This document shows, in pieces, positions 1-64,000 of a DNA stretch of 64,000 bases. The notes below the pieces were generated by a model that made no database searches, was not told the origin of the DNA, and was given only the letters and a program-made list of their open reading frames with translations. Source of the DNA: Escherichia phage Mimir124. Position numbers and translations under genes: made by a program. The first letter of the stretch is position 1. Each line of letters opens with the position of its first letter. The stretch lies in the sequence record PQ310662.1, one strand, 5' to 3'.

Positions 1-86
1 GTGGCTAGGGCTACACCCTTACACTCAACCATCCCCCCCGGTATGTTGACGGTGTAGCCACTACCCTACCCCACCTTACACGTTAC

Positions 87-101
87 ACATGCTCCGCATG
101 T
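87..101 (+). promoter_or_regulatory. Candidate N4-type virion-RNAP early promoter hairpin (stem ACATGC/GCATGT, loop TCC)
   Basis: 6-bp stem with 3-nt loop TCC and inner GC-TCC-GC core, 43 bp upstream of ORF 144; same core recurs at 736 and 4908. Confidence 0.45.
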
Positions 102-143
102 TATGGACATGTCGTCCTATCATCAACTATTGGAGCTATCATC

Positions 144-407
144 ATGACTACTACCGCTTCTGTACGTATGACCGCAGGAACTTTACTTGGTACTGTTAAC
201 TCAGCTGCTACTACTGTTGCAGATACCTTCGGTACTGCAACTAAAGCAGTAGGTATGCTTAATTCATATGTTAGTACTATGGCAGAGAAACAGGCCATCC
301 GTACTAAATTAGAAATGCATACCTTTGTTAATAAACTGGCAGAGGAAACAGCTATGAACGAGACTCTGCGTAAGAAAAGTATCGAAGATTTCTGCAAGGA
401 TTTCTGA
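144..407 (+). CDS. hypothetical early protein (87 aa)
   Basis: ORF with GGAG 9 nt upstream of ATG; followed by a terminator at 476. Confidence 0.5.
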   Translation: MTTTASVRMTAGTLLGTVNSAATTVADTFGTATKAVGMLNSYVSTMAEKQAIRTKLEMHTFVNKLAEETAMNETLRKKSIEDFCKDF

Positions 408-475
408 GAACGCTCGTATCTATAACGCAGAATATTCAAAAGTAATTGACATCCTGACTAAAGACTAAGTCACCT

Positions 476-503
476 AGGAGACTCTTCGGAGTCTCCTGTT
501 TTG
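476..503 (+). terminator. rho-independent terminator
   Basis: aggagactc-ttcg-gagtctcct followed by gtttt. Confidence 0.65.
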
Positions 504-556
504 AACATTAGATAGATAGTCAAAAGTAGATAACTATCTACTTTAGGAGAAGTAAA

Positions 557-730
557 ATGTCCCTGACAGGTTGCAAATCAGATAGTCCTCAGGAAGCTTT
601 GGAAAGATTTGAAGAAGCACTGCGTAATAAGATTTATTCAGATACTTACTATCTAGATTCTACTGAACAAGAGAATAAGTATCAGAAAGCTAAGGCTGAA
701 TTACTAATCTGGTTGTCTTACATTCCTTAA
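557..730 (+). CDS. small hypothetical protein (57 aa, below track cutoff)
   Basis: ATG at 557 preceded by AGGAG (545-549); open to TAA at 728-730. Confidence 0.4.
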   Translation: MSLTGCKSDSPQEALERFEEALRNKIYSDTYYLDSTEQENKYQKAKAELLIWLSYIP

Positions 731-735
731 AAACC

Positions 736-752
736 AAGACGCTCCGCGTCTT
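736..752 (+). promoter_or_regulatory. Candidate N4-type virion-RNAP early promoter hairpin (stem AAGACGC/GCGTCTT, loop TCC)
   Basis: 7-bp stem, 3-nt TCC loop, GC-TCC-GC core; upstream of ORF starting at 859. Confidence 0.45.
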
Positions 753-858
753 ACGGATGATGTAAATGCATCCACTAATCATTGAACTTTTATCCCTTTG
801 TTTGGGTGTTCTCACCGACGAGTTCACCCGTAAATCACATAAATCTGGAGAGTACAAA

Positions 859-1239
859 ATGTCTATTCAAAAATTCACTTTCGGTCAATCTAACGCTGCT
901 GCTACCACTGCTAAAGCTGATAAGCCTAAGGCTCAGTTCTGGCTGAACATTGGTTATGTAGCTAATGAAGGCTCTGAAGAAGAGAAGTTCATCTCTCTGC
1001 CTACCGGTATTCCACTGGATACTCAGGAGCCACTGCCTACTAATAGCAGCAATGCTGACTTCCGTGCTATGCGTTGCGCACAGAATGACTTGCTGGAACA
1101 GTTAATCCAATATGCTCAGAACCTGGAACCAGGTGAAGAAGGTATCATTAACCTGCAAGTTCAGCTTCGTCGTGTGAAAGCAGAGGCTGCTGACATCCCA
1201 GCAGACGAGAATAAATATGCTCGTAAACTGACTTTCTAA
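859..1239 (+). CDS. hypothetical early protein (126 aa)
   Basis: Internal ATG at 859 with GGAG 7 nt upstream (MSIQKFTF...); track ORF begins at 766 but lacks an RBS. Confidence 0.5.
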
Positions 1240-1249
1240 TCAACCACTA

Positions 1250-1277
1250 GACTCCCTTCGGGGAGTCTTTTATTTTT
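1250..1277 (+). terminator. rho-independent terminator
   Basis: gactccc-ttcg-gggagtc followed by ttttattttt. Confidence 0.65.
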
Positions 1278-1382
1278 AACTAGACGATAAGCTATTTCTA
1301 CTTTTTGAGTATCTTTAGACGAAGGGTACTGAAACAGTAACTCAATAGATATAGATTTATATTAGATGAAGGAGTAACCATT

Positions 1383-1568
1383 ATGCGTACAGTATGTAAC
1401 CGTTATAACTCGCAGAAGTTGATTGTTACGTTACAACCATGGGGCAGTAAGATGTCACTAAATGCTCGTTGGCAGGTATCTGTAAAAGATGAGAATGGTC
1501 ACTGCTATGACCACTTCTTTGTAGCTAAACCTACTCGTAAACAAATCCGTAAACTTCATAAGGTGTAA
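1383..1568 (+). CDS. hypothetical small protein (61 aa)
   Basis: ORF with GGAG upstream; tightly spaced with the next ORF. Confidence 0.4.
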   Translation: MRTVCNRYNSQKLIVTLQPWGSKMSLNARWQVSVKDENGHCYDHFFVAKPTRKQIRKLHKV

Positions 1569-1572
1569 GACT

Positions 1573-1791
1573 ATGTTGGACTTCATTGCGTTTGTAATAC
1601 TCTGTTATGTGCTATATCGCCTACGTGGTTACATTCTTAATGGAGCCAAGTGGGTAATTACTAAATTGATACTTATCTGTAAGTTACCGGTTGTATTCGT
1701 CAAGTGTCTGTTTGTTTCTCTCGTAGCTAAAGAGGTACGTAAGCAACTATGGGCTAAAGAAGCAGAAGACTATGCTAAGAGGAACCAGTGA
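1573..1791 (+). CDS. hypothetical small membrane protein (72 aa)
   Basis: Hydrophobic N-terminal half (FIAFVILCYVLY...); stop overlaps next small ORF start. Confidence 0.4.
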   Translation: MLDFIAFVILCYVLYRLRGYILNGAKWVITKLILICKLPVVFVKCLFVSLVAKEVRKQLWAKEAEDYAKRNQ

Positions 1792-2216
1792 TGAATTATT
1801 CAGAATTGTGGCTTAAGTTCTATGAAGATTGGCTTGGTGCTGTATCAGGTAGACGCACCGAAGGTGACGTGAACCGGGCAAAGGAATTTGCAGATAAATG
1901 TATAAAGTCACTGAAGGAATCAGATGATGTTCACTGACATAGAATCTGCTATTGAAGAAGCTATGTATCGTATGACCAGTGGTCCTCAGATAAGACACTA
2001 TGGTCTGGTACAGAAAGGTCACCTTATTGCTGTACGTATTGTACGTAACAGTAACCATCAACGTTTTATGTGGACAACTAAATCATGCGTAAATCATTAA
2101 TCATGGGTACCAAAGAAGACGTTCAAAAGATGAAAGAGCGTCTGGCTGCAAAGAAAAAGACATCTGAACCAGTACGTAAGATTGTTACTTTCAATCATCC
2201 ATGTATCAAATAACAA

Positions 2217-2250
2217 GGAGTCCTCCATTAGGAGGGCTTCTATTTTTTAT
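2217..2250 (+). terminator. rho-independent terminator
   Basis: ggagtcctcc-atta-ggagggcttc hairpin followed by tattttttat. Confidence 0.55.
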
Positions 2251-2291
2251 TCTTGAATAGTTAGATATGTATTTAAATAGGAGAAATTATC

Positions 2292-2600
2292 TTGAATGAA
2301 ATTGTTTGTATACTTCCTCATTCAGCTAAGATAGCTGACCGGAATATACGTATTCACCTACCATTCCCATTAAGTAATCCATTCACTCGTAATGAAAGAA
2401 CCACGGTAGAAGATGTAGAGGTAGCTTATGAAGCTTACCTTCGTAATCGTCTTATTGGTGGTGACAAGCTAATTACAGCAGAGATGGAAAGGATTGCATC
2501 CTTTGTAACAGATAGTACAGGTAAACCAGTAGGCTTAATTGGTACTGAATCTGATGTAAATGTTATTCGTAAAATATTACTGGAGGCTTTAAGCCAATGA
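2292..2600 (+). CDS. hypothetical protein (TTG start in track; true start uncertain)
   Basis: Track ORF begins at a TTG codon; stop overlaps the next ORF start. Confidence 0.3.
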   Translation: MNEIVCILPHSAKIADRNIRIHLPFPLSNPFTRNERTTVEDVEVAYEAYLRNRLIGGDKLITAEMERIASFVTDSTGKPVGLIGTESDVNVIRKILLEALSQ

Positions 2601-2818
2601 TGTATTCAACTGATTATGGTGTTTGCCCTATATGTAACAAACGTAAAGGAGTTGCTAATCATAAGAAGTGTAGTCGTATTCTACAGAAACAAAGGAACAA
2701 AGAAGAATGGGATAGGATACTGAATAATCAGTATAAAGAAGAGAAACAACAGATGGCTGTTAAAGCCTCCACTCAACGTATTCGCCGTATTAACTATATA
2801 CAGGGTTATCAGAAATGA
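2597..2818 (+). CDS. hypothetical protein with Cys-pair motif (CPICNKRK...HKKC)
   Basis: 73-aa ORF; 4-bp overlap with neighbours on both sides (translational coupling). Confidence 0.4.
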   Translation: MMYSTDYGVCPICNKRKGVANHKKCSRILQKQRNKEEWDRILNNQYKEEKQQMAVKASTQRIRRINYIQGYQK

Positions 2819-3171
2819 AACTGATTGTGGCTGGTGGAAGAGACTTCGTAAATACCCAAGTAATGATTACAGTATTAATGGATTTAGTGGAGAAGGGTAA
2901 GATTGACCCTAATCCCGAATTGGTATGTGGCATGGCTCGTGGTGCTGATATGCTTGCATACAGCCTATGGGCTAACCACAATATGAAAATCCATACATTC
3001 CCGGCAGATTGGAAAACTCACCCAAGAAGTGCTGGATATATTCGAAATGCAGAAATGGGTAATTTTGCAGATGTACTTGTTGCCTTCTGGGATGGTAAAT
3101 CCAGAGGAACCAAGCACATGATTGATATCATGCAGAGGCTAAATAAACCTGTATACATCGTGAGGTACTAA
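2815..3171 (+). CDS. SLOG/DprA-like Rossmann-fold protein (DUF2493-like)
   Basis: VAGGRDF...GMARGADMLAY resembles the GG.R / G.ARG.D signature of DprA/Smf-YpsA-type SLOG domains; recalled, not searched. Confidence 0.4.
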   Translation: MKLIVAGGRDFVNTQVMITVLMDLVEKGKIDPNPELVCGMARGADMLAYSLWANHNMKIHTFPADWKTHPRSAGYIRNAEMGNFADVLVAFWDGKSRGTKHMIDIMQRLNKPVYIVRY

Positions 3172-3426
3172 ATGATTATTACATATCCTACAGGCAAAAA
3201 TGTGGAATATATGGGTCATACTATCCAAGTACCACATTGGGTTAAGTATATAGCGTTGTATACTCGACAGTATAAGAGTGCTAATACCTCCTTAATAGGA
3301 TTCTCTAAGAAGCCTAAGCTAACAGAAAACAATATCTGGGTATCCTCTGGGAGACAAGAAGAGATTGGTTTCTGTGATTTGAGTATTGTTGATAATAACA
3401 TCTATGGGACATTGAAAAAGGTATGA
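3172..3426 (+). CDS. hypothetical protein
   Basis: 84-aa ORF in a coupled gene array. Confidence 0.35.
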   Translation: MIITYPTGKNVEYMGHTIQVPHWVKYIALYTRQYKSANTSLIGFSKKPKLTENNIWVSSGRQEEIGFCDLSIVDNNIYGTLKKV

Positions 3427-3737
3427 AAACTATTCTAGTAGTTCATGATTCTACATTTACCGATGTAGATAAGATGATGCGTAATATTGATTATGTATCT
3501 CAGACAAGCCAAGCATTCAATGAAGAGTTTACTCTGTACTGTAATGCTGAATCTCCACTGGTTCCTATCCTTAAGGAATCAGGTCTACCTTTCTCTACAG
3601 AGAACTTCCCGGAAGAACCAGACTATGTAATCTCTTTTATCTATGACTTACATGATGGTTCTGAAACCAGTGAATTAGCTATGAACCAGTGGCGTAGTAA
3701 ACGTCCTGTGTTCGCATTTCAGGTATTAAAACCATGA
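3423..3737 (+). CDS. hypothetical protein
   Basis: 104-aa ORF; 4-bp overlaps with neighbours. Confidence 0.4.
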   Translation: MKTILVVHDSTFTDVDKMMRNIDYVSQTSQAFNEEFTLYCNAESPLVPILKESGLPFSTENFPEEPDYVISFIYDLHDGSETSELAMNQWRSKRPVFAFQVLKP

Positions 3738-4114
3738 AGACTATCTCATTAGGTGATGACACCAATGCTTTAATAGGTGTATCTGCACGTCCAATTAGCA
3801 TTGTTAATAAACATCACGGTAAATCCGGTGAGTATATTGGGCGTGGTTCACCATTAGGCAATCCATTCGTCATTGGTAAACATGGAACCAGAGAGCAAGT
3901 AATTGCTAAGTATAAAGTCTGGCTGCAAGAACAGATTGATAAGGGTAATCCAGTTGTATTGGATGAACTTAATCGTCTTGGTAATAAAGCTATTGATGAG
4001 AAAGGATTAGCCTTACAGTGCTTCTGTTATCCGAAGCCATGTCATGGTGAGGTTATTAAAGAGAAGCTAGTGAAAGCTATGTACAAATATTTTGTGGAGA
4101 ATCCTAATGGATAA
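3734..4114 (+). CDS. DUF4326-family protein
   Basis: YIGRGSPLGNPF...GTREQVIAKYKVWL...CFCYPKPCHG matches the DUF4326 signature as I recall it. Confidence 0.5.
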   Translation: MKTISLGDDTNALIGVSARPISIVNKHHGKSGEYIGRGSPLGNPFVIGKHGTREQVIAKYKVWLQEQIDKGNPVVLDELNRLGNKAIDEKGLALQCFCYPKPCHGEVIKEKLVKAMYKYFVENPNG

Positions 4115-4292
4115 GCAATGCAAATGTGGCAAAGGTTATGTATCCCAATGGGATGGTAAATGTGGTCATTGCCGAACCAAGAAAGAACAACGTGACCATG
4201 AATATGCTCTTACTTATTTAGAAGTAACCCGTCAATACAACAATATGACCACACACGATGCTTATATTTATAATAGAGAGGCTTGTAAATGA
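4107..4292 (+). CDS. small Cys4 zinc-ribbon protein
   Basis: MDKQCKCGKGYVSQWDGKCGHCRTKK: two CxC/CxxC pairs; start moved to ATG at 4107. Confidence 0.4.
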   Translation: MDKQCKCGKGYVSQWDGKCGHCRTKKEQRDHEYALTYLEVTRQYNNMTTHDAYIYNREACK

Positions 4293-4639
4293 AAGAAATC
4301 TTAGTATTCACTACCAATTTACTTGGGCAGCATAATAATGCTGCTGCCAAATTAGCATATAAGAAGCATGGTGCTCGCTGGGGTATGGCCTATGGTCATT
4401 ATGGTAATAGCTTTGCCATTCCAGTAAAGGATGGTTATGGTAACCGGATTAAAGAGGGTGCTATCTATGGCTTCATTGAAGGTTTCATTGCCTATGCATC
4501 TTCTAATCCACAATGGGATTTTAAAGTCATGAATAATGACTATCTGGACCCATACCAATTCATTAACGTAACTGGAAATGTACTGTTACCAGAAGTATGG
4601 CGTAAACACTTAGGCGATGCTTACAACTACTGGAGTTAA
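4289..4639 (+). CDS. hypothetical protein (116 aa)
   Basis: ORF with GMAYGHYGNSFAIP motif; family not recognised. Confidence 0.4.
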   Translation: MKEILVFTTNLLGQHNNAAAKLAYKKHGARWGMAYGHYGNSFAIPVKDGYGNRIKEGAIYGFIEGFIAYASSNPQWDFKVMNNDYLDPYQFINVTGNVLLPEVWRKHLGDAYNYWS

Positions 4640-4641
4640 TA

Positions 4642-4902
4642 ATGACTTATGAAGAATTATGGTCTGCTCAAGTCAGAGCCAGAGCACTTACACGGCATGA
4701 CATCTATTGTGCGTTACAAAACGAACTAAAAGGTCGTACTAAGTTAGGCCACATATCAGGTTTTGTTAATATACCTATGCGTAGTCTGGTGTGGCCTTAT
4801 AAAGAAAAAAGTAATGAATTTAACGGTAATGGTTTATATGTACGTATCAACTACCTTGGCCAAGAGAACAACATTCGTATTGCCTTTTGGACTAAGCGTT
4901 AG
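4642..4902 (+). CDS. hypothetical protein (86 aa)
   Basis: ORF immediately after preceding stop. Confidence 0.4.
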   Translation: MTYEELWSAQVRARALTRHDIYCALQNELKGRTKLGHISGFVNIPMRSLVWPYKEKSNEFNGNGLYVRINYLGQENNIRIAFWTKR

Positions 4903-4907
4903 GTAAT

Positions 4908-4922
4908 AGCTGCTCCGCAGCT
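4908..4922 (+). promoter_or_regulatory. Candidate N4-type virion-RNAP early promoter hairpin (stem AGCTGC/GCAGCT, loop TCC)
   Basis: 6-bp stem, TCC loop, followed by TT then AGGAG and ATG at 4937. Confidence 0.45.
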
Positions 4923-4936
4923 TTAGGAGATTAACT

Positions 4937-5191
4937 ATGGATACAACTGCTGTAAGCATTGGGGAGATTGTAAAAAGAAAACATGAATTAAAATGGAGAG
5001 ATTATCATCTATTAAAACATCTTATTCGTATGACTGTTTCAAGTCCTGCTCTCCAATATTCAGAAGTAAGTGAAATAGGGGCAAGATTATCGATGTTTAC
5101 CCATAGAGAGGTCGTATCAAAGAGTATATTTATAAGCTGCTACTTCGATAAAAGTATTGGCAAATATGAATTCAATTGTTTTATTGAATAA
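4937..5191 (+). CDS. hypothetical early protein (84 aa)
   Basis: ORF with AGGAG RBS directly downstream of hairpin at 4908. Confidence 0.45.
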   Translation: MDTTAVSIGEIVKRKHELKWRDYHLLKHLIRMTVSSPALQYSEVSEIGARLSMFTHREVVSKSIFISCYFDKSIGKYEFNCFIE

Positions 5192-5214
5192 ACTAATTTA
5201 TTAGGAGATATGCG

Positions 5215-6030
5215 ATGTACTCATCAATAGAACATCAGAAGCAACTCGAAGTACTATTCAATAAAAATCAATTACTGCCTCGCATGAGGAAGGAATTCGA
5301 GGACTCCAAAGAAATTGACTTTAAGGCATTCGCTGCCTATTTAGAAATAGATTATAAGCTGCTCATTGATGCAATGGTGCAGATTGCCCTACATAAACGT
5401 GCTGATATCCAGACTATGATTGGCTCTCTCATGAGCCACTCAGATGATGCTCAGTACATCGCTGACTGTCTGTATAAGATGGCAGAGAATGACTGCTTCA
5501 ACTATGACCCTACTATAGACAAGTTCGGTGTTATCTATGAGATTAGTGAAGATGTTCAGATGGAACTGGAAGCATTCCAGTATCCATTGCCTATCGTAAG
5601 TGCTCCTAATCCTGTTAGAACTAACCGGGATACCGGTTATTACCAGACTAAAGGAAGCATTATCCTCAAGAAGAACCATCATGAGATGGACGTCTGCCTT
5701 GACCACATCAACCGTATGAACAATCAACGTCTCTGTATTAACTGGGACGTTGCCAACTATGTAAAAGACTCCCGTCCTAACATGGATAAACCCAAAGATG
5801 GTGAAACCCGTCAGGACTATGAGAAACGAGTTAAAGCCTTTGAGAAGTACAGTCGTACTGCTAAGGAAGTAATGGAGTTAGTGACTCAGGAAGGTAATAA
5901 CTTCTCACTAGCGCATCGTTACGACAAACGAGGCCGCACGTACTGTGCTGGATACCATATATCCTACCAAGGCACTTCATATAACAAAGCTGTCATTGAA
6001 TTTGCCGATAAAGAACTAGTAGAGGACTAA
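5215..6030 (+). CDS. T7-like single-subunit RNA polymerase, N-terminal subunit (N4 RNAP II small-subunit-like)
   Basis: RYDKRGRTYCAGYHISYQG resembles the T7 RNAP D.RGR.Y region; 271 aa; followed by the second RNAP part at 6555. Confidence 0.7.
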   Translation: MYSSIEHQKQLEVLFNKNQLLPRMRKEFEDSKEIDFKAFAAYLEIDYKLLIDAMVQIALHKRADIQTMIGSLMSHSDDAQYIADCLYKMAENDCFNYDPTIDKFGVIYEISEDVQMELEAFQYPLPIVSAPNPVRTNRDTGYYQTKGSIILKKNHHEMDVCLDHINRMNNQRLCINWDVANYVKDSRPNMDKPKDGETRQDYEKRVKAFEKYSRTAKEVMELVTQEGNNFSLAHRYDKRGRTYCAGYHISYQGTSYNKAVIEFADKELVED

Positions 6031-6536
6031 TGAAACCAACTCAAGCAGAGTTGATGGAACTACTCGACTATGACCCAGTGAATGGAACATTTCATTGGAC
6101 TCATAGTCCATTGGTGTACATCAACGTAAGAGGTAAGGAGACTGGCCTAACAGGCTCCAGAGGACATCGCAAGATTGTCATTAATAAGCAAGATTACAAA
6201 GCTCACCATGTGGCTTGGTGCATAATGACTGGCGTATGGCCTGAACAAGTTGACCACAATGATACGAACCGAGCTAATAATCGCTGGGATAATCTACGTG
6301 AGGCAACCCACACACAGAACATGCGCAATAGAACCATGAGCAAGAATAACACTTCTGGATTTAAGGGTGTTCGTATGCGTAATGGTAAGTATCTGGCGCA
6401 GATACAGGTTAATGGCTCTAAAGTAGAATTAGGATCATTTAGTGACCCTGTAGAAGCCGCTAAAGCCTATGATGCCGCTGCAATCAAATACTTTGGTGAG
6501 TTCGCCAAAACAAATAAAGAACTTAACAACTACTAA
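6030..6536 (+). CDS. HNH homing endonuclease with AP2-like DNA-binding domain
   Basis: VDHNDTNRANNRWDNLREATHTQN (HNH) plus SGFKGV...AAKAYDAAAIKYFGEFA (AP2-like); ATG overlaps the stop of the preceding RNAP subunit. Confidence 0.75.
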   Translation: MKPTQAELMELLDYDPVNGTFHWTHSPLVYINVRGKETGLTGSRGHRKIVINKQDYKAHHVAWCIMTGVWPEQVDHNDTNRANNRWDNLREATHTQNMRNRTMSKNNTSGFKGVRMRNGKYLAQIQVNGSKVELGSFSDPVEAAKAYDAAAIKYFGEFAKTNKELNNY

Positions 6537-6554
6537 TCCACTAATGCGAGCCAA

Positions 6555-7799
6555 ATGGCTCAAGACGCTAAGGAATATAGAATGCAACTGTTAACTGCCC
6601 GTGAATACCTGAAAGTAGATATCGCTAATAACTATGGCTTAGATAAGAAGACATGGGATGAACGTATTAGCTGGTTCGATGAGAACGAAACTAACCTGCT
6701 CAATCTGGTAGATGAAGCAGAAGAATCTGCACTGTTCTATGCTGGTGTAAATGCATGGAATGATATGAAAGCAGGTAAGCCTATCGGGTATGCTGTAGCT
6801 CTGGATGCTACATCATCTGGCTTGCAATTACTGGCCTGCCTGACTGGTGACCGCTCTGCTGCTGAACTGTGTAACGTAGTTAACTACATGGGAGAGAATG
6901 GTAAGCCATTACGTCGTGATGCTTATACAGTCATCTATCACAAGATGCTGGACATCCTTGGTGAAGCATCTCGTATTAAACGTAGTGACACTAAGCAGGC
7001 TGTTATGACTGCATTCTACGGTTCTGAAGCCAAACCTAAAGAAGTATTCGGTGAGGGTATTCGTCTCAAGACTTTTGAGAATGTAATGGAAACTGTTGCT
7101 AGTGGTCCTTGGGCACTTAACAAGTTCTTACTGCAATGTGGTAACCCGGATGCCAACCGTTACGTATGGATACTGCCTGACAACTTCCACGCTGTCATTA
7201 AGGTAATGGTTCCTGAAGTACAGACTGTTAACTTCTTAGGTAAGCCATTCGACATCACTCGTATGGTTCAGGGTACTGAAGAAAAGACTCGTATGCTCTC
7301 TGCTAACATCACCCACTCTATTGATGGGATGGTGGTACGTGAGATGCTGCGTCGTTGTAACTTCGACCGTGACTTAGTGGAAGCTGTGCGAGAACTCTGT
7401 GATGAAGGTCCATCAGAATATGGGGAAATTGCAGGTAACCTGGAGAAAGTACAAGAGCTATGGAGCCATTATGAGAAATCTGGCTTCTTATCTTTATCTA
7501 TCCTGGATTATCTTGACCCATGTACTATTGCTTATGTAGACCGTCAGGTAGTGGCAGATATGATTGACACTTTGCCTAAGAAACCTTTCCCTGTAATGAC
7601 TGTGCATGACTGCTTCCGTTGCCATCCTAACTACGGTAATGACCTGCGTCGTCAATACAACCAGATTCTGTCTGACATTGCTAAGAGCGACCTATTGGGA
7701 TTCATCTTGTCTCAGGTACTGGGTCAAGAGTTCTCTGCTGGTAAGCTGGATGACAGCCTCTGGCAGGACATTCTTGAAACAGACTATGCATTAAGTTAA
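6555..7799 (+). CDS. T7-like RNA polymerase, catalytic subunit (N4 RNAP II large-subunit-like)
   Basis: [25 protein letters not shown] parallels T7 [29 protein letters not shown] motif-C-like; 414 aa. Confidence 0.75.
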   Translation: [414 protein letters not shown]

Positions 7800-7806
7800 T
7801 AAACTA

Positions 7807-7841
7807 GCCTCATTCCTTCGGGAATGGGGCTTTTATTTTTT
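7807..7841 (+). terminator. rho-independent terminator
   Basis: gcctcattcc-ttcg-ggaatggggc followed by ttttatttttt. Confidence 0.65.
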
Positions 7842-7843
7842 CT

Positions 7844-8041
7844 TTGGAGGTAGCAACTATGCTAATCACTTTTGAAGTAATCTTTCAGTTAATACTGATA
7901 GTTTTATCTATACTGGCTCTGGCTACGATAGTTCGTGCCCACAAGTCTAAGTTTGCTTACTGCTACTATGGGGCATACTCACTTGGCTGCTTTGTAATGG
8001 CAGGATGGATAGCTTTTGCTCTCTACTGTGTAATCAACTAA
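7844..8041 (+). CDS. small membrane protein (65 aa)
   Basis: Two hydrophobic segments; flanked by terminators at 7807 and 8041. Confidence 0.35.
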   Translation: MEVATMLITFEVIFQLILIVLSILALATIVRAHKSKFAYCYYGAYSLGCFVMAGWIAFALYCVIN

Positions 8042-8068
8042 CCCACCACTAGGTGGGTTTATTTTTTT
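8041..8068 (+). terminator. rho-independent terminator
   Basis: acccacc-acta-ggtgggt followed by ttatttttttac. Confidence 0.6.
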
Positions 8069-8115
8069 ACATGTCATGTATACTAACCCAGCTATTTACT
8101 TATGAGGAAATTGAT

Positions 8116-8949
8116 ATGCCAACTTTGAAAGTAAGTTTTAACAAAACCACTAATGTCGCAACTGTACTGGATGCCAGTGGTTCTATTCCAGGTGGTTCCG
8201 TAGAAGTAGGAACCTTTGTACACCCGGATGCCACTTACCCTGATAGCTTAGTTATCTATCACGGTGTACGTGATCTGCTGTATAGACGCTCTGCTAAAAA
8301 CCCAGCTGAAGCAGGCTTCTGGCCTGACAACATCGTGGATATGCAGGCCATCTCTATTGATATGAAAGCTACTCCACGACTGACTATTGCTACCAAACTG
8401 CCTCGTGTAGTCTCTGCTATCGAAGGTGAAGACATCAACTGGCACATTGATGTAGCAGGTGGTAAAGCACCATTTACTTATAAATGGCAGTTCAAAGCAA
8501 ATACTGCTGGTGCAGCATTCGCTGATATTAGCTCCAGTACTAACCCATCTGCTGCTACTGCAACACTGACTATTAATGGTGTAACAGCTGCTTCTGCTGG
8601 TACTTATAAAGTGATTGTTACTGATGCTAATGGAACCACTGTAGAAGATGAGTCGCTACTGGCTGTAGGCTATTATGAAGCAAGTTCACTAGTAGCTACA
8701 CCTGCTTCACTGTCTCTGTCTGTTGCTGCTGATACTACCGATGGTAAGAACGTAACAATTGCTGCTATACCTGTTGGTTCATCTGCTGGTACTTTGTCTA
8801 TTAAGACTGCTCCGGATTCCGGTCGTGCTACAGCTACCATTTCTGGTAACGTACTGACGGTTAAACCAGTGGCTGCTGGTAAAGCTACTTCTGTTGTAGT
8901 TACAAATGGTACTGTTGATGTAACCATCGCTATTACTGTTGCAGAATAA
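8116..8949 (+). CDS. Ig-like domain protein (N4 gp17 capsid-decoration-like by position)
   Basis: Thr/Ala/Val-rich beta-strand repeats (TATLTINGVTAASAGTYKVIVTDANG); start set to ATG 8116 with AGGAAA upstream; sits just after RNAP II. Confidence 0.5.
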   Translation: MPTLKVSFNKTTNVATVLDASGSIPGGSVEVGTFVHPDATYPDSLVIYHGVRDLLYRRSAKNPAEAGFWPDNIVDMQAISIDMKATPRLTIATKLPRVVSAIEGEDINWHIDVAGGKAPFTYKWQFKANTAGAAFADISSSTNPSAATATLTINGVTAASAGTYKVIVTDANGTTVEDESLLAVGYYEASSLVATPASLSLSVAADTTDGKNVTIAAIPVGSSAGTLSIKTAPDSGRATATISGNVLTVKPVAAGKATSVVVTNGTVDVTIAITVAE

Positions 8950-8999
8950 GGGTATCCCTTATTTGGGGTTATAAACTCTGAGATAAAACCCTCAAGTTT

Positions 9000-9030
9000 G
9001 ACCTCCCTATTGAAGGGAGGTCTTTTTTTT
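9000..9030 (+). terminator. rho-independent terminator
   Basis: gacctccc-tattgaa-gggaggtc followed by tttttttt. Confidence 0.7.
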
Positions 9031-9055
9031 GACTTAAACAAACTGGAGCCAGGAA

Positions 9056-9244
9056 ATGTATAAAGAGATTGCATTCTTCTCGTTCTTGTTAGGTGGGTTA
9101 ATTGGTGCAGGATTTGTAGCTATTTCTAATACCTACTTTGGTTCTACTCCAAACTCTGTAACGCAAACCCTCAAGCATGAATGTGAATTGAATATCCCTC
9201 GTAATCAAAGCTGCGTAATGCAGTTCGTACCGGAGAAGAAATGA
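9056..9244 (+). CDS. small membrane protein (62 aa)
   Basis: N-terminal TM segment (FFSFLLGGLIGAGFVAI). Confidence 0.35.
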   Translation: MYKEIAFFSFLLGGLIGAGFVAISNTYFGSTPNSVTQTLKHECELNIPRNQSCVMQFVPEKK

Positions 9245-9426
9245 AACTTACTCAGTCCCAAGCAATTTTCCTTCGCATGGTTCAAGGTGGTTCTGCCACC
9301 AGCAACCGTAATAACAAAACGGCACAGTCTCTTAAGAAGCTGGGCTTAGTACAGTTCAATGCTGGTCTTGGGTGGTCATTAACCCCTACCGGAGTACTTC
9401 AACTTAACGAATTAAAAGGTAACTAA
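9241..9426 (+). CDS. hypothetical small protein (61 aa)
   Basis: Coupled ORF (4-bp overlap). Confidence 0.35.
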   Translation: MKLTQSQAIFLRMVQGGSATSNRNNKTAQSLKKLGLVQFNAGLGWSLTPTGVLQLNELKGN

Positions 9427-9753
9427 ATGAAAACTTTAATTGCTGTTGTTCTAGTAGCTTTATCAGTTCTTTCATTCGGTGCTCAAGCATCTAGCCGTGC
9501 AACCTTATTGGAAGCTGCTGCTGATTACAAAGCCAATAATGCAAACTTTGTGAATCAGGGTTACTTCATGGGTATGGTTACTATGGGTGTGGAAGCAGGA
9601 AAAAATTGTGTACCTGACGATATGAAATTAGGGCACATTTTTGACAGAGTGGCATCTATTATTCTGTATGACCGAAAGGTTAATGCAGTAAAAGTACCAT
9701 CAGACATGATTTTGTTGGCGATTGATACAGCGTATCCCTGCGTTAAATCTTAA
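9427..9753 (+). CDS. secreted/periplasmic small protein with signal peptide
   Basis: MKTLIAVVLVALSVLSFGAQA-SS: positive n-region, hydrophobic core, AxA cleavage motif. Confidence 0.45.
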   Translation: MKTLIAVVLVALSVLSFGAQASSRATLLEAAADYKANNANFVNQGYFMGMVTMGVEAGKNCVPDDMKLGHIFDRVASIILYDRKVNAVKVPSDMILLAIDTAYPCVKS

Positions 9754-9787
9754 TTAGTAATTCCATTAACTTTAGGAGAGTAAGTAA

Positions 9788-10840
9788 ATGGCGAGCATTG
9801 ACTCCTTGACTGTATGTAATACACGCCAAGCCCGTAACTTTATTATCCGTGCCTTGCAAGCAGGTAACGTGCCGTTCCTGACTTCATCACCAGGCATGGG
9901 TAAGTCTGCAATTATCCGTTCTGTTGCAGATGAATTTGGTATGAAGCTGATTGACCATCGTCTGTCTACTTCTGCCCCAGAAGACTTATCTGGTCTGCCA
10001 TTCCGTAATGGTGACCGCGCAGAGTTTATCCCTTTTGCTGACTTATTCCCTATTGAGGGGGATGAAGTACCTGAAGGTTATAATGGCTGGCTCCTGTTCC
10101 TTGATGAGTTCAACTCAGCTAAGAAAGAAGTAGTAGCTGCTGCATACAAACTGATTCTCGACCGTATGACTGGTCAGAAGAAACTTCACCCTAATGTAAT
10201 GATTGTCTGTGCCGGTAACAAAGCTACTGACCGAGCCATCGTTAACCCACTGGGTACTGCAATGCAGTCCCGTGTTGTCCACTTCGAAATGGAACTTAAC
10301 TTCGACATCTTTGTTGAAGACGTAATGATTCCGCAAGAATGGGATGAGCGTCTGGTTGCATTCTTACATGCTAACCCTGGCTATCTGCACGACTTCGACC
10401 CTGCCCATAAGAACAAAACATTCTGTTGCCCTCGTACCTGGGACTTTGTTAACAAAGACCTTAAGAACCGACCAGAAGGCGCTCTTCCTGATGAAGATTC
10501 TATCTACTATGCAGGTCACGTTACTGCCGGTAAAGCTACAGAGTTTGTTCAGTTCACTCAGGTATACAATCGTATGATTACGATTGAGAAGGTAGTCAAA
10601 GACCCTTTGGGATGTACACTGCCTGAAGATAATAACCTGTGCTGGGCTACCGTTAACCATCTGGCTAACAAGACCACTGAAGATAACTTCGCTGATGTTC
10701 TTCAGTATATTGAACGCTTTAAAACGTTCACTCATAAGATTCTGTACTTCCGTACAGTAGGCAAAGCATTACCAGAAATTCAGGCTACCCCTGAATGGCG
10801 TAAGGCTGCTGCCAATATCTCTCGTTACATTCACGGATAA
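9788..10840 (+). CDS. MoxR-like AAA+ ATPase
   Basis: Walker A SPGMGKSAI, Walker B LLFLDEFN; 350 aa; VWA partner downstream. Confidence 0.7.
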   Translation: MASIDSLTVCNTRQARNFIIRALQAGNVPFLTSSPGMGKSAIIRSVADEFGMKLIDHRLSTSAPEDLSGLPFRNGDRAEFIPFADLFPIEGDEVPEGYNGWLLFLDEFNSAKKEVVAAAYKLILDRMTGQKKLHPNVMIVCAGNKATDRAIVNPLGTAMQSRVVHFEMELNFDIFVEDVMIPQEWDERLVAFLHANPGYLHDFDPAHKNKTFCCPRTWDFVNKDLKNRPEGALPDEDSIYYAGHVTAGKATEFVQFTQVYNRMITIEKVVKDPLGCTLPEDNNLCWATVNHLANKTTEDNFADVLQYIERFKTFTHKILYFRTVGKALPEIQATPEWRKAAANISRYIHG

Positions 10841-10847
10841 TCACATC

Positions 10848-11324
10848 ATGAACTGGAATGACTTGTTCACATACAGCAATGGTGCTCTTTACTGGAAAGT
10901 ATCTAGAGGCCGTGCACTAGCTGGGGCTGTTGCCGGGAGTGTGGACAATAGTGGATACGTTAGAGTCAAATGCTTCAAAAAGATGTACTTGGTTCACCGT
11001 ATAATCTATGAAATGGAAATCGGCCCAATCCCTGATGGCTACCAGGTAGACCATATTGACCATAACAGGTTAAATAACTACCCAAGTAACTTCCGTTTAG
11101 TCACCAATTTAGATAACTGCCGTAACCAAAAGAAAAGGATAACCAATTCTTCTGGTATTACAGGAGTCTATTGGCACTCCAGAGATGAAATATGGGCTGC
11201 TTCCATAAATGATAATGGTAAGCAAATTTATTTAGGAAAATTCCCTAGTAAAGAAGAAGCTGCTAAAGCCAGGAAAGAGGCTGAAAAGCTTATTGGTTAC
11301 CATAAAAATCATGGAGCACCTTAA
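10848..11324 (+). CDS. HNH homing endonuclease with AP2-like domain
   Basis: VDHIDHNRLNNYPSNFRLVTNLDN plus SGITGVYWH...AAKARKEAEKLIGY; paralog of 21725 ORF; inserted between ATPase and VWA genes. Confidence 0.7.
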   Translation: MNWNDLFTYSNGALYWKVSRGRALAGAVAGSVDNSGYVRVKCFKKMYLVHRIIYEMEIGPIPDGYQVDHIDHNRLNNYPSNFRLVTNLDNCRNQKKRITNSSGITGVYWHSRDEIWAASINDNGKQIYLGKFPSKEEAAKARKEAEKLIGYHKNHGAP

Positions 11325-12499
11325 TGAATAACATACCTACACATACCCTTACTGATGAACAGTTAATGAGGGAGTACGACAGGATCCAAGCCAACGCATT
11401 TCTTGGACGCAGCGCAGCGTTTTTTGGTTCATTGCTGTGTAGTCTTAAGTTCTCATGGAAACGTGAGGACTGTCCTACTGCATGTACCGATGGGATAGAA
11501 CTCCATTTCAACCCAGACTTCTTTATCTGGATGTGTCCCGATGCAAGAGAAACAGTGCTAATGCACGAACTCTGGCATGTGGCATATCTGCACGGCATCC
11601 GTTGTGGAAGCCGTGACCCGGAAGTCTGGAACCAGGCATGTGACCACTTCATCAACCTTCAGTTAGAAGAAGATGGTTACAAGTTCACTGGTATCGACAA
11701 AGGCATTTGCAAAGACCCTCAATATAAAGGATGGGTCGAAGAAGACATCTACGATGACCTGATGAAGAACCCTCAGAAAAGGCAGAAGCCGTCAGGGGGT
11801 GCTGGAGCAGGTCTTGCTGGCGACATGAAAGCTCCCTCTTCGGGGCAGTCCCAGGGTGCTGTTGTCAACAACGTAGTACGTGCAATGCAAAGCCAGAAGA
11901 TGGCTGGTGGAATGATGCCCGGTAAAGGTGCTGGTCGTATGGAAGAGGTAATTACCCAATTCCTTAAACCAGTGGTTCCTTGGCAGGAAGTCCTGCTGAA
12001 CTTCTTTACCGACATTGATGACACACACTATACGTGGGCCAGACCTAATCGTCGTTTCACTGACATCTATCTACCTTCTCTGGAAGATGATGAAGGACGC
12101 TTACGACACTTAGCTTACTTTGAGGATGTATCTGGTTCTATTAGTAGTGCTGACTCTCTGCGTTTTAACTCAGAGGTTGCCTACGTTAAGAGCCAGTTCA
12201 ATCCTAAGAAGATGACCCTTATTACCTTCGACGATATTATCCAAGAAGAAATAGACATCACTGAAGAAGATACTTTTGAAGAGATTAAGATTACCGGTCG
12301 TGGTGGTACAAACCTTGAACCAGTGCGTGAATGGATTATTAAGAATAAGCCAACCGCTGCAATCATATTCTCTGATATGTATGTTAAACCAATGGAAGAA
12401 TTACCATTTGATATCCCTATCATCTGGTGTGTTCTGAATAATCCCAATGCTACCGTACCTTTTGGGGAGGTAGTTCATATCCATAAAGGAATGAAATAA
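11324..12499 (+). CDS. VWA-like protein with HExxH motif (partner of AAA+ ATPase)
   Basis: MHELWHVAYLH motif in N-terminal part; C-terminal region with VWA-like alternation; pairing with MoxR-type ATPase. Confidence 0.45.
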   Translation: MNNIPTHTLTDEQLMREYDRIQANAFLGRSAAFFGSLLCSLKFSWKREDCPTACTDGIELHFNPDFFIWMCPDARETVLMHELWHVAYLHGIRCGSRDPEVWNQACDHFINLQLEEDGYKFTGIDKGICKDPQYKGWVEEDIYDDLMKNPQKRQKPSGGAGAGLAGDMKAPSSGQSQGAVVNNVVRAMQSQKMAGGMMPGKGAGRMEEVITQFLKPVVPWQEVLLNFFTDIDDTHYTWARPNRRFTDIYLPSLEDDEGRLRHLAYFEDVSGSISSADSLRFNSEVAYVKSQFNPKKMTLITFDDIIQEEIDITEEDTFEEIKITGRGGTNLEPVREWIIKNKPTAAIIFSDMYVKPMEELPFDIPIIWCVLNNPNATVPFGEVVHIHKGMK

Positions 12500-13005
12500 T
12501 GGTTGTTAACGGTAATTCTCTATATCGTTCGTCTCAATTGCTGGATGTACCAGACCGTAAGGTATCCGAGCATGGTGTAAGTTATGGGCTAGGTGAAGCC
12601 GGTTATGATATTCGTATCAAACAAGACATCACCTTCTATCGCTTATTTGGGTTGATTCCAATGGTGAAAATCGTTGATGGAAAACAAGTATCACGCCATC
12701 TCGGTAAATTCGCATTGGCTTCAGCAATTGAGAAGTTCAATATGTCCCCATCCTGTGTAGCTATCGTTCATGATAAATCCACATGGGCAAGACGTGCATT
12801 ATCAGTATTTAATACCGTAATAGAACCAGGGTGGAAAGGTTGGCTTACTTTAGAGCTTGTCTACCATGGTCGTAAGAAATTGCATATCCCGGCTGGTTCT
12901 GGGATAGCTCAAGTATTATTTCATCTGGTTCAAGAACCTGCTAATTACAATGGCAAGTATATGAACCAGGAAAACAAACCAGTAGCTGCTAGACCTTCAA
13001 AATAA
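12499..13005 (+). CDS. dCTP deaminase/dUTPase-fold protein
   Basis: GYDIRI and VIEPGWKGWLTLELV resemble dCTP deaminase motifs (GYDLR; IDPGfrG.l.lEl). Confidence 0.55.
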   Translation: MVVNGNSLYRSSQLLDVPDRKVSEHGVSYGLGEAGYDIRIKQDITFYRLFGLIPMVKIVDGKQVSRHLGKFALASAIEKFNMSPSCVAIVHDKSTWARRALSVFNTVIEPGWKGWLTLELVYHGRKKLHIPAGSGIAQVLFHLVQEPANYNGKYMNQENKPVAARPSK

Positions 13006-13035
13006 AAGGCTATCCGGCTTAGTCAAGGAAACAAT

Positions 13036-13236
13036 ATGTCAGTATTTCAAGTAACTCCTGTTGGCAGTACTATGCGTAAAACTATTGTTGCAACTAACGT
13101 AGTAGACGTAGATGAAACTCCGGCAGGTGCTGTAATTCGTCTGATTGATGGACGTTCAGTATATGTAGAAGAAAGTTATCGTTCAGTACGTGGTTATATT
13201 CGCAAAGCCATGACTACCGCTTCTGACGCAGAGTAA
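13036..13236 (+). CDS. hypothetical protein (66 aa)
   Basis: ORF with GGAAAC upstream. Confidence 0.4.
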   Translation: MSVFQVTPVGSTMRKTIVATNVVDVDETPAGAVIRLIDGRSVYVEESYRSVRGYIRKAMTTASDAE

Positions 13237-13273
13237 GTAGCTGCCTAAATAGCCCAGCATAATTGGGCTATTT

Positions 13274-13570
13274 GTGAAGAAACTAACTCAACCCTACATA
13301 GGAACCATCATGGAATCTTTAGCAGCAATCCTCGTTCTGTTATTCGCACTAGCTGTATACCTTATCCCTACTATTATTGCTTTTACACGAGGCCATGCCT
13401 CTAAGTGGGGTATTGGTGTACTCAATATCGTATTAGGCTGGTCTTTAGTCTTCTGGGTAGTAGCACTGATTTGGTCACTGTCTAATAAAGGACAGTCTCA
13501 GACTACAATCGTTAACGTTGGTAGTGGTAATCAGTACAACGTGTCTCAAACGAGCCAGTCTGATAAGTAA
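13274..13570 (+). CDS. superinfection-immunity-like small membrane protein
   Basis: IPTIIAFTRGH...LNIVLGWSLVFWVVALIWSL resembles the Imm-type two-TM signature; true start may be the internal M (MESLAA). Confidence 0.4.
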   Translation: MKKLTQPYIGTIMESLAAILVLLFALAVYLIPTIIAFTRGHASKWGIGVLNIVLGWSLVFWVVALIWSLSNKGQSQTTIVNVGSGNQYNVSQTSQSDK

Positions 13571-13645
13571 CTAACCTAAGCATCATTACATAGTGGTGCT
13601 TGCGGAAGTTACTTCCAGCTCATTGCTTATCCATCTCCTAATCCA

Positions 13646-13672
13646 AGCCCACCTAACCCGTGGGCTTTTTTA
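13646..13672 (+). terminator. rho-independent terminator
   Basis: agcccac-ctaaccc-gtgggct followed by tttttaatt. Confidence 0.6.
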
Positions 13673-13687
13673 ATTACAGGTACTCGT

Positions 13688-14077
13688 ATGTCAAACAGAC
13701 GAAATGGTAAGTCTATCTTGCAAGGGATGGACTTCGGTAAGCTGGAACAAACTGCAATGCTTACTTTAGGTAAAACTATGCACGACCTGGTGGAAAAGAA
13801 TGGAATTAACTCTGATGTTTATGCAGCAATGCAGGTTCTTATTCAGAAAGGATGGACTACTAGTAGACCTTTTAGCACCACTTCATACATTCCCCCAGAA
13901 CCTCATCTGAAATCTAAGGTAGACCGAATCATAGATAAGTTCTGGGCATATCCAGGAGAAGGTCACATGTACCTATACTTGGAGCAGTTACGAAAGAATC
14001 CCATTACTCGTGACTTGTTCAAGGGTAAAAGTACTACCCATCACTACCCCTGGTATAGAAGAGGTAGTAAATACTAA
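13688..14077 (+). CDS. hypothetical protein (129 aa)
   Basis: ORF; stop overlaps next start. Confidence 0.4.
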   Translation: MSNRRNGKSILQGMDFGKLEQTAMLTLGKTMHDLVEKNGINSDVYAAMQVLIQKGWTTSRPFSTTSYIPPEPHLKSKVDRIIDKFWAYPGEGHMYLYLEQLRKNPITRDLFKGKSTTHHYPWYRRGSKY

Positions 14078-14520
14078 TGCGTATCCCATTCCTAAGAAAA
14101 AGGGAACGAAATCCTGTTCTTTATAATAAAGGTATAGAGGATGAGTATGAACTCAACCGTAAAGCCCGTTCCTACACAACAAAATTATTTATGGGGACTA
14201 ACAACCCTGATAGATTACTGGACTTTGTTTTTGAACAAGTCTTTATCATATACAGCTTAGCTATGTCTGCTGGTTCACAAGAAGTAAGTGATAAGGCAAG
14301 GGATGCTCTCTGTATGCTCCGTAAAGAGTATGAAGCCCTCCTGTATGAAGACTTGTACTCCTTTAAAAAAGAAACCGCTGTAGCGTGTTCTGTGGCTCTT
14401 ACTGAAGGTATATCAGTATTACAGGAACTACCTCGTAGTGAGTTTAAGCTGGTATATGTTCAGGCCAGGAAGATTACAGAAAACCGTAGTGGTATTACTA
14501 ACTATCTAAGGTCATTCTAA
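14077..14520 (+). CDS. hypothetical protein (147 aa)
   Basis: ORF coupled to neighbours. Confidence 0.4.
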   Translation: MRIPFLRKRERNPVLYNKGIEDEYELNRKARSYTTKLFMGTNNPDRLLDFVFEQVFIIYSLAMSAGSQEVSDKARDALCMLRKEYEALLYEDLYSFKKETAVACSVALTEGISVLQELPRSEFKLVYVQARKITENRSGITNYLRSF

Positions 14521-15464
14521 TGATTAAGGCAACTGTCATTGCAGATTCCGTTCATCATGCAACGGGTACTCGTATTACTACCTTTGAATTGGTCTATCCC
14601 CGATTCATTCACAGTGAGTTTATGACTCACCGTGTGTTCAACCGCAATGCTTCAAGCAGTCGTGCTATCCCCACATCTAAGTTCATCGAACAGGTTCGTA
14701 AGGAACCAGTGATGCCAAGTCACTGGGGCAAGAACCAGAAAGGTATGCAAGCAGATGAAGAACTCACTCCTATGGAGATTGAGGATGCTAAGTTTATCTG
14801 GGATAACGCTGCATCTGCTGCTGCTGTATATGCTGAACAACTCCGTCGTGGACAAGTACATAAGCAGATTGTTAACCGTATTCTGGAACCATTCACGCAT
14901 ATCCGTGTAGTAGTAACTTCAACTAGCTGGGCTAATTTCTATGGCTTGCGTGACCATGAAGACGCTCAACCAGAGATTCGTGAACTGGCCCAAGCAATGC
15001 GTAAGGCTCATAATGAAAGTGTTCCATCAAAACTCATGCAAGGACATTGGCATATGCCATATATCACTGCTAATGATCGTTTTGCTGCTTACGATTTCTG
15101 CAAACATCAACGAATTACTCGTGATGAACCAAGTGGTGCAGAAGTGTATGGACTACTTCTCAAAGTAAGTGCTGCACGTTGTGCCCGTGCTTCTTATAAC
15201 AACTTCGAGGGGCGACCTTCTACTATTGAAGAAGACCTTGGCTTGTTCGCTAAGTTAGTGGAAGACCAGCCTATTCATGCTTCACCAACGGAGCATCAGG
15301 CTACGCCTATGAACCTTGGTGAGAAGTATGTGAATAACATGAACCCAGTTACCTGGGAACAAGGTGTTACATCTATGGATAAAGAAGGAAATCTGTACTC
15401 AGGTAACCTGCTTCACTTTATCCAATTCCGTAAGTTAATTCCTGGTGAGACTATTACTGAATGA
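14520..15464 (+). CDS. flavin-dependent thymidylate synthase (ThyX)-like
   Basis: THRVFNRNASSSRAI fits the ThyX RHR-x7-S-x-R motif with T for the first R; 314 aa. Confidence 0.5.
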   Translation: MIKATVIADSVHHATGTRITTFELVYPRFIHSEFMTHRVFNRNASSSRAIPTSKFIEQVRKEPVMPSHWGKNQKGMQADEELTPMEIEDAKFIWDNAASAAAVYAEQLRRGQVHKQIVNRILEPFTHIRVVVTSTSWANFYGLRDHEDAQPEIRELAQAMRKAHNESVPSKLMQGHWHMPYITANDRFAAYDFCKHQRITRDEPSGAEVYGLLLKVSAARCARASYNNFEGRPSTIEEDLGLFAKLVEDQPIHASPTEHQATPMNLGEKYVNNMNPVTWEQGVTSMDKEGNLYSGNLLHFIQFRKLIPGETITE

Positions 15465-15700
15465 AAAAACTAGCCCTGTATGCAATGCTACTTAGTACCT
15501 TACTCACACTGACCTACGCATACAAAGTCGCCTTTGTCGTAGAAACAGATATGCAGTTCATTCGAGCTAGTATTCTGTTATTTGTAAGTGAGATTGGTTT
15601 GTGGTGTGTTTACTACTTTGCTCGTGACTATGAAGCTATTAAAGAGCATGATGAAGCAAAAGAACGTATGAGACGTTTCGTTGAAGAAAATCGTAAGTAA
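15461..15700 (+). CDS. small membrane protein (79 aa)
   Basis: Two hydrophobic segments; followed by terminator. Confidence 0.4.
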   Translation: MKKLALYAMLLSTLLTLTYAYKVAFVVETDMQFIRASILLFVSEIGLWCVYYFARDYEAIKEHDEAKERMRRFVEENRK

Positions 15701-15705
15701 ACCTA

Positions 15706-15732
15706 AGACCTCCCCCGGGAGGTCTTTTTTTG
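15706..15732 (+). terminator. rho-independent terminator
   Basis: agacctccc-cccg-gggaggtct followed by ttttttt. Confidence 0.7.
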
Positions 15733-15760
15733 GTTTCAATTAACTCTTTTAGGAGGGCAT

Positions 15761-15973
15761 ATGCCTGCTAAATACCGTATCAAAGACACACCACTAATGT
15801 GTGAGGGTGAGAAAGGTGACATTGTATATGCCTGTATCCAAGACGATTTCAATGCTGCTCTGATGTTAACCCAAATGACAAATACACTGCATGTATCAGT
15901 AACACTGGATCCTACCGGTGACTATCCATGCTTCCCTATCCCTGCCCACAACCTGGAGCAAATCCATGATTAA
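15761..15973 (+). CDS. hypothetical protein (70 aa)
   Basis: ORF with AGGAGG upstream. Confidence 0.4.
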   Translation: MPAKYRIKDTPLMCEGEKGDIVYACIQDDFNAALMLTQMTNTLHVSVTLDPTGDYPCFPIPAHNLEQIHD

Positions 15974-16292
15974 TCCTGAAGTTATTCATAGTAAAACTGG
16001 TAAAGCTGTTCCACTCAGTGATATTGCAGTTACCGGTGATATTGCTGCTTGCCCAGCTAACATCGCCTCCCTATGTATGTGCATTGCTGCACTGGCAGAG
16101 GAACGTAAATTATGGCTGGAACCAAGCAAGGAGATGATTCAGGCTGGTTTAGCTGAAGTGCAGAATGTGCTTGATAACTGGGAAGATAACGGTCCGTTAC
16201 CTTATGGTACGGTTAATGACATTACTGATGACATGGCATCAGATATGGCTGTATTCATCCTTCAAGCAATGGCAGGTAAACGTAATGGCTAA
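15966..16292 (+). CDS. hypothetical protein (108 aa)
   Basis: Start moved to ATG 15966 overlapping previous stop (atgattaa); track ORF starts at 15918. Confidence 0.4.
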   Translation: MINPEVIHSKTGKAVPLSDIAVTGDIAACPANIASLCMCIAALAEERKLWLEPSKEMIQAGLAEVQNVLDNWEDNGPLPYGTVNDITDDMASDMAVFILQAMAGKRNG

Positions 16293-16503
16293 TGTAAATA
16301 TCGCCTCAGAGAAAACGTATAGCATTCAGATCAATGGCTTAACAGAATAACAAGTCTTATTCCTAATGAATGCTTTTCAAAACAGTCCATTGGGTCACCA
16401 CCCCAATGATGAACCGCTGGAAGAAGCTGAACTACGTAAAGCTATTTTTGATAAGTGTAAACAAGTACTACTTTAAGCAACATTTAAACTGGAGAATAAA
16501 TAA

Positions 16504-19071
16504 ATGTTAGTTGCAGATACCAATCAATCAGCCACTTCAGCGACACTGGGTGGCAAAGAAACAATTGCCTTTGGCATCTCTGATGACCCGGCATTCTTCC
16601 ATGTATTAAGTACTTCCCTGTATAACAATCCTACTCTGGCAGTAGTCCGTGAGACTATCTGTAACAGTTGGGATGCTCATATTGAAGCAGGTAAGACTGA
16701 TACTCCTATTCGTATCACTATTGATACAGACAACTTTATTACCTTCCGAGACTTCGGTAGCGGTATTCCAGATGAACTCATTGGTTCCATTTATGGTGTC
16801 TATGGTGCATCTACTAAGAAGTCCAACAGTAGTGTTACTGGTGGCTTCGGTCTGGGATGTAAATCCCCATTCGCTTATACAGATAGCTTCCAGGTTACTT
16901 CATGGAACCAAGGAAAGATGTCTGTATATAACGTAGCTAAGGCTGCGATTGAGAATGATGGTAAACCGGGTATTGTTCCTATTGTTACCAATATTCCTAC
17001 TGAGGAATCTGGTCTGGAAGTTAAATTCCAGTTAGGCAAGCATGATGTAAATACCTTCGTGCATTACATCACATCAATTGTGTTTAACGGTGAGATTAAA
17101 GCTGAGCTTAGTATTCCTAAACTCGTTAAAACAGAAGAGGGTAACAGTATTCAGCAGGGTGATTACACTCTACTGAATACACTGGGTATGTCATTTGAAC
17201 CTGGTTCGTATGATATGTCTGATAGATGGTATCAAGGCTATATGGGTAGTAGTAACATATACGTTCGCTACGGTAACGTAATGTACCCAATAGTATCTAG
17301 CCCGGCTAGTGAAGAGGCTGTAGGGCTTATCCTCAACTTCATGAATATTATTGGTGCTTTTAATTTAGTAGTTCAGGCTGCACCAGACACCTTAGCTATT
17401 GCTCCTAGTCGAGAAACACTGTCTAACCAGAAGTTAACTGATGATGGTATTACTACTCTATGCGTAGATTTAGTAGACCGTATGGAGAAAGAGATTAAGG
17501 CTAAGATTCCTGAAGCTATTAAACAGATTGAGGAATATGCCTCTGAATCCTCTACCCGTTTCTGGGAATATCCATCATTCCTACTTGCCGTTACAGACAA
17601 AACTGTTCAACGCTATATGTCCTCTAGTTTGTGGGCTAAGCAACGTAAGCATCATATCAAGCACTGGCGTAACTTATCCAATAAGGCATTATTAGCTCGT
17701 CCTGAATATGCAGGTCTTAAGAAACTGTATGGTAAGGCTATGCGTGCTCTTAAGGATACTCGTGAAGAAAGTACATACTCCCCATTCCATGAATTAGTAT
17801 ATCGTCATCTGCACTTACCCCAGCTTGCTGCTTTAAAAGCTATAGGTATTAAGTGGTCTGGCTACATAGTGAACCAGGGTAACAGTGTTGACTTGGAGAA
17901 AGGTAAACTCGCTGACTACTTTAGAATATTCCATAACTCCCACCAGAGTATTGGCATATTCACTACCAAGAACGTTGTAGTTACTCGACGTTTGTCTGAT
18001 TGTGCTGACTCTTTCTCATACTTCCCTGAATACAACAGAGGTGACTTGGAGCGTACAGCTTTTGTTCACGTCGTTGGACCTAAGAAGGGTGCGGCAGAGG
18101 AAGCTGTAGCTAAGTTCACTGCTATGGGTTATCGGGTAATTGACCTTACTCAATACAATGAGTGGGACAAACCAACTAACTTCCGTAGGGAACAGGCTAA
18201 GATAGCTGCTGAGAAACGAGCTAAGACAATAGCTACCAATAAAACCAAAGCAGGAGGTAAAACTAATGCTCTGATTTCATTGAATGCAGTTAATGGTACT
18301 ACTATTGTACGGGATAAAAATGGTGATTGGTTATCTAAGCCTTATATTCAGAATGAGTTTGCTGACCCAAGCCGCCATGATAAATCTGGTTTCGTTGAAG
18401 TAGAGAAGCCAAAGTACTATGTACTGGCTAATCAGGTTGGTTCAGGTAGCCCAGTAACTGCCAGTATTGGAACCATGTGGAAATGGTATGAGTTATCTGA
18501 TGAGATGAAAGCAGAGACTGTTGTCTGTCGTAATCAAATCGAAGCTAACAAGGCTAAACGACGAGGTGCTATCCACATTGATGATGTTCGCTTTAGTGAA
18601 TTGATGTCAGTTATTACCAGTAAAGGCTTCAAGAAATATGTTACTGAACACCGCATCGGTATTCTGGAATACGTAGGGCTGGATGACAGAGAGTATTGGG
18701 AAATCCTCGACATACTGGGTCTAACATTCAAACCATTACAGAATCTGATTTTTAAACCAGAATATGAATGGGCATATGACTTTCTACGGAATCGCCCACT
18801 CAACAACAAAGAAAAACTTGTTGAAATGGGTTGTATTAAGTCAGTGAATGATTTAAAGCCATATGCAAGGATGGTTAACCCACGTAACCATAAGTACTAT
18901 GAGATACTTAGTAGTTACAAAGAGTTATTCAGCTATAGCTGGAATAAAAATGACATCCTACAGACGCTGGACTTAGGTAGTTTGGTCAAACACCTTAAGA
19001 AGAATCCAGAGGATATTCCTGGGTTTAAGTCCCTCTACCGTAATCGTCTAAATAAACTGAAAGGTAACTAA
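16504..19071 (+). CDS. rIIA-like protein with N-terminal GHKL/histidine-kinase-like ATPase domain
   Basis: ETICNSWDAH...ITFRDFGSGIP...GGFGLGCKSPF match GHKL N, G1 and G2 boxes; 855 aa. Confidence 0.55.
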   Translation: MLVADTNQSATSATLGGKETIAFGISDDPAFFHVLSTSLYNNPTLAVVRETICNSWDAHIEAGKTDTPIRITIDTDNFITFRDFGSGIPDELIGSIYGVYGASTKKSNSSVTGGFGLGCKSPFAYTDSFQVTSWNQGKMSVYNVAKAAIENDGKPGIVPIVTNIPTEESGLEVKFQLGKHDVNTFVHYITSIVFNGEIKAELSIPKLVKTEEGNSIQQGDYTLLNTLGMSFEPGSYDMSDRWYQGYMGSSNIYVRYGNVMYPIVSSPASEEAVGLILNFMNIIGAFNLVVQAAPDTLAIAPSRETLSNQKLTDDGITTLCVDLVDRMEKEIKAKIPEAIKQIEEYASESSTRFWEYPSFLLAVTDKTVQRYMSSSLWAKQRKHHIKHWRNLSNKALLARPEYAGLKKLYGKAMRALKDTREESTYSPFHELVYRHLHLPQLAALKAIGIKWSGYIVNQGNSVDLEKGKLADYFRIFHNSHQSIGIFTTKNVVVTRRLSDCADSFSYFPEYNRGDLERTAFVHVVGPKKGAAEEAVAKFTAMGYRVIDLTQYNEWDKPTNFRREQAKIAAEKRAKTIATNKTKAGGKTNALISLNAVNGTTIVRDKNGDWLSKPYIQNEFADPSRHDKSGFVEVEKPKYYVLANQVGSGSPVTASIGTMWKWYELSDEMKAETVVCRNQIEANKAKRRGAIHIDDVRFSELMSVITSKGFKKYVTEHRIGILEYVGLDDREYWEILDILGLTFKPLQNLIFKPEYEWAYDFLRNRPLNNKEKLVEMGCIKSVNDLKPYARMVNPRNHKYYEILSSYKELFSYSWNKNDILQTLDLGSLVKHLKKNPEDIPGFKSLYRNRLNKLKGN

Positions 19072-19075
19072 TCTG

Positions 19076-21124
19076 ATGAAAATCGAACTGATTTCTATCA
19101 TCGCACTGGCAGTTGACAGTCGAAACCTCACACTGTGGAAGCCAGATGGCTCCACGGTTGTATATCCACAAAGCGACCCACGGGTTGCTCGTATTGTATC
19201 TGAAGCACAGACTAAAGGTCTTGGCACTACCCAGGACCAAATAGAAGTAAACATTGCACCAGAAGTAGAACTTCGTACTGAATATCTGGAAGCAGAGAAG
19301 AACACCAACGGATTCGTCCGTTTCTTCAAGGTAGCTAAGGCTAAGCTAAAAGAGTTCTTCGAGGATGGTACAAGTGTTCAACCAGCCCGTATCATTTCAG
19401 ATATTAAACTGGGTAATCCTACAAAGACTCTGGTGTCTAAAGCTATGGATACCTTCCTGGCTGGCCAGGCAAATGAACCAGAAGTAACGGTGGCAGATGG
19501 TTGTTACGACAAACGTGACAATCTGATGTGGGTTACTGGTTGGGATAAGGACCATAACCATCTTGCACTGGTTCGTTTTATTAATGACGTACTGGGTTGG
19601 GGTTATGACCATACTAATCGCATCCTTGCACGGGAATGGCCTATTGGAATCCGTGCAGTATCCGATGATGAAATGGGTGAGTTTGCTAAACAAGCCAAGC
19701 ACATCAAAGGAGTACACATTGTATTCACCAGCCGTAAACATACCCCACCACCTTACATTGAAGTAGCTAAAACTACGAACCAGGATAAGCTGGCTGCTGC
19801 TTCTGAGAAGTTAGCTGCATTGGGTGCTATTAGTACCGATGACGCTAACTTCCACACTGAAGTGAAAGAAGATGAAGTGGTTGTTGCTGTTACCAACAAT
19901 GGGGTTATCCCTGGAGTTGAGAACCTGCAACGTCACCTACGCCAATCTGCCAAACTGAAAGACTATAAGGGCTTTACTAAGTTCCTTGAGCGTCTGGCTC
20001 CGGTTATTAAAGACCGTTTGCACTCAGTGGAAGACTTGATGAAGTTCATGGAAACTGCTGAACTGCCTATCGCTGATGATGGCTCTATCCTGTTCCTGAA
20101 ACGCCTTAAGTTCCGGGGTACAGAAGACGGTAAACGTGTATTCGTTGACTGTCACTCAGGTAACATCCGTCAGTGGGTAGGCTGTAAAGTACAGGTACGA
20201 GAAGACCTGGTAGACCCTGACCGTCGTCAGGACTGCTCTAATGGCCTACACGTAGCATCCATGAGCTATATCCGTAGCTTCGGTGGTAACGTAACTATCC
20301 TTGGTAAAGTAGCACCGGAAGATGTATTTGCTGTTCCTCAGTACAGCACCAATAAGATGCGTGTATCTGCATATCATATTATTGCTGAACTGCCGGAAGA
20401 AGAACGTAATAACGTTAACAATGGTATCTACCTGTCTAAGACAGAAGTAGGTAAAAAGTTGCTTAATGATGCCATCGTTGGGAACCATAGTTCACCTACC
20501 ACTCTTATTATGGTTGGTGGACATCGTGGTACTAACCTCAAATACACTAATCTTACATCTGGTTCTGTAGAACAATTCCGTACAGTTGCTAGTAAAGAAG
20601 CACTGAACATGGAAGAGTCACTGAATGAAGCCGTAGCTGCTGAACCAGTGAAGGCTACTGACCTTAAACCTGTTATTAAGAAGGCTCCTACTGTGAAAGA
20701 ACAAATCCAGGAACTGGTCAAAGAGTTCCTTAATGCAACAACCCCGGAAGATAAGTTAGCTGCTGCTGACCTTCTGGTAGAACTGCGTTCCAAAGCCAGA
20801 AAGCCTTGGGGTGCATTCGACGTAGGTAGTGATGTAGTAGACGCTATTGCTACTATCCGTAGTACTCGTATTCCTGCACCTAAAGCTGTTAAGCAGGATA
20901 AGACAGTTAAACCTACACGTTCTGCTGCTGCCACTAAAGTAGCTCCGTCTGGTAAACACGCTGATAATCTGCGTAGCATCCTGAACGATACGACGTACTC
21001 CGACTATCAGAAAGGCCATGCTCTGCAAGACTATAAGCGTCATGCTAAGAAGTCATTCACTGCAATGGGTCTGACTGAAGAAGAAGCTAAGTTAGCTACC
21101 AAGCTGGTTAAGGCTGCTAAGTAA
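19076..21124 (+). CDS. rIIB-like protein (assigned by position after rIIA-like)
   Basis: 682-aa ORF immediately after the rIIA-like gene; no diagnostic motif recognised. Confidence 0.3.
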   Translation: MKIELISIIALAVDSRNLTLWKPDGSTVVYPQSDPRVARIVSEAQTKGLGTTQDQIEVNIAPEVELRTEYLEAEKNTNGFVRFFKVAKAKLKEFFEDGTSVQPARIISDIKLGNPTKTLVSKAMDTFLAGQANEPEVTVADGCYDKRDNLMWVTGWDKDHNHLALVRFINDVLGWGYDHTNRILAREWPIGIRAVSDDEMGEFAKQAKHIKGVHIVFTSRKHTPPPYIEVAKTTNQDKLAAASEKLAALGAISTDDANFHTEVKEDEVVVAVTNNGVIPGVENLQRHLRQSAKLKDYKGFTKFLERLAPVIKDRLHSVEDLMKFMETAELPIADDGSILFLKRLKFRGTEDGKRVFVDCHSGNIRQWVGCKVQVREDLVDPDRRQDCSNGLHVASMSYIRSFGGNVTILGKVAPEDVFAVPQYSTNKMRVSAYHIIAELPEEERNNVNNGIYLSKTEVGKKLLNDAIVGNHSSPTTLIMVGGHRGTNLKYTNLTSGSVEQFRTVASKEALNMEESLNEAVAAEPVKATDLKPVIKKAPTVKEQIQELVKEFLNATTPEDKLAAADLLVELRSKARKPWGAFDVGSDVVDAIATIRSTRIPAPKAVKQDKTVKPTRSAAATKVAPSGKHADNLRSILNDTTYSDYQKGHALQDYKRHAKKSFTAMGLTEEEAKLATKLVKAAK

Positions 21125-21303
21125 TGGTTAGCATTGATAAGGTGGATATACGGGAAGTAATCACACCCCTAAAGCAAACCGTTATAAGGATTTGTGTAAA
21201 GTACAACGGACACTTTGGTCAATTCTTTGAAGGCTTGTCTCTAGAAGATGCGATGAAAGAGTTCGGAGAATGGTATAAGAACCAGTCCTAGCCTGTTCAA
21301 AAG

Positions 21304-21334
21304 CCCTCACTTGTAATAAAGTGAGGGTAATTTT
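21304..21334 (+). terminator. probable terminator
   Basis: ccctcactt-gtaata-aagtgaggg hairpin followed by taatttt. Confidence 0.45.
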
Positions 21335-21350
21335 GAGGAGGAAATAAGCT

Positions 21351-21707
21351 ATGTCTAAAGTATTCAGAAGTAATCGCAAAGCAACTGATGAAGACATCAT
21401 TCGCATGAATGCTGTTGGTCTGTCCCTCGCAACTATCGCTAAGACGTTGGGGGTTCACCCCACTACGGTTACACTTCGGCTACGTTCTTTGAATATAGAA
21501 CCTGCGGATACAAGAAGAACCTTTATGGAAAATGTTCTAACTCCACTACCTACACCTATGATTGATTGGTTAGCTGAACAGCTCGGCCCTAAATATGAAA
21601 TTAGGCAGTTTGTAAGGGATTTGCTGATAGATGCCTATAAGAATAGACAAGCAACAGACCTCCCTGCACACATCCGTTACTTACGGGCATATGGGGGGGA
21701 AGAATAA
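21351..21707 (+). CDS. putative HTH DNA-binding protein
   Basis: LSLATIAKTLGVHPTTVTLRL resembles a helix-turn-helix. Confidence 0.4.
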   Translation: MSKVFRSNRKATDEDIIRMNAVGLSLATIAKTLGVHPTTVTLRLRSLNIEPADTRRTFMENVLTPLPTPMIDWLAEQLGPKYEIRQFVRDLLIDAYKNRQATDLPAHIRYLRAYGGEE

Positions 21708-21724
21708 TTTCCATAGAGGTACTA

Positions 21725-22204
21725 ATGCATAATTGGAATGAAATACTTACCTACTCTAACGGTAAGCTGTACTGGGCAATAAAACCGAAACGGGGTACAC
21801 AAATAGGTGACCCCGTGGGAAATCCGAATAAAAACGGGTATTTACGTTTTCAATATAAAGGAAAACATTATTTAGTCCACCGCATTGTGTGGGAAATGCA
21901 CTATGGAGAAATACCCATGGGAATGCAGGTAGACCACATATGGCATAACAAGCTAGATAATAGGATAGAGAATCTTAGGTTAGTGACTCCTCTGGATAAC
22001 CAGAGAAACAGAAGTAAAGCTCCAAAAAATACATCAGGAGTTACAGGTGTATGTTGGAGCAAACCAAGTGCTAAGTGGTTAGCGAGTATAACTGTTAAGG
22101 GTATTCGTAAACACTTAGGAATGTTTGACAATATAGAGGATGCTGCAAAAGCCCGTAAGCAAGCAGAATTGCTTTACGGATTCCATCCTAATCACGGTAA
22201 ATAA
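21725..22204 (+). CDS. HNH homing endonuclease with AP2-like domain
   Basis: VDHIWHNKLDNRIENLRLVTPLDNQRN plus SGVTGVCW...AAKARKQAELLYGF; N-terminus parallels the 10848 ORF. Confidence 0.7.
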   Translation: MHNWNEILTYSNGKLYWAIKPKRGTQIGDPVGNPNKNGYLRFQYKGKHYLVHRIVWEMHYGEIPMGMQVDHIWHNKLDNRIENLRLVTPLDNQRNRSKAPKNTSGVTGVCWSKPSAKWLASITVKGIRKHLGMFDNIEDAAKARKQAELLYGFHPNHGK

Positions 22205-22206
22205 CT

Positions 22207-22659
22207 ATGAGTAATTCTTTAAACGATACGCTGGAAAACACACGGCAATGGTTTGAAATCGCAGTAGCGAATCCGACGAGTAAGAACATTAGTACCCAGA
22301 TTGGTTGTCATCTGGAAGAAGTAGCTGAAATGCTGGAGACAATTAGTAGTATCTATAAAGATGACGCTAAAATACTTGCTTCCTTACACGATGCTATTAA
22401 CTACGTAGCAGACCGTATTAAACAAAACGGTGGTATTGTTGTGAAAGACCCTATAGGACTTTTGGACAGCATTGCTGATCAGATTGTTACAGCAACTGGC
22501 GTCGGTACTTTCCTTGGGATGAATGTCCCTGGAGCATTGGCTGAAGTCAATCGCTCAAACTATTCCAAGTTCGAAGATGGGGAACCTATCTTCAACGAGA
22601 ACAAGAAAGTCATGAAAGGGAAAGACTACACTCCCCCCGATTTATCACCTTACATCTAA
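22207..22659 (+). CDS. MazG-like nucleotide pyrophosphohydrolase (putative)
   Basis: HLEEVAEMLE and DSIADQIV resemble MazG-type EE..E / D..D metal-binding helices. Confidence 0.4.
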   Translation: MSNSLNDTLENTRQWFEIAVANPTSKNISTQIGCHLEEVAEMLETISSIYKDDAKILASLHDAINYVADRIKQNGGIVVKDPIGLLDSIADQIVTATGVGTFLGMNVPGALAEVNRSNYSKFEDGEPIFNENKKVMKGKDYTPPDLSPYI

Positions 22660-22680
22660 CCCTCTACGGAGGGTTTTTTA
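22660..22680 (+). terminator. rho-independent terminator
   Basis: ccctc-tacg-gaggg followed by tttttt. Confidence 0.6.
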
Positions 22681-22692
22681 CTGGAGATTTAA

Positions 22693-24003
22693 ATGTTTTC
22701 CAAACCTACCAAAGCCCCATTGAACCAGGGGCAAGAAGCGGTTGCGAAGGAGTTCTTCGACTTCCTGCTCGACCCTAATGCCACAGAGTTCGGAATCAGT
22801 GGACCTGGAGGAACTGGTAAGACATTCCTGATGTCGCACCTGATTGATGACACTATGCCTGCATATATGGAAACCTGTTCTTTGATGGGAACCAAGCCTC
22901 TGTATAACGAAGTTGTCATGACAGCGACCACGAACAAAGCTGCTGAAGTTCTGGCTCAAGCTACGGGGCGTCCAACCTCTACCTATCATTCCTTCCAGGG
23001 ACTGATTGTTAAGAATGACTTTAAGACGGGTGAGGCTAATGTCGTACCTTCTAAATCATTCACTATTAAGAAGAACAAGATTATCTTCGTAGATGAAGCA
23101 TCCATGATTGACCGTCAGTTACTTAAGTATGCTCGTGAAGGTACTCACCAGTGCAAACTGGTATTCGTAGGTGATGCTTCTCAGCTTCTGCCTGTTAAAG
23201 AGAGTAAGTCTCCAGTGTATGCAGGTAATATCCCAACACACTATCTGACCGAACAGATGCGTACTGATACACCAGAACTCAAAGCATTGCACCAGCAATT
23301 GCGTGATACGGTGGAAGGTAAGACAGGCTTCCTGCCTATTAAATGTATTCCAGGCATTATTGACTGGGTGCAGGGAGAAGAGATGGAGAAACTGGTTCTC
23401 AGTCACTTCACTCAGCCTACCAATAGCCGTATTGTTGCTTACACAAATGACCAGGTTATTAATTACAATAACTACATACGTGAAGCTAACGGATATGTGG
23501 GTGAATACTCCATTGGCGAACAGTTAGTCTCTAACTCAGCCGTTCGCTTGGGCGTGGATGACCGTCTGTCTATCGAGCAGGACGTAAAACTCATTGACCA
23601 GGATAGCAGTACTCGCATGATTAAAGTTACAGGTGACCTGGAACTGGAAGTCCGTGACAGTACTCTAGACCTTGGCTATGGTGGTATTGTAAGTGAAGTA
23701 CCAGTTCCTACCGACCCAGACTACTTCAACCGTTTAGTTAAGTGGTTAGGTAAAGAGAAGAACTGGGAACCTTACTTCCGTCTTAAAGAAACCATTCCAG
23801 ACCTTCGTGCTACCCATGCATGTACTGTTCATAAATCACAAGGCTCTACTTACGACACAATCTTTATTGATGCAAATGACCTCTCAAGCTGTCGCCAACC
23901 TGATATGGTTGCCCGTCTGCTTTACGTCGCTGTGTCTCGTGCACGTAAGCGTGTAGTGTTCTATGGAAATCTCGCCAGTAAGTACGGTGGTCTAACTTTC
24001 TAA
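22693..24003 (+). CDS. Dda/RecD-like superfamily 1 DNA helicase
   Basis: Walker A GPGGTGKTF, FVDEASM (Walker B), GDASQLLPV, TVHKSQGSTYD, AVSRARKRV. Confidence 0.75.
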   Translation: MFSKPTKAPLNQGQEAVAKEFFDFLLDPNATEFGISGPGGTGKTFLMSHLIDDTMPAYMETCSLMGTKPLYNEVVMTATTNKAAEVLAQATGRPTSTYHSFQGLIVKNDFKTGEANVVPSKSFTIKKNKIIFVDEASMIDRQLLKYAREGTHQCKLVFVGDASQLLPVKESKSPVYAGNIPTHYLTEQMRTDTPELKALHQQLRDTVEGKTGFLPIKCIPGIIDWVQGEEMEKLVLSHFTQPTNSRIVAYTNDQVINYNNYIREANGYVGEYSIGEQLVSNSAVRLGVDDRLSIEQDVKLIDQDSSTRMIKVTGDLELEVRDSTLDLGYGGIVSEVPVPTDPDYFNRLVKWLGKEKNWEPYFRLKETIPDLRATHACTVHKSQGSTYDTIFIDANDLSSCRQPDMVARLLYVAVSRARKRVVFYGNLASKYGGLTF

Positions 24004-24013
24004 GGGAGGGTAT

Positions 24014-24544
24014 ATGCCTCAGATTGGTTCAGCGACTATTGGTCAGGTTGCCAATAGTAGTGAGATAGTCAAGCACCTGTTCTTAGCAGAACTAGTTCGT
24101 CTTGATGGTGTGTTAAACGGTATCATTGATAAGAATGACTGTATCAATGGTGTAGATGTATCGGCTGGCTTCCTTCACCAAGGGGAGTTCTATCAGCGTT
24201 CCAACGCTACCAGACCCCCAACCTATGGAGAACGATTAACACTTAATCCAGAACTTTGGCCTGCAATGGACAAGTATCTGAAAGCCTCCAGTCGTCTGAT
24301 TATGGAAGTACACCTTGTGAACCAGACTGTATATCGACTGGTTCGTGGTTGTATGTCCTATCAGGATGTACGTGATGCTTTACCTGAATGTCTGGTAGCA
24401 CAAGACCAGACTGGTCAGTACAAAGAGCTACCACGTACTCGTGAAGCAGCTTGGACTCTTGCTGGTGATGCTATGGCAATCAAACAGTATGAGAAGATTT
24501 TACCTTCTATTGAATACTATGCAGCTTCACATCTGATTTTCTAA
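24014..24544 (+). CDS. hypothetical protein (176 aa)
   Basis: ORF with GGGAGGG RBS. Confidence 0.45.
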   Translation: MPQIGSATIGQVANSSEIVKHLFLAELVRLDGVLNGIIDKNDCINGVDVSAGFLHQGEFYQRSNATRPPTYGERLTLNPELWPAMDKYLKASSRLIMEVHLVNQTVYRLVRGCMSYQDVRDALPECLVAQDQTGQYKELPRTREAAWTLAGDAMAIKQYEKILPSIEYYAASHLIF

Positions 24545-24553
24545 GGTAAAGCT

Positions 24554-27133
24554 ATGCGTTACATCACCTCTCAGGATACTGGTAAGTATCCTATTGCTAT
24601 CCTCGGTCATCAAATCCGAAGGGAGGAGATGATTAAAACCTACCTGCTGCCTTATGACCTAAGCATGGAAGATTTCATCTTCCTTGAACTTCATTCTGCC
24701 CCTGGCAAGAAGAAAACTCCTGCAAGGGAGATTAAAGAGTTCATTCAGCAGGAACTACAACAAGTACTGGATGATGCAGAGACTCAGTACATTATCTGTA
24801 CCGACTCTGACTACTTCAAAATACTGACTAAAGAAGCTAAAGCAGAGGCTAACCTCGGCTATGTTTGCGACTCAGTATGGGGTAAACAGAAGGTTATCTA
24901 TACACCTAGCTACAGGCAGGTCTTTTATGACCCACCTGTGGTAAAAGCCAAGATTGCTCAGGGTATGGATGCATTACTTAACCACATTCGTGGGCAGTAT
25001 GCTGAACCAGGTCAGGGAATCATTGAGTTTGAAGCCTATCCAGATACACCCGAAAAGATTAAAGCCTGGCTAGACCAGTTGCTTGAGATGAATAAGCCTC
25101 TGGCTATAGACATCGAATCATTCGGTTTAAAGCACTATAACGCAGGCATAGGAACGATTACGTTCTGTTGGAGCAAGACACAAGGCATAGCCTTTAATGT
25201 GGACTACGAGCCAATTAAGGGGGCTACTGAGGCTCCTTATGGGCGTATTAACAGGAATGATGTTGTTCGTAACCTGTTGCGTGAGTTCTTCATTAAGTAC
25301 ACTCAACGGCAGATGTATCACAACATTAGCTATGACGTGTACATACTTATCTATCAGTTATTCATGGATAACCTGATTGATACGGAAGGCTTACTACATG
25401 GCATGGATATCATGCTACGTAATTGGGACTGTACTAAGTTAATCACCTACCTGGCTACTAACAGTTGTGCTGGCAATCACCTTAGTCTGAAAGAACAGGC
25501 CCAAGAGTATGCTGGTAACTACGCTCAGGATGATATTAAAGACATTCGTCTTATTCCTAATGAGCAACTGCTACGCTACAACCTCATTGATGGTTTGTGT
25601 ACGTGGTACACCTACGAGAAGCACTGGGATACTCTCATTGCTGATGACCAACTGGATGTTTACAACAACATCTTTAAACCAGCCTGTGAAGACATTATTC
25701 AGATGCAGTTAACCGGTATGCCCATGAATATGGAAACCGTTAACCAAGTAGCTGAAGAGATGGAAACTGACAGGAACCAGGCTCTGAAAACTATTCGTGA
25801 GTCTAAGCTCATGAAGAATTTCACCCTGATGCTTCGTCAGGAATGGGTAGATGATAAGAATGCTAAGCTCAAGAAGAAACAAGTAACACTTGCTGACTGT
25901 GACATCGAGTTTAACCCAAACTCTGGTCCACAATTACAAAAACTGTTATTTGATTATATTGGCTTACCAGTTCTTGGTCTTACTAAGAGCAAGCAACCTG
26001 CTACTGACGGTGACACTATTAAAGCACTGCGTACACATACGCAGAGTGAAGATGTTAAGGAACTGCTCAATGCACTTATCGACTATAAGCTCGTGGATAA
26101 GATTATCACTAGCTTCATCCCGGCTTTTAGAAATGCCCAACCTGGGCCAGATGGTTGGCACTACCTATTCGGCAACCTCAATTTGGGGGGAACAGTTTCT
26201 GGTAGATTATCTGCCTCTGAGCCAAACCTGCAAACCATACCGTCTGGTTCTAAGTATGCCAAGAAGATTAAGAAATGCTTCGAAGCACCACCAGGTTGGA
26301 TATTTTGTGGACTGGACTTTGCGAGCCTTGAAGACCGTATCTCAGCTTTAACTACTAAAGACCCACAGAAGCTTAAGGTATATACCGATGGCTACGATGG
26401 TCACAGTCTCCGTGCATATGCTTACTTCGGTGAGCAGATGCCAGACATAGTAGATACTGTAGAATCCATTAACTCCATTCAGCATAAGTACAAATCCTTA
26501 CGTAGTGACTCGAAGGCTCCAACCTTCCTACTTACCTATGGTGGTACATATATGGGCTTAATGAAAAACTGTGGCTTCTCTGAAGAGAAGGCTAAGACTA
26601 CAGAGAAGCGTTATCACGACCTCTATGTGGTAAGTGATATGTGGGTTCAGGCTAAGCTAGACGAAGCTGCCAAAACTGGTTATGTTACTGCTGCATTTGG
26701 TTTGAGAGTGCGTACTCCTTTACTGGCTCAGGTATTACGTGGGACATGTAAGACTCCATATGAAGCAGAAGCTGAAGGCAGAACTGCTGGCAATGCCTTG
26801 GGGCAAAGCTGGTGTCTACTGAATAACCGTGCTGGTTCAGAGTTTATGCGTAAAGTCAGAGCCAGTGAGTTCAGGCTAGATATACGCCCTAGTATTCACA
26901 TTCATGATGCACAGTACTTCATGATTCGTGACAACATGGATACCTTGCAGTACACGAACAAGCATTTGGTTGAAGCCGTTAACTGGCAAGACCATCCTGA
27001 TATTGCTCATCCAGAAGTTGGTTTGGGCGGGGAACTATCCTTGTTCTACCCAACGTGGGCTAACGAGATTGAGATTCCAAATCACGCTACCCCAGAAGAA
27101 GTTCATCAAATAATTCAAAAGGCATTCGCATGA
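24554..27133 (+). CDS. family A DNA polymerase with 3'-5' exonuclease domain
   Basis: IDIESFGL (exo I), RLSASEPNLQTIP (motif A region), KAPTFLLTYGGTYMG (motif B), IHIHDAQYF (motif C); 859 aa. Confidence 0.85.
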   Translation: MRYITSQDTGKYPIAILGHQIRREEMIKTYLLPYDLSMEDFIFLELHSAPGKKKTPAREIKEFIQQELQQVLDDAETQYIICTDSDYFKILTKEAKAEANLGYVCDSVWGKQKVIYTPSYRQVFYDPPVVKAKIAQGMDALLNHIRGQYAEPGQGIIEFEAYPDTPEKIKAWLDQLLEMNKPLAIDIESFGLKHYNAGIGTITFCWSKTQGIAFNVDYEPIKGATEAPYGRINRNDVVRNLLREFFIKYTQRQMYHNISYDVYILIYQLFMDNLIDTEGLLHGMDIMLRNWDCTKLITYLATNSCAGNHLSLKEQAQEYAGNYAQDDIKDIRLIPNEQLLRYNLIDGLCTWYTYEKHWDTLIADDQLDVYNNIFKPACEDIIQMQLTGMPMNMETVNQVAEEMETDRNQALKTIRESKLMKNFTLMLRQEWVDDKNAKLKKKQVTLADCDIEFNPNSGPQLQKLLFDYIGLPVLGLTKSKQPATDGDTIKALRTHTQSEDVKELLNALIDYKLVDKIITSFIPAFRNAQPGPDGWHYLFGNLNLGGTVSGRLSASEPNLQTIPSGSKYAKKIKKCFEAPPGWIFCGLDFASLEDRISALTTKDPQKLKVYTDGYDGHSLRAYAYFGEQMPDIVDTVESINSIQHKYKSLRSDSKAPTFLLTYGGTYMGLMKNCGFSEEKAKTTEKRYHDLYVVSDMWVQAKLDEAAKTGYVTAAFGLRVRTPLLAQVLRGTCKTPYEAEAEGRTAGNALGQSWCLLNNRAGSEFMRKVRASEFRLDIRPSIHIHDAQYFMIRDNMDTLQYTNKHLVEAVNWQDHPDIAHPEVGLGGELSLFYPTWANEIEIPNHATPEEVHQIIQKAFA

Positions 27134-27435
27134 CTAAAAGTACTAAAGAAACCGTCGTCAAAAAATATCATTGGATGGTGGCAGCACAGGTAATCTTCCA
27201 GCTTCCTAAAGCCGATGATGGTTCCCTGCTTACCATGAACACAATGCTGCTCACTGACGAACCTCATGTGACGTATAAAGATTTGGCCCGTGTCAATCAC
27301 TCTCTGAAGATTAGTCTGGACCAGCGTTTTGATACTTCGGTTGACCTGAAAGACATTGTTTATCTGTCCATCAATAACCTGGGTCTGATGTCTGAACCAG
27401 AGTTCCAGGCAAACATGATTCCCAAGGGGGAATAA
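27130..27435 (+). CDS. hypothetical protein (101 aa)
   Basis: ORF overlapping the DNA polymerase stop by 4 bp. Confidence 0.4.
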   Translation: MTKSTKETVVKKYHWMVAAQVIFQLPKADDGSLLTMNTMLLTDEPHVTYKDLARVNHSLKISLDQRFDTSVDLKDIVYLSINNLGLMSEPEFQANMIPKGE

Positions 27436-27908
27436 TGACTAAGCTCTCCGGCGGATTGAATAACTGGTATGTAGTACCAATTAAGAACCCCCAACGGAAA
27501 GAGCAAGAGCCATACCAAGCAGAGTGTGAGGATATTATCCAAGCACTGGGCATGACCTTTGATGAAGGTTGTGCCTTTAAAGCTCTATGGCGAAACGCTG
27601 CTGCCCGTATGGGTAATGGTAAACCTGGAAACACTACAGTGTATGATTGTGAGAAGCTAGTTCATTATGCTAATCGTCTACTTGCTAAAGCTTACCTTGA
27701 TTCTAGGGATAGTGGTGAAGTAGTTAAGTTGGAAGAATCCTGTACCGATTGGGTTTACAGTAATGAAAGACCTTCCTTCATGCGTAAGTGGAAGAAGATT
27801 GAGTATGAGTACAAAAACCATTGTAAAACATACACATGCTTTTCGGGAGAACCACAGTTCCAGTCTATCAATTGGGCAGATATTTACCGTTATAGGATTT
27901 TCTACTAA
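27435..27908 (+). CDS. hypothetical protein (157 aa)
   Basis: ORF coupled to preceding gene. Confidence 0.4.
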   Translation: MTKLSGGLNNWYVVPIKNPQRKEQEPYQAECEDIIQALGMTFDEGCAFKALWRNAAARMGNGKPGNTTVYDCEKLVHYANRLLAKAYLDSRDSGEVVKLEESCTDWVYSNERPSFMRKWKKIEYEYKNHCKTYTCFSGEPQFQSINWADIYRYRIFY

Positions 27909-27979
27909 TGAAAATAACCAACAACCATGATGTCTCACTGGCCCTGGCTGTATGGCTATTGCATGACGAGTAACTAATT

Positions 27980-28477
27980 ATGAAACAGAGGATTGCCCAT
28001 GACAGGCTTTTACAGCTTGTTAGTTATGACCCTATTTCCGGGATTTTTACTCGTAGGAATACCGGAAAGGTATCCGGTTACCTAATGAAGAGTGGCTACA
28101 TTCAACTTCGTGTGGATAGCGTGTTGTACTATGGGCATATCCTTGCATGGTTTTATGTGCACGGTGTATGGCCTACGGATAGGATTGACCATAAGGACAA
28201 TATACGCCATCACAACTGGATAGATAACCTCAGAGAAGCGACCCACAAGCAGAATAACCAGAGTGCTGTTTTATCTAAAACAAACACATCTGGGTTTAAG
28301 GGTGTCTCCTTTTCAAAGAGTATGGGTAAGTACAGAGCAACTATTTGGGTTAATAGCAAACCAATTACATTAGGTTACACAGATAACCCAATAGAGGCTG
28401 CTGTTCTCTACGATGAAGCTGCTGTAACTCATTATGGTGAGTTTGCCAAAACCAACAAACAATTAGGACTGTTATGA
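27980..28477 (+). CDS. HNH homing endonuclease with AP2-like domain
   Basis: IDHKDNIRHHNWIDNLREATHKQN plus SGFKGV...YGEFAKTNKQL; close paralog of 6030 ORF. Confidence 0.7.
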   Translation: MKQRIAHDRLLQLVSYDPISGIFTRRNTGKVSGYLMKSGYIQLRVDSVLYYGHILAWFYVHGVWPTDRIDHKDNIRHHNWIDNLREATHKQNNQSAVLSKTNTSGFKGVSFSKSMGKYRATIWVNSKPITLGYTDNPIEAAVLYDEAAVTHYGEFAKTNKQLGLL

Positions 28478-29454
28478 AACTTACTAACAATCATGATGTT
28501 AGTCTTGCACTAGCTGTTTGGCTTGTTACAGATGATTATGATTACGTAGACAATCCTAAGTACCTGTCTGCTACTACATTGCTTAAACCTATTAAGCAAA
28601 TCGTCATGAAGCATCGTGTAGATTTTAGTGACCAGTCAATTGATGTTATGGATTTCGTATCCACATCAATGGGTACTGGCTTACATGACTCTATAGAGAA
28701 AGCCTGGAAGCTAGGTCATAAGACTGCATTGAAGAAGTTGGGTTACCCTCAACGAGTAATTGATGCAGTAGTCATTAACCCAACCAAAGCAGACTTTGCT
28801 ACTAATCCTGACCTTATCCCAATCTACATTGAACAACGTGGAACCAAGCAGGTTAAGGGATGGACTATTGGTGGTAAATTCGACATCGTAACAGAAGGTC
28901 TGTTACAAGACTTCAAGTCTACCTCAACCTATTCTTGGGTTGCTGGTTCCCGTGATGATGAACACAAGATGCAAGGCAGCTTGTACCGTTGGATTCACAA
29001 CGACATCATTACTGAGGATGTAATTCGTATTAACTACATCTTCACTGACTTCATGAAACACATGGCTAACAGCAATCCGAACTATCCTGCTAATCGTATT
29101 ATGCATAAGGATATACCGTTGCTGTCTGTCGAGAAGACTGAGCGTTGGGTGGAAGAGAAGATTCACTTAATCGAAAAGTACTGGGATGCACCTGAAGAGG
29201 AAATCCCTGAATGTACTGACGAGGAGTTGTGGCGAACAGAGCCACAGTTCAAATACTTCTCTGATGCTTCTAAGGTAGATGTACCTGGAGCCAGAAGTAC
29301 CAAAAACTTTGACGATATGGCATCTGCCCGTATCTTCATGGCTGAAAAGGGTGGCAAGGGTGCTATCAAGGTCGTGGAGGGACAGGTTAAAAGATGTCTT
29401 TACTGCCCTGTCGCTTCTATTTGCAAACAAAGAGAGAGATATTTTCCATCATGA
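28474..29454 (+). CDS. PD-(D/E)XK-family nuclease (RecB/Cas4-like, putative)
   Basis: GKFDIVTEGLLQDFKSTSTY (D..E.K-like core) and C-terminal CLYCPVASIC cysteine cluster. Confidence 0.4.
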   Translation: MKLTNNHDVSLALAVWLVTDDYDYVDNPKYLSATTLLKPIKQIVMKHRVDFSDQSIDVMDFVSTSMGTGLHDSIEKAWKLGHKTALKKLGYPQRVIDAVVINPTKADFATNPDLIPIYIEQRGTKQVKGWTIGGKFDIVTEGLLQDFKSTSTYSWVAGSRDDEHKMQGSLYRWIHNDIITEDVIRINYIFTDFMKHMANSNPNYPANRIMHKDIPLLSVEKTERWVEEKIHLIEKYWDAPEEEIPECTDEELWRTEPQFKYFSDASKVDVPGARSTKNFDDMASARIFMAEKGGKGAIKVVEGQVKRCLYCPVASICKQRERYFPS

Positions 29455-31604
29455 GTATTGACCTTACCGGAGTAGTGCACCATCCAGCGATTGAAGAAAT
29501 CGTAGATGTGCTCTGCAATAAAACCCAGAATAATGACCGGGGATTCTTCCGTGTCGAAGTAGCCTACTTCTTGGCTAAAATGGCATCCTGCATGGGTGCA
29601 ACCATCGTAACTAAAGACCGTGGTGACCTGCCGGTAAACATCTACGCTATGGCGTTGGCTACATCTGGTTTCGGTAAAGGTCACTCGGTAAATATTATTG
29701 AAGACGGGTTCATGACTGGATTCCGTAAGCGATTTATGGAAGACACCATGCCCGTCATTGCAAATGACCGATTATGGAAGATTGCTAACGAACGTGCTGC
29801 TCGTCAGGGTACGGACCAGAATGATGAGTTCGACAAAGTTGAAGCAGAGTATAAACGTGCTGGGGCATTCCCATTCACGTTCGACTCTGGTACAGCACCT
29901 GCTGTAAAACAACTTCGACACAAGCTGCTTATGGCTGGTTGCGGTGCTATTAACTTACAGATTGATGAGATTGGTTCCAACCTCATTGCCAACGTTGAAG
30001 TACTTAACCTGTTCCTTGAGTTGTATGACCAGGGGAAAGTAAAACAGAAGTTAACCAAGAACACTGCTGAAAGTATTCGTGGCGAAGAACTGGATGGTAA
30101 GACTCCTGCTAACCTGCTGCTGTTCGGTACTCCGAGTAAGCTGCTGGATGGTGGTCAGACTGAAGACCAGTTCTATGACTTCCTTGATACAGGGTATGCA
30201 CGTCGTTGTCTGTTTGCCATTGGGCATTTAGACAAGCGAGCACATGCAACGATGACCCCGGAAGAAATCTACCGTAACCTGATTAAGCAGGATAACGTTC
30301 AGTCTCTTGGTAAGTGGGCTAACCACTTCCATAGTCTGGCTGACCCAAACCTGTTTGGCTTTAAGATGATTGTGGAAGATGCAGTGGGTATTGCTCTGAT
30401 TACTTACAAAATTGATTGTGAGAAAAAAGCAGAAGCTATGGCTGACCACGAAGAAATTCGTAAGGCTGAAATATCCCACCGTTACTTCAAGGCTCTTAAG
30501 CTGGCAGGTGCACTGGCGTTTGTTGATCAGAGTTCATTCATTGAGATGTCTCACCTTAAACAAGCAATCTTGCTCGTAGAAGAATCTGGGGCAGCATTCC
30601 AGGGTATTCTCAATCGTGAGAAAGCCTATGTGAAGCTGGCTAAGTACATTGCCTCCGTAGGCAAAGAGGTTACTCATGCTGACTTGCTGGAGTCATTACC
30701 TTTCTATAAGAGTGGCAATGCGGCTCGTAATGAGATGATGACTCTTGCTACAGCATGGGGTTACAAACAGCACATCATTATTAAGAAGACCTTCAATGAG
30801 GGTATTGAGTTCTTCCGTGGTGAGACTCTGAAAGAGACTGACACCAATGAGATGATAGTGGCATATAGTGATAGCTTTGCTTATGACTATGTTGGTGAAC
30901 GTGTACCGTTTGACCAGCTACATGTATTAACCCAAGCTCCCGGTATGCACTGGGTGAACCATCATATGAAGAATGGACATCGTTCTGAAGAGAACGTTAT
31001 CCCAGGATTTAACATGATTGTTATTGACTGTGATGGTGGAGTACCACTGCATACGTGCCATGAACTGATGAAGGAATATAAGTTCATGACCTATACCACT
31101 AAGCGTCATACCGACGAAGAGAACCGCTTCCGTCTGATTATTCCAATGAACTATGAGCTACACCTCGACACTGAGGAATACAAAGAGTTCATGAATAACG
31201 TTATGGCTTGGCTACCATTCGAAACGGATGAGTCTGCTAACCAACGAGCCAAGAAGTGGATGTCCTGTGAGACTGGTTCCTATCATTACAACCTTGATGC
31301 GAATCTGTTGGATGTACGTGACTTTATTCCTCGTACCAGTAAGAACGAGCAGTTCCAGAACCAGATGAAGGAAGTACAGTCGCTGGACAATCTGGAGCGT
31401 TGGTTCGCTGGTCGTATTGCCTCCGGTAATCGTAATAATCAAATGATTAAGTACGCACTGGCATTAGTAGACAGTGGTTGGGACTTTGCTCAAGTACAGC
31501 AAGCCGTCTATTCATTCAATAAGAAACTGGCTAATCCATTGCCAGATGATGAATTGAATTCAACCGTAATGGTCACCGTGGCTAAACGCTTCGCTGGCAA
31601 GTAA
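29451..31604 (+). CDS. putative DNA primase/replication initiation protein
   Basis: MIVIDCDGG (hhhDhD) ... TKRH ... RFRLII resemble archaeo-eukaryotic primase motifs; 717 aa from ATG 29451 (track start 29394). Confidence 0.4.
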   Translation: MSIDLTGVVHHPAIEEIVDVLCNKTQNNDRGFFRVEVAYFLAKMASCMGATIVTKDRGDLPVNIYAMALATSGFGKGHSVNIIEDGFMTGFRKRFMEDTMPVIANDRLWKIANERAARQGTDQNDEFDKVEAEYKRAGAFPFTFDSGTAPAVKQLRHKLLMAGCGAINLQIDEIGSNLIANVEVLNLFLELYDQGKVKQKLTKNTAESIRGEELDGKTPANLLLFGTPSKLLDGGQTEDQFYDFLDTGYARRCLFAIGHLDKRAHATMTPEEIYRNLIKQDNVQSLGKWANHFHSLADPNLFGFKMIVEDAVGIALITYKIDCEKKAEAMADHEEIRKAEISHRYFKALKLAGALAFVDQSSFIEMSHLKQAILLVEESGAAFQGILNREKAYVKLAKYIASVGKEVTHADLLESLPFYKSGNAARNEMMTLATAWGYKQHIIIKKTFNEGIEFFRGETLKETDTNEMIVAYSDSFAYDYVGERVPFDQLHVLTQAPGMHWVNHHMKNGHRSEENVIPGFNMIVIDCDGGVPLHTCHELMKEYKFMTYTTKRHTDEENRFRLIIPMNYELHLDTEEYKEFMNNVMAWLPFETDESANQRAKKWMSCETGSYHYNLDANLLDVRDFIPRTSKNEQFQNQMKEVQSLDNLERWFAGRIASGNRNNQMIKYALALVDSGWDFAQVQQAVYSFNKKLANPLPDDELNSTVMVTVAKRFAGK

Positions 31605-31660
31605 GAAAACAGGAGTCTTTCTTTGGTTTGAAGGACTCCTAAACTAAACGAGGAAAAATA

Positions 31661-32413
31661 ATGTCCGAAGAAATCTCCAATGATATGAACACTCAGCTAA
31701 TCCTGATTGCAGGATTCTCAGCGAGTGGTAAATCAGCATCACTGCGTAATATCCGGAACCAGGAACGCTGGTTGTATCTGAATACAGAAGCAGGTAAGCG
31801 TCTACCTTTCCGTAATAAGTTCAACACCTACAACATTGAAGACCCATATCAGATTTGGGAAGCATTTGATGTTGCATCTCCAGGGGGTGAAATGGCAGAC
31901 GATGTTGATGGTATCATTATCGACTCTGCCACCTTCATGATGGACATGCTGGAATCCCAGTATGTATTGCCATCTGCTAATACCCAGAAAGCCTGGGGGG
32001 ACTTTGCACAGTTCTTTAAAATACTGCTGCAACAGAAAGTCGTTAAGTTTGGTAAGCCAGTAATCATTACTGCCCATGCTAAAGATGAACTCGACGAAGC
32101 TGCTGGTGTGATGAAAACATTCATCCCAGTGAAAGGCTCCCTGAAGAATAATGGCCTTGAGGCTTACTTCTCTACAGTGGTTTACGCAGAACGCGTAGAT
32201 ATTAAGGAACTGGAGAAGTATGGCAACAAGATGCTTGATATTACGGAAGAAGAACGTGACTTAGGCTATAAGCACGTATTCCAGACACGTCCAACCAAGA
32301 AGTCTGTTGGTAAACGTCTTCGCTCACCGATGGGTATGTTCGATAAGTCTCAGACTTACATTGATAATGATGCCCAGAAACTCTTAGACCATCTGGCTGA
32401 ATACTACGCTTAA
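31661..32413 (+). CDS. RecA-fold ATPase (Sak4-like, putative recombination/replication)
   Basis: Walker A GFSASGKS, Walker B IIIDSAT; 250 aa. Confidence 0.5.
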   Translation: MSEEISNDMNTQLILIAGFSASGKSASLRNIRNQERWLYLNTEAGKRLPFRNKFNTYNIEDPYQIWEAFDVASPGGEMADDVDGIIIDSATFMMDMLESQYVLPSANTQKAWGDFAQFFKILLQQKVVKFGKPVIITAHAKDELDEAAGVMKTFIPVKGSLKNNGLEAYFSTVVYAERVDIKELEKYGNKMLDITEEERDLGYKHVFQTRPTKKSVGKRLRSPMGMFDKSQTYIDNDAQKLLDHLAEYYA

Positions 32414-32453
32414 GCGTTTGCCTGGTTGTTAATCACTTATTAGGAAAAATATT

Positions 32454-33257
32454 ATGTCACTGTTCGGTAACTTGAAAGAAAAGACCAAAAACGTTGAAGC
32501 TGCAAAAGACACTCTTGGTGGTGGTGGCTTCGGTGCAAAAGAATCTGATATCTACACCGGTACTGTAAAAGTAGCTTACGTAGGTAAAGCTGATTCTGGT
32601 GCAGACTGGATGCAGTTAATCATTGAAAACCTGAAAGGTTCTGATGGCAATGATGCTGGTGAGTTCCGTGCCCAGGTATACTTCACTTCCGGTAATGCTA
32701 AAGGCAATAAGCCGACTTACGAGAAGAATGGTAAAGAGTACTTCCTGCCTGGTTACACTGTCATTAATGACATGATGCTGATGGCTACTGGTTGTGAACT
32801 GCCAGATGCAGACTTCGAAGAGAAGATTGTTAAAGTCTATGACTTCGACCTGAAAGCAGAAACCAATAAGTCTGTCATGGTTCCAGTTGATCTGGTGGGC
32901 CAGACTGTTACCTTCGCTCTGGAAAAGGTTCTGGAAGCTAAGCAGGTTAAGGGTGATAACGGTTACGTTGACTCCGGAGAAACTCGCGAAGTAAACGAGA
33001 TTCAGAAAGTGTTTCACCCGGAACTGCTGGTTACAGTCGTCGAGGCTCAGGAAGCAGAGAAGGCTGAGAAAGAACTGACCCCAGAACTGGCTGTATTCTA
33101 TACAGCATGGTTGGAAAAGAACAAAGGTAAAACCCGTGATAAGACCAAGGGTTCTGCTGGTGGTAATGGTAAAGGTGGCTTACCTCCTAAACCAGGTGCA
33201 GGTGCTGGCACAGGTACTACTCCTGCTGGGGGTAAATCTCTGTTCGGTAAGCGTTAA
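32454..33257 (+). CDS. single-stranded DNA-binding protein (N4 SSB-like by size/position)
   Basis: 267 aa with Gly-rich C-terminal tail (GSAGGNGKGGLPPKPGAGAGTG); position between ATPase and resolvase. Confidence 0.5.
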   Translation: MSLFGNLKEKTKNVEAAKDTLGGGGFGAKESDIYTGTVKVAYVGKADSGADWMQLIIENLKGSDGNDAGEFRAQVYFTSGNAKGNKPTYEKNGKEYFLPGYTVINDMMLMATGCELPDADFEEKIVKVYDFDLKAETNKSVMVPVDLVGQTVTFALEKVLEAKQVKGDNGYVDSGETREVNEIQKVFHPELLVTVVEAQEAEKAEKELTPELAVFYTAWLEKNKGKTRDKTKGSAGGNGKGGLPPKPGAGAGTGTTPAGGKSLFGKR

Positions 33258-33811
33258 TGAAAATCCCAATTGTCGGTGCAGATATTAGTCTCCGCAATTG
33301 GGGATTAGCTCGTGGGATGCTGGACATTGAGTCCGGTGTCTTCGAGCAGGTCGAACTTAAACTGGTTCAAACTGAAGTTGACCACAACAAACAAGTTCGA
33401 ACCAACTCCAAAGATATACAAGCTGCCCATGATTTGTTTCTTGGTTGCAAAGAATGGTTACGGTCTGCTAAAGCAGTGTTTGTAGAAGTACCAGTAGGCT
33501 CTCAGTCTGCTAACGGTATGAAGTCCTATGGTGTATGCGTAGGATTAATCGGTGCATTCCGTGCATTGGGTTGCCCAATCTTTGAAGTATCCCCAATTGA
33601 AAACAAACTTGCACTGGTCGGTGATAAAACTGCATCCAAAGACACGATGATTCGTGCTGCTCATGCCATCTATCCCGAAGCCAACTGGCTCACGGATAAG
33701 AAAGGTAAACTCCTGAATAAGAATGAGCACTTAGCTGATGCAATCGGTGCAATCCACGCTGGGGTAAATCTACCAGCTTTCCAGAATCTCATTAAATTAA
33801 TAAAGGCATAA
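33257..33811 (+). CDS. RuvC-like Holliday junction resolvase
   Basis: VGADISLRNWGLA (G.D.S.r..G.A) and C-terminal HLADAIGAIHAG resemble RuvC motifs. Confidence 0.55.
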   Translation: MKIPIVGADISLRNWGLARGMLDIESGVFEQVELKLVQTEVDHNKQVRTNSKDIQAAHDLFLGCKEWLRSAKAVFVEVPVGSQSANGMKSYGVCVGLIGAFRALGCPIFEVSPIENKLALVGDKTASKDTMIRAAHAIYPEANWLTDKKGKLLNKNEHLADAIGAIHAGVNLPAFQNLIKLIKA

Positions 33812-33812
33812 T

Positions 33813-34262
33813 ATGCAAATCGTTCTGAACCAGTCTGAAGTAGAAGCTGCTATTGAAGCTTATGTAAATGAACAAGTTAATCTTGCCGGGGACATTAATA
33901 TCCTGGTGAATGCAGATGGTACTGCCACTATTGGTATCAATGAAGAGGTCGGTCATAGTGATGACACTCCCCCCGTGGTAGAGAAGAAGACTCGCCGTCC
34001 TCGTAAGAACCCACAAGAAGCCAAACACCGTCCGGTAGAACCGGAACCGGTTGTTGAGGATGAAGCTGAAGAAGAGGTAAAGGAAGAAGAAACCCAGACC
34101 TCTACTGGTGGACCGAACGGGAGTTCTACGCCGGAACCTGAAGAAGCAGTAGCTGAACCAGAAGCACAAGAAGAAGTTGTGCAGGAGGAAGTTAAGGCAG
34201 AAGAACCAGCAGAGAAACCTGCTGCGAAGCCTTCACTGTTCGCTGGCCTAAAACGTAGTTAA
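33813..34262 (+). CDS. acidic low-complexity protein (149 aa)
   Basis: E/P-rich C-terminal half (EPEPVVEDEAEEEVKEEE...). Confidence 0.45.
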   Translation: MQIVLNQSEVEAAIEAYVNEQVNLAGDINILVNADGTATIGINEEVGHSDDTPPVVEKKTRRPRKNPQEAKHRPVEPEPVVEDEAEEEVKEEETQTSTGGPNGSSTPEPEEAVAEPEAQEEVVQEEVKAEEPAEKPAAKPSLFAGLKRS

Positions 34263-34493
34263 TCTGGTAGGTGGCTCAGAAGCTGCTGCTAGGTGTGGTA
34301 GTGTTTATAGTCCTGATGCTACTACTGGTCAGAATTATAGACGTGTCGGCTCCATACATAGCTTTTATCATCACTGTCATTATCCTGTGGAAATGCAGTG
34401 GTAAACACGGTGGTGACAAGCCGCCAGAATAACAACAACCGAACCAGTGGATTGGAATACTCTCCCCAGTCCATTGGTTCAACCGGGGTTAAT

Positions 34494-34664
34494 ATGAACA
34501 AATTTACTATTCACTGGCTCAATGGAAAGGTTAGTTCTTTCATGGGTGAAGAACCTGCTGAAGGAAACAAAGCATTCCACATTGATTCAGAAGGCTGCAA
34601 AATCTTAATACCTTATGCTTGGTATAAAGATGGTGAAGTTGAAGCATTGAAAAAGAGTAGTTAA
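34494..34664 (+). CDS. hypothetical small protein (56 aa)
   Basis: ATG at 34494 within track ORF 34398..34664. Confidence 0.3.
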   Translation: MNKFTIHWLNGKVSSFMGEEPAEGNKAFHIDSEGCKILIPYAWYKDGEVEALKKSS

Positions 34665-35441
34665 TATCGTGAAGGGTTCTGTCAGAATCCTTTGAGATAG
34701 GAACTCCTATCATAACCTTTCTTAACTTAATCTTTGCCGTATGGCACTGACGCTAGGGGTGGCCCCCCATCCGTCAGACAGACTATTTTAAGAATGGGTT
34801 ATCTCAGAAAATGTAAAGCAACATTCGGGTTAATCAATGGCCTCTCCTATAGGGGCCATTTCTGAGTCTTAGGCTATATCCCAAAGGTTAGTATCTTTGG
34901 GATAAGGCTTCAGATCCCTTATCAAACTAGCTGCTCAATGTTGAGCATATTAATCAACCAAGCCCAATAAGGGGGCGGGAGTTTAATGCCGGTAAGCATA
35001 AGCCTATCCGTCTACAACATCGAACTGTTAGATCTTACATGCAATATAGGGTATAAAGGGAGGACTCGTCCCCTCCCTCCTATTATGAACTATCGGAGAG
35101 TGCATTAGTTGATTAGCTGTGGAAGGTAGGCCGATGTCCACGAGCATGGCCCAGAGCTAGTGTACTCCCCGATAGTTTTCGTAGCGATTATGCGGTTTTT
35201 TAGAAACGAACCAATAACATAAATGCAAACGAAGAAGCGTATCTGATGGTCGCCTAACAGCGTAACCTCAGTCAGGAGTGAGTCGTCCTGATTATCAAAC
35301 GACCGTGGAGTTCTCCCGTCCATGTATTAGAAACGGGGGACCAATTACCAGTTGCACGAGATGGCTTGACATGTTCAAGTTTGGACTAAGTGTGACACCG
35401 CTAGATTGGAGGGCTGCTGCGGTAAGCTATAGACTCCAACC

Positions 35442-35469
35442 GGAGGTTCGAATCCTTCACTGGTAACCA
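35442..35469 (+). ncRNA. tRNA 3' module (canonical T-arm GGAGG-TTCGAAT-CCTTC, acceptor 3' strand, discriminator A, encoded CCA); 5' half not resolved
   Basis: Exact GGTTCGAATCC T-loop motif; the only complementary 5' acceptor strand (taccagt) lies 121 nt upstream at 35346. Confidence 0.4.
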
Positions 35470-35545
35470 ATTCAAAGTAGCACTGTATCTTTAAATGTTT
35501 CCCGGCATTCAAAGAACCCACCGTGACAGTGCTACTCTGAATTGG
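35467..35545. repeat. 20-bp inverted repeat (19/20) flanking a 39-nt spacer
   Basis: ccaattcaaagtagcactgt (35467-35486) versus acagtgctactctgaattgg (35526-35545). Confidence 0.7.
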
Positions 35546-35642
35546 AAGAATTAAGACGGGTCTGGTTGAAGTAGATGGGGTTCGATTACCTCCGGTGGAG
35601 TAATCCACTAGCGTGCTTGGTGCACGAATAAGACTTAGTACT

Positions 35643-35667
35643 GGTGGTTCGATTCCATCCCCCGTTA
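35643..35667 (+). ncRNA. tRNA 3' module (T-arm GGTGG-TTCGATT-CCATC + acceptor 3' strand ccccgtt); candidate 5' strand gatgggg at 35574 (94-nt span)
   Basis: Canonical T-arm geometry; no standard D/anticodon arms found by hand in the intervening sequence. Confidence 0.35.
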
Positions 35668-35861
35668 CCTGAAGTCGCCAGGTACTTATGGCAAACGGGT
35701 AGTAACGAACTAGTCATTCGTCAAACGCCCACCCAATTATGAGTCAGCAAGAACGCCTTCACTTAAACTTAAACAAAAAAGCTTAACGCAATAATTATGT
35801 AGGGGTATGTAAGGATTGCGAAGAAGGAGCCAGTTAGAGCCTGGCATGACTCACCTATTAT

Positions 35862-35935
35862 GTCCACTTAGCTTAGACTGGGAAAGCAACCGACTAATAA
35901 TCGGAAGGTCACTGGTTCAAATCCAGTAGTGGATA
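35862..35935 (+). tRNA. tRNA (74 nt, canonical cloverleaf; anticodon loop CTAATAA, anticodon reads AAT in standard register)
   Basis: Acceptor gtccact/agtggat (7 bp), U8, D-stem gctt/aagc with GG in D-loop, anticodon stem ccga/tcgg, 5-nt variable loop, T-arm actgg-ttcaaat-ccagt, discriminator A. Confidence 0.6.
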
Positions 35936-36166
35936 CTTATTCAGCAGTAACATAGTCCTGATTGCATAGCACTCTAAAGACAACACTGGTAAGACAGTCC
36001 AGTGGCTGCTAATGTATTGTTATTCCCCTCGACGGGAATTTCGCTAGTGAAGGTAACACTTAAAAATCCAAACCTACGTCTTACTACTATCGGGCTATCA
36101 ACCCACGGTCGCTTAACCCTGTAGTGATAGTAGTTTGACGGCCTGCCTCGTTGACTGCGTTAAAGT

Positions 36167-36207
36167 CACTAAGTCCCTCGGAGCCGTCACTCTGGGGGAC
36201 TTTTTTA
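36167..36207 (+). terminator. rho-independent terminator closing the non-coding island
   Basis: aagtccc...gggggactt hairpin followed by tttttattt. Confidence 0.5.
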
Positions 36208-36208
36208 T

Positions 36209-36394
36209 TTGAGAACTGTTTATTGGACGATTCATATGATTGACCTAATCTTAACCCCGTATGCCTATGAGGTAACGGATAACCGAGGACGTAAGTCTTT
36301 GGTGTTTGCAGGTAGCGTAGCCTATAACAACGCAGTCATGTTTAAATACAAACTTAAACCACTTTATGAGGCTAATAATGGCAACAGTAAGTAA
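36209..36394 (+). CDS. hypothetical small protein (61 aa)
   Basis: ORF starting right after the terminator. Confidence 0.35.
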   Translation: MRTVYWTIHMIDLILTPYAYEVTDNRGRKSLVFAGSVAYNNAVMFKYKLKPLYEANNGNSK

Positions 36395-36758
36395 AGAATC
36401 AATCGAAGCTAAGATTAAGAGCGTTTACTATTTCAATGGTGCTGATGCAGTAAAGACTGCATTCGTTAACCCTTCTGCACTTCCGGCAGACGATTTGGCT
36501 AACCTGAGCCTGGTAACCTACTGTATTATCATCCTGGAAAACGGATTCAAAGTTGAAGGTGTATCTGCCTGTATTGACCCAACCATCTATGATGAACAAA
36601 AAGGCCGTCAGTATGCATATGAAAATGCATTCAATAAGATTTGGGAAATAGAGGGTTACCTGCTACGTCAGGCATTGCATGAGAAAGAGGAGACTACTAA
36701 GGCTCTGGCTTCCTTTGCAGAAAACAACACCTGTGATGGTGGTGGTTGCACCATTTAA
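36378..36758 (+). CDS. N4 gp49/Sf6 gene 66-like family protein
   Basis: LSLVTYCIIILENGFKVEGVSACIDPTIYDEQKGRQYAYENAFNKIWEIEGYLLRQ resembles the gp49-like family signature as I recall it; start set to ATG 36378. Confidence 0.45.
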   Translation: MATVSKESIEAKIKSVYYFNGADAVKTAFVNPSALPADDLANLSLVTYCIIILENGFKVEGVSACIDPTIYDEQKGRQYAYENAFNKIWEIEGYLLRQALHEKEETTKALASFAENNTCDGGGCTI

Positions 36759-36849
36759 CAAACAGGTGTAAGGTAGTTTTTACCGAAAGGTACTGAACTA
36801 CCCAACATGTGGTAAGGCTCTAGAAGCCAAAACAAAACAAGCCCTCCTA

Positions 36850-37365
36850 GTGAGGGCTTTATCATTTGAGGTAGTTATGTCCGAAGAAATTAAAATTCAC
36901 TTCACCAACTACATTGGAACCAAGTGTGTAAATGGTTTCAAGATGAACAAGGAAACATATTGCAAACTTCGTGGCTGGGATGTGCCTGCTAATGAAGACC
37001 CATTAGAAGAAGGTTACTTAGTAGAGTACCCAGACTCTAAACCTAACCATGAGCAATTCCGTGGTTATATTAGCTGGTCACCAAAAGCTGCATTTGAGGC
37101 TGCATATTGTGACGTAACTAAGGGTTGTACTTTTGGTCACGCAGTAGAACTTTTGAAGTCTGGTTTTAGACTGTCCCGTAAAGGCTGGAATGGAAAAGGA
37201 ATGTATATCACCTTGGTACCGGGTAAATATTGGTCCATGGCTAAACATGAGAACTCCATTTGTGAGAAACGGGATTGGTTGGGCATCAAAACTGTTGATG
37301 ACCAGTTTATGCCTTGGGTTCCATCCCAATCGGATGTATTAGCTGAAGACTGGGTAATTCTGTAG
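36850..37365 (+). CDS. DUF2829-domain protein (Tad2-like C-terminal domain fused to an N-terminal domain)
   Basis: C-terminal FGHAVELLKSGFRLSRKGWNGKGMYITLVP...WVPSQSDVLAEDWVIL matches the DUF2829 signature (GWNGKxM...SQ.D.LAEDW). Confidence 0.5.
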   Translation: MRALSFEVVMSEEIKIHFTNYIGTKCVNGFKMNKETYCKLRGWDVPANEDPLEEGYLVEYPDSKPNHEQFRGYISWSPKAAFEAAYCDVTKGCTFGHAVELLKSGFRLSRKGWNGKGMYITLVPGKYWSMAKHENSICEKRDWLGIKTVDDQFMPWVPSQSDVLAEDWVIL

Positions 37366-37374
37366 GAAACTATT

Positions 37375-37605
37375 ATGACACAAGTATCTATTACCTCTGT
37401 TGTTCGTGAATCCATTCTCAACAATACTGTCCGTACATATTCATTCGATGAAATCGCAGAGAAGCTGGGAGTAACTCGTTACGTAGCTAAAAAACTCTAC
37501 TTCACATTCCTGTGGTTCCCTACGGAGGAAACATTACGGAAGATTAAAGAGACTGGTAAATTTCCAAGTGAAGGACGTAAGCCTAAAATGTGGAAAACAC
37601 CCTGA
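37375..37605 (+). CDS. hypothetical protein (76 aa)
   Basis: Last plus-strand ORF before the convergent terminator. Confidence 0.4.
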   Translation: MTQVSITSVVRESILNNTVRTYSFDEIAEKLGVTRYVAKKLYFTFLWFPTEETLRKIKETGKFPSEGRKPKMWKTP

Positions 37606-37617
37606 CTTCTAAAAGCA

Positions 37618-37646
37618 AAGCCCCTCTAATGAGGGGCTTTTTTATT
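37618..37646. terminator. bidirectional terminator between convergent plus-strand genes and the minus-strand vRNAP gene
   Basis: aaagcccctc-taat-gaggggcttt flanked by an A-run upstream and ttttttatttt downstream. Confidence 0.7.
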
Positions 37647-40600
37647 TTAATTTACCAGGTTCATCCAAGGGTTAAGGTTGTGAGCACGAAGCCCCTGACC
37701 AAAGCCCCATGAGTAATCCAGACTACCCTTAGCAGCAATGCTAAAGATGTTGTCCTGAATAGGTAAGCCAACGTTACCAAACATGGTAGGAGTTGGAGCC
37801 AACATAGCCATAGCAGCATGCACTGGGTTATTACGAATCATGGACACTGCAACTTTTGCAGAACGAATCTTAAAGTTGTAGAACCACATTAAACCAACAC
37901 TTTCCATATACCCACGGAAGCGACCAGGTAAACGATCATAGTTAATGAACTCTTCCGTTACACGTCCTAGTGCTTCTTCACGAGTCTTACCTTTACGCTG
38001 GGTCAATTCATCATAGATGATTGCTTTAGCGATAAAGTCAGAGTACTCAACGGTCTTCTGGATACCCTGGAATAAAGCAGTATCCTTAGTGATAAGTGCA
38101 TAACGTCCGGCAGTACGTACTGACTTAGGTAGCTTATCTGCCAATTTACTCATGTACTCTTGAAGTTTACCTTCGGTAATAAGGATGTCATCACGACCGA
38201 TACCAGCGTCTGCAATTGAAGAGAACTCACCAGCTTCTAACAGAGGCCAGATACTCATACGCTTATGGCTATCAGTAATGGACTGAATCTCAGCCTTAAG
38301 TTTACGAATCTGGTTCGGGTTAGTAGCTGCACGTAATTCTGCTTCTGCATCTACCTGACGCAGACGAGACTTCAGGTACTGGTTAATCTCAGCAGTTTTC
38401 TGTGGAATGCTCTTAGCAATGTTCTTAACCGGTACGCCACGGGCAACCATCTGGTAAAGGTTAGCCAAGAAGTTAACAGCAGGTACGACTACTGACTTAA
38501 CTACAATCAGAGTCTTGGCTTCTTTAACTAAGTTCTGAACCAGGTTCTCACCACCCATAGTGTACTTATAAGCACGGTTGCCAAATACACCCAGCATAGC
38601 TTTCTTGAAGGTATCCAGGGTTTCCGGGGACCAACGAGAATTACCAGACCAGGCATCACCAACAGAAGCTGCACGATAACCAAGTGCATCATTCAGCATG
38701 TCACGACGCACCCACAGTTCGCCATCACCAAACAGGCTTTCTGCTTTCCGTCGAGTTTCACTGTTCATCAGCTTAAGTGCATCAGCAGTTACTGGGTCCA
38801 GTTTAGAACCAAGAAGGTTCACATACTGGGACTTGTTAGAGGCAGACATCTTTATGTCGTTCTCATACATACTATGCAGGTTCTCAATCAGCATATCGTT
38901 GAAACGCTGTGCCTTAGCCTCTTCCACCTGACGCCCACGCCATACACCAATTGCACGTGCAAGATGGTTCTCACCTTCAATATGCTTCAGCATGTTAGGG
39001 TCAATGGATTGCTCATAAGCAACTACATTACCTTTATCATCATATACAGGCAGGAGTGGTTCATTACCACGTTCACCACGAGCCAGTGCTTTAGTGATAC
39101 GGTCTACGGAAGGCTTGTCAGTGATACGACCTGCTACCATGGAACCCATCGTAAAGCCTGTACCCAGGTCTACACCACCAGCAGTATTACGAACGTTCTG
39201 TAGGATACCCTGTGAGAATGGAGCCTGTGCCTGTACTGGTGCAAAGTAATAACTACGTGCCGGACCACGGTTAGCAGAACTACCTTGATAAGTACCCAGA
39301 CGTACATAGGACTTCTCAATCAAATCAGCAAACTGACTATCTTCAGCAACAATCAGATTAACGCCCTGTTTAGTCTCACTAGGGATATGCCCTTTGTACT
39401 GGTTCAGGGTTGCACGCATATCAGATTTGGCTTTAGCCATTTCATCTTTACGCTGACCAACCAGATAAGAAGTAGCAAAGTCCATTCCCTCAACTTCTGA
39501 TTGAGCCAGTGAAGATAACATCTCACGGTCGGACTTATTCATTGCTTCCAGTGCATACAGGGTAATCAGTTTATCCAGTTGAGCTACATCTACAGTAGAA
39601 CGAGCAGCCTGACGTTCACCCAGCATACGAGAGATTGCAGTAGCATTACGCAGCAGGTTATTACCGACTGTACCATTAATCATGTACTGAGCCAGTTGCT
39701 TAGATTTACGACTAATAAGAGGCCAGTTACGACCAGCTTGTTTTTGCAAATCTGCTTCCAGCTTATTCACTTCACGGTCAACAATCTTCTGGTCAGTCAG
39801 CAGGTCACGGATTTCAGCCAGAGACATAGTGTCACGCAGAACAGCTAAGTCAGTTTTACCCATACCAGTGTGCATTGCTTTCCACTCATCTTTAGTCAGC
39901 TTACGGCTGAACTTAGATGCGATAGTGGTGGGCAGGTGTTCACGAAATTGTTGACGGTCTGCTTGTACCTGTGCACGAACTGCTTTAATTAAATCATATA
40001 CAGAAGCATTACTCTTAGTACGACCAGTTAGGTCATTAACTAAGTCATGGAAAGGTTGCCATACCTTGCCTTGGTTCATTGCAGCCATAACACCTTCAGC
40101 TACGATTACACCATTCTTCTCTGTAGCAATGGCAGCTACCAGTTGTGCAGCATGAGCAGCACCTTTAACCAACGGGTTCTTGGTATTAGCTGCAACTTCA
40201 CGAGCACTTTCTAAAGCACGGGTGGACAGTGCATCAATAGAATCCACCAGATACTGGTTAGCACGGTCGATAGCATTACCACTAGGTATAGCAACGGAAT
40301 CATAAAATGACTGTGCATTGAGGCTGGTCTGCATGATTGTCTGAGCCAGTGCATCCGTCCCTTCCTGCACATTGGTGGCTTTGGTATCACCTGTTACACG
40401 AGCATTCAGGCTAGACATTGCAGCAGTACCGATGTTAGTCAGCATTGCATCAATGGTATTACCAGATTTCTTATCTGCTTTCATAACAGGAATGTTAGCC
40501 AGTACATTACGTACTTCTTCACTAACCATTGCCAGACCAACAAAGGTAGGCAATAAGGAAGAACGACCCTGTGCATCAAACTCAATGTTGTTAGCACCCA

Positions 40601-43600
40601 TGATGGTATCAAACTTCTGTTGAGCATAGTAACGGTCAGCAGGGTTAGTGCTATCAGGGTCAGCCATGAATGCTTCAACGGTCAGGTTCTTAGTGACGTG
40701 TGCGTAGTATTCCTGTGCACGAGAAAGAGCAGCCGGACTAATAGCAGCTTCAGTAGCCAAAGCAGCAACAATGTTAGTGAACAGTCGCTGTTCCTGCATA
40801 TTCATAGTGAAGCCATGAGCCTGAACATCACGAGTTACTTTAGTTGCATTCACTACTGCATCAGAGAACTTACCCTTACGAATTACTTGCTGTACCGGTT
40901 CTGAACCAATGTAGTTAGTAATCAGCTTATCAAAGGTCTGCCCCAACTCTTCCAGACGGGTATTGTCACCGTATGCTTTGTTATGGAACAGAGTAGTGTC
41001 TTTGGCTACAGCAGCAGTAGGAGCCTGCCCACGCATAACTACAGAAGAGTTAAACAGTAAGCCAGAGAACATATCATCTGCGTTAGCAGGGGCTTTCTTA
41101 CGACCAAATACCAGACGTTTGATTGCTTCATATACAGCCTGAACCATGGCCTTAAGTGCAGTGGTTTTCTTCTGCTTACCAATCAATTCACGGTTGGTTA
41201 AACCCCATGCCATGTACTCATTCAGTGCAGCAGCTTTAGCCATTGCTGGTTCAATAAAGCCATTAGACAAGTGACCATTAATGGTATTGAGTGCATCAGC
41301 ATATGCTTCACGTACTGCCGGGGATTCATCCTTAACATCCAGAGTACGGAACTGGTTCATCAGGTCTTCAATATTCTGGACTGCTTCATTAGAAGTACCT
41401 TCATAGTGAGCCAGTACAGATTCAAAAGTAGAAGCATGTACCAATTCATGAACCAGAGTCTCTAAGGAAGGAGTAACTAAGTAGATGGTCTTATCTTCAA
41501 AGTTAGTCCAGCCATATGCATTACCAGCTTCAGCAGCTTCAATATCTTCCGGTGCTGGGCGAGTAATGTTCTTCTCAATAGCATAAGCATCCAGTTGAGC
41601 AGGAGTACCATAAACAACCTTGTAGTCTTTAGCAGCAAGGGATTTCTGTACTTCTTTCAATACTGCTTGCTGTTCTGGGGACATCTCTTTAGCCAGCTTA
41701 GTGATAGCAGTATTGGACAGCAGACGTACACCGGACTTCAGTACACGACCTACCTTCTCCATTGCTGGTACTTCTTTCACTGGTTCTGCTTTAGCAGCAC
41801 GTACTGCATCACGACGCTTATTTAATTCAGCATCAAACAGCTCGTTCAGCTTAGCTACTTGTTGGTCTACAGTCAGACCTTCCAGAGAAATTTTACCGTT
41901 GTTCACATAAGGAGCACCTACAGCAGCCATCTGGTCAACAGTAGTCTGTACCTGGTTCATTACTTTGTGGCGAATATCTACACCCAGAGCAATGTTACGC
42001 AGATTACGTTCAATCTGTTCAGCACCAATACGTAACAGGTCATCAGTAGCACCTTCACGTTGGTCATATTCCAGAGCAGATTTAGCGATAGCCTGTTTGG
42101 TTTCATCAGACAGTTTGCTGAAGTCTACGTTCTTCATGAACTTAGCGAAGGAGTCATAAACATTCTTGATAGGGTTTCCTTGCCAAGAAGTATATACAGC
42201 CTCGTTAGCTTTACGACTTGCATCAGTAATGTCATTAATACCAATGTTCATACCATCAAAGATTTTCAGGGTATTCTTCGGAGCACCCTTCATAGTAGAA
42301 AGAGTCTGCATCATCATGCCATCACCAGTACCGATGGTCATAAATGGAATACCTGCAACACCTGCCTGTGAAGGAGCATAGATGCTCATTGGCACACGCA
42401 TACGGTCATCTAAGTTGGTAGCCAGTACTTGGTTAGCAACATCAGTGTTCTCACTACCAGCAATGTAGAAAGTCTGTGAGCCAGTCTCAATCATTGGAGC
42501 CAGCGGAGATAAGCTATTCTGAATTTCATTCAGTTCTTTCTGCGTTAAGAAATCACCTTTCTTCCATGTTGAGTCTTTTTCTTTTTCTGCAAGTTTAGCC
42601 TGTACTGCCTGTTGGAACATATCCTGCAATACCAGAGACTGAATCTGGGTAGCCTTCTGTAAGTTCTCAGTAGAATGCATCAGACCTTCACCAACAGTAT
42701 TTCGAATACCAGTACGCATTGGTTCAACGAACAGGTGAAGCATGTTCTCTTGTAAGTTCTTCAGGGCATTACCAGATACAGTAAACTTCTGTGGGTCTAA
42801 CTTACCAGTCAGAGCACCTTCTACCTGCTGAATAGATAACTCACCCTTACGCATAACTGGAACATTGCCAGTCAGTGCTTCCATAGAAGTAAGGAAAGTA
42901 TCCAGCATAGCCTGAGCATCAGCCTCAGATGCAGCCTCCTTACCAAACATTGCCATAGCCGGGGAAATACTAGGGTCAGCAGCACGAGCTTGCAGAACGT
43001 CGCTGAAGCGTTCGTAGATGGTATCAGTAATTGCACTAACCATCTTGCCAGCAATACCACGAGCACCAGAACCATAGATGGTAATGGTTAGTGGGTTTTT
43101 AGCGATACCACGTTTCAGGTCCAGTGTACCGTCTTCATTCAGGTTAAAGTCTTTGATGAACAGGTCCATTAACTTCTGGAGATGATTCATCTGGCTCATA
43201 ACAGGAACGTTGTTACGGTAAGTACTACGTAATTCACCAAGTGCTTGTTGCAGACCATTAGTAGATGCTTCATACAGGTCAACACTGTCATCCTGTGAGC
43301 GATGCTCGTTCATAGTCTTACCAGCTTTACCGAAGAACAAACCACCCTTAGCAGTATTCTTAATCCAGTCTGGAGTGAACTTACCACCGGTCATTAATAC
43401 CATTGCGTTGATTGGGCCATTGGTTACACCATCAGCTTCAACGTACAGTGGGGTATTAAAATTGGCACGGTCATCGCTATTCAGGTAACGGGCATATTCC
43501 ATCAGAGCCATGAGAGCTACGAATGATTTATCACCACCCAAAGAGGTCTTAAGAATATCCACTGCATCAACTGGTAAGTAACCAGACTTATCAAACTCAA

Positions 43601-46600
43601 CCATCATATCAACAGCAGGTTTCAGGTTACCTTCCAGAGCTTTGGTCAGCTTTTCAGACATAGCTTCACGGGACATGTTATGTACCTTGATGCCTAATGC
43701 CTGAGCCAGACCTAACTGAAAGTCAGAGAACGCTTGGCTGTTTTCATTACTCAAGTCAATAGTAGAGAAGGTTGGCAGAATTGCTTCACGAACCAGCTTA
43801 CTGGATTGTGGGTTATTCTTACCAAGCATCTGCATACGACCTACACGGGTCATGTTGTAACCATAGTGAATAGGAGTATCCAGTCCATTCTCCTGTTCCT
43901 GAACCTGATTGATTACCCCAAACAAGGAATCGTATGCCATAGACACGGACAGGTTCTTACATTCCAATGATTTAGCAGTGTTTACGTTCAGTAGTTCAGG
44001 ATTAATCGTACCAGCACCCATCAGTTCCAGAATGTTGTCACGACCCAATGCTTCATAGAAATTAACCATCGGCATGTGTACACGGAACTCAGTAGCCTGT
44101 TCTGCTTTAAGAGCAGCTTTCTGTTCTGGAGTATTCTTGACAGCCGGGTTACGTAACTGAGTTTGAGCCACGGAAGGAATATCATCCCCGAAGTACATTT
44201 TCTCTTCCGGTTCTACGAGGACAGCTTCCTCAATAGCAGTAGGGAAATTGTTAATGGCATCGTTATCATCCAGCTTCTCAATGGTGTACAGACCTACAGT
44301 CTTATTGGAGGCTGGGTCAATTTCAGACACATCCAGCATAGACTCTTTAACTTCACCCATCTCAATAAAGGAAGACAGAATCTCTGTAGCCATTGCCATT
44401 GGGATACCCTTGGTATAACCCAGTGGTGCATTAGGATTACGATTCAAACCCCAATAGGATTCAATCTTTTGAGCCAGTGAGTTAGTAGCTTCAACCAGGG
44501 TCTGAGCATTCTCGAAGTCAGCCAGAATACCTTCAGGTAACAGGGATGCTTCTACACCAGTAATAGCAGCTACATCTTTCATGTCTTTAATGGCAGCATT
44601 CTGTGTAGCAGTCAGTCGCCATTGCAAACCAGCAAGTACAGCAGTCTCTAGCAACTGGTCATTGAACTTAAAGGTGTCACCATCCTTCTCAACGATATTC
44701 AGCAGTTTACCACCCACCCAACGGTTAGCTTCAGTACCTTCTGCAAAACGTTTACCAACATTCTTGTTAGCAAGGAACTTAGCTAGACGGTCAGAAAGAG
44801 TAGTCTTCAGGGTTTCACCAAAATCAAACAAGTCCTGATAACGCTTAATCACATCACTTGTGAGAGCGTTATTTTCTTTTTGAGTAAATGCTTCAAAACG
44901 AGCAACAGAAGACAGTGCTTTCTTAACATCAGTCAAAGGAGACTCAGAACCAATGGTACGAGACTTAGGTTCTTCCGGTAGGGTAAATGCTTTCAGGAAC
45001 TGGTTCGGTGTCTTTTCATTGTTATAGACAGGGAACACTGTTTCCATTTCTGTTTTGGTTTCGACTACTTCCTGGGTAGTATCTACTGTTTCAGACTTAG
45101 TAGTAGAGACTTCTTCTGTTTTTGGGCTAGTCTCCATAGTAGGAGCAGTCTTATTTTCTACCACTGGTTTAGCTTTAGGCTGTACAGTAGTAGTGTCCTC
45201 TTGCACTGGTGCAGGAGTTTCATCAACCTGATTCACTGGTTCATTGGTCTGTTGGGATTGAGCAGCGTCAAGATTGCCCTGACGGAACTCTTTAACTACC
45301 TGGGCAGCAGGCTTGTCCAGACGTGAATCCAATGGGGTAACTTTCACATGAGAAACATTAAGCTCCGGGTAAGCCGTAGCAAGTGCGTTAGCAATATCAG
45401 CTACGGTTTTGGCCTCCAGTCCTACTTGCTGGGCAAACTTAACAGACTTGGTATCGTAAGGATTGACACCGAGTCCAGTACGACTACGTACCCATTCACG
45501 GGAAGGCGAGAGAGCCTGATAATGAACAGACTTATTCTTATCCGCATTCCCAGAAATCAGATGCTCATTCAACGCTCCGACCTTATTCTGCATGTGCTGG
45601 GCGAACTTCATAAAGTCGCTCAGATAAGCGGAGGCCAAATCGAAGTTACCAGAGTTATACGCAGAACGAATGCGTTTCGCATGTTGCAACGCAGAGTACT
45701 GTCCTTCGTTAGAACGAGACTCATCGGTTTTAATTTGTTTACTAACAATGTCTTGAGGACGTAAGCCCAGTTCTTCTGCTTTAGCGTCGAACTCACGTGC
45801 ACCCTGTAACAAGGCAGCAGCAGATTGCAGGGCAGCACGTTGATGATTCCCCAGTGTAATCTTACCTTCACTTGCATGTTTCAGAACCATGTTCACTGAA
45901 TCTGCATCCAGTACTTCTGGGGATACATCAGCAGCCATAGCAATGTTGTTTGCTTGGGCTTGATTAGCTTCTTCAGTAGCTTTCAGCTTACCTGCTTCAG
46001 CCTGTTCCTGAATCATGGAATGGATAGCACGGTATGCACGGAGTACTTTAGGTGTATTCTGTACGTTAGCCATCAGGCCAGAGAACTGGTCTACGATAGT
46101 AGCAGCAGGGGAACCTTGTTCCAGATTAGCCAGAGCACCTGGGTCACGGTTAATGAAGCTATCCATAGACATAATGTTGTCATACATCTGGATTGCAGCT
46201 TCCATTTGAACGTTAGGATCTTCAGCAGTATTAACCAGGTCAGCCATCTTCTGAATAGCTTCTACACGGTTAGTGGAACCAGAAACAGCTTCACGGATTA
46301 CCAGGTTAGCTTGTTCCAACTCTACTGGGTCGAACTTCATTGCCTGAGTTAAGTCAGCAGCATACTGAGTAGCAGCAGCTTTCTCTTCTGGAGTGATATC
46401 CATTGCATCTACTGCTTCCTGTACAGTTGCTTGTGCCTGCTCTGCCTGAGCAGCAGCTTCCTGTGCAGCAGCGTTAACCGTAGCATCAGCTACAGGGGAT
46501 GCTTGTTCATTACGCTTAGCAACTTCTTCCCCACGTTGAACCAGGATGTTAGTAAGAGGAGATGCAGCTTTTGCTAATGTTTTACCAACCAGAGAAGCAC

Positions 46601-47996
46601 CAGCCAGAGTAGTACGTAGAGCAGGACCAGCAGAAGCACCAACTGCTTTAACAGTTGCACCTGGAGCTTGAGCAACCCCAGCACTACCGAAGCCATAAAG
46701 TGCACCAAGACCTGCTTGCTCACCAACCCCTTTGAGAGTGTCACGGGATGCATCAACATTTTCCTTGATTGCACGGTTCTGGGCATACTGACCGAAGCCG
46801 GATTGAATACCCTCTTCTACAGTTTCACGGAGCATGTTAGAACCAGCACCAGCCAGTGAACCTACCTTAAGTGGGTTAAGTTCAAAACGAGATACCAGTG
46901 GGCCGGTAGCAGCAGCAACTGGAGCAGTTAAGCCAGCAGCAATAATACCTGTTTCAGATGCAGTCTGACGACGTGCTTCATCAGGGGATAATCCATCAGC
47001 AATATGTTGTTGGTAAACAGGAGACTTACTTGCCAAATCTTGATGGGACATCTTCATGATTTCAGAAGCAGTCTGTTGGTATGCACCACCAGCTTCCATA
47101 CCACCAATTGCAATAGCAGGTGCAGCAACACGACCAGCAGACAATGCAACCTGTGCAGGGCGTGAACCTAACTCAGCAGCTAAGGTAATACCCTTAACAG
47201 CTTTATCACCACCTACCATTACTTTACCAAGTGCAGATACACCACGGATAAGTGGACCACCAGTAAAGAGGGAACCAACACCTTCACTCAGTCCGTCGGA
47301 AGCAGCCATACCATTATCAAGTGTATTAGCAACAGAATCGAAAGCATCACGACCAATGCGAGACAAGGAGGCAACCAAATCGCTCTCCCCATTTTTGACG
47401 TCTTGTTCATAGAGTTTCTGGTTCTTTTGAGCAGAAATCTGGTTCTGATTCTGAACAACTTTACGGGTAGCATTCAGTGCATCAGATTGTAAATTGTGTA
47501 CACCTTCATTCAACCAATCCATCCCGGAAGCAATGGATGCCCCGGCATTATCATTGACCAGACCTGTGCCAAGAGCAGCAATGCCCCCAAGGGTATTAGC
47601 AACACCAAGACCAACACCAGAAAGAGTATCGCCAAATGCTTCTGCGTTAGTACGTTGTTTAGATAAGTCCTGACGTACAACATCAGCAGCATTAGCTCGG
47701 CTATTAAGAATTTGTAGACCTTGCTCATTACCGTACTTATTAATGATTTCTAATGGAGAGGCTTGAGTGAAATCTGCCTGAAGTGAACCCGGTTCGAATG
47801 CACCGATTCCAAGATTACCTACTCGTCCAGTCTGGAGATTGTAAGCGTTCTCTGGGGTTAATTGGAAAGGGCTTTGCCCTTGTGCAGCTTGCTTCTGAGA
47901 GGTTGCAGTAGAGACATCGACTTGCTTAGCAGTAGTGATGCTGTCTGCGAAACCTGCCAGACGGTCAAATGTTGACATAGCATGTTTCCTGTTCAA
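37647..47996 (-). CDS. virion-encapsidated giant RNA polymerase (N4 vRNAP-like)
   Basis: Single 3449-aa ORF (N4 vRNAP is about 3500 aa); first gene of the leftward late module; co-occurs with a split RNAP II. Confidence 0.75.
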   Translation of the reverse strand: MNRKHAMSTFDRLAGFADSITTAKQVDVSTATSQKQAAQGQSPFQLTPENAYNLQTGRVGNLGIGAFEPGSLQADFTQASPLEIINKYGNEQGLQILNSRANAADVVRQDLSKQRTNAEAFGDTLSGVGLGVANTLGGIAALGTGLVNDNAGASIASGMDWLNEGVHNLQSDALNATRKVVQNQNQISAQKNQKLYEQDVKNGESDLVASLSRIGRDAFDSVANTLDNGMAASDGLSEGVGSLFTGGPLIRGVSALGKVMVGGDKAVKGITLAAELGSRPAQVALSAGRVAAPAIAIGGMEAGGAYQQTASEIMKMSHQDLASKSPVYQQHIADGLSPDEARRQTASETGIIAAGLTAPVAAATGPLVSRFELNPLKVGSLAGAGSNMLRETVEEGIQSGFGQYAQNRAIKENVDASRDTLKGVGEQAGLGALYGFGSAGVAQAPGATVKAVGASAGPALRTTLAGASLVGKTLAKAASPLTNILVQRGEEVAKRNEQASPVADATVNAAAQEAAAQAEQAQATVQEAVDAMDITPEEKAAATQYAADLTQAMKFDPVELEQANLVIREAVSGSTNRVEAIQKMADLVNTAEDPNVQMEAAIQMYDNIMSMDSFINRDPGALANLEQGSPAATIVDQFSGLMANVQNTPKVLRAYRAIHSMIQEQAEAGKLKATEEANQAQANNIAMAADVSPEVLDADSVNMVLKHASEGKITLGNHQRAALQSAAALLQGAREFDAKAEELGLRPQDIVSKQIKTDESRSNEGQYSALQHAKRIRSAYNSGNFDLASAYLSDFMKFAQHMQNKVGALNEHLISGNADKNKSVHYQALSPSREWVRSRTGLGVNPYDTKSVKFAQQVGLEAKTVADIANALATAYPELNVSHVKVTPLDSRLDKPAAQVVKEFRQGNLDAAQSQQTNEPVNQVDETPAPVQEDTTTVQPKAKPVVENKTAPTMETSPKTEEVSTTKSETVDTTQEVVETKTEMETVFPVYNNEKTPNQFLKAFTLPEEPKSRTIGSESPLTDVKKALSSVARFEAFTQKENNALTSDVIKRYQDLFDFGETLKTTLSDRLAKFLANKNVGKRFAEGTEANRWVGGKLLNIVEKDGDTFKFNDQLLETAVLAGLQWRLTATQNAAIKDMKDVAAITGVEASLLPEGILADFENAQTLVEATNSLAQKIESYWGLNRNPNAPLGYTKGIPMAMATEILSSFIEMGEVKESMLDVSEIDPASNKTVGLYTIEKLDDNDAINNFPTAIEEAVLVEPEEKMYFGDDIPSVAQTQLRNPAVKNTPEQKAALKAEQATEFRVHMPMVNFYEALGRDNILELMGAGTINPELLNVNTAKSLECKNLSVSMAYDSLFGVINQVQEQENGLDTPIHYGYNMTRVGRMQMLGKNNPQSSKLVREAILPTFSTIDLSNENSQAFSDFQLGLAQALGIKVHNMSREAMSEKLTKALEGNLKPAVDMMVEFDKSGYLPVDAVDILKTSLGGDKSFVALMALMEYARYLNSDDRANFNTPLYVEADGVTNGPINAMVLMTGGKFTPDWIKNTAKGGLFFGKAGKTMNEHRSQDDSVDLYEASTNGLQQALGELRSTYRNNVPVMSQMNHLQKLMDLFIKDFNLNEDGTLDLKRGIAKNPLTITIYGSGARGIAGKMVSAITDTIYERFSDVLQARAADPSISPAMAMFGKEAASEADAQAMLDTFLTSMEALTGNVPVMRKGELSIQQVEGALTGKLDPQKFTVSGNALKNLQENMLHLFVEPMRTGIRNTVGEGLMHSTENLQKATQIQSLVLQDMFQQAVQAKLAEKEKDSTWKKGDFLTQKELNEIQNSLSPLAPMIETGSQTFYIAGSENTDVANQVLATNLDDRMRVPMSIYAPSQAGVAGIPFMTIGTGDGMMMQTLSTMKGAPKNTLKIFDGMNIGINDITDASRKANEAVYTSWQGNPIKNVYDSFAKFMKNVDFSKLSDETKQAIAKSALEYDQREGATDDLLRIGAEQIERNLRNIALGVDIRHKVMNQVQTTVDQMAAVGAPYVNNGKISLEGLTVDQQVAKLNELFDAELNKRRDAVRAAKAEPVKEVPAMEKVGRVLKSGVRLLSNTAITKLAKEMSPEQQAVLKEVQKSLAAKDYKVVYGTPAQLDAYAIEKNITRPAPEDIEAAEAGNAYGWTNFEDKTIYLVTPSLETLVHELVHASTFESVLAHYEGTSNEAVQNIEDLMNQFRTLDVKDESPAVREAYADALNTINGHLSNGFIEPAMAKAAALNEYMAWGLTNRELIGKQKKTTALKAMVQAVYEAIKRLVFGRKKAPANADDMFSGLLFNSSVVMRGQAPTAAVAKDTTLFHNKAYGDNTRLEELGQTFDKLITNYIGSEPVQQVIRKGKFSDAVVNATKVTRDVQAHGFTMNMQEQRLFTNIVAALATEAAISPAALSRAQEYYAHVTKNLTVEAFMADPDSTNPADRYYAQQKFDTIMGANNIEFDAQGRSSLLPTFVGLAMVSEEVRNVLANIPVMKADKKSGNTIDAMLTNIGTAAMSSLNARVTGDTKATNVQEGTDALAQTIMQTSLNAQSFYDSVAIPSGNAIDRANQYLVDSIDALSTRALESAREVAANTKNPLVKGAAHAAQLVAAIATEKNGVIVAEGVMAAMNQGKVWQPFHDLVNDLTGRTKSNASVYDLIKAVRAQVQADRQQFREHLPTTIASKFSRKLTKDEWKAMHTGMGKTDLAVLRDTMSLAEIRDLLTDQKIVDREVNKLEADLQKQAGRNWPLISRKSKQLAQYMINGTVGNNLLRNATAISRMLGERQAARSTVDVAQLDKLITLYALEAMNKSDREMLSSLAQSEVEGMDFATSYLVGQRKDEMAKAKSDMRATLNQYKGHIPSETKQGVNLIVAEDSQFADLIEKSYVRLGTYQGSSANRGPARSYYFAPVQAQAPFSQGILQNVRNTAGGVDLGTGFTMGSMVAGRITDKPSVDRITKALARGERGNEPLLPVYDDKGNVVAYEQSIDPNMLKHIEGENHLARAIGVWRGRQVEEAKAQRFNDMLIENLHSMYENDIKMSASNKSQYVNLLGSKLDPVTADALKLMNSETRRKAESLFGDGELWVRRDMLNDALGYRAASVGDAWSGNSRWSPETLDTFKKAMLGVFGNRAYKYTMGGENLVQNLVKEAKTLIVVKSVVVPAVNFLANLYQMVARGVPVKNIAKSIPQKTAEINQYLKSRLRQVDAEAELRAATNPNQIRKLKAEIQSITDSHKRMSIWPLLEAGEFSSIADAGIGRDDILITEGKLQEYMSKLADKLPKSVRTAGRYALITKDTALFQGIQKTVEYSDFIAKAIIYDELTQRKGKTREEALGRVTEEFINYDRLPGRFRGYMESVGLMWFYNFKIRSAKVAVSMIRNNPVHAAMAMLAPTPTMFGNVGLPIQDNIFSIAAKGSLDYSWGFGQGLRAHNLNPWMNLVN

Positions 47997-48048
47997 ACTT
48001 ATATCGTATATAGGTAACTTACTCTACAGTAAGCCAGTTAAAGAAAAA

Positions 48049-48062
48049 AGCCCCGTAGGGCT
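48049..48062. terminator. hairpin terminator between 579-aa virion gene and vRNAP gene
   Basis: agccc-cgta-gggct flanked by A-run and T-run (works on either strand). Confidence 0.5.
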
Positions 48063-48072
48063 TTTATTAGTA

Positions 48073-49812
48073 TTACCGATTTTGCCTTGGTTGCATATAC
48101 TCAGGCAGTCCCTGTGCCTGACGTAAGTACCTTGCAGCACGCTCTTCGTCTTCCTTAGCTCGTGCTCTATCCACACTAGCCTGTGACCGGAAACCCCTTG
48201 GAGCCAGGTTAGCTGGGTCAGCTTGAACCTGTGCCTGTGCAGCTTGGAGCATTGCAGCAGCTTTAGTAACAGCCTCCTGACGTGCAGGTAAAAGAGCAGT
48301 AAGACCACTTTGTCCGGTGTTAATCTTGTTCTGGGTATTTGCCAGTGCAGCTACAGCAGCATCATACGCAGTCTGTGCTGCCTGAATATTCTGCATAGCC
48401 TGAGCACGACCTAGGTTACGAACACTACCTTCCAGTGGTTCTCCCCGTTTCACACCCTCAATTAACTGTTCTACCTGACGGTCATTAAGACGCATACCAT
48501 TACCGGCTTCATTGGTAATGAATGGGTTAACTGCATCAATAGCACGACTAATATAACCTTCCGGTACACCAGTCTGTGCACGCTGCATAACAGCAGCAGC
48601 CATAGCTGGTGACATATTCCCACGCTGGGAAATATCATTCAGTCGGTTCAGTACCCAGTTACGGTCAGCACCTTTAAAATCACCTTCCAACAAACGGTTA
48701 GCAATCTCACCTACTGGGGTATTATCAGTGACAGTACCGAGGAAGTCAGTATTAAGACTACCGGTGTTATCCTGCATAGAACGAGTACCAATCATACCCT
48801 GAGCCAGAGTAGATACTGCCTGATTGCCCTGATTATTCTGAACCATAGCAAGTGGGTCAGCCCCTACTTCAGCTTGGGCAATAACAGGTTTAATCTCTTC
48901 CCATGTCATATCCTTATAAGCACCAGGGGTAGAGTTAGGCAGTGCAGCCCAAGTATCTTTAAGGTTGCCATTCTTACGAGATTCGAAGATAGCCTTACCA
49001 ATCTTATCCTGGTTCTCAGGAGAAAGGGGCTGGCTTTGCCAATCTGAACCAAGAACTTTGGGAGCGAAGTCTTTCAGTGTAGCTTGGTTAATCTGGAACG
49101 CACCAACAGGTGAAGCACCCTGGTTAGACTTCATACCATCCTGGTGTTTAATTACATCACCAATACTCATTTGAGTAATAGGAGTAGATGTACCAGCAAA
49201 CTGGTAAGTAACATCGTAAGGGGAACCCTGACGAGTACCAGCAGTACCAGGAGCAGATGCAGCACCTACGCCATTGCCATATACACCCGGGTAAGCATTA
49301 GCCAGTAATCCCTGCAAGCGTGCCTGTGCAACTGGGGACAGGTTCTTACTATATGCTTCTGCCAACAGACGGGCATCGTTGGGGTTCTCAGCACCACGGG
49401 TAATCTGTGACATTACACCCATAGCTGCCTGACTATCGGCATCATTACGTTGAGCAACACCCAAATCAAAACGGTTCTGTGCTTGACTAATAGCCTGACC
49501 TTGTTGAGTCAGAAGTGTACCTGCTCTCTCATCCAGATTCTGGAGAGTACGCTGGTTTACCAGAGAAGGGTCAACTCCCTGAAACAATGCACCTGATGCC
49601 AAAGCATTACGATACTCAGTTGGGTCTTGATATTGCATAGCATTCATCATGACGGCATTGCCAGCCTCCTGCTTGGCAGCGTTCTGGAAATTACCCAGTG
49701 CATCACTTAAGCCGGAGGTGGCGTTACCAATCATGCTACCAAATGTGCGAATGCTGTCACCAACTCCAGAGAAGTTAGGTGCATCAACATTACGCCATGT
49801 TATCTGACTCAT
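48073..49812 (-). CDS. virion structural protein (579 aa)
   Basis: Gln/Ala/Asn-rich protein in late module upstream of vRNAP. Confidence 0.5.
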   Translation of the reverse strand: MSQITWRNVDAPNFSGVGDSIRTFGSMIGNATSGLSDALGNFQNAAKQEAGNAVMMNAMQYQDPTEYRNALASGALFQGVDPSLVNQRTLQNLDERAGTLLTQQGQAISQAQNRFDLGVAQRNDADSQAAMGVMSQITRGAENPNDARLLAEAYSKNLSPVAQARLQGLLANAYPGVYGNGVGAASAPGTAGTRQGSPYDVTYQFAGTSTPITQMSIGDVIKHQDGMKSNQGASPVGAFQINQATLKDFAPKVLGSDWQSQPLSPENQDKIGKAIFESRKNGNLKDTWAALPNSTPGAYKDMTWEEIKPVIAQAEVGADPLAMVQNNQGNQAVSTLAQGMIGTRSMQDNTGSLNTDFLGTVTDNTPVGEIANRLLEGDFKGADRNWVLNRLNDISQRGNMSPAMAAAVMQRAQTGVPEGYISRAIDAVNPFITNEAGNGMRLNDRQVEQLIEGVKRGEPLEGSVRNLGRAQAMQNIQAAQTAYDAAVAALANTQNKINTGQSGLTALLPARQEAVTKAAAMLQAAQAQVQADPANLAPRGFRSQASVDRARAKEDEERAARYLRQAQGLPEYMQPRQNR

Positions 49813-49824
49813 GATGGTTTCCTA

Positions 49825-50289
49825 TTAACGAGTTAGTTTATTGGCTGCAATGTAAGCATCAGCCGAAGACTGGTCACGGTTCTCTGCCGTAGCACGACTA
49901 CGAGCACGGTCTTCCAGTGCAGTGTTATAAGACTTAATCTGGTTATTCAGGTTAGTGTTAGTAACACTCTTAGTAAAGTTCAACTGGTCTTTGGCTAACT
50001 TATTAGCCTGGAAACCACTGTAAATATTAGCTAATGAACCAAGTGCACCTAATCCTAGTTGGAAGGTAGGTACGTTCATGCCCAACTGATTAGCTGAACC
50101 AGACAGGAAAGAAGTAGGGGAAGCTACTCCCGAACCTGCCCCCATACCAATAGCAGCACCTGGGTTGTAGTTCATAGCCGGGGTATTAAAGTTCTGATTG
50201 TTATTAGACATCCAAGACATAGCCGCTGGCTGTGGGGCTTGGTTACCTGTTAAGAATGACAAATCCATGAGGATTCTCCTGTTAAGCAA
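49825..50289 (-). CDS. virion-associated protein (154 aa)
   Basis: Gly/Ala/Asn-rich ORF; 8-bp overlap with upstream gene. Confidence 0.45.
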   Translation of the reverse strand: MLNRRILMDLSFLTGNQAPQPAAMSWMSNNNQNFNTPAMNYNPGAAIGMGAGSGVASPTSFLSGSANQLGMNVPTFQLGLGALGSLANIYSGFQANKLAKDQLNFTKSVTNTNLNNQIKSYNTALEDRARSRATAENRDQSSADAYIAANKLTR

Positions 50290-52924
50290 GGTCAGTATTA
50301 AGGGTCATGTCAGAGTAGCTGCCAATCATGTTTAAAGACAAGTCAGCTATATCCGAACCAGTCATAAGAGTACGTGATAAGAAAGAATCCATCGACTCCA
50401 TTGACACGAATTGCATAGGGTCAATTACACCCTGCCCAGCAGTACCAAACATTTCTTCATACTGCTTATTGATTGCCATCATATCAGTATTGTACTGCTG
50501 CATTACACTCTCTGCTTTCTGAATAGTAGCAGCCGTGGATGCATTAATATACTGACTAATACCATTACCTACTGAGCTGGTAAGCTGCATGATGTTTTGG
50601 GCATTCATCATTTCACCTGCTAAGGTAGATAATGATGTACCAGTAGACAAAGCAGTACCAACATTCATAGCTACCATTGAAGCAATAGCAGCAACGATAA
50701 AGCCTAGTTTATCTCCAAACAGTGAAGTGGATACTTTTGTGACAAGGGATACCAGAATCATTCCAGCAATGGCATTTGCTACAGCACCAACTATTACAGC
50801 AGCTAATCCAACAAAACCTAGTGATGCACCAACTGCACCATATGCCCCAAGTATACCTGCACCACCAGCACCAGCAGTAAATACCGATACAACGACAGCA
50901 ACCACAACAACTACAATCTTAAAGGCAGAAGACTGATACCACTTTTTCTTAACCTTTTTATATGAGTTCATTACTAAGTAAGAACAGGCAGTAGATAACT
51001 GAGTACTACGAACCAGTGACATTGAACGGTAGATGTTAGTGTGTAGTGGAATGATGAAACCACTCTCTTCTGCATCACTCATTGCTTCAGCAACATCAAT
51101 GTTTACTGATTTATTTTTATATACCCTGTTATTGTGGTGTAGACCCAGTACTCTAAGTTTACGGTAAGAGTTATTACCATCCTGCCAAAGTAATTCATAC
51201 TCCTGCATAGAGTAAAACGTGGGGGTAATCTCTAGTTTTTTGCTATCACTTGTACGTATGTTCTTGCGAGTAAGAGTTATATCTCCTGCATACCTGGCTC
51301 GTAGTTGTCCCTGTTTAGCACCAGCCCATGCTTGTCCTGAGTGGGTAGTTTCAGATGCGTAGTTCCAGCCAATAGTCATGTCGTATTTGTAATGTTTACT
51401 ACTATGCACCCTAAACTCACGCTTAGGTATGACTGGGTATTCCGGTAGCGATGGAGGTGTTCCAACAATCTGGCCTTCCTGCCTGTTCCACCATGCTACA
51501 TAGTCATCAACTGCATCATTAGCTGCCTGATAACCTGCAATGACTGCCTCCAAAGTAGGATAAGTTGGGTCGGGTGGGAATGCTTCAGTAGCCATCTGAA
51601 AGAAACGGTAGATGTATTCCTTAGCAGTATCCTCTGGTGTATTAAGAGATACACCGAATGAGCCACAGATGTATTGAATATCCCCAATGTCATCATTCTT
51701 CTTAAGCTCTGATGTTACTTTATTGAGTTTTCCTCCAGTAGCTTTATAAAGAGCCTTCTTGCAGTGAGGGTAGATTGGGTCATTCTCTACCCATTGTTTA
51801 TCGTTCCTTATTGGGATGAATGGGTAGAACCGGTTATCAGTAGCCTCAGTTTCAAACAGTGAGTCTAGTGCAACGTTACCAGAGTTCTGTTTATAGATAA
51901 GCATCTTAGGTGTACCAGCAGCAGCCATTTCTGTATCAGTACGAGTAGTCTGTGATGAATACTTGCGAACCAGTGACTCTGTAGTTGTAGTAATTGTGTC
52001 GGTGCGAGTAACACCACCACCTATATCAACTACATTGGTAGTTACAGCAGTACTGGATTGAATCTCACCAAACTTTGTATGAGTCATTACTCTGTCAGAT
52101 ACAACTACAGTCACATCATCAGGTTTCTCAGTGAATCCTCTACGATAAACCTTAACGTAAGAGTTCCAGTTATCCACACTTGGTTCTGTGACAGTGCTGT
52201 CTTCATCCGGCCTACCATCAGAGTATACAGAATGAGTCTGTATAGTCTTGGTAAGGTTAGTTGTATTAGCAGTCATATCACTTGAGATGGTAGTCCATAG
52301 CAAAGTGGAGGGTAAGTCATCCTCATCATCATAGACAGTAGTCGGACCTTCTACTGGTGGATTGGTAGTAGGTGACTTATAGAATGTGTAGTCAGCATAG
52401 AGATACAAAGCACCTGGTTCAAAGTTAGTAGGTGTGAATGTAATAGTAGAGCCTCCATCTAAGGAGGTCATAGTAATTTCATTGGTATCTTCATCAATGT
52501 CTATGTCGAATCGTTCCATGATTCGACTTGGGGCATTCTCATAAAGATACTGGTCACACCATTGTTCAAAGTCAGCAAAGCCAATCTCTGCTGCCTGAAC
52601 ATAGACAGATTCCCCAGCAGGTGGAGTAATTTGACCCTCTATAACAGTAGGGTCAATCTTAGCCAGTACGCCTAATGAAGAGCCTGCCATACCAACTTCT
52701 GAATCATAGTGGTTCTTACTCCAGCTGGAGAACAGTCGCATACGAATACCTGGTCCATTCAGATAACTATCAGAGATAGTATCTGCCATAGTGAATCCTG
52801 TATTGGAAATAATGTTGCCAATGACTACAGTCTTCATATAGTTAGGACGTTTATGTATATCCCCTGCCATGTTATAGACAGAGGATGCTACGTATACTTT
52901 GGTCTTCCCACTGAATAAGCCCAT
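50282..52924 (-). CDS. large virion protein with C-terminal multi-TM Gly/Ala-rich region (putative ejection/channel protein)
   Basis: 880 aa; C-terminal FKIVVVVVAVVVSVFTAGAGGAGILGAYGAVGASLGFVGLAAVIVGAVANAIAGMILVSLV indicates several membrane helices. Confidence 0.5.
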   Translation of the reverse strand: MGLFSGKTKVYVASSVYNMAGDIHKRPNYMKTVVIGNIISNTGFTMADTISDSYLNGPGIRMRLFSSWSKNHYDSEVGMAGSSLGVLAKIDPTVIEGQITPPAGESVYVQAAEIGFADFEQWCDQYLYENAPSRIMERFDIDIDEDTNEITMTSLDGGSTITFTPTNFEPGALYLYADYTFYKSPTTNPPVEGPTTVYDDEDDLPSTLLWTTISSDMTANTTNLTKTIQTHSVYSDGRPDEDSTVTEPSVDNWNSYVKVYRRGFTEKPDDVTVVVSDRVMTHTKFGEIQSSTAVTTNVVDIGGGVTRTDTITTTTESLVRKYSSQTTRTDTEMAAAGTPKMLIYKQNSGNVALDSLFETEATDNRFYPFIPIRNDKQWVENDPIYPHCKKALYKATGGKLNKVTSELKKNDDIGDIQYICGSFGVSLNTPEDTAKEYIYRFFQMATEAFPPDPTYPTLEAVIAGYQAANDAVDDYVAWWNRQEGQIVGTPPSLPEYPVIPKREFRVHSSKHYKYDMTIGWNYASETTHSGQAWAGAKQGQLRARYAGDITLTRKNIRTSDSKKLEITPTFYSMQEYELLWQDGNNSYRKLRVLGLHHNNRVYKNKSVNIDVAEAMSDAEESGFIIPLHTNIYRSMSLVRSTQLSTACSYLVMNSYKKVKKKWYQSSAFKIVVVVVAVVVSVFTAGAGGAGILGAYGAVGASLGFVGLAAVIVGAVANAIAGMILVSLVTKVSTSLFGDKLGFIVAAIASMVAMNVGTALSTGTSLSTLAGEMMNAQNIMQLTSSVGNGISQYINASTAATIQKAESVMQQYNTDMMAINKQYEEMFGTAGQGVIDPMQFVSMESMDSFLSRTLMTGSDIADLSLNMIGSYSDMTLNTDLA

Positions 52925-52925
52925 A

Positions 52926-53768
52926 TTAGTTCAGCCCGTTGTTAGACTTCAGCTTGGTCAAAATGGTATCAATACTTGCGTTAGTGAAACCATTTGGTGG
53001 ATTCAAGCCTTCATCAATAGTCTTCTGAGTAATCCATGCATCAGTAAACAATTTAGATGCTTTAACTTCTGCATCACGTTGATATGAAGTAATCTGCTGG
53101 TCATACAACTCCTTCTGCTTACCAATACTACCTTTGATTGGTAAAGAGTCAGAACGTGTTTCCATAGTCTGTGCACGTTGTACTTCATACTGCTCTTGCA
53201 GTAAACGCCCCTGAGCTGGAAGAATCTCATCCATATTGAACTTTGCAGCACAGTAATTCTGGCCCTCAATAGAGAGTTTCATCTTAGTTAAGGCATACTC
53301 AGACTTAGTAGACAGTGCCTGTACCTTAGCAAGTACAAACTGAGCCTTAGCTGTTGCCAAACCAACACGTGCAGTAACTGCCTGAATCTGTGCCAGTGCT
53401 GCCTGGAAGTAAGCAGAGTCACGACCCAGAAGGAATTGAACAGCGTTACCCATACATGCTTCCAAGGTAGCAATATAGGCTTTAGTGTACTCACCACCTG
53501 TAATTCGGTTTTCTTTAAACTCAGCTTTAAGGTGCTTACTAGCAGATTCCATTAATGCATCAAATACACCAGAGCCGCCTACTTCACGAGTAGTAAGGGA
53601 TTCGTTAGTGATTCGGGGTACTTCTGCAAAGATTGGTGAATTATCCCCACCAGGGATATCCCATTCAGGTCCAGTCATATCAATGTTGGGAAGGGTAAAA
53701 TCATCACCCTTGGTTAACTCTTCTAGGAGTCGGTTAGCTTCTACCTCAGCAGAACAAGACATAATCAT
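52926..53768 (-). CDS. virion protein (280 aa)
   Basis: Late-module ORF abutting the 880-aa gene. Confidence 0.45.
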
Positions 53769-53838
53769 TCCTCTTGGTTCAAAAAGAAACGGCCCACGGA
53801 GTTACCCCAGTGAGCCGTGTTGAACTGTAGCTTATACG

Positions 53839-54480
53839 TTAATCGTTCAGGCTACCAGCAGCAATCTGTGCTTGAGCCAGTTGAGCCAATTCTGCTTCAG
53901 TCAACGGAGGCAATACTTCAATGGAGAACTCACGTGCTTCAGTTGCACGGATATCCGGTAAGCCATTCTTACCTTTACGAGTAGTAATGTTGATGAACTT
54001 ACGTTCTTTAAGGAACTCGTAGATACAGTACGGGATATGATAACCATTGTCGGTTACTTCACCGAACGGAACAAACTTACGTACAGTACCCATATATTCA
54101 TTAGCTACGGTGATAATCTCACCTGGCAGGTCTTTCTTCTTAGGGTCAAGGTTCTGGATACGTACACGAATCAGCCGAGTCTGTTCTGCACGAATCTTCT
54201 GACCCAGGGTCATCTTCTTAACACCTGCTTCTTGTTTAGCACCCAGTGGGTTAACAGCATCTTCTTCTACTTCTGGTTCATCGCTTGCTTGTGCAGCTTC
54301 AATCTTCTCACGAAGTTTCTCAACGGAGATGTTGTTAGAGAACTTAATATTCATCAACGTTGCACGTTGCTTAAGAACTTCAAGTTCACTAGGCATTGCA
54401 ATATCGTTAACGGTATCTTCGTTGCCCTGTACGTTCAGTTCTACGTCAGTGGTCGGTTTATCGTTAATGCTCATGTTCAT
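53839..54480 (-). CDS. hypothetical late protein (213 aa)
   Basis: ORF with GGAAAT RBS; directly downstream of capsid gene. Confidence 0.45.
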   Translation of the reverse strand: MNMSINDKPTTDVELNVQGNEDTVNDIAMPSELEVLKQRATLMNIKFSNNISVEKLREKIEAAQASDEPEVEEDAVNPLGAKQEAGVKKMTLGQKIRAEQTRLIRVRIQNLDPKKKDLPGEIITVANEYMGTVRKFVPFGEVTDNGYHIPYCIYEFLKERKFINITTRKGKNGLPDIRATEAREFSIEVLPPLTEAELAQLAQAQIAAGSLND

Positions 54481-54510
54481 ATTTCCTGTGGTTCATTTAG
54501 TTTTATTAAG

Positions 54511-54530
54511 AGGGGGACTAATGTCCCCCT
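54511..54530 (-). promoter_or_regulatory. strong hairpin immediately downstream of the major capsid gene (attenuator/stability element)
   Basis: agggggac-taat-gtccccct (8-bp GC-rich stem); on the minus-strand mRNA it is not followed by a U-run. Confidence 0.4.
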
Positions 54531-54547
54531 TGTTTTATTTCGGACTA

Positions 54548-55750
54548 TTACAGAGGAGCAACAGTCTTAATCAGAGCCAGACGTTCTGGGCGTTTAACCA
54601 GAATACCGTAGTACCACTTGATAGAACTGAAACCAGTCTCACCATACGGGTCATTACGGTCAGCAGTTTCTTTACCTGGCATCTTAGTCATGATGGTGAA
54701 CTTAACAGACTTACCATCAGTCTGGAAGCCAATGGTAGAGAAGGAGTCATCACCAACTACCAGCATCGGGAATACGTCGTAGTGTTCTTCACCACTAACC
54801 ATAGAAGAACGATAACCCGGGTTAGTAGTAACCTGAGCACCAGCACCTGCCCAATGCAGCATCTCAGGAACCTGGATAATACGGAACTTGTCGATACAAC
54901 CAATCTCACCATTCATCAGAGTACCAGCATCAGCATAGTGCTGAACCTCGATGAATGCTTTGTTACCGAACAGGTCTTTCATCGCTTTCAGTTCTGGAAC
55001 CAGCTCAGAACCTACGTACATTACACGAGTACCACCAAGTACTTTGGTATCAGTAAGTTTAGAACCAGTGATGATAGTAGTCTGGGTCGGAGTACGGTTC
55101 TCAGTAAGAATCTGGTCAAGACGCATCAGGTTCTTATAAGAAACTACAGACGGGGTAGCACCTTCACCAGTGATGGTAGCATCAGAGGTAGCAGCACCTG
55201 CATACAGTACAGTACCAGCAGCAGCCAACAGGTCTTTCTGGAGAACAGCTTCAGTCAACTGTACAGCACCGTTCATCAGTTCACGAGACAGGTGTTCTTT
55301 CAGTTGGTCATCAGAATCAAAGTCCAGGGACTCTTGAGTAAATTCATAGAAGAAACCGAACTTATGAATGGAACCTTCACGAGACAGACGAGTAAAGCCT
55401 ACACGGTTAACACGACCACCATTCTCTGTCAGCAGAGGCAGTTTAGAGGTGATGTTACCAACGTCTCTGGAAGAGCCATACAGGTTACCATTAACGATGG
55501 TAGCTCCATTAGCATCAATACCCTGGTCGTTGATGTTCTTATCATCAAGCAATGGAACGTACTCATACACCTTAACAGTCTTACCGTAGTTCTTCGGCAT
55601 GTTAATGGTGTTAGCCAGTGGCATGAAATACTGGTCTTTACGGGACTGAATAATAGCTTTCTTCAGCCAGTAATAGGTATTCATCTGGTCGGAACCAGCA
55701 CCATCAATGCTAGATTTCTGACCGTCAATTGGGGCGTTATAGTTTAACAT
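54548..55750 (-). CDS. major capsid protein (N4 gp56-like)
   Basis: 400 aa (N4 MCP is about 401 aa); position between scaffold-like acidic protein and virion genes; hairpin downstream. Confidence 0.65.
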
Positions 55751-55766
55751 ATCATCTTATTCCTGT

Positions 55767-56987
55767 TTAAAGACTACCCGGTACTGGGAGTTTAGCGAAA
55801 TCTTCATCACTCATAGCGAGTGGGTTTACAATAGGTGTTGCTTTACGTGTAGCAGCCCGATTGAGGGAAGCTGCTTTAGCTTGCTCACTGTTAGCCAGAG
55901 TCTGCTTAGGTTGTGCTACACGCACTACCGGCTGAACCACTGGCTTAACTGCTTGTACCGGTTCTGGCTTAGCTACTCGGTTAAATGCCCCTTGCTGTGC
56001 AAGGAGGTTACCGACGTGGTTATAAGCCTGAATGAACGGAGTACCTACCGGAATCTGGCCTAACATCTGAAGACGGTTCACTTCGTTTGCAATGGTGTCA
56101 TAAATACCATTCTCACGTTGTTCGTGAATAGTCTGGAGTAGGCCACGATTCTGGTAAAGAGCATCTTTACTGGCAGCATCCCATGTCGAGCCGATAACAC
56201 CTAATGTAGCTTGTCCTTCTTGAGTAGACTTTAAGTCGTCAATTTCGGTTGCAAAATCTGCTTCGGTGTCGGTAACACGGTGATTGCCACCCTGGTAATT
56301 AATTTCCTCATCTGGGTTAAAGTCCAGAGGATCTGTACCAGAGTCTTTGAGCAACTTCTTAATGGCTTCAGGATTCTTTTTATCCAGGTCAATCAGGAAA
56401 GAAAGTTTATCCTCATCCATTAAACCGTTGTTCTGTAACATCAGCATTACCTTACGGTAAGGCTTTAGTTCTTGCATCTTACGAGTATAGTTAGCACCCA
56501 TCTGCATCAGGCTAATGGCCTCCTCCGGTGAACGGGGAGTAATCACTTTGCCGTTAGCTTTAAAAGGAGCCATCAACTTTTCGTAACTTTCCTTATAGTT
56601 GAAGTCAGCAGGCAGACCTTCAGACTGTTTGCCTTCTTCTTCCTGTTCCTGGCCTGGTTCAGCAGTAGAAGGTTCAGCTTTAGTAATCGGCTCGCCGTTA
56701 CTATCAACTTCTGTGTCAACAACTTTATCATCAACTTTATCAGAAGTTAAAGGATTTGCTGAATCTTCTTCATCTAGTTCGACTTCAGGGGAGGTTTCTT
56801 CGGTTGGTAGGTCTTCAACAGCAGGGGTGTCAACTTCTTCTTCAGGAGTCTGTACGCCGTTGGTTTCTGGGTTGTTCTGAGTGGAAGTATCTTCCTCAGC
56901 AATAATTGCTGGGGCTTCCATATTCAGAATCTCATCATCCGACATTGCGAGAATGTCGGAAGCTGTGGTTGCAGCTTCCGTAGTCAT
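55767..56987 (-). CDS. putative scaffolding protein
   Basis: Strongly acidic, low-complexity N-terminal third (EEDTSTQNNPETNGVQTPEEEVDTPAVEDLPTEETSPE); located between portal and capsid genes. Confidence 0.4.
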   Translation of the reverse strand: MTTEAATTASDILAMSDDEILNMEAPAIIAEEDTSTQNNPETNGVQTPEEEVDTPAVEDLPTEETSPEVELDEEDSANPLTSDKVDDKVVDTEVDSNGEPITKAEPSTAEPGQEQEEEGKQSEGLPADFNYKESYEKLMAPFKANGKVITPRSPEEAISLMQMGANYTRKMQELKPYRKVMLMLQNNGLMDEDKLSFLIDLDKKNPEAIKKLLKDSGTDPLDFNPDEEINYQGGNHRVTDTEADFATEIDDLKSTQEGQATLGVIGSTWDAASKDALYQNRGLLQTIHEQRENGIYDTIANEVNRLQMLGQIPVGTPFIQAYNHVGNLLAQQGAFNRVAKPEPVQAVKPVVQPVVRVAQPKQTLANSEQAKAASLNRAATRKATPIVNPLAMSDEDFAKLPVPGSL

Positions 56988-57006
56988 AGGAAATATCTCC
57001 GGTTAA

Positions 57007-57351
57007 TTATTCGTCTTCAGGTTCAGCACGAACTGCGTCGAGTTCTTCTTCTACCTGTAGAATAACGTCAGCTTCGTTTTCGCCCATACGAATAGCGAGG
57101 TCAAGCCAACGACGTAAGTGACCAGCAGCTTGAGCCATGTTCAATGCATCTGCACGGTTATTAGCTTCAAGCAGTGGGTCACCAGACTCTTGCACGTAAC
57201 GTGCACAATCTTCCGTACAGAACTGGCGAAGGATTACTTTACGGAACAGTGGATTCTCCAGAAGTTTACGTACATCTTCTGCATGTGCAACTGCACCTTT
57301 AGCAGCTTCCAGTCGATGTTCCAGTCCAGCGATTGTTGATTCTTTACTCAT
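57007..57351 (-). CDS. hypothetical late protein (114 aa)
   Basis: ORF between portal and scaffold-like genes. Confidence 0.45.
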   Translation of the reverse strand: MSKESTIAGLEHRLEAAKGAVAHAEDVRKLLENPLFRKVILRQFCTEDCARYVQESGDPLLEANNRADALNMAQAAGHLRRWLDLAIRMGENEADVILQVEEELDAVRAEPEDE

Positions 57352-57364
57352 GTGAAGGTCTGCC

Positions 57365-59635
57365 TTACAGGTTCATGCCAAGAGCCGATGCTGGGTCTTG
57401 GCTAGGGTCATAGAATTGGGAACTAAGTGAATAAGCCGGGTCTTGCTGAGCAGCTATATCACGTTCTGGTATAGAGTTCCCATCAGTCAAAGTATTATAT
57501 CCAACAGCAGCAGATATGTTGGGGGTAGTTTCCCCTTCTTTAATAGGTGTTGTCAATGCCTTAGTTATCTGAAGGTTCTGGTTTCCTTGAGACTGTGCTT
57601 TTTGTTTTTCCATATCACGAGCATGTTTAGTACCAGATTCCTGTTCCAGATAATCCAAGTCTTTAAGGTCACCAGCAGAAGCAGCCTCTTTAGCCTTAGC
57701 CATATTGAGTGCAATCTTACTCTGCAACTCTTCATTCTCAAGCTGTGCTTTCTGAATTGCCAATTGCTTAAGCTGTTCTTCCATAGGGTCTGGTTGTGGT
57801 TGCCAAGTACGTAATTCATGAGCCAGGTCAGGCATACGTTTAAGTTCTGCAATCTTAGCTACGAGAGATAACGTAATAGTCTGGTCAACCGTATTACCCA
57901 ATGTTTGAACCATGAAGCTCAAATCCTGAGACTTCTGGTTATCAATTTCAGCAGTGTTAATATCAACCTCAATGTCGAAGTTACCTTTAAGGTCTTCACG
58001 GTTAATCTCTACATACTGCTCGTTAGTAATACGTACTACTTCTTTCTCAGATAAGAACACAGCATTCATTGCACAAATCTTAGTACCAATGTCTGCCATA
58101 CCCTTAGCTAATCGACGAAGGATTGCCATCTCTCGTTTAGATGCTGCATCAAGTGCACCACGAATACCAGCAGCCACGTCCCCATAAGCTGAGCCAGTTA
58201 CACCACCAGAGAATGCTTTAACACCAGTTAGGGATTCTGCTTCCTGGTTTTGCATCTGGGTCATTACTATTGCCGACTGAGGTAACTCTGGGAACTTATG
58301 TTCCATAATGGCCTGACTAGGATTACCCTGCATTGGGTTATATTCATAGTCTTGCCCATCGTCATATCGACGTCGGTTCAGTGTATCCAGCATCCCTTTA
58401 GGGTAGCCACGTTGACCATTTGCACTTCGACCTAACAGGTCAATCATCCCACGCATAGTTGCACCAAGAATTGCTTGGTTATCCCCTAATAGTTCAGCAT
58501 CAGCTTCACCAAAGAGTTCGCGTTTACGTGGCATGTAAGGAACAACTACTAAAGGTAACTTACCATCCGGGAATGGGTTCTTCTCCATACGAATAAGAGT
58601 AGAACCAATCCAGGTAGCAACAATTGGTTCCAGAGAACCATCATCGTTGATGTCGTAAAATCCCCAGTACTCATAAGCAACAACTTTCTTACGAAGTGCA
58701 TCCTTAAACTGGAAGTCACTAGGAGTTTTACTTTCATGGTCTGGGTCAGTCATAGGGCTGGAGCTTTCCCAATCAATCTTATCCAGGTTGTGATAACGGT
58801 CTTTGTTCTTCATGAGGTCTGCTTTGCATGTCTCGAATGAAATGACTGCATAAAGAGCCTTATCCAAATCACCATTACAGCTTGGGTCAATAACTACGTT
58901 ATTAGGGTTAAGCATTTCAACGGTAGGTCTGTTAACCAGTGCTTTCTCTACCTCTACCTCAGTAACTCCAGTCTGGATTGCATAAGTAGCTTCACCAGTT
59001 TCATTAAAGTAGTTAACAGCTTCCTTAATATCTTCAGACATTGTTTCATCATACTCACGAGGATTCTCAGCCTGAAGTTGTAAAGCCTGTTGAAGAACAT
59101 CTGCCTGTTCCTGTTTCTCAATGGGATACAGCTGGAAGACTGGGGTTTCTGTTTTAATCTTAACAGTCTTACGTTCCCAACCGATACGAGCAATACCAGT
59201 ACCATCGTCTACGATACTATGCACGTAATCATCCACCAGTTTTACTTTATTAAGCTGGGTACGGAATTGGTAGTTAAGAACTAACTCATTCTGACGTGCA
59301 GCTAACTCATCTTCAAAAGTAACAGGTGTTAGCTTAAAGAGTTTACTGGATGAGAGGAATGGTTCAGATAATGGTGCATAACGCCACTCCGCCTGACGGC
59401 GAACCAGTCTAGGCTGGACTTGTGAACGTCCCTTAATCTTTGGGGGTTTAGCTTTACCCTTGACTTCCATTAGGTCATTCCACTCACGAATCTGAGACAT
59501 GATTGCATCATGAGCAGGTTTAGCAGATTCCAAATCACCCTTCAGTAATTGGATACTTGGTTCCTTCTTCCAGTCCGTTAACTTCTCTGATTGAGTCGGG
59601 TCTGGTAAAGGCTTAAAAGAGTCTTGGTGTTCCAT
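57365..59635 (-). CDS. portal protein (N4 gp59-like)
   Basis: 756 aa; position upstream of scaffold and capsid genes; size matches N4 portal as I recall it. Confidence 0.6.
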
Positions 59636-59643
59636 AGTTATTC

Positions 59644-60144
59644 CTATTCAAAAAGTTTACGGTCAGCCTGAATTTGTTTACCCAACTCAATTAGTTGGTT
59701 GTCACGGAGTCTAACAGTTGCCCGGAGTTCTTCAACCAAACGTCTGCCTTCTTCAAGACTATTGTCGAGTCTGGCTGCATGGCTTGCAAGACTTCTGCAC
59801 TCAAAGGCTCCGGCTTCGGCTTGACGTTTATATACCGATGCTCGTCTTTCAGACTGTTGCATCCGGCTGTCATAATCACTGCTAACGCGAGCAAGCTCGC
59901 TTGCGTAATTACTCTCAGCCGTCTGCAACCGGGAAGTGAGTAACCCGACTTCATAACTATGGTTTCTTTGGAGAGCATTGTATTTGTCCTGTAATTTTTG
60001 TGTTGCCTTAAGGTCTTCGACCTTTTGGTCATCCCACTTCTTTTGAACAGTAGACTGTCCATTGGAATTACCCCAAAAGTAAATGGTGGCCCCAAGGACC
60101 ACCACCAGAAGATAAGGCCAACCTTTAGAGATTAGCATCTTCAT
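59644..60144 (-). CDS. i-spanin (Rz-like)
   Basis: N-terminal TM ([16 protein letters not shown]) followed by charged coiled-coil region; immediately downstream of endolysin; start set to internal M (MKMLISKG). Confidence 0.5.
59691..59954 (-). CDS. candidate embedded o-spanin (Rz1-like lipoprotein)
   Basis: Alternate frame inside Rz; [32 protein letters not shown] has charged n-region, hydrophobic core and a lipobox-like TAGC; Pro-containing mature part. Confidence 0.35.
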   Translation of the reverse strand: MKSGYSLPGCRRLRVITQASLLALAVIMTAGCNSLKDEHRYINVKPKPEPLSAEVLQAMQPDSTIVLKKADVWLKNSGQLLDSVTTN

Positions 60145-60760
60145 TACATGCCTCCAGTGGCACATTGCCTATTCGGTTAGCTACCCAACCATACGTAAAG
60201 TCTGGCATGTTTAATGAGGTGTAGTGGTTCAGTTGTTTGGCATCTAGTAACTTAATTATTACCTGACATGCTGCAACTTTGCCTCTTTTTTTCTGTAATG
60301 CTTTATATGCATTAACAGTACCTGCACCGACTTTACCATCAACCTGTATTTTAGGGTAGTCTTTGCCATCACGGGACATTTCATTAAGAGATAGCTGCAA
60401 CCACTTAGCCGGACGGGATACACCAGTGTTAACACCAGCATCAACCAGTTTGTGCGTTATAGCAGGAGATATATCAGCGAAGGCTACGAAGTTAGGCTTA
60501 AGTACGTAGTCATCAATGTATATCTCAGCAGCCATCTCTTTAGATAAACCTTTCATAGAACCATCCCAACCATACTCAGTAGCCAGAACTTCTTTATGGG
60601 TCTTAGCTACTGATTGGGTAATACCATGATTAGTTTCCCCACCTGGGTCGCGAGGATTGTTTACGTACCCTCCTTCCATATAGAACACTGCCCCCAGAAT
60701 AGCAGCGACAACTCCTCCCACTGCACCCCCTTTTGCAGCGAGTTTCTGTTTAGCTTTCAT
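60125..60760 (-). CDS. SAR endolysin, GH108 N-acetylmuramidase with peptidoglycan-binding domain
   Basis: MEGGYVNNPRDPGGETNHGITQ matches the GH108 EGGY..DP.D.GG.T..GIT motif; preceded by Gly/Ala-rich weakly hydrophobic N-terminus (GGAVGGVVAAILGAVFY). Confidence 0.75.
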   Translation of the reverse strand: MKAKQKLAAKGGAVGGVVAAILGAVFYMEGGYVNNPRDPGGETNHGITQSVAKTHKEVLATEYGWDGSMKGLSKEMAAEIYIDDYVLKPNFVAFADISPAITHKLVDAGVNTGVSRPAKWLQLSLNEMSRDGKDYPKIQVDGKVGAGTVNAYKALQKKRGKVAACQVIIKLLDAKQLNHYTSLNMPDFTYGWVANRIGNVPLEACNEDANL

Positions 60761-61010
60761 GAGATTTTTCCTTCGGTTGGAATCGTATTAATCTGCCTAC
60801 AATGTTTAGGGCAAACAGTGCGATTGTAATACTGGAGCCATGTGGAATATCTTCCAGAATGTGACGAGGTAGTCCTGTTAGCATTGGTTGGATAATATCT
60901 ACAGCAGAAAATAGTATTAACCCAAACGTACTAATCTGAACAGATGCCCACTTCCAGGACTTCTTCCAGTTAGGTACTAACTCAATCTTTCTTTTTAGCC
61001 TGCGAACCAT
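60750..61010 (-). CDS. holin-like two-TM membrane protein (possible pinholin)
   Basis: Two hydrophobic helices (ISTFGLILFSAVDIIQPML; ITIALFALNIVGRLI); overlaps endolysin start; start set to internal MVRRLKRK. Confidence 0.4.
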   Translation of the reverse strand: MVRRLKRKIELVPNWKKSWKWASVQISTFGLILFSAVDIIQPMLTGLPRHILEDIPHGSSITIALFALNIVGRLIRFQPKEKSHES

Positions 61011-61360
61011 GCGAATATCTCCCGTCTTGCAGCAGCCAATACACCAATAATTGCACCTGCTCCTGCCCATACCCACTTACCGAAGATACCAGCACCAACC
61101 ACTTTGTGCTTAATGGTAATAAACTCTTCAATGGTGGGTTCCGACTTAGCAAGGCTATCCTCTACGTTTTTAAGTCTGCCTTCCATTTGCTGAACAGACT
61201 CCTTCAAACCAGATAAGGTTTGTTCCAGTTTATCCTTAGAACGTTCCTCCTTTTCTTGGTTCTTAAATAATGTTTCCAGTCTTTCCTCCAATCGGGCAAG
61301 AAGAACCGAAGTCGATTCATCGCTCATGAGAAAGTCCTTATTGTTTGTAGTGACACCCAT
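60995..61360 (-). CDS. coiled-coil protein with C-terminal TM segment (lysis-associated?)
   Basis: N-terminal heptad-like charged region, C-terminal VVGAGIFGKWVWAGAGAIIGVLAAA. Confidence 0.35.
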   Translation of the reverse strand: MGVTTNNKDFLMSDESTSVLLARLEERLETLFKNQEKEERSKDKLEQTLSGLKESVQQMEGRLKNVEDSLAKSEPTIEEFITIKHKVVGAGIFGKWVWAGAGAIIGVLAAARREIFAWFAG

Positions 61361-61428
61361 ACGGGACGTATCAGAAGAGTCTGACTGAAAGATAATACTG
61401 ATTTAGGTTTGTAGAGGGAAGTGAGAAA

Positions 61429-61448
61429 AGCCTCCCGCATGGGAGGCT
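61429..61448 (-). terminator. rho-independent terminator (minus strand)
   Basis: agcctccc-gcat-gggaggct; on the minus strand followed by tttt. Confidence 0.6.
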
Positions 61449-61452
61449 TATT

Positions 61453-61713
61453 TTAAACAGACTGTTTTAGTGCAGCTTCTGCTTCTGCAATGGGATTACC
61501 AGAACCAGAATAGGTAAAGGGGAATCGGTTAGCACTACCCTGCTTACCGTCTATGGTAACAAGGTACTCTGCTACACCATCATTACCAAATAAGCTGACA
61601 ATACCCTTAACATCAAAAGTTGCCGTAACTTGTTCCATGACAGAGTCAGAGATTACATTGTACTCTGGGTAAGAACTTTTTTTACTAGTATTAATTTGCT
61701 TAGTAAAAGACAT
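61453..61713 (-). CDS. hypothetical late protein (86 aa)
   Basis: ORF between tailspike gene and terminator. Confidence 0.45.
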   Translation of the reverse strand: MSFTKQINTSKKSSYPEYNVISDSVMEQVTATFDVKGIVSLFGNDGVAEYLVTIDGKQGSANRFPFTYSGSGNPIAEAEAALKQSV

Positions 61714-61721
61714 AAATAACC

Positions 61722-63968
61722 TTAGCTGGATGCCAGCACTTTATTTGCTATAAGAGAAGCAATCAACGCATTAACGGCCACAGAAGCTGGGTCAGTACCT
61801 GTACTTGGAGTTACTGCTGCTCCCTTAGTGACAGGACCTACTACTATGACACCAGACGGATTATCTGATGTTGGTTTGTTAGAGGACAGCCTCAAGTAAC
61901 CATCAGAACCTACCCAGCAATAATACCCATTAAGGATGATATAGCCATCACGATAATCCCCAACGTAAGCAGTTCCTCCCTTCTGCCTTGACCCAATCCA
62001 ACCCGAACCAGCAGACATAGTTTTACGGAGTTGGTTACCCTGCATACAAGGGTTGGTCACATTAGAAGATAGGACCACAGACTGAGATACAGTAGGTCTA
62101 TCCATACAGCCTGCCCCAACTATTGGGTAGTCTTCCTGAGACAGCTGCATAGTAATGGCATCCGTAGATGTAGACAACCCATTAATATTATAGAGATTAT
62201 TGCTACCAATAGTCTGAGCTGCACCTGTAACGGGGTTAGTGGTCCCAGCACCTGTACGGAAAGCGATGTTTATACTACTACCAGTACCTACACCTGTGCA
62301 GGTAATATTGTACGTAGAATCAGAACCACCCAATTTCAGGCCAGACTTACATACGGCAGTTACGATACAACCAACCAAATCTCTCAGCTCTATTGCATAT
62401 TTAGCTATACTAATTCCAGAGAACACAGTAGTAGAGCAACCTTGTAGAAAAGTCTGTCCACCAATTAACCCATCTACAACAGAATCACGCAATCCGTATA
62501 ACCAGATACTACGAAGCACCGTAGACCGAGATGGTTCCACCCGAATTCCCTGTATAACCATATTTCTATTGGGTACATAGTAAGGAGTAAAGATGGCATC
62601 TACGTAGAAACCGTAGTTACCCTGAGAACCAGTGGCATTCGCATCTTTGGTTGAGATTTTACCAATCACCAGACCGGGGGAACTCATTACCTTGAATACA
62701 GCATTATCGGTAGTAGAGCTAGAACCAGATAAAGTCACACTATCTATAATTGAGTGACCGAATACATAAGTAGTATTCATACTGGATGGTTCATACGCAC
62801 CTAACACATTATTGTTAGTAAAATGAAAGTTATATAAGAAGCTGTTAACAGATCGCCCAATAGTAACACCATCTACCTTAACCCCAGCAGATTGTCTAAT
62901 CTCCAATCGTTTTATATAACCAGCCCCTACGATTGAGACATTTTCAATGTAACCAACTTTAGCAATCCAAGGGTTAACATGAGTAAATTCCAACCGCTTA
63001 TCCAGAACAATACTGGTAGACGTAATGGACTTAACTCGAACCACTTCGAAGTAGGCAGACTTGGCCTCTACCCCATCAGTACCATCAGTGTTCTCAATAC
63101 GCAGTAAATCATTTACTGCGAATAGGGCTGTATAATCCCCCGGTATAGTATAACCATCTGATGACAGAGTACCTGTGTACTTGACGGCAGACTTGAGAAT
63201 GGAGATTACAGGTTTCTGGTAAGGGTAACGAAGACCGGAACTCAAGGTAAGAGATGAGCTGGACGCAGCAGCTACAGTAGCAATATCAGAGCCAATTTCA
63301 TTACCCTGAGAGGCACTACCTCCGTCAGTATCGTTAAGACGTACTACAACAGTGTCTCCTACGTTAAAATCCAGAGCATTACCCTGAGAGGCACTACCTC
63401 CGTCAGTATCGTTAAGACGTACTACAACAGTGTCTCCTACGTTAAATCCAGAGAAGTCACCAGATAATACTGTGGTTCCTGCTGGGATATCTGACCATGC
63501 AGCGTCACTGTTTACTGTCCTTGTAGTGGAGAAGTACTCGCCTTTAACAATTACAGAGAACTGTAAGTTAGCATTCTGATTCAGCTGGATACTAACGCTT
63601 TTGTCAATGTTAAGTGTGTTACCTATGTAATTACCAGCTGGGAAAACCAGAGGCCACTTTTTAGATATTGCAGCATTGGCAGCTAATAGTATTGCAGCAG
63701 TATCGTCAGTAACACCATCCCCTTTAGCCCCATACATTTGAGGAGTAACGTAGTTAAGACCACCGATAAGGGATGTTCCTGTCAGAGAAGACAGAGCATC
63801 TGCTAACCAACCCCCAGGTTGAGCCTTGGTTAGTGTAAATTGTCCAACATCTGTAGTAAGAATCAGGGAATCAGACGATACTGACCATGCTACAGGAGTA
63901 CCTGTGGCGTTACCCGTAAACCAACAGGTTTCAGTAATTGGGTCATACAAAACTGTATACCCATTCAC
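61722..63968 (-). CDS. tailspike/tail fibre with pectate-lyase-like beta-helix (putative depolymerase)
   Basis: QMYGAKGDGVTDDTAAI matches the pectate lyase superfamily N-terminal motif common in phage tailspikes; 748 aa; internal 26-aa tandem repeat. Confidence 0.6.
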   Translation of the reverse strand: MNGYTVLYDPITETCWFTGNATGTPVAWSVSSDSLILTTDVGQFTLTKAQPGGWLADALSSLTGTSLIGGLNYVTPQMYGAKGDGVTDDTAAILLAANAAISKKWPLVFPAGNYIGNTLNIDKSVSIQLNQNANLQFSVIVKGEYFSTTRTVNSDAAWSDIPAGTTVLSGDFSGFNVGDTVVVRLNDTDGGSASQGNALDFNVGDTVVVRLNDTDGGSASQGNEIGSDIATVAAASSSSLTLSSGLRYPYQKPVISILKSAVKYTGTLSSDGYTIPGDYTALFAVNDLLRIENTDGTDGVEAKSAYFEVVRVKSITSTSIVLDKRLEFTHVNPWIAKVGYIENVSIVGAGYIKRLEIRQSAGVKVDGVTIGRSVNSFLYNFHFTNNNVLGAYEPSSMNTTYVFGHSIIDSVTLSGSSSTTDNAVFKVMSSPGLVIGKISTKDANATGSQGNYGFYVDAIFTPYYVPNRNMVIQGIRVEPSRSTVLRSIWLYGLRDSVVDGLIGGQTFLQGCSTTVFSGISIAKYAIELRDLVGCIVTAVCKSGLKLGGSDSTYNITCTGVGTGSSINIAFRTGAGTTNPVTGAAQTIGSNNLYNINGLSTSTDAITMQLSQEDYPIVGAGCMDRPTVSQSVVLSSNVTNPCMQGNQLRKTMSAGSGWIGSRQKGGTAYVGDYRDGYIILNGYYCWVGSDGYLRLSSNKPTSDNPSGVIVVGPVTKGAAVTPSTGTDPASVAVNALIASLIANKVLASS
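63301..63446. repeat. 78-bp tandem duplication (2 units, 68 bp identical) inside the tailspike gene
   Basis: ttaccctgagaggcactacctccgtcagtatcgttaagacgtactacaacagtgtctcctacgttaaa occurs at 63301 and 63379; encodes NVGDTVVVRLNDTDGGSASQGN twice. Confidence 0.85.
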
Positions 63969-64000
63969 AGGTGAATGCTTATTTATATAACCAACAGCAG

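Follow-up and report, generated by a model that had tools for sequence, protein, structure and literature searches.

The island between positions 34665 and 36207 of the analysed stretch (the window, 64 kb in total) probably is a small-RNA locus, the single transcript of which would end at 36171-36207 and be cut into independent structured RNAs. For the locus as a whole, we assign a probability of roughly 60% to the interpretation that one transcript carries tRNA-shaped RNAs together with a tag element that acts on the tmRNA of the host. All features described below are located on the plus strand of the window.

Setting and boundaries of the island

By blastn, the window belongs to Gamaleyavirus and represents an N4-like (G7C/PhAPEC5-type) coliphage, in which a 3449-aa virion RNA polymerase ORF adjoins the island. 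The island had been described as free of genes in the initial annotation. This is in line with the lack of a PHROG match for all five ORFs that we tested (40-77 aa, including the longest of the island), on the basis of which a protein-coding explanation was rejected. The left non-coding part (34665-35089) is conserved in Gamaleyavirus and revealed no Rfam match. Its segment from ~34895 to 35089 is common to coliphages of 76-78 kb (e.g. IME267, genus Suseptimavirus) with ~77% identity.

The adjacent spacer hairpin domain (35090-35175; MFE -40.4 kcal/mol) consists of a 12-bp closing helix (CTATCGGAGAGT/ACTCCCCGATAG) around a 62-nt apical domain. The closing helix shows compensatory changes (GG..CC in the window versus AA..TT in KP8), its position is taken by a different 15-bp helix in phiMAM1, and the apical 47 nt of the hairpin recur in ViI-like and other phages. 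A second long spacer hairpin at 35470-35542 (MFE -25 kcal/mol) has a stem of ~17 bp with the core AGTAGCACTGT/ACAGTGCTACT, and stems related to it (AAGAGCAYT…AGTGCTCTT) border cassettes in KP8 as well as in T1-like, P1 and lambdoid loci. It may be a processing site at which RNase III would cleave. Neither these two hairpins nor the tag element had been recorded in the initial annotation.

The right non-coding part (35936-36170) contains more hairpins and a motif (GGGCTATCAACCC, ~36093-36105) that is also present in phiMAM1. A terminator had been proposed to close the island, and a terminator-like hairpin was indeed detected at 36171-36202, followed by a T run. This intrinsic terminator (36171-36207, 13-bp stem) is annotated in PhAPEC5, PhAPEC7 and G7C. 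Sigma-70 promoters within the island were not more numerous than expected by chance. Conservation and folding speak for the earlier suggestion of a structured, putatively co-transcribed unit that is closed by the terminator.

One canonical tRNA and two further T-loops

The three T-loops that had been reported for the island were all recovered as placed (GGTTCGAATCC at 35445, GGTTCGATTCC at 35646 and GGTTCAAATCC at 35914). The pattern GGTTCRANTCC has exactly these three matches in the 64-kb window, compared to a mean of 0.20 in shuffled sequences, none of which (0 of 100) reached three. As stated before, there is a single normal cloverleaf with an AAT anticodon: ARAGORN and Rfam agree on one canonical tRNA-Ile (AAT, i.e. 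A34) at 35862-35935/6 as their sole tRNA call, and neither tool adds a further ordinary tRNA. This tRNA forms a full cloverleaf and scores 62.6 bits against an Rfam threshold of 29; it contains a G1·U72 wobble, and its CCA is not encoded. The AAT anticodon is kept in UE-S5a and ST4, and annotated tRNA-Ile (ileZ) and tRNA-Met genes from Stx and lambdoid phages share ~82% identity with the sequence.

Modules 1 and 2 are complete tRNA-shaped RNAs

The other two T-loops had been assigned to tRNA 3' modules lacking recognisable 5' halves. This is incorrect for both of them, as each belongs to a complete RNA closed by an acceptor stem that is supported by covariation, which also argues against tRNA-derived 3' fragments. 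Modules 1 and 2 are complete tRNA-shaped RNAs in which other structured RNA replaces the anticodon arm. Both have an acceptor stem and a 5-bp T stem with a T-Psi-C type loop, with covariation in both stems. Acceptor stem and T arm are the part of a tRNA that is read by the tRNA-processing enzymes.

Module 1 (35346-35469, 124 nt) starts 5 nt past pseudoknot b of the tag element (35340). Its 7-bp acceptor is formed by TACCAGT (35346-35352) and ACTGGTA (35459-35465), followed by A73 and by the encoded CCA (35467-35469) that had already been noted. Of the two 5' acceptor strands that had been proposed 121 and 94 nt upstream, the one of module 1 is correct (121 nt to the discriminator), whereas GATGGGG in module 2 is not an acceptor strand. 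The first acceptor pair is U1-A72, and pair 3-70 is C3-G70 or U3-A70 and not G3·U70. The module further contains a T arm (GGAGG-TTCGAAT-CCTTC), an expanded D region with a hairpin and, where the anticodon arm would be expected, a predicted pseudoknot with a 6-bp helix that closes 22 nt; no candidate anticodon loop was found in it. In the alignment, its 32 pairs are 99.6% paired and five are changed on both sides (three in the acceptor, one in the hairpin and one in the T stem), with TACCAGT/ACTGGTA, TATCAGT/ACTGATA and TACTGGT/ACCAGTA as acceptor variants. Module 1 was found only in Gamaleyavirus and Kaypoctavirus, and ~60 nt of its interior are invariant between genera, with flanks that differ by 15%.

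Module 2 (113 nt, 35555-35667, extended by CC to 35669) comprises an acceptor, a T-arm-like hairpin (35577-35591), hairpin A (35594-35609, GTAA loop), hairpin B (35612-35626, TTGGT loop), the true T arm (35643-35659) and A73. In the acceptor, GACGGG(T) (35555-35561) and (C)CCCGTT (35660-35666) form six pairs and one mismatch. In the T-arm-like hairpin, GGGG (35577-35580) pairs with 35588-35591 across the loop TTCGATT; this hairpin is the fourth such element in the island. The initial annotation had paired GATGGGG (35574-35580) with 35660-35666. We rejected this acceptor because the local hairpin and the alternative acceptor at 35555 covary, whereas the earlier pairing fails in L064, PW7 and UE-S5a. 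Relatives show AGGG/CCCT, GGGG/CCCC, GTGG/CCAC and GCGG/CCGT in the T-arm-like hairpin, and the acceptor covaries within the N4-like group as well as within the T4-like group.

The alignment of module 2 contains 27 pairs, 15 of which are changed on both sides, with a score that was not reached by any of 500 shuffles; slid controls fell to 41-54% paired. Helices 2-5 are 97.7-100% paired and account for 11 pairs changed on both sides. The pair that closes the loop of hairpin B covaries (CG in eight sequences, AU in three) and therefore fixes the TTGGT loop at 5 nt. In the first T-arm-like hairpin, the copy in the window carries a mismatched G·A in place of the G-C seen in its relatives. Homologues of module 2 reside, unannotated, in the tRNA clusters of the T4-like phages VR5 (between tRNA-Met and tRNA-Arg), PEi20 (adjoining tRNA genes), CkP1 and TH40.

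As other options, tRNAs containing an intron or a long variable arm had been offered, but the modules are not decoding tRNAs of either kind. Neither module was called by ARAGORN, which handles introns, or by the Rfam tRNA and tRNA-Sec models. RF00005 did not match them at E ≤ 10, the tRNA-Sec model reached 19 bits only and with a wrong acceptor, and the group I and group II intron models did not match. In addition, no helix of either module ends in a 7-nt anticodon loop, the loops of module 2 being 4 and 5 nt long. None of the three options that had been listed is thus exact, and an insertion-containing tRNA-like RNA comes closest.

A tmRNA-like tag element

The tag element of ~170 nt (35171-35340) is built like the message part of a tmRNA and has no tRNA-like domain around it. 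Its frame, GCA AAC GAA GAA GCG TAT CTG ATG GTC GCC TAA (35225-35257), encodes ANEEAYLMVA*. As in tmRNA, the resume codon GCA is preceded by U at -5 and A at -4, where E. coli tmRNA has U85 and A86, and the tag has ten codons (AN[DE]…) and ends in Ala, similar to ANDENYALAA of E. coli. Further similarities are the position of the stop codon in a helix-5-like loop, a pseudoknot-forming leader upstream and pseudoknots downstream. In contrast to tmRNA, the message is not enclosed by a tRNA-like domain, G3·U70 is missing from the neighbouring tRNA-like RNA, and the leader shows complementarity instead of homology to host tmRNA.

The helix-5-like hairpin (35243-35271; CTGA…TCAG with GGT/ACC and CGC/GCG inside) has an outer helix that is 98% paired across 29 family members and shows AU-to-GC swaps. 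In pseudoknot a (35272-35303), stem 1 (TCAGGA/TCCTGA, 35272-77/35286-91) is 98% paired with three pairs changed on both sides, and the loop GTCG (35282-85) pairs with CGAC (35300-03), a pairing that covaries in the other subtype of the element (CCGA/TCGG, CCAG/CTGG and CCAA/TTGG). The helix-5-like stem and pseudoknot a together are 94% paired with two-sided changes in 53 cells, a result reached by none of 500 shuffles. Pseudoknot b (35304-35340) is composed of stem 1 (CGTGGA/TCCATG, 35304-09/35319-24) and stem 2 ((T)CTCCCG/CGGGGG(A), 35312-18/35334-40), with compensatory changes in KP8, phiMAM1, P7 and L020. This pseudoknot and the one in the leader were judged by eye, the two subtypes of the element differing in register and carrying indels. 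The stretch …CGGGGGACCA (35334-35343), which was considered as an extra CCA-ending acceptor, is actually the 3' strand of pseudoknot b.

In a scan that was independent of the tag, 152 of 154 loci keep the 10-codon frame starting with AN…. The variants include GCT AAT for GCA AAC, all third-position variants in the last two Ala codons, and TAA as well as TGA stops. The frame starts at a resume codon without a start codon, has a hydrophobic, Ala-terminated end and, judged by the synonymous variants and the stops, is under coding selection. The tmRNA families are the only Rfam families near the element (14-33 bits against gathering thresholds of 47-84): models RF00023, RF01849-51 and RF04321 gave 23.1 and 16.7 bits in the window and up to 33.2 bits in relatives. 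ARAGORN detected no tmRNA in 87 loci, and no acceptor pairing that spans the element was found in 164 loci, except for repeats of a CACAAC box. A one-piece or permuted tmRNA was rejected on these grounds.

Complementarity of the 5' arm to host tmRNA

The 5' arm of the tag element (35173-35212) is complementary to nt 57-106 of E. coli tmRNA. The stretch TAGTTTTCGT is a perfect 10-nt complement of nt 97-106 (tag codons 3-6), GCGA pairs with nt 88-91 (U88 and C89 as well as G90 and C91, the first two bases of the resume codon) and TGCGG pairs with nt 75-79. Positions 35165-35215 of the window reached a score of 31 against tmRNA (null 16.2±2.5; 0 of 200 shuffles), and a slightly different segment a score of 23, which was reached by 6 of 500 shuffles; the window arm is among the weaker ones. 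Six arm variants with collinear blocks scored 26-35, which none of 500 shuffles reached (null 15.0-15.8, sd 2.3-2.6), the highest value among the other family members being 35 (null 15.1±2.4). The targets of 45 out of 46 variants lie within tmRNA nt 72-109, although these variants are related and do not represent 45 independent observations. To our knowledge, the known hosts all share an identical tmRNA sequence across this target stretch. The RNAduplex energy goes only modestly beyond that of shuffled sequences (-28.2 for the window versus -26.1±2.8).

When both orientations of the island were scanned, the arm was the only segment with a conserved match to tmRNA. A match between 34974-34983 and the tmRNA T arm (score 29; 1 of 200 shuffles) was attributed to chance since it is not conserved in IME267 or UE-S5a. 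Against the downstream part of the element itself, the arm scored 12-18, which equals the null. Judged by these comparisons, the complementarity to the host RNA exceeds chance and is not due to self-pairing. A predicted internal pseudoknot also uses the arm and could explain part of its conservation. In Akira, a TTGACA-17-TAGATT promoter is located such that the predicted transcript carries the arm at its very 5' end.

Distribution and mobility of the cassettes

The tag element was detected in 504 phage records and, among 5426 complete E. coli genomes, in 656 (12%), and it is annotated in none of the records listed. It occurs in lytic and temperate phages, namely N4-, T1/Akira-, T5-, ViI- and P1-like phages and lambdoid prophages, and is conserved across at least six phage groups with unrelated flanks, as is module 2 across N4-like and T4-like phages. 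Relatives differ in the order in which the tag element, module 1 and a 63-nt mini tRNA-like RNA follow each other, UE-S5a carries a 215-bp insertion exactly at the junction ACCAATT, and tRNA-like units of 127-150 nt are found in T1-, T5- and ViI-like phages. The cassettes are mobile, with the same modules appearing in varied order in unrelated phage families.

Relation to known RNAs

The T4 species 1 and 2 RNAs (RNAC/rnaC and RNAD/rnaD) are small stable RNAs inside the phage tRNA cluster, and RNAC is, with 139 nt, longer than a tRNA and has a canonical T arm near its 3' end. T4 species 1 RNA is freed as a stable molecule by RNase P and 3' processing. Homologues of module 2 lie in the equivalent clusters of T4-like phages and are not annotated as tRNA there either, but the one of VR5 is not at the position of rnaC/rnaD. 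Modules 1 and 2 probably belong to the class of T4 species 1 RNA. Homology to rnaC or rnaD was rejected, as the generic T arm alone aligns (rnaC alignment scores of 27 for module 1, null 16.3, and 21 for module 2); the modules and the T4 RNAs are of the same kind without being demonstrable homologues. The function of T4 species 1 and 2 is still unknown (PMC3014915, PMC9697503). Any function given to modules 1 and 2 is a guess, the payload of module 1 being invariant.

In a tRNA scaffold, a foreign structured RNA replaces the anticodon arm, and the acceptor/T-arm body provides processing and stability. Modules 1 and 2 as well as the 127-150-nt units of T1-, T5- and ViI-like phages share this architecture, but they are natural and their D region is remodelled, too. 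Engineered tRNA scaffolds for recombinant RNA in E. coli are a method mentioned in PMC3753655. Phage tRNA clusters in which variants of the anticodon loop escape the anticodon nucleases of the host are a concept described in PMC10264068. These resemble the island in locus, setting and the tRNA-Ile with its unusual A34, but modules 1 and 2 have no anticodon loop and so could not replace a cleaved tRNA in decoding.

The anti-sRNAs AgvB and AsxR are similar to the tag element in that a phage RNA base-pairs with a regulatory RNA of the host, a pairing that is predicted for the tag element. In lambdoid prophages, the element is located in the Q-holin intergenic region, as are the STnc100, Esr41 and Pas sRNAs (Pas being likened by location alone). 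In contrast to the anti-sRNAs, the proposed target is tmRNA and not an Hfq-dependent sRNA, and the element has a conserved frame and pseudoknots. The Rfam models of STnc100, AgvB, AsxR and Esr41 revealed no match.

Proposed mechanism and alternative explanations

RNase P and 3' trimming would release the tRNA-shaped RNAs as stable molecules, and RNase III would cleave the spacer hairpins. The 5' arm of the tag element would base-pair with nt 75-106 of host tmRNA, which comprise the end of PK1, the resume codon and tag codons 1-6, and this pairing would silence the tag template of the host. The tag template of the phage may be offered to ribosomes that were entered by host tmRNA-SmpB. Rescued proteins would in that case receive a phage-specified tag with the C-terminus …LMVA or …LMAA instead of …ALAA. 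We infer that the most likely action of the tag element is docking on host tmRNA, by which the host tag would be blocked or replaced. We know of no mechanism that loads a separate RNA into the ribosome following tmRNA entry. With hesitation, we suggest a new class of "tag-swap" RNA, in which the arm docks over the resume codon, the phage message is decoded and the tRNA-shaped neighbours are tRNA-scaffolded effectors. If this were true, rescued proteins in infected cells would be tagged with (A)ANEEAYLMVA or (A)ANDDVVLMAA, which would keep the SspB-binding N-terminal part and alter the C-terminus recognised by ClpX, and the neighbouring tRNA-shaped RNAs would be part of the same counter-host programme.

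It is also conceivable, although we consider it unlikely, that the tag element is a decoy or sponge only, i.e. an antisense inhibitor of tmRNA or a means to titrate a host factor, with a frame that is never translated. A block of tmRNA over the resume codon by the antisense arm would need no new ribosomal mechanism, and prophage-encoded anti-sRNAs such as AgvB and AsxR are an established idea. Nevertheless, pure antisense would leave the 10-codon frame with its synonymous substitutions, the Ala end, the A at -4, the stop in the hairpin loop and the two downstream pseudoknots unexplained. Another explanation, which seems improbable to us, regards the tag element as the message and module 1 as the aminoacylatable domain of a split phage tmRNA. 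In the window as well as in KP8, only 5 nt separate the two, and they form one block of 400 bp with 85% identity, module 1 ends in ACCA, and long tRNA-like RNAs occur near the tag element in N4-, T5-, T1/Akira- and ViI-like loci. However, neither module 1 nor the other nearby tRNA-like units (mini, T5-like, T1-like) have the G3·U70 pair required by AlaRS, and there is no complementarity of at least 7 nt between the tag element and module 1. Moreover, order and spacing vary (in UE-S5a, 215 bp with two other tRNA-like units lie in between), 50 of the 164 tag-element loci lack any tRNA or tRNA-like unit within ~1 kb, the P1/P7 and lambdoid copies have none adjacent, and a message located 5' of a closed tRNA-like domain is a topology foreign to one- and two-piece tmRNAs.

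As for the tRNA-shaped modules, they might act as mere punctuation, that is, as signals for RNase P and 3' nucleases that set the ends of their neighbours and have no function of their own. Where module 1 starts, a cut by RNase P would provide the tag RNA with its 3' end, and the units end in ACCA-ATT junctions. Yet an acceptor/T-arm minihelix alone would suffice for this purpose, which leaves the invariant module 1 interior and the covariation that maintains four hairpins inside module 2 in different phage families without explanation, so that we deem this function improbable as well. That modules and tag element are non-functional debris, i.e. decaying pseudogenes of tRNA and tmRNA which recombination left behind in a tRNA cluster, is very unlikely given that every testable helix is maintained by compensatory changes, that module 2 and the tag element are kept between phage groups with unrelated flanks, and that the length, AN start, Ala end and stop of the tag frame persist in 152 of 154 loci although both synonymous and amino-acid changes occur. 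It would be compatible with the mosaic nature of the region, in which relatives show insertions, deletions and tandem tRNA duplicates, with the G·A mismatch in module 2 of the window and with the fuller tRNA set of KP8 at the same locus. It appears hardly credible that the modules are decoding tRNAs, either circularly permuted or with introns or insertions, which processing would turn into ordinary tRNAs. Perfect T-loops, 7-bp acceptors, A73 and the CCA of module 1 would fit to them, and hairpin B (CUUGGUG/CUUGGAG), with its closing pair open, could pass for a Pro (UGG) anticodon loop, but this pair covaries, module 1 offers no candidate loop at all, and the tRNA and intron searches described above argue against them.

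Almost all bacteria rescue ribosomes by means of tmRNA, and the literature searched contained no report of a virus that rewrites this system. For the tag peptide, "tmRNA-like" RNAs of phages and sRNAs directed against tmRNA, nothing relevant emerged from this literature, which was largely open-access. A tag template that lacks a tRNA half and carries an anti-tmRNA arm would point to a widespread and overlooked interference of phages with protein quality control. The modules may also provide a concrete handle on a 50-year-old puzzle, the role of non-tRNA stable RNAs such as T4 species 1 and 2 in tRNA clusters. In hundreds of phage records in GenBank, such RNAs are unannotated or are covered by spurious "hypothetical protein" ORFs.

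The non-coding island and its surroundings

In a blastn comparison with GenBank phages, PhAPEC5, PhAPEC7, F22, E20 and G7C are 90-97% identical to positions 34600-36250, and the record taxonomy places the relatives among the N4-like Escherichia phages of the genus Gamaleyavirus, family Schitoviridae. The island (34665-36207) is preceded by a block of replication genes, with SSB annotated upstream in phage ST4, and a minus-strand open reading frame (ORF) at 37647-47996 encodes 3449 aa, a size that matches the annotated virion RNA polymerase of related phages. The longest ORF within the island has 77 aa, and no PHROG match was found for the five island ORFs tested, the longest included. Several GenBank records have "hypothetical protein" CDSs drawn over the RNA modules (11 in Bas96), and in the K57alpha1.2 record a "tail spike protein" CDS covers them; these CDSs are probably annotation artefacts.

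The three T-loop strings of the initial annotation lie exactly where it had placed them, and the pattern GGTTCRANTCC occurs three times in the 64 kb compared to 0.20 expected matches, a count that 0 of 100 shuffles reached. Its proposal of one canonical tRNA was also borne out: the gene at 35862-35935 (anticodon AAT, 62.6 bits) is the sole call of both ARAGORN and the Rfam tRNA scan, which was run at the gathering threshold as well as at E ≤ 10. The terminator said to close the island corresponds to a hairpin at 36171-36202 followed by a T run and is annotated in related records. Because the number of sigma-70-like promoters flanking the island is within chance expectation, we infer that it is transcribed by read-through out of upstream middle genes.

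A tag element with a translated-frame signature

A permissive Rfam scan gave the first trace of an element that the initial annotation had overlooked, as two tmRNA families weakly matched positions 35156-35304 with 23.1 and 16.7 bits. The element (35171-35340) carries the frame GCA AAC GAA GAA GCG TAT CTG ATG GTC GCC TAA, which reads ANEEAYLMVA*, compared to ANDENYALAA in the E. coli tmRNA tag. Upstream of the frame, position -4 is invariably A and position -5 is U or C; we take these bases to correspond to A86 and U85 of E. coli tmRNA, helpers in setting the resume frame. A hairpin (CTGA…TCAG) takes in the 3' part of the frame and has the stop codon in its loop, and two H-type pseudoknots follow. 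In alignment A4, the outer hairpin stem and pseudoknot a (stem 1 and the loop-to-downstream pairing) are 94% paired, with 53 cells changed on both sides, which is matched by 0 of 500 shuffles. Variants of the loop-to-downstream pairing are CCGA/TCGG, CCAG/CTGG and CCAA/TTGG.

The element was detected in 504 phage records (blastn query 35085-35345), distributed over N4-like, ViI-like (phiMAM1), Akira/T1-like and 7-11-like phages and P1/P7, and in 656 of 5426 complete E. coli genomes, where 554 places are on plasmids of P1-like size and 150 are chromosomal; among the E. coli matches listed, none had an RNA gene annotated at the element. In P7 (tag ANDDLMMAAA*), it follows the C1-controlled ban operator and precedes the genes for tRNA-Asn and tRNA-Thr (P7 locus L087, 1490-1665). 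In phage Akira, a TTGACA-17-TAGATT promoter lies such that the RNA starts ~55 nt upstream of the tag frame. A lambdoid prophage of E. coli E2865 (locus L179, 2501-2692) contains the element between the Q antiterminator and holin genes, an interval that is the late-transcript leader and a tRNA site in Stx phages.

An IMG/VR scan with a pattern built from the leader alone, the tag being excluded, recovered 154 loci, 152 of which contain a 10-codon frame starting with Ala-Asn. Other tags among these loci are ANDDVVLMAA, ANDDLMMVAA, ANEEMYLAVA and ANDEQFLAVA. The codons vary: GCT AAT spells the first two in one variant, the last Ala codon uses all four third positions and the penultimate one three (GCG, GCT, GCA), and the stop is TAA or TGA. 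ANDDVVLMAA* is present in both KP8 and UE-S5a, with the final two Ala spelled GCT GCT versus GCA GCC. This pattern of variation is characteristic of a frame that is translated, though one without a start codon.

The element is not a tmRNA, which is ruled out by the lack of an ARAGORN tmRNA call in the 87 tag-element loci, the absence of an enclosing acceptor pairing around the tag message and Rfam tmRNA scores far under the gathering thresholds. One may ask whether the tRNA half is instead supplied by module 1, the tRNA-shaped RNA at 35346-35469, which starts 5 nt past pseudoknot b and ends in ACCA. However, module 1 lacks a G3·U70 pair and has no complementarity of ≥7 nt to the tag element. 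The order of the cassettes also varies, with 215 bp and two other tRNA-like units intervening in UE-S5a, and 50 of 164 loci contain no tRNA-like unit within ~1 kb. The evidence therefore speaks against module 1 as the missing half.

Complementarity of the 5' arm to host tmRNA

We compared the tag element with E. coli K-12 ssrA (NC_000913). The sequence TAGTTTTCGT (35173-35182) is perfectly complementary to tag codons 3-6 of the tmRNA (nt 97-106). Collinear with it, GCGAC pairs with nt 87-91 (the end of the pre-resume sequence and the first two bases of the resume codon) and TTTGCGG with nt 75-81, with weaker similarity as far as nt 57. The pairing blocks are invariant columns in the family alignment. 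Local alignment of the arm to the tmRNA reverse complement gave scores of 35, 34, 33, 31, 27 and 26 for six family members, which are related and hence not independent observations; the nulls were 15.0-15.8 (sd 2.3-2.6), and none of 500 shuffles scored as high. The arm of the window scored 23 (6 of 500 shuffles), or 31 (0 of 200) if taken as 35165-35215. When the arm was aligned to the reverse complement of the downstream half of the element itself, it scored 12-18, which equals the null. What it matches is therefore the host RNA rather than the phage message. Duplex energies showed only a modest excess over shuffles, and an internal pseudoknot may involve part of the arm as well.

Among 22 tests of island segments in both orientations, the arm was the sole conserved tmRNA match. 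GGCGGGAGTT (34974-34983) perfectly complements nt 344-353 of the tmRNA T arm and was judged a chance match because it is not conserved in relatives. Since the hosts of these phages presumably have one and the same tmRNA sequence across the paired stretch, covariation across hosts is out of reach.

The tag element thus combines a conserved architecture with a coding signature and complementarity to host tmRNA. Most likely, the tag RNA docks on the host tmRNA over the resume region, which would either just silence host tagging or additionally put the template of the phage tag in its place. Tags of the phages retain the N-terminal AAND or AANE, in the window also Tyr at position 7, and have MVA, MAA or AVA in place of the C-terminal LAA. 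SspB binds the N-terminal part of the ssrA tag and ClpX reads its C-terminal residues, and an altered fate of the tagged proteins is therefore plausible. Docking together with a tag swap would, if true, be categorically new.

Two tRNA-shaped RNAs

Modules 1 and 2 are complete RNAs that retain the half of a tRNA made up of acceptor and T arm, with the remainder replaced. Module 1 (35346-35469) has the acceptor TACCAGT/ACTGGTA, with A73 and CCA encoded after it, and the T arm GGAGG-TTCGAAT-CCTTC. Among seven variants from Gamaleyavirus and the Klebsiella phage genus Kaypoctavirus, changes are compensatory and nearly all fall within helices: the acceptor also occurs as TATCAGT/ACTGATA and TACTGGT/ACCAGTA, the D-region hairpin as CTTGA/TCAAG or CCTGG/TCAGG, and the T stem shows one A-T to G-C change. 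In alignment A5, 99.6% of the cells are paired with 5 pairs changed on both sides, compared to 30-40% in slid controls. The interior of ~60 nt (35385-35443) is invariant, so that its fold, a 6-bp helix and a pseudoknot ACCGC/GCGGT, is merely predicted. No candidate anticodon loop was found in module 1.

For module 2, the initial annotation had closed the RNA by pairing GATGGGG (35574) with CCCCGTT. This seemed supported by GGGG/CCCC versus GCGG/CCGC in phage VR5, but the long-range pairing breaks in L064 (a related locus), PW7 and UE-S5a; with more relatives the 35574 acceptor was ruled out, as GGGG and the four bases that follow TTCGATT form the stem of an extra, local T-arm-like hairpin (variants AGGG/CCCT, GGGG/CCCC, GTGG/CCAC and GCGG/CCGT). 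Covariation instead supports an acceptor 19 nt farther upstream, giving an RNA at 35555-35667. It reads GACGGG/CCCGTT in the window, GGTGGG/CCCACT in UE-S5a and GGCAAG/CTTGCC in L064, PW7 and VLCpiP4a among N4-like phages, and CATGGCG/CGCTATG (VR5), CACGGCG/CGCTGTG (PEi20) and TACAGCG/CGCTGTA (CkP1) among T4-like phages. The acceptor is only 62% paired in alignment A3 because the N4-like and T4-like registers differ by one column, and it is fully compensated inside each phage group. In A3, pairing reaches 97.7-100% in the four internal helices, among which 11 pairs have changed on both sides; the whole structure outscores 500 of 500 shuffles and all slid controls. The minimum free energy fold of 35555-35669 gives back the GACGGG/CCCGTT acceptor. 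Hairpin A has a GTAA or variable loop and hairpin B a TTGGT loop with a covarying closing pair; module 2 is therefore without a 7-nt anticodon loop. Homologues with 74-78% identity lie unannotated within the tRNA clusters of T4-like phages such as VR5, PEi20, CkP1 and TH40, in VR5 between tRNA-Met and tRNA-Arg.

Similarly built units occur near the tag element elsewhere: a 63-64-nt mini form in other N4-like phages, a 127-nt unit in T1/Akira-like phages (loci L035, L038, L027), a 145-nt unit in ViI-like phages (L061, L028; -326) and a 150-nt unit on 108-112 kb contigs that are probably T5-like (L014, L011, L039 and others; +201 from the tag). Module 1 and these units share U1-A72 and A73, except for the 150-nt unit, which has G1-C72 and T73. 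The acceptor of the 145-nt unit (TGCGGTG/CACCGCA) looks like that of initiator tRNA. The mini form (TCCGGTG … T arm … CGCCGGA-ACCA) is without D and anticodon arms; it is present in many N4-like relatives on either side of module 1 (L001 2391-2456; L006 ~2285-2351), and the window has no copy.

Beyond the generic T arm, no homology of modules 1 and 2 to the T4 species 1 and species 2 RNAs (rnaC, rnaD) was found, and the resemblance is therefore one of kind and not of family membership. Modules 1 and 2 are new members, with defined structures, of this long-known and unexplained kind. By analogy with the known behaviour of these enzymes, RNase P and 3' trimming would mature both RNAs, and the tRNA body may stabilise them as in engineered tRNA scaffolds.

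The tRNA-Ile, spacer hairpins and shared cassettes

The island's tRNA, a tRNA-Ile(AAU), is ordinary. A34 is rare in tRNA-Ile among bacteria and phages and is kept in UE-S5a and ST4. Its body shares ~82% identity with genes annotated as tRNA-Ile (ileZ) and tRNA-Met in Stx and lambdoid phages. We infer that it arose from a tRNA with a CAU anticodon via C34-to-A. The window has G1·U72 and its relatives G1-C72. Just upstream, relatives carry an odd paralogous tRNA (L001 3081-3153; L002 2866-2938), annotated as tRNA-OTHER or tRNA-Thr and given a 2-base anticodon by ARAGORN, which was probably lost from the window by deletion between tandem paralogues.

The tag element has no family in Rfam 15, no RNA gene annotation in the records inspected and no description found in the searchable literature, the Pas sRNAs, which occupy the same Q-holin region of prophages, lying outside the sequence comparison.

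Long spacer hairpins at 35090-35175 and 35470-35542 have counterparts in L086 (1650-1748) and in P7 (L087 1670-1750), and related stems border cassettes in N4-like, T1/Akira-like, P1/P7 and lambdoid loci. The stem type is (CACAAC)AGGTAAGRGCAYT … AGTGCTCTTWYCGTTGTGG, with the form GAGAGTGCA…TGTACTC in the window. Such hairpins may serve as sites for RNase III, as joints at which cassettes are exchanged by recombination, or as both. At the apex of the hairpin at 35090-35175, a stretch of 47 nt (35108-35154, TTAGTTGATTAGCTGTGGAAGGTAGGCCGATGTCC…) has counterparts of 83-90% identity in 75-78 kb coliphages and in ViI-like phages such as Cba120, and the 150-nt tRNA-like RNA contains a related motif. 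Positions 34895-35089 are common to 76-78 kb coliphages with ~77% identity (IME267 of the genus Suseptimavirus, ECBP2, NJ01), in which a hairpin domain follows and the tag element is absent. In the right part of the island, GGGCTATCAACCC (~36093-36105) lies within a 9-bp hairpin, ACTACTATC…GATAGTAGT, which may be another shared cassette; GGGCTATCAACCC is found too in Serratia phage phiMAM1 (L007 2483-2497).

What the first reader, a model, noticed from the sequence alone, without database searches (positions are those of the whole stretch)
34836..35090. Cluster of stable hairpins at the start of the non-coding island
aatggcc...ggccatt (34836-34860), tatcccaaag-gttagtat-ctttgggata (10-bp stem, 34878-34905) and agggagg-actcgtcc-cctccct (35058-35079) are not followed by T-runs and do not flank ORFs. 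With the tRNA modules, they suggest the island encodes structured RNA(s) or a DNA-level signal such as an origin.
Basis: seen in the sequence. Interest (0 to 1): 0.4.

Follow-up and report, generated by a model that had tools for sequence, protein, structure and literature searches.

The report
Hairpin-rich RNA module in phage island
The three hairpins are real and conserved, and they sit at the start of an unannotated cluster of small structured RNA genes in an N4-like coliphage; its modules, including a tmRNA-like tag RNA, are shared with unrelated phages, and nothing suggests a replication origin.

Summary
The window is an N4-like Gamaleyavirus. All three hairpins exist; two are 1 nt off the stated coordinates. 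The 266-nt stretch folds far better than shuffles (z -4.2).

Comparison with 35 distinct relatives splits the region in two:
- Hairpins 1 and 2 lie in a Gamaleyavirus-only segment (34703-34894).
- Hairpin 3 is the inner stem of a two-tier terminal hairpin (35046-35083). It closes a ~190-nt multi-hairpin domain, "unit K" (34895-35086), shared at about 80% identity with unrelated Kuraviruses. Several of its stems show compensatory changes.

The whole island (34665-36210) has no sigma-70 promoter and no iterons. It has one strong + strand terminator, and it runs in the same direction as the flanking genes.

Downstream of unit K lie:
- ~20-bp "long-stem" modules, one of which also exists in phage lambda just after tR';
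- a tmRNA-like tag module (ANEEAYLMVA-stop plus covarying pseudoknots), which no tool or record annotates and which occurs in 473 of 5426 complete E. coli genomes;
- a tRNA-like element ending in ACCA;
- tRNA-Ile.

Best reading: these are folded RNA domains of one processed multi-RNA transcript, with trans function unknown. The origin reading is not supported. A 20-40-codon ORF overlapping hairpin 3 remains a minor rival.

The parts
34672..34711 (+). Entry hairpins just after the stop codon of the upstream small ORF: AAGGGUUCU-GUC-AGAAUCCUU, then GAUAGG-AACU-CCUAUC. In Kuraviruses the homologue of this piece is joined directly to unit K.
   Evidence: Sequence; alignment with Kuraviruses L004, L131 and L132.
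34703..34894 (+). 'Unit G', a segment found only in Gamaleyaviruses. It holds hairpin 0 (34747-34777), the enclosing helix CAGAAA/UUUCUG, hairpin 1 (34836-34860) and the 5' arm and loop of hairpin 2. It is absent from Kuraviruses, and similar 13-nt sequences (CUUUGAGAUAGGA / CUUUGGGAUAAGG) sit at the two junctions.
   Evidence: Hairpin 1 shows U.G<->U-A changes in 4 variants and one break. Hairpin 2 has one double compensatory change (L169, U-A to C-G), and 4 sequences carry a C.A mismatch.
34836..34860 (+). Hairpin 1 of the finding: 10-bp stem, 5-6-nt loop.
   Evidence: More stable on the + strand (-13.6) than on the - strand (-10.2).
34877..34904 (+). Hairpin 2 of the finding: 10-bp stem, extendable to 34867-34914. 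Its 3' arm shares 4 nt with helix P1 of unit K, so the full-length forms of the two exclude each other.
   Evidence: (I3). + strand -24.0 against - strand -18.3.
34895..35086 (+). 'Unit K', a ~190-nt multi-hairpin domain shared by Gamaleyaviruses and Kuraviruses. Its parts are: P1 34901-34907/34917-34923; H3 34932-34947; H4 34962-34976; H6 34990-35011; an almost invariant 19-mer UGUUAGRUCUUACRUGYAA at 35026-35044 (3 transition sites); and terminal hairpin H5 35046-35083. Two candidate long-range pairings are CUAGC 34927-34931 with GUUAG 35027-35031, and P1 loop AGAU 34912-34915 with AUCU 35032-35035.
   Evidence: Alignment A1 of 35 distinct sequences. P1 has two covarying pairs (AU 20 / GC 15; GC 19 / AU 15). 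The loop-linker pair is U.G 20, U-A 14, C-G 1 and is never mismatched. H6 has 19 sequence variants, nearly all of which still fold into a hairpin. H3 is replaced by a different hairpin in the SU10 type, and H4 is absent in the G7C type. H5 is present in all variants.
35046..35083 (+). Two-tier terminal hairpin of unit K: outer stem AUAGG/CCUAU, a 5' internal loop, and inner stem AGGGAGG/CCUCCCU. The inner stem is hairpin 3 of the finding (35057-35078).
   Evidence: the same architecture appears in every variant although the outer 5' arm has moved and the inner stem has shifted register (GGGAGG/CCUCCC, GAGGGA/UCCCUC). In several Kuraviruses it is followed by UAUUUUAUU.
34986..35108 (+). Small ORF of 40 codons (PHROG 37481; annotated in PhAPEC7 as 53p1), overlapping H6 through H5. 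Coding status is doubtful.
35088..35177 (+). Long-stem module LS1: a 21-bp stem with a conserved A.C (elsewhere U.U) mismatch. It encloses an H-type pseudoknot: S1 35119-35123/35137-35141, S2 35129-35132/35148-35151.
   Evidence: (I2). The basal stem covaries (CGG/CCG, CAG/UUG, UAA/UUA; CCAUCGG/CCGAUGG). Pseudoknot S1 covaries (GUGGA/UCCAC, GUGAA/UUCAC). The cargo is 87% identical to a segment in Ackermannviridae.
35171..35343 (+). tmRNA-like tag module. It comprises a leader, AUAAAU, resume codon GCA at 35225, the tag ANEEAYLMVA (35225-35254), stop UAA 35255-35257 in a hairpin loop, pseudoknot PKa 35272-35303, pseudoknot PKb 35304-35339, then ACCA 35340-35343.
   Evidence: Weak Rfam tmRNA hits. 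At least 120 viral contigs keep the same 10-codon frame. PKa covaries (CG 53 / UA 42; GC 46 / AU 40 / CG 10).
35346..35469 (+). tRNA-like element: acceptor UACCAGU/ACUGGUA, an internal hairpin and pseudoknot, T-arm GGAGG-UUCGAAU-CCUUC, and an encoded ACCA.
   Evidence: The acceptor covaries in L087, L058 and L031. ARAGORN and Rfam do not call it.
35467..35545 (+). Long-stem module LS2: 20-nt arms, 95% complementary. Its 5' arm begins with the CCA of the tRNA-like element.
   Evidence: I1.
35553..35680 (+). Degenerate or unusual tRNA-like region with two T-arm-like repeats (35570-35593 and 35637-35660).
   Evidence: D1. Weak tRNA-Sec hit (19 bits, E 1.3). Relatives annotate 'tRNA-OTHER' nearby.
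35862..35936 (+). tRNA-Ile (anticodon AAU).
36077..36140 (+). Third long hairpin, LS3: 15-nt arms, 87% complementary.
   Evidence: I5.
36171..36210 (+). Strong intrinsic terminator (13-bp stem followed by TTTTTATTT) that closes the island.
   Evidence: Annotated as a terminator in PhAPEC7 and G7C.

Best explanation
The hairpins are RNA-level folding units on the + strand. They form the 5' third of a ~1.55-kb cluster of small structured RNA genes that has no promoter of its own and ends at one terminator (34665-36210). The host genome is an N4-like Gamaleyavirus, and the cluster is read through from the upstream gp44-gp47 genes.

Hairpins 1 and 2 belong to a lineage-specific leader segment. Hairpin 3 is the closing hairpin of an autonomous ~190-nt multi-hairpin domain, unit K, that has moved horizontally between Gamaleyaviruses and Kuraviruses.

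Proposed mechanism (inferred, not shown): the island is made as one precursor and then cut into stable pieces. RNase P would cut at the 5' ends of the tRNA-like elements. A double-strand-specific nuclease such as RNase III, or RNase E, would cut at or beside the ~20-bp long-stem modules. The products would be unit K, the tmRNA-like tag RNA ending in ACCA, the tRNA-like RNA and tRNA-Ile. The compact hairpins define domain boundaries and protect the released pieces from exonucleases.

Shown here: existence, conservation, some covariation, modular exchange between phages, orientation, and the absence of promoter or origin features. Inferred: transcription, processing, and any action of unit K in trans, which remains unknown.
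For: - The region folds much better than shuffles.
- Thirty-five distinct homologues keep the hairpins.
- P1 has two covarying pairs; the covariation score of 0.165 beats all 500 shuffles and every slid register.
- H6 keeps its pairing through 19 sequence variants, and H3 is replaced by another hairpin in one lineage.
- Hairpin 1 changes only U.G<->U-A in 4 variants; hairpin 2 has one double compensatory change.
- Unit K lies in non-coding gaps, co-oriented with the flanking ORFs, in both Gamaleyaviruses and Kuraviruses.
- The island has no sigma-70-type promoter above chance and one strong + strand terminator at 36171-36210.
- tRNA-Ile, the tag frame and the ACCA-ending tRNA-like element are all on the + strand.
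- Module boundaries coincide with stem bases. G7C lacks exactly 35090-35540, and Kuraviruses lack 34703-34894.
- The LS1 stem covaries strongly.
- LS2 pairs with the CCA end of the tRNA-like element, as a processing stalk would.
Against: - There are no expression data, so transcription and processing are inferred.
- Folding energy does not single out the + strand. Unit K folds better as the - strand in 33 of 35 variants (mean -57.6 against -52.5 kcal/mol), and hairpin 0, H6, LS2 and LS3 also favour the - strand.
- Hairpins 1, 2 and 3 are nearly invariant, so their own covariation support is thin. The two covarying P1 pairs probably reflect a single split between the two phage groups.
- Four sequences carry a C.A mismatch in hairpin 2.
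- The region from H6 to H5 is overlapped by an ORF. Its indels among four of the five length classes (34, 40, 40 and 43 nt from ATG to the 19-mer, my count from the sequences) are multiples of three.
- No Rfam family matches, so no function can be borrowed.
Confidence: 0.55

Rival explanations
1. Unit K is a small 'moron-like' protein-coding cassette. In this reading P1, H3 and H4 form a structured 5' UTR. A 20-40-codon ORF starts at ATG 34986, preceded in this phage by GGGAG. Hairpin 3 (H5) is its terminator or 3' stabiliser.
For: - The ORF is annotated in PhAPEC7 and has its own PHROG family.
- A core peptide ..IE.L(G/D)LTCNI(G/N) is kept in four of five sequence types, including SU10-type Kuraviruses that start with GTG after GGGAG.
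- The distances from ATG to the 19-mer are 34, 40, 40 and 43 nt, all in the same frame (my count from the sequences).
- Three of the four variable sites in or just after the 19-mer fall on third codon positions.
- In several Kuraviruses H5 is followed by UAUUUUAUU.
Against: - The frame is broken (41 nt) in NC-B-type Kuraviruses even though the nucleotides are conserved.
- ORF length ranges from 3 to over 70 codons and the C-terminus is unrelated between types.
- The N-terminal codons change freely while the H6 pairing is kept.
- The Shine-Dalgarno-like GGGAG is deleted in the G7C type.
- Leu codons UUA and CUU are invariant at the nucleotide level across two phage groups.
- A search of 5.8 billion proteins found only 6 near-identical hits (at least 83% identity) and no diverged family.
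Confidence: 0.17
2. The hairpins act at the DNA level. They could be a replication origin or a cruciform signal. Alternatively they could be conserved inverted-repeat linkers that promote recombination and shuffle cassettes between phages, like the promoter-early stem-loops of T4-type phages.
For: - Module boundaries fall at stems, and similar 13-nt sequences flank the Kuravirus deletion.
- Both strands fold about equally well.
- Long-stem arms are conserved at sequence level around variable cargo in lambda-like, T1-like, N4-like and Vi1-like phages.
Against: - There are no iterons and no AT-rich tract, and the skew inflection lies elsewhere.
- Conserved G.U pairs and U.G<->U-A changes in hairpins 1 and 2 and in LS1 would be mismatches in a DNA cruciform.
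- Compensatory changes keep pairing rather than sequence.
- Orientation relative to transcription is conserved in two unrelated genomes.
Confidence: 0.1
3. The hairpins are decaying remnants of tRNA or other RNA genes in a fast-turnover tRNA island. On this reading they have no function and survive only because the relatives diverged recently.
For: - tRNA content differs between close relatives (Thr, Cys, Val, Ile, 'OTHER').
- The window holds degenerate T-arm repeats.
- Unit G is nearly invariant among Gamaleyaviruses, so it carries little information.
Against: - Unit K is kept at about 80% identity in a different phage subfamily, with structure-preserving changes.
- Nothing in 34836-35090 resembles a tRNA.
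- The almost invariant 19-mer and the P1 loop point to purifying selection.
Confidence: 0.1
4. Unit K works as an antisense (- strand) RNA.
For: The - strand of unit K folds more stably in 33 of 35 variants.
Against: - No - strand promoter stands out.
- Late leftward transcription should stop at the bidirectional terminator just after the virion RNA polymerase gene, as annotated in relatives.
- Hairpins 1 and 2 and LS1 favour the + strand.
- All identifiable RNA genes in the island are on the + strand.
Confidence: 0.05

Closest known systems
Stable non-tRNA small RNAs encoded inside phage tRNA clusters (T4 'species 1 and 2' RNAs), from my own knowledge
   Same: Small structured RNAs of unknown function that are co-transcribed with phage tRNAs and released by processing of a polycistronic precursor.
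   Different: There is no sequence or Rfam relationship. Here the modules are exchanged between unrelated phage families, and one of them carries a tmRNA-like tag.
GOLLD and ROOL large ornate phage/prophage RNAs (Rfam families), from my own knowledge
   Same: Large, hairpin-rich non-coding regions of phages that lie next to tRNA genes, with variable peripheral helices around conserved cores.
   Different: No Rfam family in the library matched this region at E<=10 apart from the chance-level hits listed. The present island is a chain of separable ~80-190-nt modules rather than one large fold, and its hosts are Enterobacterales.
tmRNA (standard, permuted/two-piece, and TLD-only forms; PMC11915505, PMC4131195)
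   Same: The adjacent module has a resume-codon context AUAAAU|GCA and a 10-codon tag of the form AN(D/E)(D/E/N)xxLxxA, with most variants ending in AA or VA. Its stop codon sits in a hairpin loop and two covarying H-type pseudoknots follow. A tRNA-like element with a T-arm and ACCA comes next.
   Different: The tag lies 5' of a closed tRNA-like domain instead of inside it. The acceptor stem has no G3:U70. Many phages carry the tag module with no tRNA-like partner. ARAGORN finds nothing and Rfam scores are 23-34 bits against a gathering score of 47. The hairpins of the finding are not part of this module.
RNase III processing stalks (rRNA operon stems, T7 early-mRNA R sites), from my own knowledge
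   Same: Helices of about 20 bp with a fixed internal mismatch that enclose or abut functional RNAs (LS1, LS2, LS3 and the extended hairpin 2).
   Different: Cleavage has not been tested. The long-stem arms are conserved in sequence across phage families, which plain RNase III sites do not need to be.
Promoter-early stem-loop cassettes of T4-type phages (mobile regulatory cassettes), from my own knowledge
   Same: Repeated stem-loops at the borders of exchangeable genome modules.
   Different: No promoter is attached here, and the stems show RNA-type covariation.

Membership tests
Replication origin | Iterons or tandem direct repeats, or initiator boxes | tested here: not met
   Only scattered two-copy repeats and no tandem family in 34600-36400.
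Replication origin | AT-rich unwinding region, or a strand-skew switch at the site | tested here: not met
   GC is 0.40-0.49 across the island, like the flanks. The cumulative skew turns at about 37.5 kb.
Intrinsic terminator | GC-rich stem immediately followed by a U-run | tested here: not met
   The scan reports no terminator at any of the three hairpins. The only strong + strand site is 36171-36202. In some Kuraviruses the homologue of hairpin 3 is followed by UAUUUUAUU.
tRNA | Cloverleaf detectable by ARAGORN or Rfam RF00005 | tested here: not met
   Only 35862-35936 is called. Nothing is called in 34836-35090.
Any Rfam 15 family | Score at or above the gathering threshold | tested here: not met
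   No hit in 34660-35180 at gathering. In E-value mode there are only chance-level hits: mir-9413 (E 4.5) and a plastid intron on the - strand.
N4 virion-RNA-polymerase promoter hairpin | DNA hairpin with a 5-7-bp stem and a 3-nt loop at early promoters near the left genome end (from my own knowledge of N4) | tested here: not met
   The loops are 5, 8 and 8 nt. The site lies mid-genome, at the end of the rightward gene block. Hairpin 3 is conserved in Kuraviruses, which belong to another subfamily.
tmRNA (considered for the adjacent module 35171-35469, not for the hairpins) | Tag reading frame starting at a GCA resume codon, with the stop codon in a hairpin | tested here: met
   A 10-codon frame is conserved in about 125 loci with at least 8 peptide variants. 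The stop-hairpin stem changes between CGC/GCG (window), UGC/GCA (Pylas) and GCC/GGC (most others); I read this directly from the aligned sequences, and the column counts for this hairpin were not clean.
tmRNA | Pseudoknots flanking the tag | tested here: met
   PKa S1 and S2 and PKb S1 and S2 show multiple compensatory pair types.
tmRNA | tRNA-like domain formed by the 5' and 3' ends of the same RNA, enclosing the tag | tested here: not met
   The acceptor 5' strand (35346-35352) lies downstream of the tag. Many phages have no T-arm within 1 kb.
tmRNA | G3:U70 alanine identity pair in the acceptor stem | tested here: not met
   The acceptor is UACCAGU/ACUGGUA (type 1) or UCCAGGA/UCCUGGA (type 2); position 3:70 is C-G.
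tmRNA | Detection by ARAGORN or by Rfam at the gathering score | tested here: not met
   ARAGORN finds none. Rfam tmRNA_permuted scores 23.1-33.7 bits against 47.
RNase III processing stalk | About two helical turns of dsRNA | tested here: met
   LS1 has 21-nt arms, LS2 20-nt arms, and the extended hairpin 2 20-nt arms.
RNase III processing stalk | Cleavage by RNase III in vivo or in vitro | not testable with these tools
   No expression or end-mapping data are available.
Small protein gene (PHROG 37481) | Reading frame conserved across homologues | tested here: inconclusive
   The frame is kept in four sequence types and broken in NC-B-type Kuraviruses. The C-terminus is not conserved, and only 6 near-identical proteins were found in 5.8 billion.

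The most novel reading that the evidence does not exclude
The island is one instance of an undescribed, modular phage RNA system. Its interchangeable cargo RNAs include unit K with the hairpins of this finding, a conserved pseudoknot, tRNA-like domains, and a tmRNA-derived tag RNA that lacks a canonical tRNA-like domain. The cargoes are strung between conserved ~20-bp long-stem processing stalks.

The same stalks and tag module occur downstream of the late promoter in lambdoid prophages (the stalk is in lambda itself) and in T1-like, Vi1-like and N4-like phages. The tag RNA, alone or together with the ACCA-ending tRNA-like RNA, would let phages take over or block ribosome rescue late in infection. 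That could counter defence systems that cut tRNA or mRNA.
Probability: 0.3. Interest if true: 0.85.

Novelty: new member of a known kind. Interest (0 to 1): 0.55.

Why it matters
About 1.5 kb of this phage, and comparable gaps in hundreds of other enterobacterial phages and prophages, are annotated as empty. In fact they hold conserved structured RNAs.

For the hairpins themselves the gain is modest. They become a defined candidate RNA motif (unit K) shared by two unrelated coliphage groups, with testable helices.

The wider context matters more. The same island carries a tmRNA-like tag module that no annotation tool used here reports. It is present in 473 of 5426 complete E. coli genomes and in several phage families. 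It sits among long-stem modules, one of which is also found in phage lambda's late leader.

If these RNAs are expressed and processed, they open a testable question: how do phages handle ribosome stalling, and how do they exchange RNA modules? The island also lies 640 bp upstream of a Tad2-like anti-defence gene, which hints that it is an accessory or counter-defence hotspot.

Tried and rejected
- **Rfam.** Gathering and E-value modes gave nothing for the hairpins.
- **ARAGORN.** It was run on the window and on six relatives. It found only canonical tRNAs and no tmRNA.
- **Strand assignment by folding energy.** Inconclusive. The - strand of unit K is on average more stable, so I do not use energy as evidence for the + strand.
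- **A dedicated promoter at the conserved 5' boundary TAATATCGTG.** The -35-like hexamers upstream are neither conserved nor well spaced in the two phage groups, and the scan finds no site above chance. Rejected.
- **Targets of the almost invariant 19-mer.** No second copy or complement in the window with up to 3 mismatches. No hit in E. coli genomes at E<=10, though that search cannot see short seeds. An 8-bp complementarity to E. coli ssrA that I noticed from memory is within chance.
- **A 5' acceptor strand upstream of the tag, which would make a standard or permuted tmRNA.** None was found. The T-arm plus ACCA inside the Pylas long stem belongs to a separate tRNA-like cargo.
- **Protein homologues of the 40-codon ORF.** Only 6 near-identical hits.
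- **Literature.** Searches for phage tmRNA-like elements in N4-like or lambdoid phages found no description. The known phage tmRNAs named in the 2014 survey I read are in mycobacteriophages and Bacillus phage G (PMC4131195). I could not inspect the 79 phage entries of the 2025 database.
- **Column-based pair counting for H3, H6 and the outer H5 stem on the MAFFT alignment.** Abandoned because indels put these stems out of register. Per-variant folding was used instead.
Full report
**What the window is**

Megablast of 34400-36400 against GenBank phages finds 85 records. Nearly all are Gamaleyavirus (the G7C / PhAPEC5 / PhAPEC7 group of N4-like Schitoviridae) at 90-97% identity. The 3449-codon ORF on the - strand at 37647-47996 is the virion RNA polymerase.

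The finding lies at the start of a gap without convincing ORFs, about 34665-36365. The gap sits between small hypothetical genes downstream of the gp45-gp47 homologues and the gp48/gp49 homologues, all on the + strand. ARAGORN and Rfam at gathering thresholds see only tRNA-Ile at 35862-35936.

**The observation**

The three inverted repeats are present.
- Hairpin 1 is at 34836-34860 and actually has 10 pairs.
- Hairpins 2 and 3 are at 34877-34904 and 35057-35078, 1 nt left of the stated coordinates.

Window 34830-35095 folds at -84.1 kcal/mol against -66.9 +/- 4.1 for shuffles (z -4.18, 0 of 200). The larger stretch 34660-35480 gives z -7.26. None of the hairpins is followed by a T-run.

**Comparative dissection**

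A sensitive blastn of 34690-35480 hits 394 phage records. Different pieces hit different, unrelated phage groups, always in unannotated gaps.

I collected homologues from three sources: GenBank records; IMG/VR and metagenome contigs found through a nearly invariant 19-mer; and the loci already fetched. This gave 35 distinct sequences. Two units emerge.

*Unit G (34703-34894).* It holds hairpin 0, hairpin 1 and most of hairpin 2. It is present in all Gamaleyaviruses and absent from Kuraviruses. In Kuraviruses the homologue of 34662-34702 is joined directly to the homologue of 34895 onwards, across similar 13-nt sequences.

Within Gamaleyaviruses unit G is nearly invariant.
- Hairpin 1 shows only U.G<->U-A changes, in 4 variants, plus one break.
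- Hairpin 2 shows one double compensatory change (U-A to C-G in L169), several loop changes, and a C.A mismatch in 4 sequences.

*Unit K (34895-35086).* It is shared at about 80% identity with Kuraviruses (SU10, NC-B, phiEco32-type contigs).
- Helix P1 (34901-34907 / 34917-34923) has two covarying pairs: AU 20 / GC 15 and GC 19 / AU 15. These probably trace to a single split between the two phage groups.
- For the tested helices together, 98.7% of cells pair. The covariation score of 0.165 exceeds all 500 shuffles and all slid registers.
- H6 (34990-35011) has 19 sequence variants, and nearly all of them still fold into a hairpin.
- H3 changes G-C to A-U or G.U and is replaced by an unrelated hairpin in SU10-type phages. 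H4 is missing in the G7C type.
- Hairpin 3 of the finding is the inner stem of a two-tier hairpin (35046-35083). This hairpin is present in every variant, even where the outer arm has moved or the inner stem has shifted register.
- Between the helices lie almost invariant single strands: the P1 loop CUUCAGAUC, AACUAAC, and the 19-mer UGUUAGRUCUUACRUGYAA.
- Minimum-free-energy folds of most variants close the middle of the unit with CUAAC/GUUAG.
- The P1 loop can pair with the 19-mer. Pair 34915:35032 is U-A, U.G or C-G and is never mismatched.

These last two long-range contacts are proposals. Their columns hardly vary, so the data neither confirm nor contradict them.

**The rest of the island**

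Directly after unit K comes a 21-bp long stem, LS1 (35088-35177). It encloses an H-type pseudoknot. Both its basal stem and the pseudoknot stem covary among relatives.

Two more long hairpins follow: LS2 (35467-35545) and LS3 (36077-36140). LS stems resemble a motif that recurs in many phages: 5' CACAACAGGUAAGAGCAUUG ... CAGUGCUCUUUCCGUUGUG 3'. The motif encloses variable cargo. One copy is in phage lambda itself, at about 44787-44862, immediately after the tR' terminator.

Between LS1 and LS2 lies a module that Rfam's E-value mode weakly assigns to tmRNA families (23 bits, E 0.037 and 0.014). It reads AUAAAU|GCA AAC GAA GAA GCG UAU CUG AUG GUC GCC UAA, which encodes ANEEAYLMVA-stop.
- A pattern scan found at least 120 viral contigs with the same arrangement. 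Every one has a 10-codon frame: ANDDVVLMAA, ANDDLMLMAA, ANDEQFLAVA, ANEEMYLAVA, ANDNTFLAVA and others.
- The two downstream pseudoknots covary (for example CG 53 / UA 42; GC 46 / AU 40 / CG 10).
- The module occurs in 473 of 5426 complete E. coli genomes with no RefSeq feature under it. In O26:H11 strain 11368 it lies between the Q-type antiterminator gene and the holin gene of a lambdoid prophage.
- In the window it ends ..ACGGGGG-ACCA.
- It is followed at once by a tRNA-like element (35346-35469). Its acceptor stem covaries (UACCAGU/ACUGGUA, UACUGGU/ACCAGUA, UAUCAGU/ACUGAUA, UCCAGGA/UCCUGGA), and it has a T-arm and an encoded ACCA.

This is tmRNA-like, but it fails the definition of the family.
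- The tag is outside the tRNA-like domain.
- There is no G3:U70 pair.
- Many carriers have no tRNA-like partner.
- Neither ARAGORN nor Rfam reaches threshold.

The 2014 survey I could read names phage tmRNAs only in mycobacteriophages and Bacillus phage G (PMC4131195). I could not inspect the 79 phage entries of the 2025 database (PMC11915505). I found no description of this module.

**RNA or DNA, and which strand**

*Against an origin.* There are no iterons and there is no AT-rich dip. The skew inflection is at the convergent-transcription point near 37.5 kb.

*For a + strand RNA.*
- The island has no sigma-70-type promoter above chance and one strong + strand terminator at 36171-36210.
- Every recognisable RNA gene is on the + strand.
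- Unit K keeps the same orientation relative to the neighbouring ORFs in Gamaleyaviruses and in Kuraviruses.
- Hairpins 1 and 2 and LS1 contain G.U pairs, and they fold better on the + strand.

*Against over-confidence.* Unit K as a whole folds better as the - strand in 33 of 35 variants. Thermodynamics therefore does not settle the strand. There are no expression data.

**Coding rival**

An ATG at 34986 opens a 40-codon ORF (PHROG 37481) that runs through H6 to H5.

Points in its favour:
- a core peptide is shared by four sequence types;
- the indels among those types are multiples of three (my count);
- variation in and just after the 19-mer is mostly at third codon positions.

Points against it:
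- NC-B-type Kuraviruses are frameshifted;
- the length ranges from 3 to more than 70 codons;
- the N-terminal codons change while the H6 pairing is kept;
- the Shine-Dalgarno-like sequence is deleted in the G7C type;
- a search of 5.8 billion proteins returns only six near-identical hits.

I keep this rival at about 0.17.

**Most likely mechanism**

The hairpins are folding units of a long + strand transcript that is read through from the upstream genes and ends at 36210.

By analogy with tRNA and rRNA operons, I infer that the transcript is cut at the tRNA-like 5' ends and at or near the ~20-bp long stems. In support, LS2 pairs with the CCA end of the tRNA-like element, and the junction ACCAAUU recurs in relatives. 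Cutting would release unit K, the tag RNA, the tRNA-like RNA and tRNA-Ile. The compact hairpins would act as domain boundaries and exonuclease blocks.

Unit K is conserved across two phage groups and has nearly invariant loops, which suggests it has a function of its own. Nothing here says what that function is.

**Verdict**

Its 'structured RNA' reading is supported, and its 'origin' reading is not.

The hairpin cluster itself is a new, uncharacterised member of a familiar kind: phage small structured RNAs in tRNA islands. The more surprising element is next door. It is an unannotated, widespread tmRNA-like tag module embedded in a modular long-stem architecture that reaches as far as phage lambda.

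Noticed in passing
window 35171-35343 (resume codon 35225; stop 35255-35257): A tmRNA-like tag module encoding ANEEAYLMVA-stop, followed by two covarying pseudoknots. ARAGORN, Rfam at gathering score, RefSeq and the phage records I inspected do not annotate it. The same module is in at least 120 IMG/VR contigs and in 473 of 5426 complete E. coli genomes.
   Followed up: partly
window 35346-35469: A tRNA-like element with a covarying acceptor stem, an internal pseudoknot, a T-arm and an encoded ACCA. It has no G3:U70 pair, and tRNA finders do not call it.
   Followed up: partly
window 35088-35177, 35467-35545, 36077-36140; L178 388-463 (lambda 44787-44862): Long-stem modules recur in many phages: ~20-bp helices with a fixed mismatch that enclose variable cargo. 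A clear copy sits in phage lambda immediately after the tR' terminator. I know of no assigned function.
   Followed up: partly
window 35109-35156: The pseudoknot cargo of LS1 is 87% identical to a segment in many Ackermannviridae (Vi1-like phages) and is also present in Kuraviruses. Its function is unknown.
   Followed up: partly
L002 4197-4304 (G7C); L006 about 1418-1524 (Pylas): In G7C and in Klebsiella phage Pylas the corresponding long stem carries a different cargo. It is a tRNA-like fold with acceptor CUUGGCU/AGCCAGG, an arm with a conserved 18-nt loop, and T-arm UUAGG-UUCAACU-CCUAA. G7C lacks window 35090-35540 altogether.
   Followed up: partly
window 36850-37362 (+): This ORF has a Tad2-like (Thoeris anti-defense 2, PF11195) domain at E 8e-24, so the RNA island lies 640 bp upstream of an anti-defence gene.
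   Followed up: no
window 34601-34618 and 36247-36264: An 18-nt direct repeat (83% identity) brackets the island. Both copies lie in small ORFs (34494-34664 and about 36237-36395) that share an IL.PYA[WY] peptide, so the ORFs may be paralogues flanking an inserted RNA cassette.
   Followed up: no
window 34982-34999 and 35495-35512: There is an 18-nt complementarity (83%) between the H6 region of unit K and the cargo of LS2. It could be a long-range RNA contact or chance.
   Followed up: no
window 35553-35680: Two T-arm-like repeats lie 67 nt apart inside what looks like a degenerate or insert-bearing tRNA-like element (acceptor GACGGG / CCCGUU, then ACC).
   Followed up: no
L001 1-1014 (PhAPEC7) and L002 3095-3592 (G7C): Relatives carry mobile elements close to the island: a putative intron with an ORF in the gp44 homologue of PhAPEC7, and an HNH homing endonuclease gene just upstream of the island in G7C.
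   Followed up: no

What the first reader, a model, noticed from the sequence alone, without database searches (positions are those of the whole stretch)
35467..35545. Long 20-bp inverted repeat abutting the CCA end of a tRNA-like module
ccaattcaaagtagcactgt and acagtgctactctgaattgg pair over 20 bp with one mismatch around a 39-nt spacer. That is far longer than a terminator stem. It could form a cruciform in DNA or a long hairpin in RNA, and might be a replication origin element, a processing site or a recombination/packaging signal.
Basis: seen in the sequence. Interest (0 to 1): 0.55.

Follow-up and report, generated by a model that had tools for sequence, protein, structure and literature searches.

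The report
Conserved spacer hairpin between phage tRNA-like RNAs
The 20-bp inverted repeat is a real, evolutionarily maintained hairpin that separates two tRNA-like RNAs in an unannotated small-RNA cluster of an N4-like coliphage, most likely an RNA boundary or processing stem rather than a replication or packaging signal, and the same cluster holds an apparently undescribed RNA that is antisense to the host tmRNA.

Summary
Arms 35467-35486 and 35526-35545 pair at 19 of 20 positions around a 39-nt tip, far beyond chance. The repeat starts exactly on the CCA of a tRNA-like RNA.

The window is a G7C-like N4-like phage (Gamaleyavirus). The hairpin lies in a roughly 1.5-kb ORF-poor stretch (about 34700-36200). 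This stretch is a + strand array of small structured RNAs closed by one strong terminator.

Across 16 distinct orthologous arm pairs, 12 of 20 base pairs change on both sides and 91% of cells stay paired (0 of 500 shuffles reach this). The tip, in contrast, is swapped freely (33-82 nt, unrelated sequences). So the stem is what selection maintains.

Both neighbours are tRNA-like RNAs whose acceptor stems also covary. My best reading is an RNA-level boundary or processing stem. It may be an RNase III-type site, and it probably descends from a "tRNA-like tip on a long stem" element. Origin, packaging, terminator and N4 promoter-hairpin readings find no support.

In passing: the module at 35171-35343 carries a 10-codon tmRNA-like tag frame (ANEEAYLMVA). 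Its 5' arm is the reverse complement of host ssrA nt 70-106. This family is widespread in enterobacterial phages and missed by ARAGORN and Rfam.

The parts
35467..35486 (+). HP-B 5' arm (CCAATTCAAAGTAGCACTGT). Its first three bases are the CCA of the upstream tRNA-like RNA.
   Evidence: Covariation with the 3' arm in 16 distinct orthologues.
35487..35525 (+). HP-B tip: a 39-nt variable interior, predicted to extend the stem by 5 + 6 further pairs with an asymmetric loop.
   Evidence: Fold. The tip is replaced by unrelated sequences of 33-82 nt in close relatives. The tips in Bas96, F22 and L139 contain a T-arm, GTGAGGTTCGAGTCCTCAC.
35526..35545 (+). HP-B 3' arm (ACAGTGCTACTCTGAATTGG).
   Evidence: A conserved A.C mismatch at arm position 9 (A35475 opposite C35537) is present in 13 of 16 orthologues.
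35346..35469 (+). M2: a 124-nt tRNA-like RNA. Acceptor 35346-35352 / 35459-35465, T-arm 35442-35458, discriminator A35466, encoded CCA 35467-35469. No G3:U70 pair. Not called by ARAGORN or Rfam.
   Evidence: Acceptor stem TACCAGT/ACTGGTA becomes TACTGGT/ACCAGTA in KP8 and TATCAGT/ACTGATA in UE-S5a. T-stem GGAGG/CCTTC becomes GGGGG/CCCTC. No tRNA or tmRNA match. No sequence similarity to ssrA.
35546..35554 (+). AU-rich single-stranded spacer AAGAATTAA between HP-B and the next RNA. Conserved as AAGAATTA(A/T) in relatives.
35555..35669 (+). M3: a second tRNA-like RNA with two T-arm-like hairpins. Acceptor GACGGG (35555-35560) / CCCGTT (35661-35666), T-arm 35643-35659, ending ACC.
   Evidence: Acceptor covaries: GACGGG/CCCGTT (window), GGTGGG/CCCACT (UE-S5a, ShWW44, 24-32N), GGCAAG/CTTGCC (KP8).
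35088..35177 (+). HP-A: a sister long hairpin (21-nt arms, 48-nt tip) immediately 5' of, and overlapping, the tag module.
   Evidence: Arms covary: window ..CGG../..CCCCG.. versus ShWW44 ..CAA../..CTTTG... The equivalent hairpin lies upstream of the tag module in unrelated phages.
35171..35343 (+). M1: tmRNA-related module. It comprises a 5' arm antisense to host ssrA (35171-35197), a resume context TAAAT plus a 10-codon frame GCA..GCC (35225-35254) with TAA (35255-35257), two H-type pseudoknots (35272-35303 and 35306-35339), and ACCA (35340-35343).
35862..35936 (+). Canonical tRNA-Ile (anticodon AAT), the only tRNA called in the window and the last RNA gene of the array.
   Evidence: Rfam tRNA, 62.6 bits.
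36171..36202 (+). Strong intrinsic terminator (13-bp stem plus T-run) that closes the + strand small-RNA array.
   Evidence: Annotated as a terminator in PhAPEC5, PhAPEC7 and G7C.

Best explanation
HP-B is an RNA-level structural element of a + strand polycistronic small-RNA array. The array sits at the end of the phage's replication-gene cluster.

What selection keeps is the roughly 20-bp stem, which carries a conserved A.C mismatch 9 bp from its base. The tip is not kept.

The stem fills the spacer between two tRNA-like RNAs (M2 and M3). It most likely acts as a boundary or processing stem:
1. Either a double-strand-specific endonuclease cuts in the stem (host RNase III is the obvious candidate; 20 bp is about its minimal substrate), or the folded stem directs cleavage to the 9-nt AU-rich spacer next to it.
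2. M2 is then left with a short 3' trailer that exonucleases can trim back to its encoded ACCA.
3. M3 is left with a short leader for RNase P.

In evolutionary terms the hairpin looks like a decayed member of a family of tRNA-like tips on long leader/trailer stems. Other members are HP-A in this window, the single hairpin of phage G7C, and the hairpins flanking the tag module in siphophage-sized (about 47-57 kb) contigs such as Klebsiella phage Carvaje.

Shown: the hairpin, its covariation, the variable tip, the structured neighbours, the strand of the array.
Inferred: that it is transcribed, that it is cleaved, and by which enzyme.
For: - Stem covariation: 16 distinct orthologous arm pairs, 91.3% of cells paired, 12 of 20 pairs changed on both sides, and no shuffle of 500 reached the observed value on any of the five measures. 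Sliding the partner by 1-3 columns drops pairing to 20-47%.
- Upper stem: positions 11-19 are never mismatched on the + strand, while their 8 G.U cells would be C.A on the - strand.
- Tip turnover: tips of 33, 36, 39, 44, 50 and 82 nt sit between arms about 89% identical, and BLAST breakpoints fall at 35488 and 35526.
- Constant position: the hairpin always follows the 3' end of a tRNA or tRNA-like element, though a different one in pSb-1/HK2, 24-32N, KP8 and Jgk1. It always precedes AAGAATTA(A/T)G and then the next module.
- Structured neighbours: both flanking RNAs have covarying acceptor stems.
- Strand of the array: there is one + strand terminator and no convincing one on the - strand, the tRNA-Ile and all T-arms are on the + strand, and the flanking genes are on the + strand.
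- tRNA-like origin: tips carry T-arms in Bas96/F22 and G7C and in hairpins flanking the tag module in siphophage-sized contigs.
- Not coding: the overlapping ORFs match no Pfam or PHROG family, and the tip-length differences do not preserve a reading frame.
Against: - There are no transcript or RNA-end data, so cleavage and the enzyme are pure inference.
- The - strand RNA would fold slightly better (-38.5 against -32.8 kcal/mol).
- The recurrent mismatch at positions 9-10 is A.C on the + strand, which would be G.U on the - strand. Strand assignment therefore rests on context.
- The sequences are related, so the shuffle control overstates significance.
- Arm-to-arm gene conversion in DNA could mimic compensatory change.
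- A covariance model built from the arms finds only orthologues. It does not find HP-A or the hairpins flanking the tag module in other phage groups. The 'family' link therefore rests on shared design, a short shared core (AG.AGCAYTG / CAGTGCT.CT) and the intermediate G7C hairpin.
- G7C does without HP-B, so the hairpin is dispensable when its neighbouring modules are absent.
Confidence: 0.5

Rival explanations
1. Relic only. HP-B is the decaying remnant of a tRNA-like gene whose leader and trailer were complementary. It persists by descent and has no present function.
For: Tips with T-arms in Bas96/F22/L139 and in G7C. The window's own tip has lost any T-arm. G7C lacks HP-B.
Against: A neutral relic should lose pairing. 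Instead 12 of 20 pairs show both-side changes and the upper stem is never mismatched in 16 lineages, including the distant Klebsiella KP8 group. The arms are far better conserved than the tip.
Confidence: 0.15
2. DNA-level recombination joint. The inverted arms are conserved islands at which modules and tips are exchanged between co-infecting phages, possibly helped by homing endonucleases. Pairing is maintained by arm-to-arm gene conversion rather than by RNA function.
For: Mosaic breakpoints coincide with the arms and with the ACCAATT junctions (35337-35347, 35457-35465, 35488, 35526-35553). G7C encodes an HNH homing endonuclease just upstream.
Against: Breakpoints at conserved islands are expected for any conserved element. 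Outside positions 9-10 there is a G.U excess over A.C on the + strand of about 16 to 8, which favours RNA-level tolerance. No recombinase site motif was recognised (integron attC R'/R'' cores are absent by inspection).
Confidence: 0.15
3. HP-B is part of the M2 RNA itself: a 3' extension that keeps the CCA base-paired. This would mask or regulate the 3' end, or act as a 3' stabiliser against exonucleases, rather than being removed.
For: The CCA (35467-35469) is the first three pairs of the stem. The free AU-rich spacer lies 3' of the hairpin, where RNase E would be expected to cut, which would leave the hairpin attached to M2 (inference).
Against: The same hairpin follows four unrelated upstream elements, and in pSb-1/HK2 the first arm bases are TTA, not CCA. 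It is therefore not tied to M2 or to a CCA.
Confidence: 0.12
4. Replication origin, packaging signal or DNA cruciform.
For: Only the length and stability of the repeat.
Against: There is no GC-skew inflection here. Long variable spacers disfavour cruciform extrusion. The element is absent from G7C. It is embedded in an RNA-gene array.
Confidence: 0.03
5. Transcription signal: an intrinsic terminator or attenuator, or an N4-type virion-RNA-polymerase promoter hairpin.
For: It is a stable stem-loop.
Against: No T-run follows (GGAAGAATTAAG). The terminator scan does not call it on the + strand, and the array's terminator is at 36171-36202. N4 early promoter hairpins have 5-7-bp stems with 3-nt loops at the genome's left end (established knowledge), unlike a 20-bp stem with a 39-nt tip.
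Confidence: 0.02

Closest known systems
RNase III processing stems (phage T7 early-mRNA R sites; leader/trailer stems around 16S and 23S rRNA; RNase III step in phage T4 tRNA-cluster maturation)
   Same: A long, roughly 20-bp irregular stem with an internal mismatch sits between functional RNAs of one transcript. The stem is conserved while the distal part is free to vary. Flanking RNAs would need further trimming by RNase P and 3' exonucleases.
   Different: No cleavage has been shown. The arm sequences are unrelated to T7 sites. Here the stem does not enclose the functional RNA, as rRNA stems do, but sits in the spacer. Its tips carry tRNA-like pieces in relatives.
tRNA-like punctuation elements (mitochondrial tRNA punctuation; MALAT1 mascRNA)
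   Same: In relatives, a T-arm-bearing tRNA-like fold sits on top of the stem. It could be recognised by RNase P and 3' endonucleases to cut a long transcript into pieces.
   Different: The window's copy has no T-arm. The paired leader and trailer extend the acceptor helix by more than 10 bp, which is not typical of RNase P substrates.
Intervening segment of circularly permuted (two-piece) tmRNA genes
   Same: It follows directly on an encoded CCA 3' end inside a locus that also carries a tmRNA-like tag frame. It would have to be removed to free that end.
   Different: The RNA after the hairpin (M3) has its own complete acceptor stem and is not the 5' partner of M2. M2 lacks the G3:U70 alanine identity pair and has no sequence similarity to ssrA.
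Intrinsic terminators and N4 promoter hairpins
   Same: They are stem-loops in phage intergenic DNA.
   Different: HP-B has no U-tract, a stem three to four times longer, a large variable tip, and the wrong genomic position.

Membership tests
RNase III processing site | Double-stranded stem of about two helical turns (at least about 20 bp), often with an internal loop or mismatch | tested here: met
   20-bp stem with one conserved A.C mismatch, plus 5 + 6 further predicted pairs in the tip.
RNase III processing site | Staggered cleavage by RNase III in vivo or in vitro | not testable with these tools
   Needs rnc hosts, in vitro cleavage and end mapping.
RNase III processing site | Location between functional RNAs or cistrons of one transcript | tested here: met
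   It lies between M2 and M3, both with covarying acceptor stems. A single + strand terminator lies downstream. Co-transcription itself is inferred.
tRNA or tRNA-like gene (the hairpin itself) | T-arm with a TTCRANY loop next to the 3' acceptor strand, and a cloverleaf | tested here: not met
   No T-loop in 35487-35525. No ARAGORN or Rfam tRNA match. The feature is met only in the tips of relatives (Bas96/F22; G7C).
Intrinsic (rho-independent) terminator | GC-rich stem followed by a U-tract | tested here: not met
   The stem is followed by GGAAGAATTAAG, and it is not called on the + strand.
N4 virion RNA polymerase promoter hairpin | 5-7-bp stem with a 3-nt loop and conserved sequence at early promoters (from memory) | tested here: not met
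   20-bp stem with a 39-nt tip, in the middle of the genome.
Dispersed repeat, MITE or terminal inverted repeats of a mobile element | Multiple copies in different genomic contexts | tested here: not met
   One locus only in the window at up to 3 mismatches. One hit per related locus with model R1.
Replication origin or packaging site | Strand-composition switch, iterons or AT-rich unwinding element, and conservation in all relatives | tested here: not met
   The skew maximum is at about 37-38 kb. The element is absent from G7C.
Any Rfam 15 family | Covariance-model match | tested here: not met
   Nothing overlaps 35467-35545 at E up to 1.
tmRNA (for the neighbouring modules M1 and M2) | Tag reading frame without a start codon, with the U(-5)A(-4) resume context, ending in hydrophobic ..AA or ..VA plus a stop | tested here: met
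   TAAAT-GCA..., ANEEAYLMVA* in the window. 133 of 136 pattern matches give a 10-aa tag. -4A is invariant and -5T nearly so in 44 sequences. The importance of A86 and U85 comes from PMC2481249.
tmRNA (for the neighbouring modules M1 and M2) | tRNA-like domain formed by the 5' and 3' ends of the same RNA (or of two paired pieces), with the G3:U70 alanine identity pair and CCA | tested here: not met
   ARAGORN at default calls no tmRNA in any of 133 loci. Rfam tmRNA models reach only 23-25 bits against gathering scores of 47-84. The M2 acceptor is U1-A72 / A2-U71 / C3-G70.
tmRNA (for the neighbouring modules M1 and M2) | Pseudoknots after the tag frame | tested here: met
   Two H-type pseudoknots. 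Helix 3 is 98% paired with 4 of 5 pairs changed on both sides, and helices 4-6 are 81-90% paired.

The most novel reading that the evidence does not exclude
HP-B and its sister HP-A are the processing or assembly joints of a phage-encoded multi-RNA system that reprograms host ribosome rescue.

In this reading, module M1 (35171-35343) docks by its antisense arm onto host tmRNA across nt 70-106. That region covers the 3' strand of pseudoknot 1, the frame-setting bases U85 and A86, the resume codon and tag codons 1-6. M1 thereby silences the host tag template and offers its own resume codon and 10-aa tag. The result would be a trans-assembled chimeric tmRNA, or at the least a dedicated anti-tmRNA. 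The flanking tRNA-like RNAs M2 and M3 would be further components or decoys, and the long hairpins would define the ends of each piece.

The M1-tmRNA complementarity is shown by computation. Actual pairing, tagging and any role for HP-B are not shown.
Probability: 0.25. Interest if true: 0.85.

Novelty: new variant of a known kind. Interest (0 to 1): 0.5.

Why it matters
The hairpin on its own is a well-supported example of a conserved RNA stem. It marks a region that genome annotations leave blank, or fill with doubtful small ORFs, as a structured small-RNA array.

That has a practical consequence. In dozens of Gamaleyavirus and Kaypoctavirus genomes the 1.5-2 kb after gp47 should be annotated as RNA genes, and the hairpin gives a defined handle for testing how such arrays are cut into pieces.

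The larger payoff is the neighbour it led to. This is a widespread phage RNA family that neither ARAGORN nor Rfam detects. It combines a tmRNA-style tag frame and pseudoknots with an arm antisense to the host tmRNA resume region. If that RNA really interferes with or rewires trans-translation, it would be a new kind of phage takeover of a host quality-control system. It is directly testable with standard E. coli phages (G7C-like, T1-like and Vi01-like).

Tried and rejected
1. An exact 14-mer from the arm searched in IMG/VR gave 120 loci, none of which has both arms. All were chance matches.
2. Covariance model R1, built from the arms, recovers only orthologues. It does not recover HP-A or the hairpins flanking the tag module in other phage groups. 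Homology of the hairpin families is therefore not demonstrated by sequence.
3. ARAGORN with lowered thresholds proposes several mutually inconsistent tmRNA and tRNA models. One uses GCTAGTG/CACTGGT as acceptor and another calls a 96-nt 'tRNA-Ser'. They disagree with the acceptor stem that actually covaries, so I did not use them.
4. RNAduplex with long partners is uninformative, because shuffled controls score as well as the real sequence. I replaced it with local alignment of the reverse complement.
5. I tested M2, M3, HP-B and the rest of the array for sense or antisense similarity to E. coli ssrA. None was found.
6. Protein-coding reading of the overlapping ORFs (35375-35608 on the - strand, 35278-35466 on the +, 35105-35323 on the -): no Pfam or PHROG match.
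7. Integron attC, MITE, retron and Y-RNA-like readings were considered from the sequence and dropped for lack of their core motifs or copies.
8. RNAalifold on the tag module gave a poor consensus because of the pseudoknots. I used hand-defined helices and pair counting instead.
9. Literature searches for a phage tmRNA-like or anti-tmRNA RNA, for these tag peptides, and for this region of N4-like phages found nothing relevant.

Full report
**What is there.** The window is a G7C-like N4-like podophage (Gamaleyavirus, Schitoviridae).
- A 3449-aa virion RNA polymerase ORF lies at 37647-47996 on the - strand.
- The closest records are Escherichia phages E20, PhAPEC5 and PhAPEC7.
- The inverted repeat is exactly as described. 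Arms 35467-35486 and 35526-35545 are 20 nt long with 19 of 20 complementary positions and a 39-nt interior.
- The arm occurs nowhere else in the window at up to 3 mismatches; chance expectation is 0.01.
- It is the most perfect of only seven inverted repeats of at least 17 nt in the 64 kb. Three of the seven cluster at 34867-35545.
- Predicted folding is far better than shuffles as + strand RNA (-32.8 kcal/mol, z = -6.0), as DNA (-20.5, z = -6.7) and as - strand RNA (-38.5). Energy alone therefore does not assign strand or molecule.

**Context.** The hairpin lies in an ORF-poor stretch of about 1.5 kb (roughly 34700-36200) after the gp46/gp47-like genes.
- ARAGORN calls a single tRNA, Ile (AAT), at 35862-35936.
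- Rfam confirms that tRNA and finds nothing on the hairpin.
- In relatives the same interval is annotated only with sporadic tRNAs (Cys, Thr, Ala, Val, 'OTHER') and doubtful small ORFs. In Klebsiella phage KP8 it is the phage's tRNA cluster (PMC6950046).
- One strong + strand terminator (36171-36202) closes the interval, and there is no convincing terminator on the - strand.
- The overlapping ORFs match no Pfam or PHROG family.
- I therefore read the interval as a + strand array of small RNAs. This is an inference from context, not from transcript data.

**The neighbours are structured RNAs.**
- *Upstream, M2 (35346-35469).* It has a 7-bp acceptor stem, a canonical T-arm (GGAGG-TTCGAAT-CCTTC), discriminator A and an encoded CCA. 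That CCA forms the first three bases of the hairpin.
  - The acceptor stem covaries: TACCAGT/ACTGGTA here, TACTGGT/ACCAGTA in KP8, TATCAGT/ACTGATA in UE-S5a.
  - The T-stem and an internal hairpin also show compensatory changes.
- *Downstream, M3 (35555-35669).* After a 9-nt AU-rich spacer, M3 is a second tRNA-like RNA with two T-arm-like hairpins.
  - Its acceptor stem also covaries: GACGGG/CCCGTT, GGTGGG/CCCACT, GGCAAG/CTTGCC.
- Neither M2 nor M3 is recognised by ARAGORN or Rfam.

**Is the hairpin selected?** I collected orthologues from 15 annotated phage records and from IMG/VR loci. They give 16 distinct arm pairs. Counting pairs on the 20-bp stem:
- 91.3% of cells form a standard pair.
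- 12 of 20 pairs change on both sides.
- No shuffle of 500 reached the observed value on any of the five measures.
- Pairing collapses to 20-47% when the partner is slid by 1-3 columns.
- Positions 11-19 are never mismatched on the + strand.
- Position 9 is an A.C mismatch in 13 of 16 sequences, so it is a conserved irregularity.

The tip behaves in the opposite way. Relatives about 95% identical in the flanks carry unrelated tips of 33 to 82 nt, and BLAST breakpoints fall at 35488 and 35526. The tips of Bas96, F22 and L139 contain a T-arm and a small tRNA-like fold.

The hairpin keeps its place while its upstream partner changes. That partner is M2 in most phages, a hairpin element ending ...CCCTGGCAA (no CCA) in pSb-1 and HK2, a short armless tRNA-like in 24-32N, and other tRNA or tRNA-like elements in KP8 and Jgk1. 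It is always followed by AAGAATTA(A/T)G and the next module. The stem, as a spacer element, is what is conserved.

Caveats:
- The sequences are related, so the shuffle control is generous.
- Outside positions 9-10 the + strand shows about twice as many G.U as A.C cells. The recurrent A.C at positions 9-10 would be G.U on the - strand.

**Relatives of the hairpin.**
- HP-A (35088-35177) is a sister hairpin with 21-nt arms and a 48-nt tip, immediately 5' of the next module. It also shows compensatory changes.
- Phage G7C lacks everything from 35090 to 35540. In its place it carries one hairpin with three notable features:
  - The base (CCAATT/AATTGG) is that of HP-B.
  - The core (GTGAGAAC/GTTCTCAC) resembles hairpins seen in unrelated phages.
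  - The 68-nt tip is a tRNA-like fold with a perfect T-arm.
- In siphophage-sized contigs the tag module (below) is flanked by tandem hairpins with arms ..CAGGTAAGAGCATT / AGTGCTCTTTCC.. and 50-90-nt tips, some with T-arms.
- The shared design and a short shared core suggest one family. A covariance model of the HP-B arms does not detect the others, so this link is suggestive only.

**Mechanism.** The best-supported reading is an RNA boundary or processing stem between M2 and M3.
- The stem length matches the minimal RNase III substrate.
- The tip is expendable, as expected if it is cut off.
- The CCA of M2 is buried in the stem, so it must be freed.
- M3 is left with an AU-rich leader of the same type (ATTATG/ATTAAG) that precedes the canonical tRNA-Ile and HP-A.
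- Precedents from general knowledge are the T7 RNase III sites, rRNA leader/trailer stems, and the RNase III step in T4 tRNA-cluster maturation.
- Cleavage, the enzyme and even transcription are inferred. I put 0.5 on 'RNA boundary/processing stem' and less on RNase III specifically.
- Rivals are a neutral relic, a DNA recombination joint, and a 3' mask or stabiliser belonging to M2. They are listed with their tests.
- Origin, packaging, terminator and N4 promoter-hairpin readings fail their defining features.

**What else turned up: module M1.** M1 (about 35171-35343) lies between HP-A and M2.
- It contains TAAAT-GCA AAC GAA GAA GCG TAT CTG ATG GTC GCC TAA. This is a start-less 10-codon frame encoding ANEEAYLMVA, which closely resembles the E. 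coli tmRNA tag ANDENYALAA. Rfam gives only sub-threshold tmRNA matches (23-25 bits).
- The module is conserved at 75-87% DNA identity in unrelated, unannotated phage regions: Ackermannviridae, many 46-49-kb Klebsiella, Shigella and E. coli phages plus Klebsiella phage Carvaje (56.9 kb), Aeromonas pIS4-A and Salmonella N4-likes.
- A degenerate pattern found more than 120 IMG/VR contigs. In 133 of 136 matches the frame is exactly 10 codons plus a stop (ANDDVVLMAA, ANEEMYLAVA, ANDEQFLAVA and others).
- As a control, the same pattern in 185,579 bacterial species genomes gave 24 matches. Only the three Enterobacterales ones have the tag.
- ARAGORN at default calls no tmRNA in any of the 133 loci.
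- The frame-setting bases of tmRNA, U(-5) and A(-4) (PMC2481249), are kept.
- The frame is followed by a stop-codon hairpin and two covarying H-type pseudoknots.
- No tRNA-like domain of the tmRNA type closes the RNA, and M2 lacks G3:U70.

**M1 is antisense to the host tmRNA.** The reverse complement of the conserved 5' arm aligns to E. coli ssrA nt 70-106. That region runs from the 3' strand of pseudoknot 1 through U85, A86 and the resume codon to tag codon 6. This holds in all seven variants whose alignments were inspected. The ssrA sequence was verified from RefSeq.
- Mean local score against ssrA: 27.6.
- Shuffled arms: 14.9 (sd 2.3).
- The RNA's own resume region: 14.4.
- The host scores higher than self in 78 of 79 non-redundant modules.
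- The 21 chance pattern matches in bacterial genomes score 10-23, against 26-35 for the three genuine ones.

The phage RNA is thus built to pair with the host tmRNA template while its own template has diverged at exactly the pairing positions. Whether it inhibits tagging, substitutes its own tag, or does something else is untested. I found no paper describing it. Known phage tmRNAs are of the standard or permuted kinds that ARAGORN detects (PMC4131195; PMC9004378).

**Verdict.** It is most likely an RNA boundary or processing element of a phage small-RNA array, which is a new variant of a known kind. It is of moderate interest in itself and of higher interest as an entry point to the tmRNA-directed module beside it.

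Noticed in passing
window 35171-35343 (antisense arm 35171-35197; tag frame 35225-35257; pseudoknots 35272-35339): A tmRNA-related module. It has a start-less 10-codon frame (ANEEAYLMVA*) with the U(-5)A(-4) resume context and two covarying pseudoknots. Its 5' arm is the reverse complement of host ssrA nt 70-106. The family is widespread in enterobacterial and Aeromonas phages (more than 120 IMG/VR contigs), is not called by ARAGORN or Rfam, and was found in no paper.
   Followed up: partly
window 35088-35177: A second long hairpin (HP-A: 21-nt arms, 48-nt tip). Its 3' arm overlaps the first bases of the antisense arm of the tag module. The arms covary, and an equivalent hairpin precedes the tag module in unrelated phages.
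   Followed up: partly
window 35346-35469: A 124-nt tRNA-like RNA (M2) with a covarying acceptor stem, a canonical T-arm and an encoded ACCA, but an oversized body: a long D-side arm and a 10-bp arm with a CUGCGGU loop. It is invisible to ARAGORN and Rfam, and its function is unknown.
   Followed up: partly
window 35555-35669: A tRNA-like RNA (M3) with two T-arm-like hairpins (near 35576-35592 and at 35643-35659) and a covarying acceptor stem, ending ACC without the final A.
   Followed up: partly
L005 (phage G7C) 1862-1976: G7C replaces window 35090-35540 with a single hairpin. Its base is that of HP-B, and its 68-nt tip is a tRNA-like fold with T-arm TTAGG-TTCAACT-CCTAA.
   Followed up: partly
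window 34895-35179 and 35108-35155: Further sub-modules of the ORF-poor region are conserved in other phage families, with no annotation there. 34895-35179 matches phiEco32-like Kuraviruses (SU10, NJ01, ECBP2). 35108-35155, the HP-A tip, matches Vi01-like Ackermannviridae.
   Followed up: no
window 35079-35088, 35733-35742, 35854-35863, 35549-35555; 35339-35345 and 35465-35471: Recurrent junction motifs. CC(T/A)ATTATG or GAATTAAG lies immediately before module 5' ends, including the canonical tRNA-Ile. ACCAATT lies at module 3' ends. These may be shared leader and trailer signals, and they coincide with mosaic breakpoints.
   Followed up: no
window 35862-35936: The only canonical tRNA is tRNA-Ile with an unmodified-looking AAT anticodon, which is unusual for bacteria (GAT is the norm). 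It is annotated as Ile or Xle in relatives.
   Followed up: no
window 35722-35809 and 34867-34914: Two more imperfect hairpins lie in the same array: 19-nt arms at 74% complementarity, and 20-nt arms at 80%. They were not examined in relatives.
   Followed up: no
L002 (UE-S5a) 2290-2354; L009 upstream of 2458: A short 'armless' tRNA-like element of about 65 nt (acceptor TCCGGTG/CGCCGGA, T-arm TCTGG-TTCGAGT-CCAGA, ACCA) sits in some relatives at the position of M2.
   Followed up: no
HP-A tip (window 35112-35119), PhAPEC5 HP-B tip (L001 ~2664-2671), L155, L160, L249: The octamer GATTAGCT recurs in otherwise unrelated hairpin tips and flanks of different phages.
   Followed up: no
window 13231-13289: A 26-nt-arm imperfect inverted repeat (77% complementary, 7-nt loop) lies elsewhere in the genome and was not examined.
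   Followed up: no
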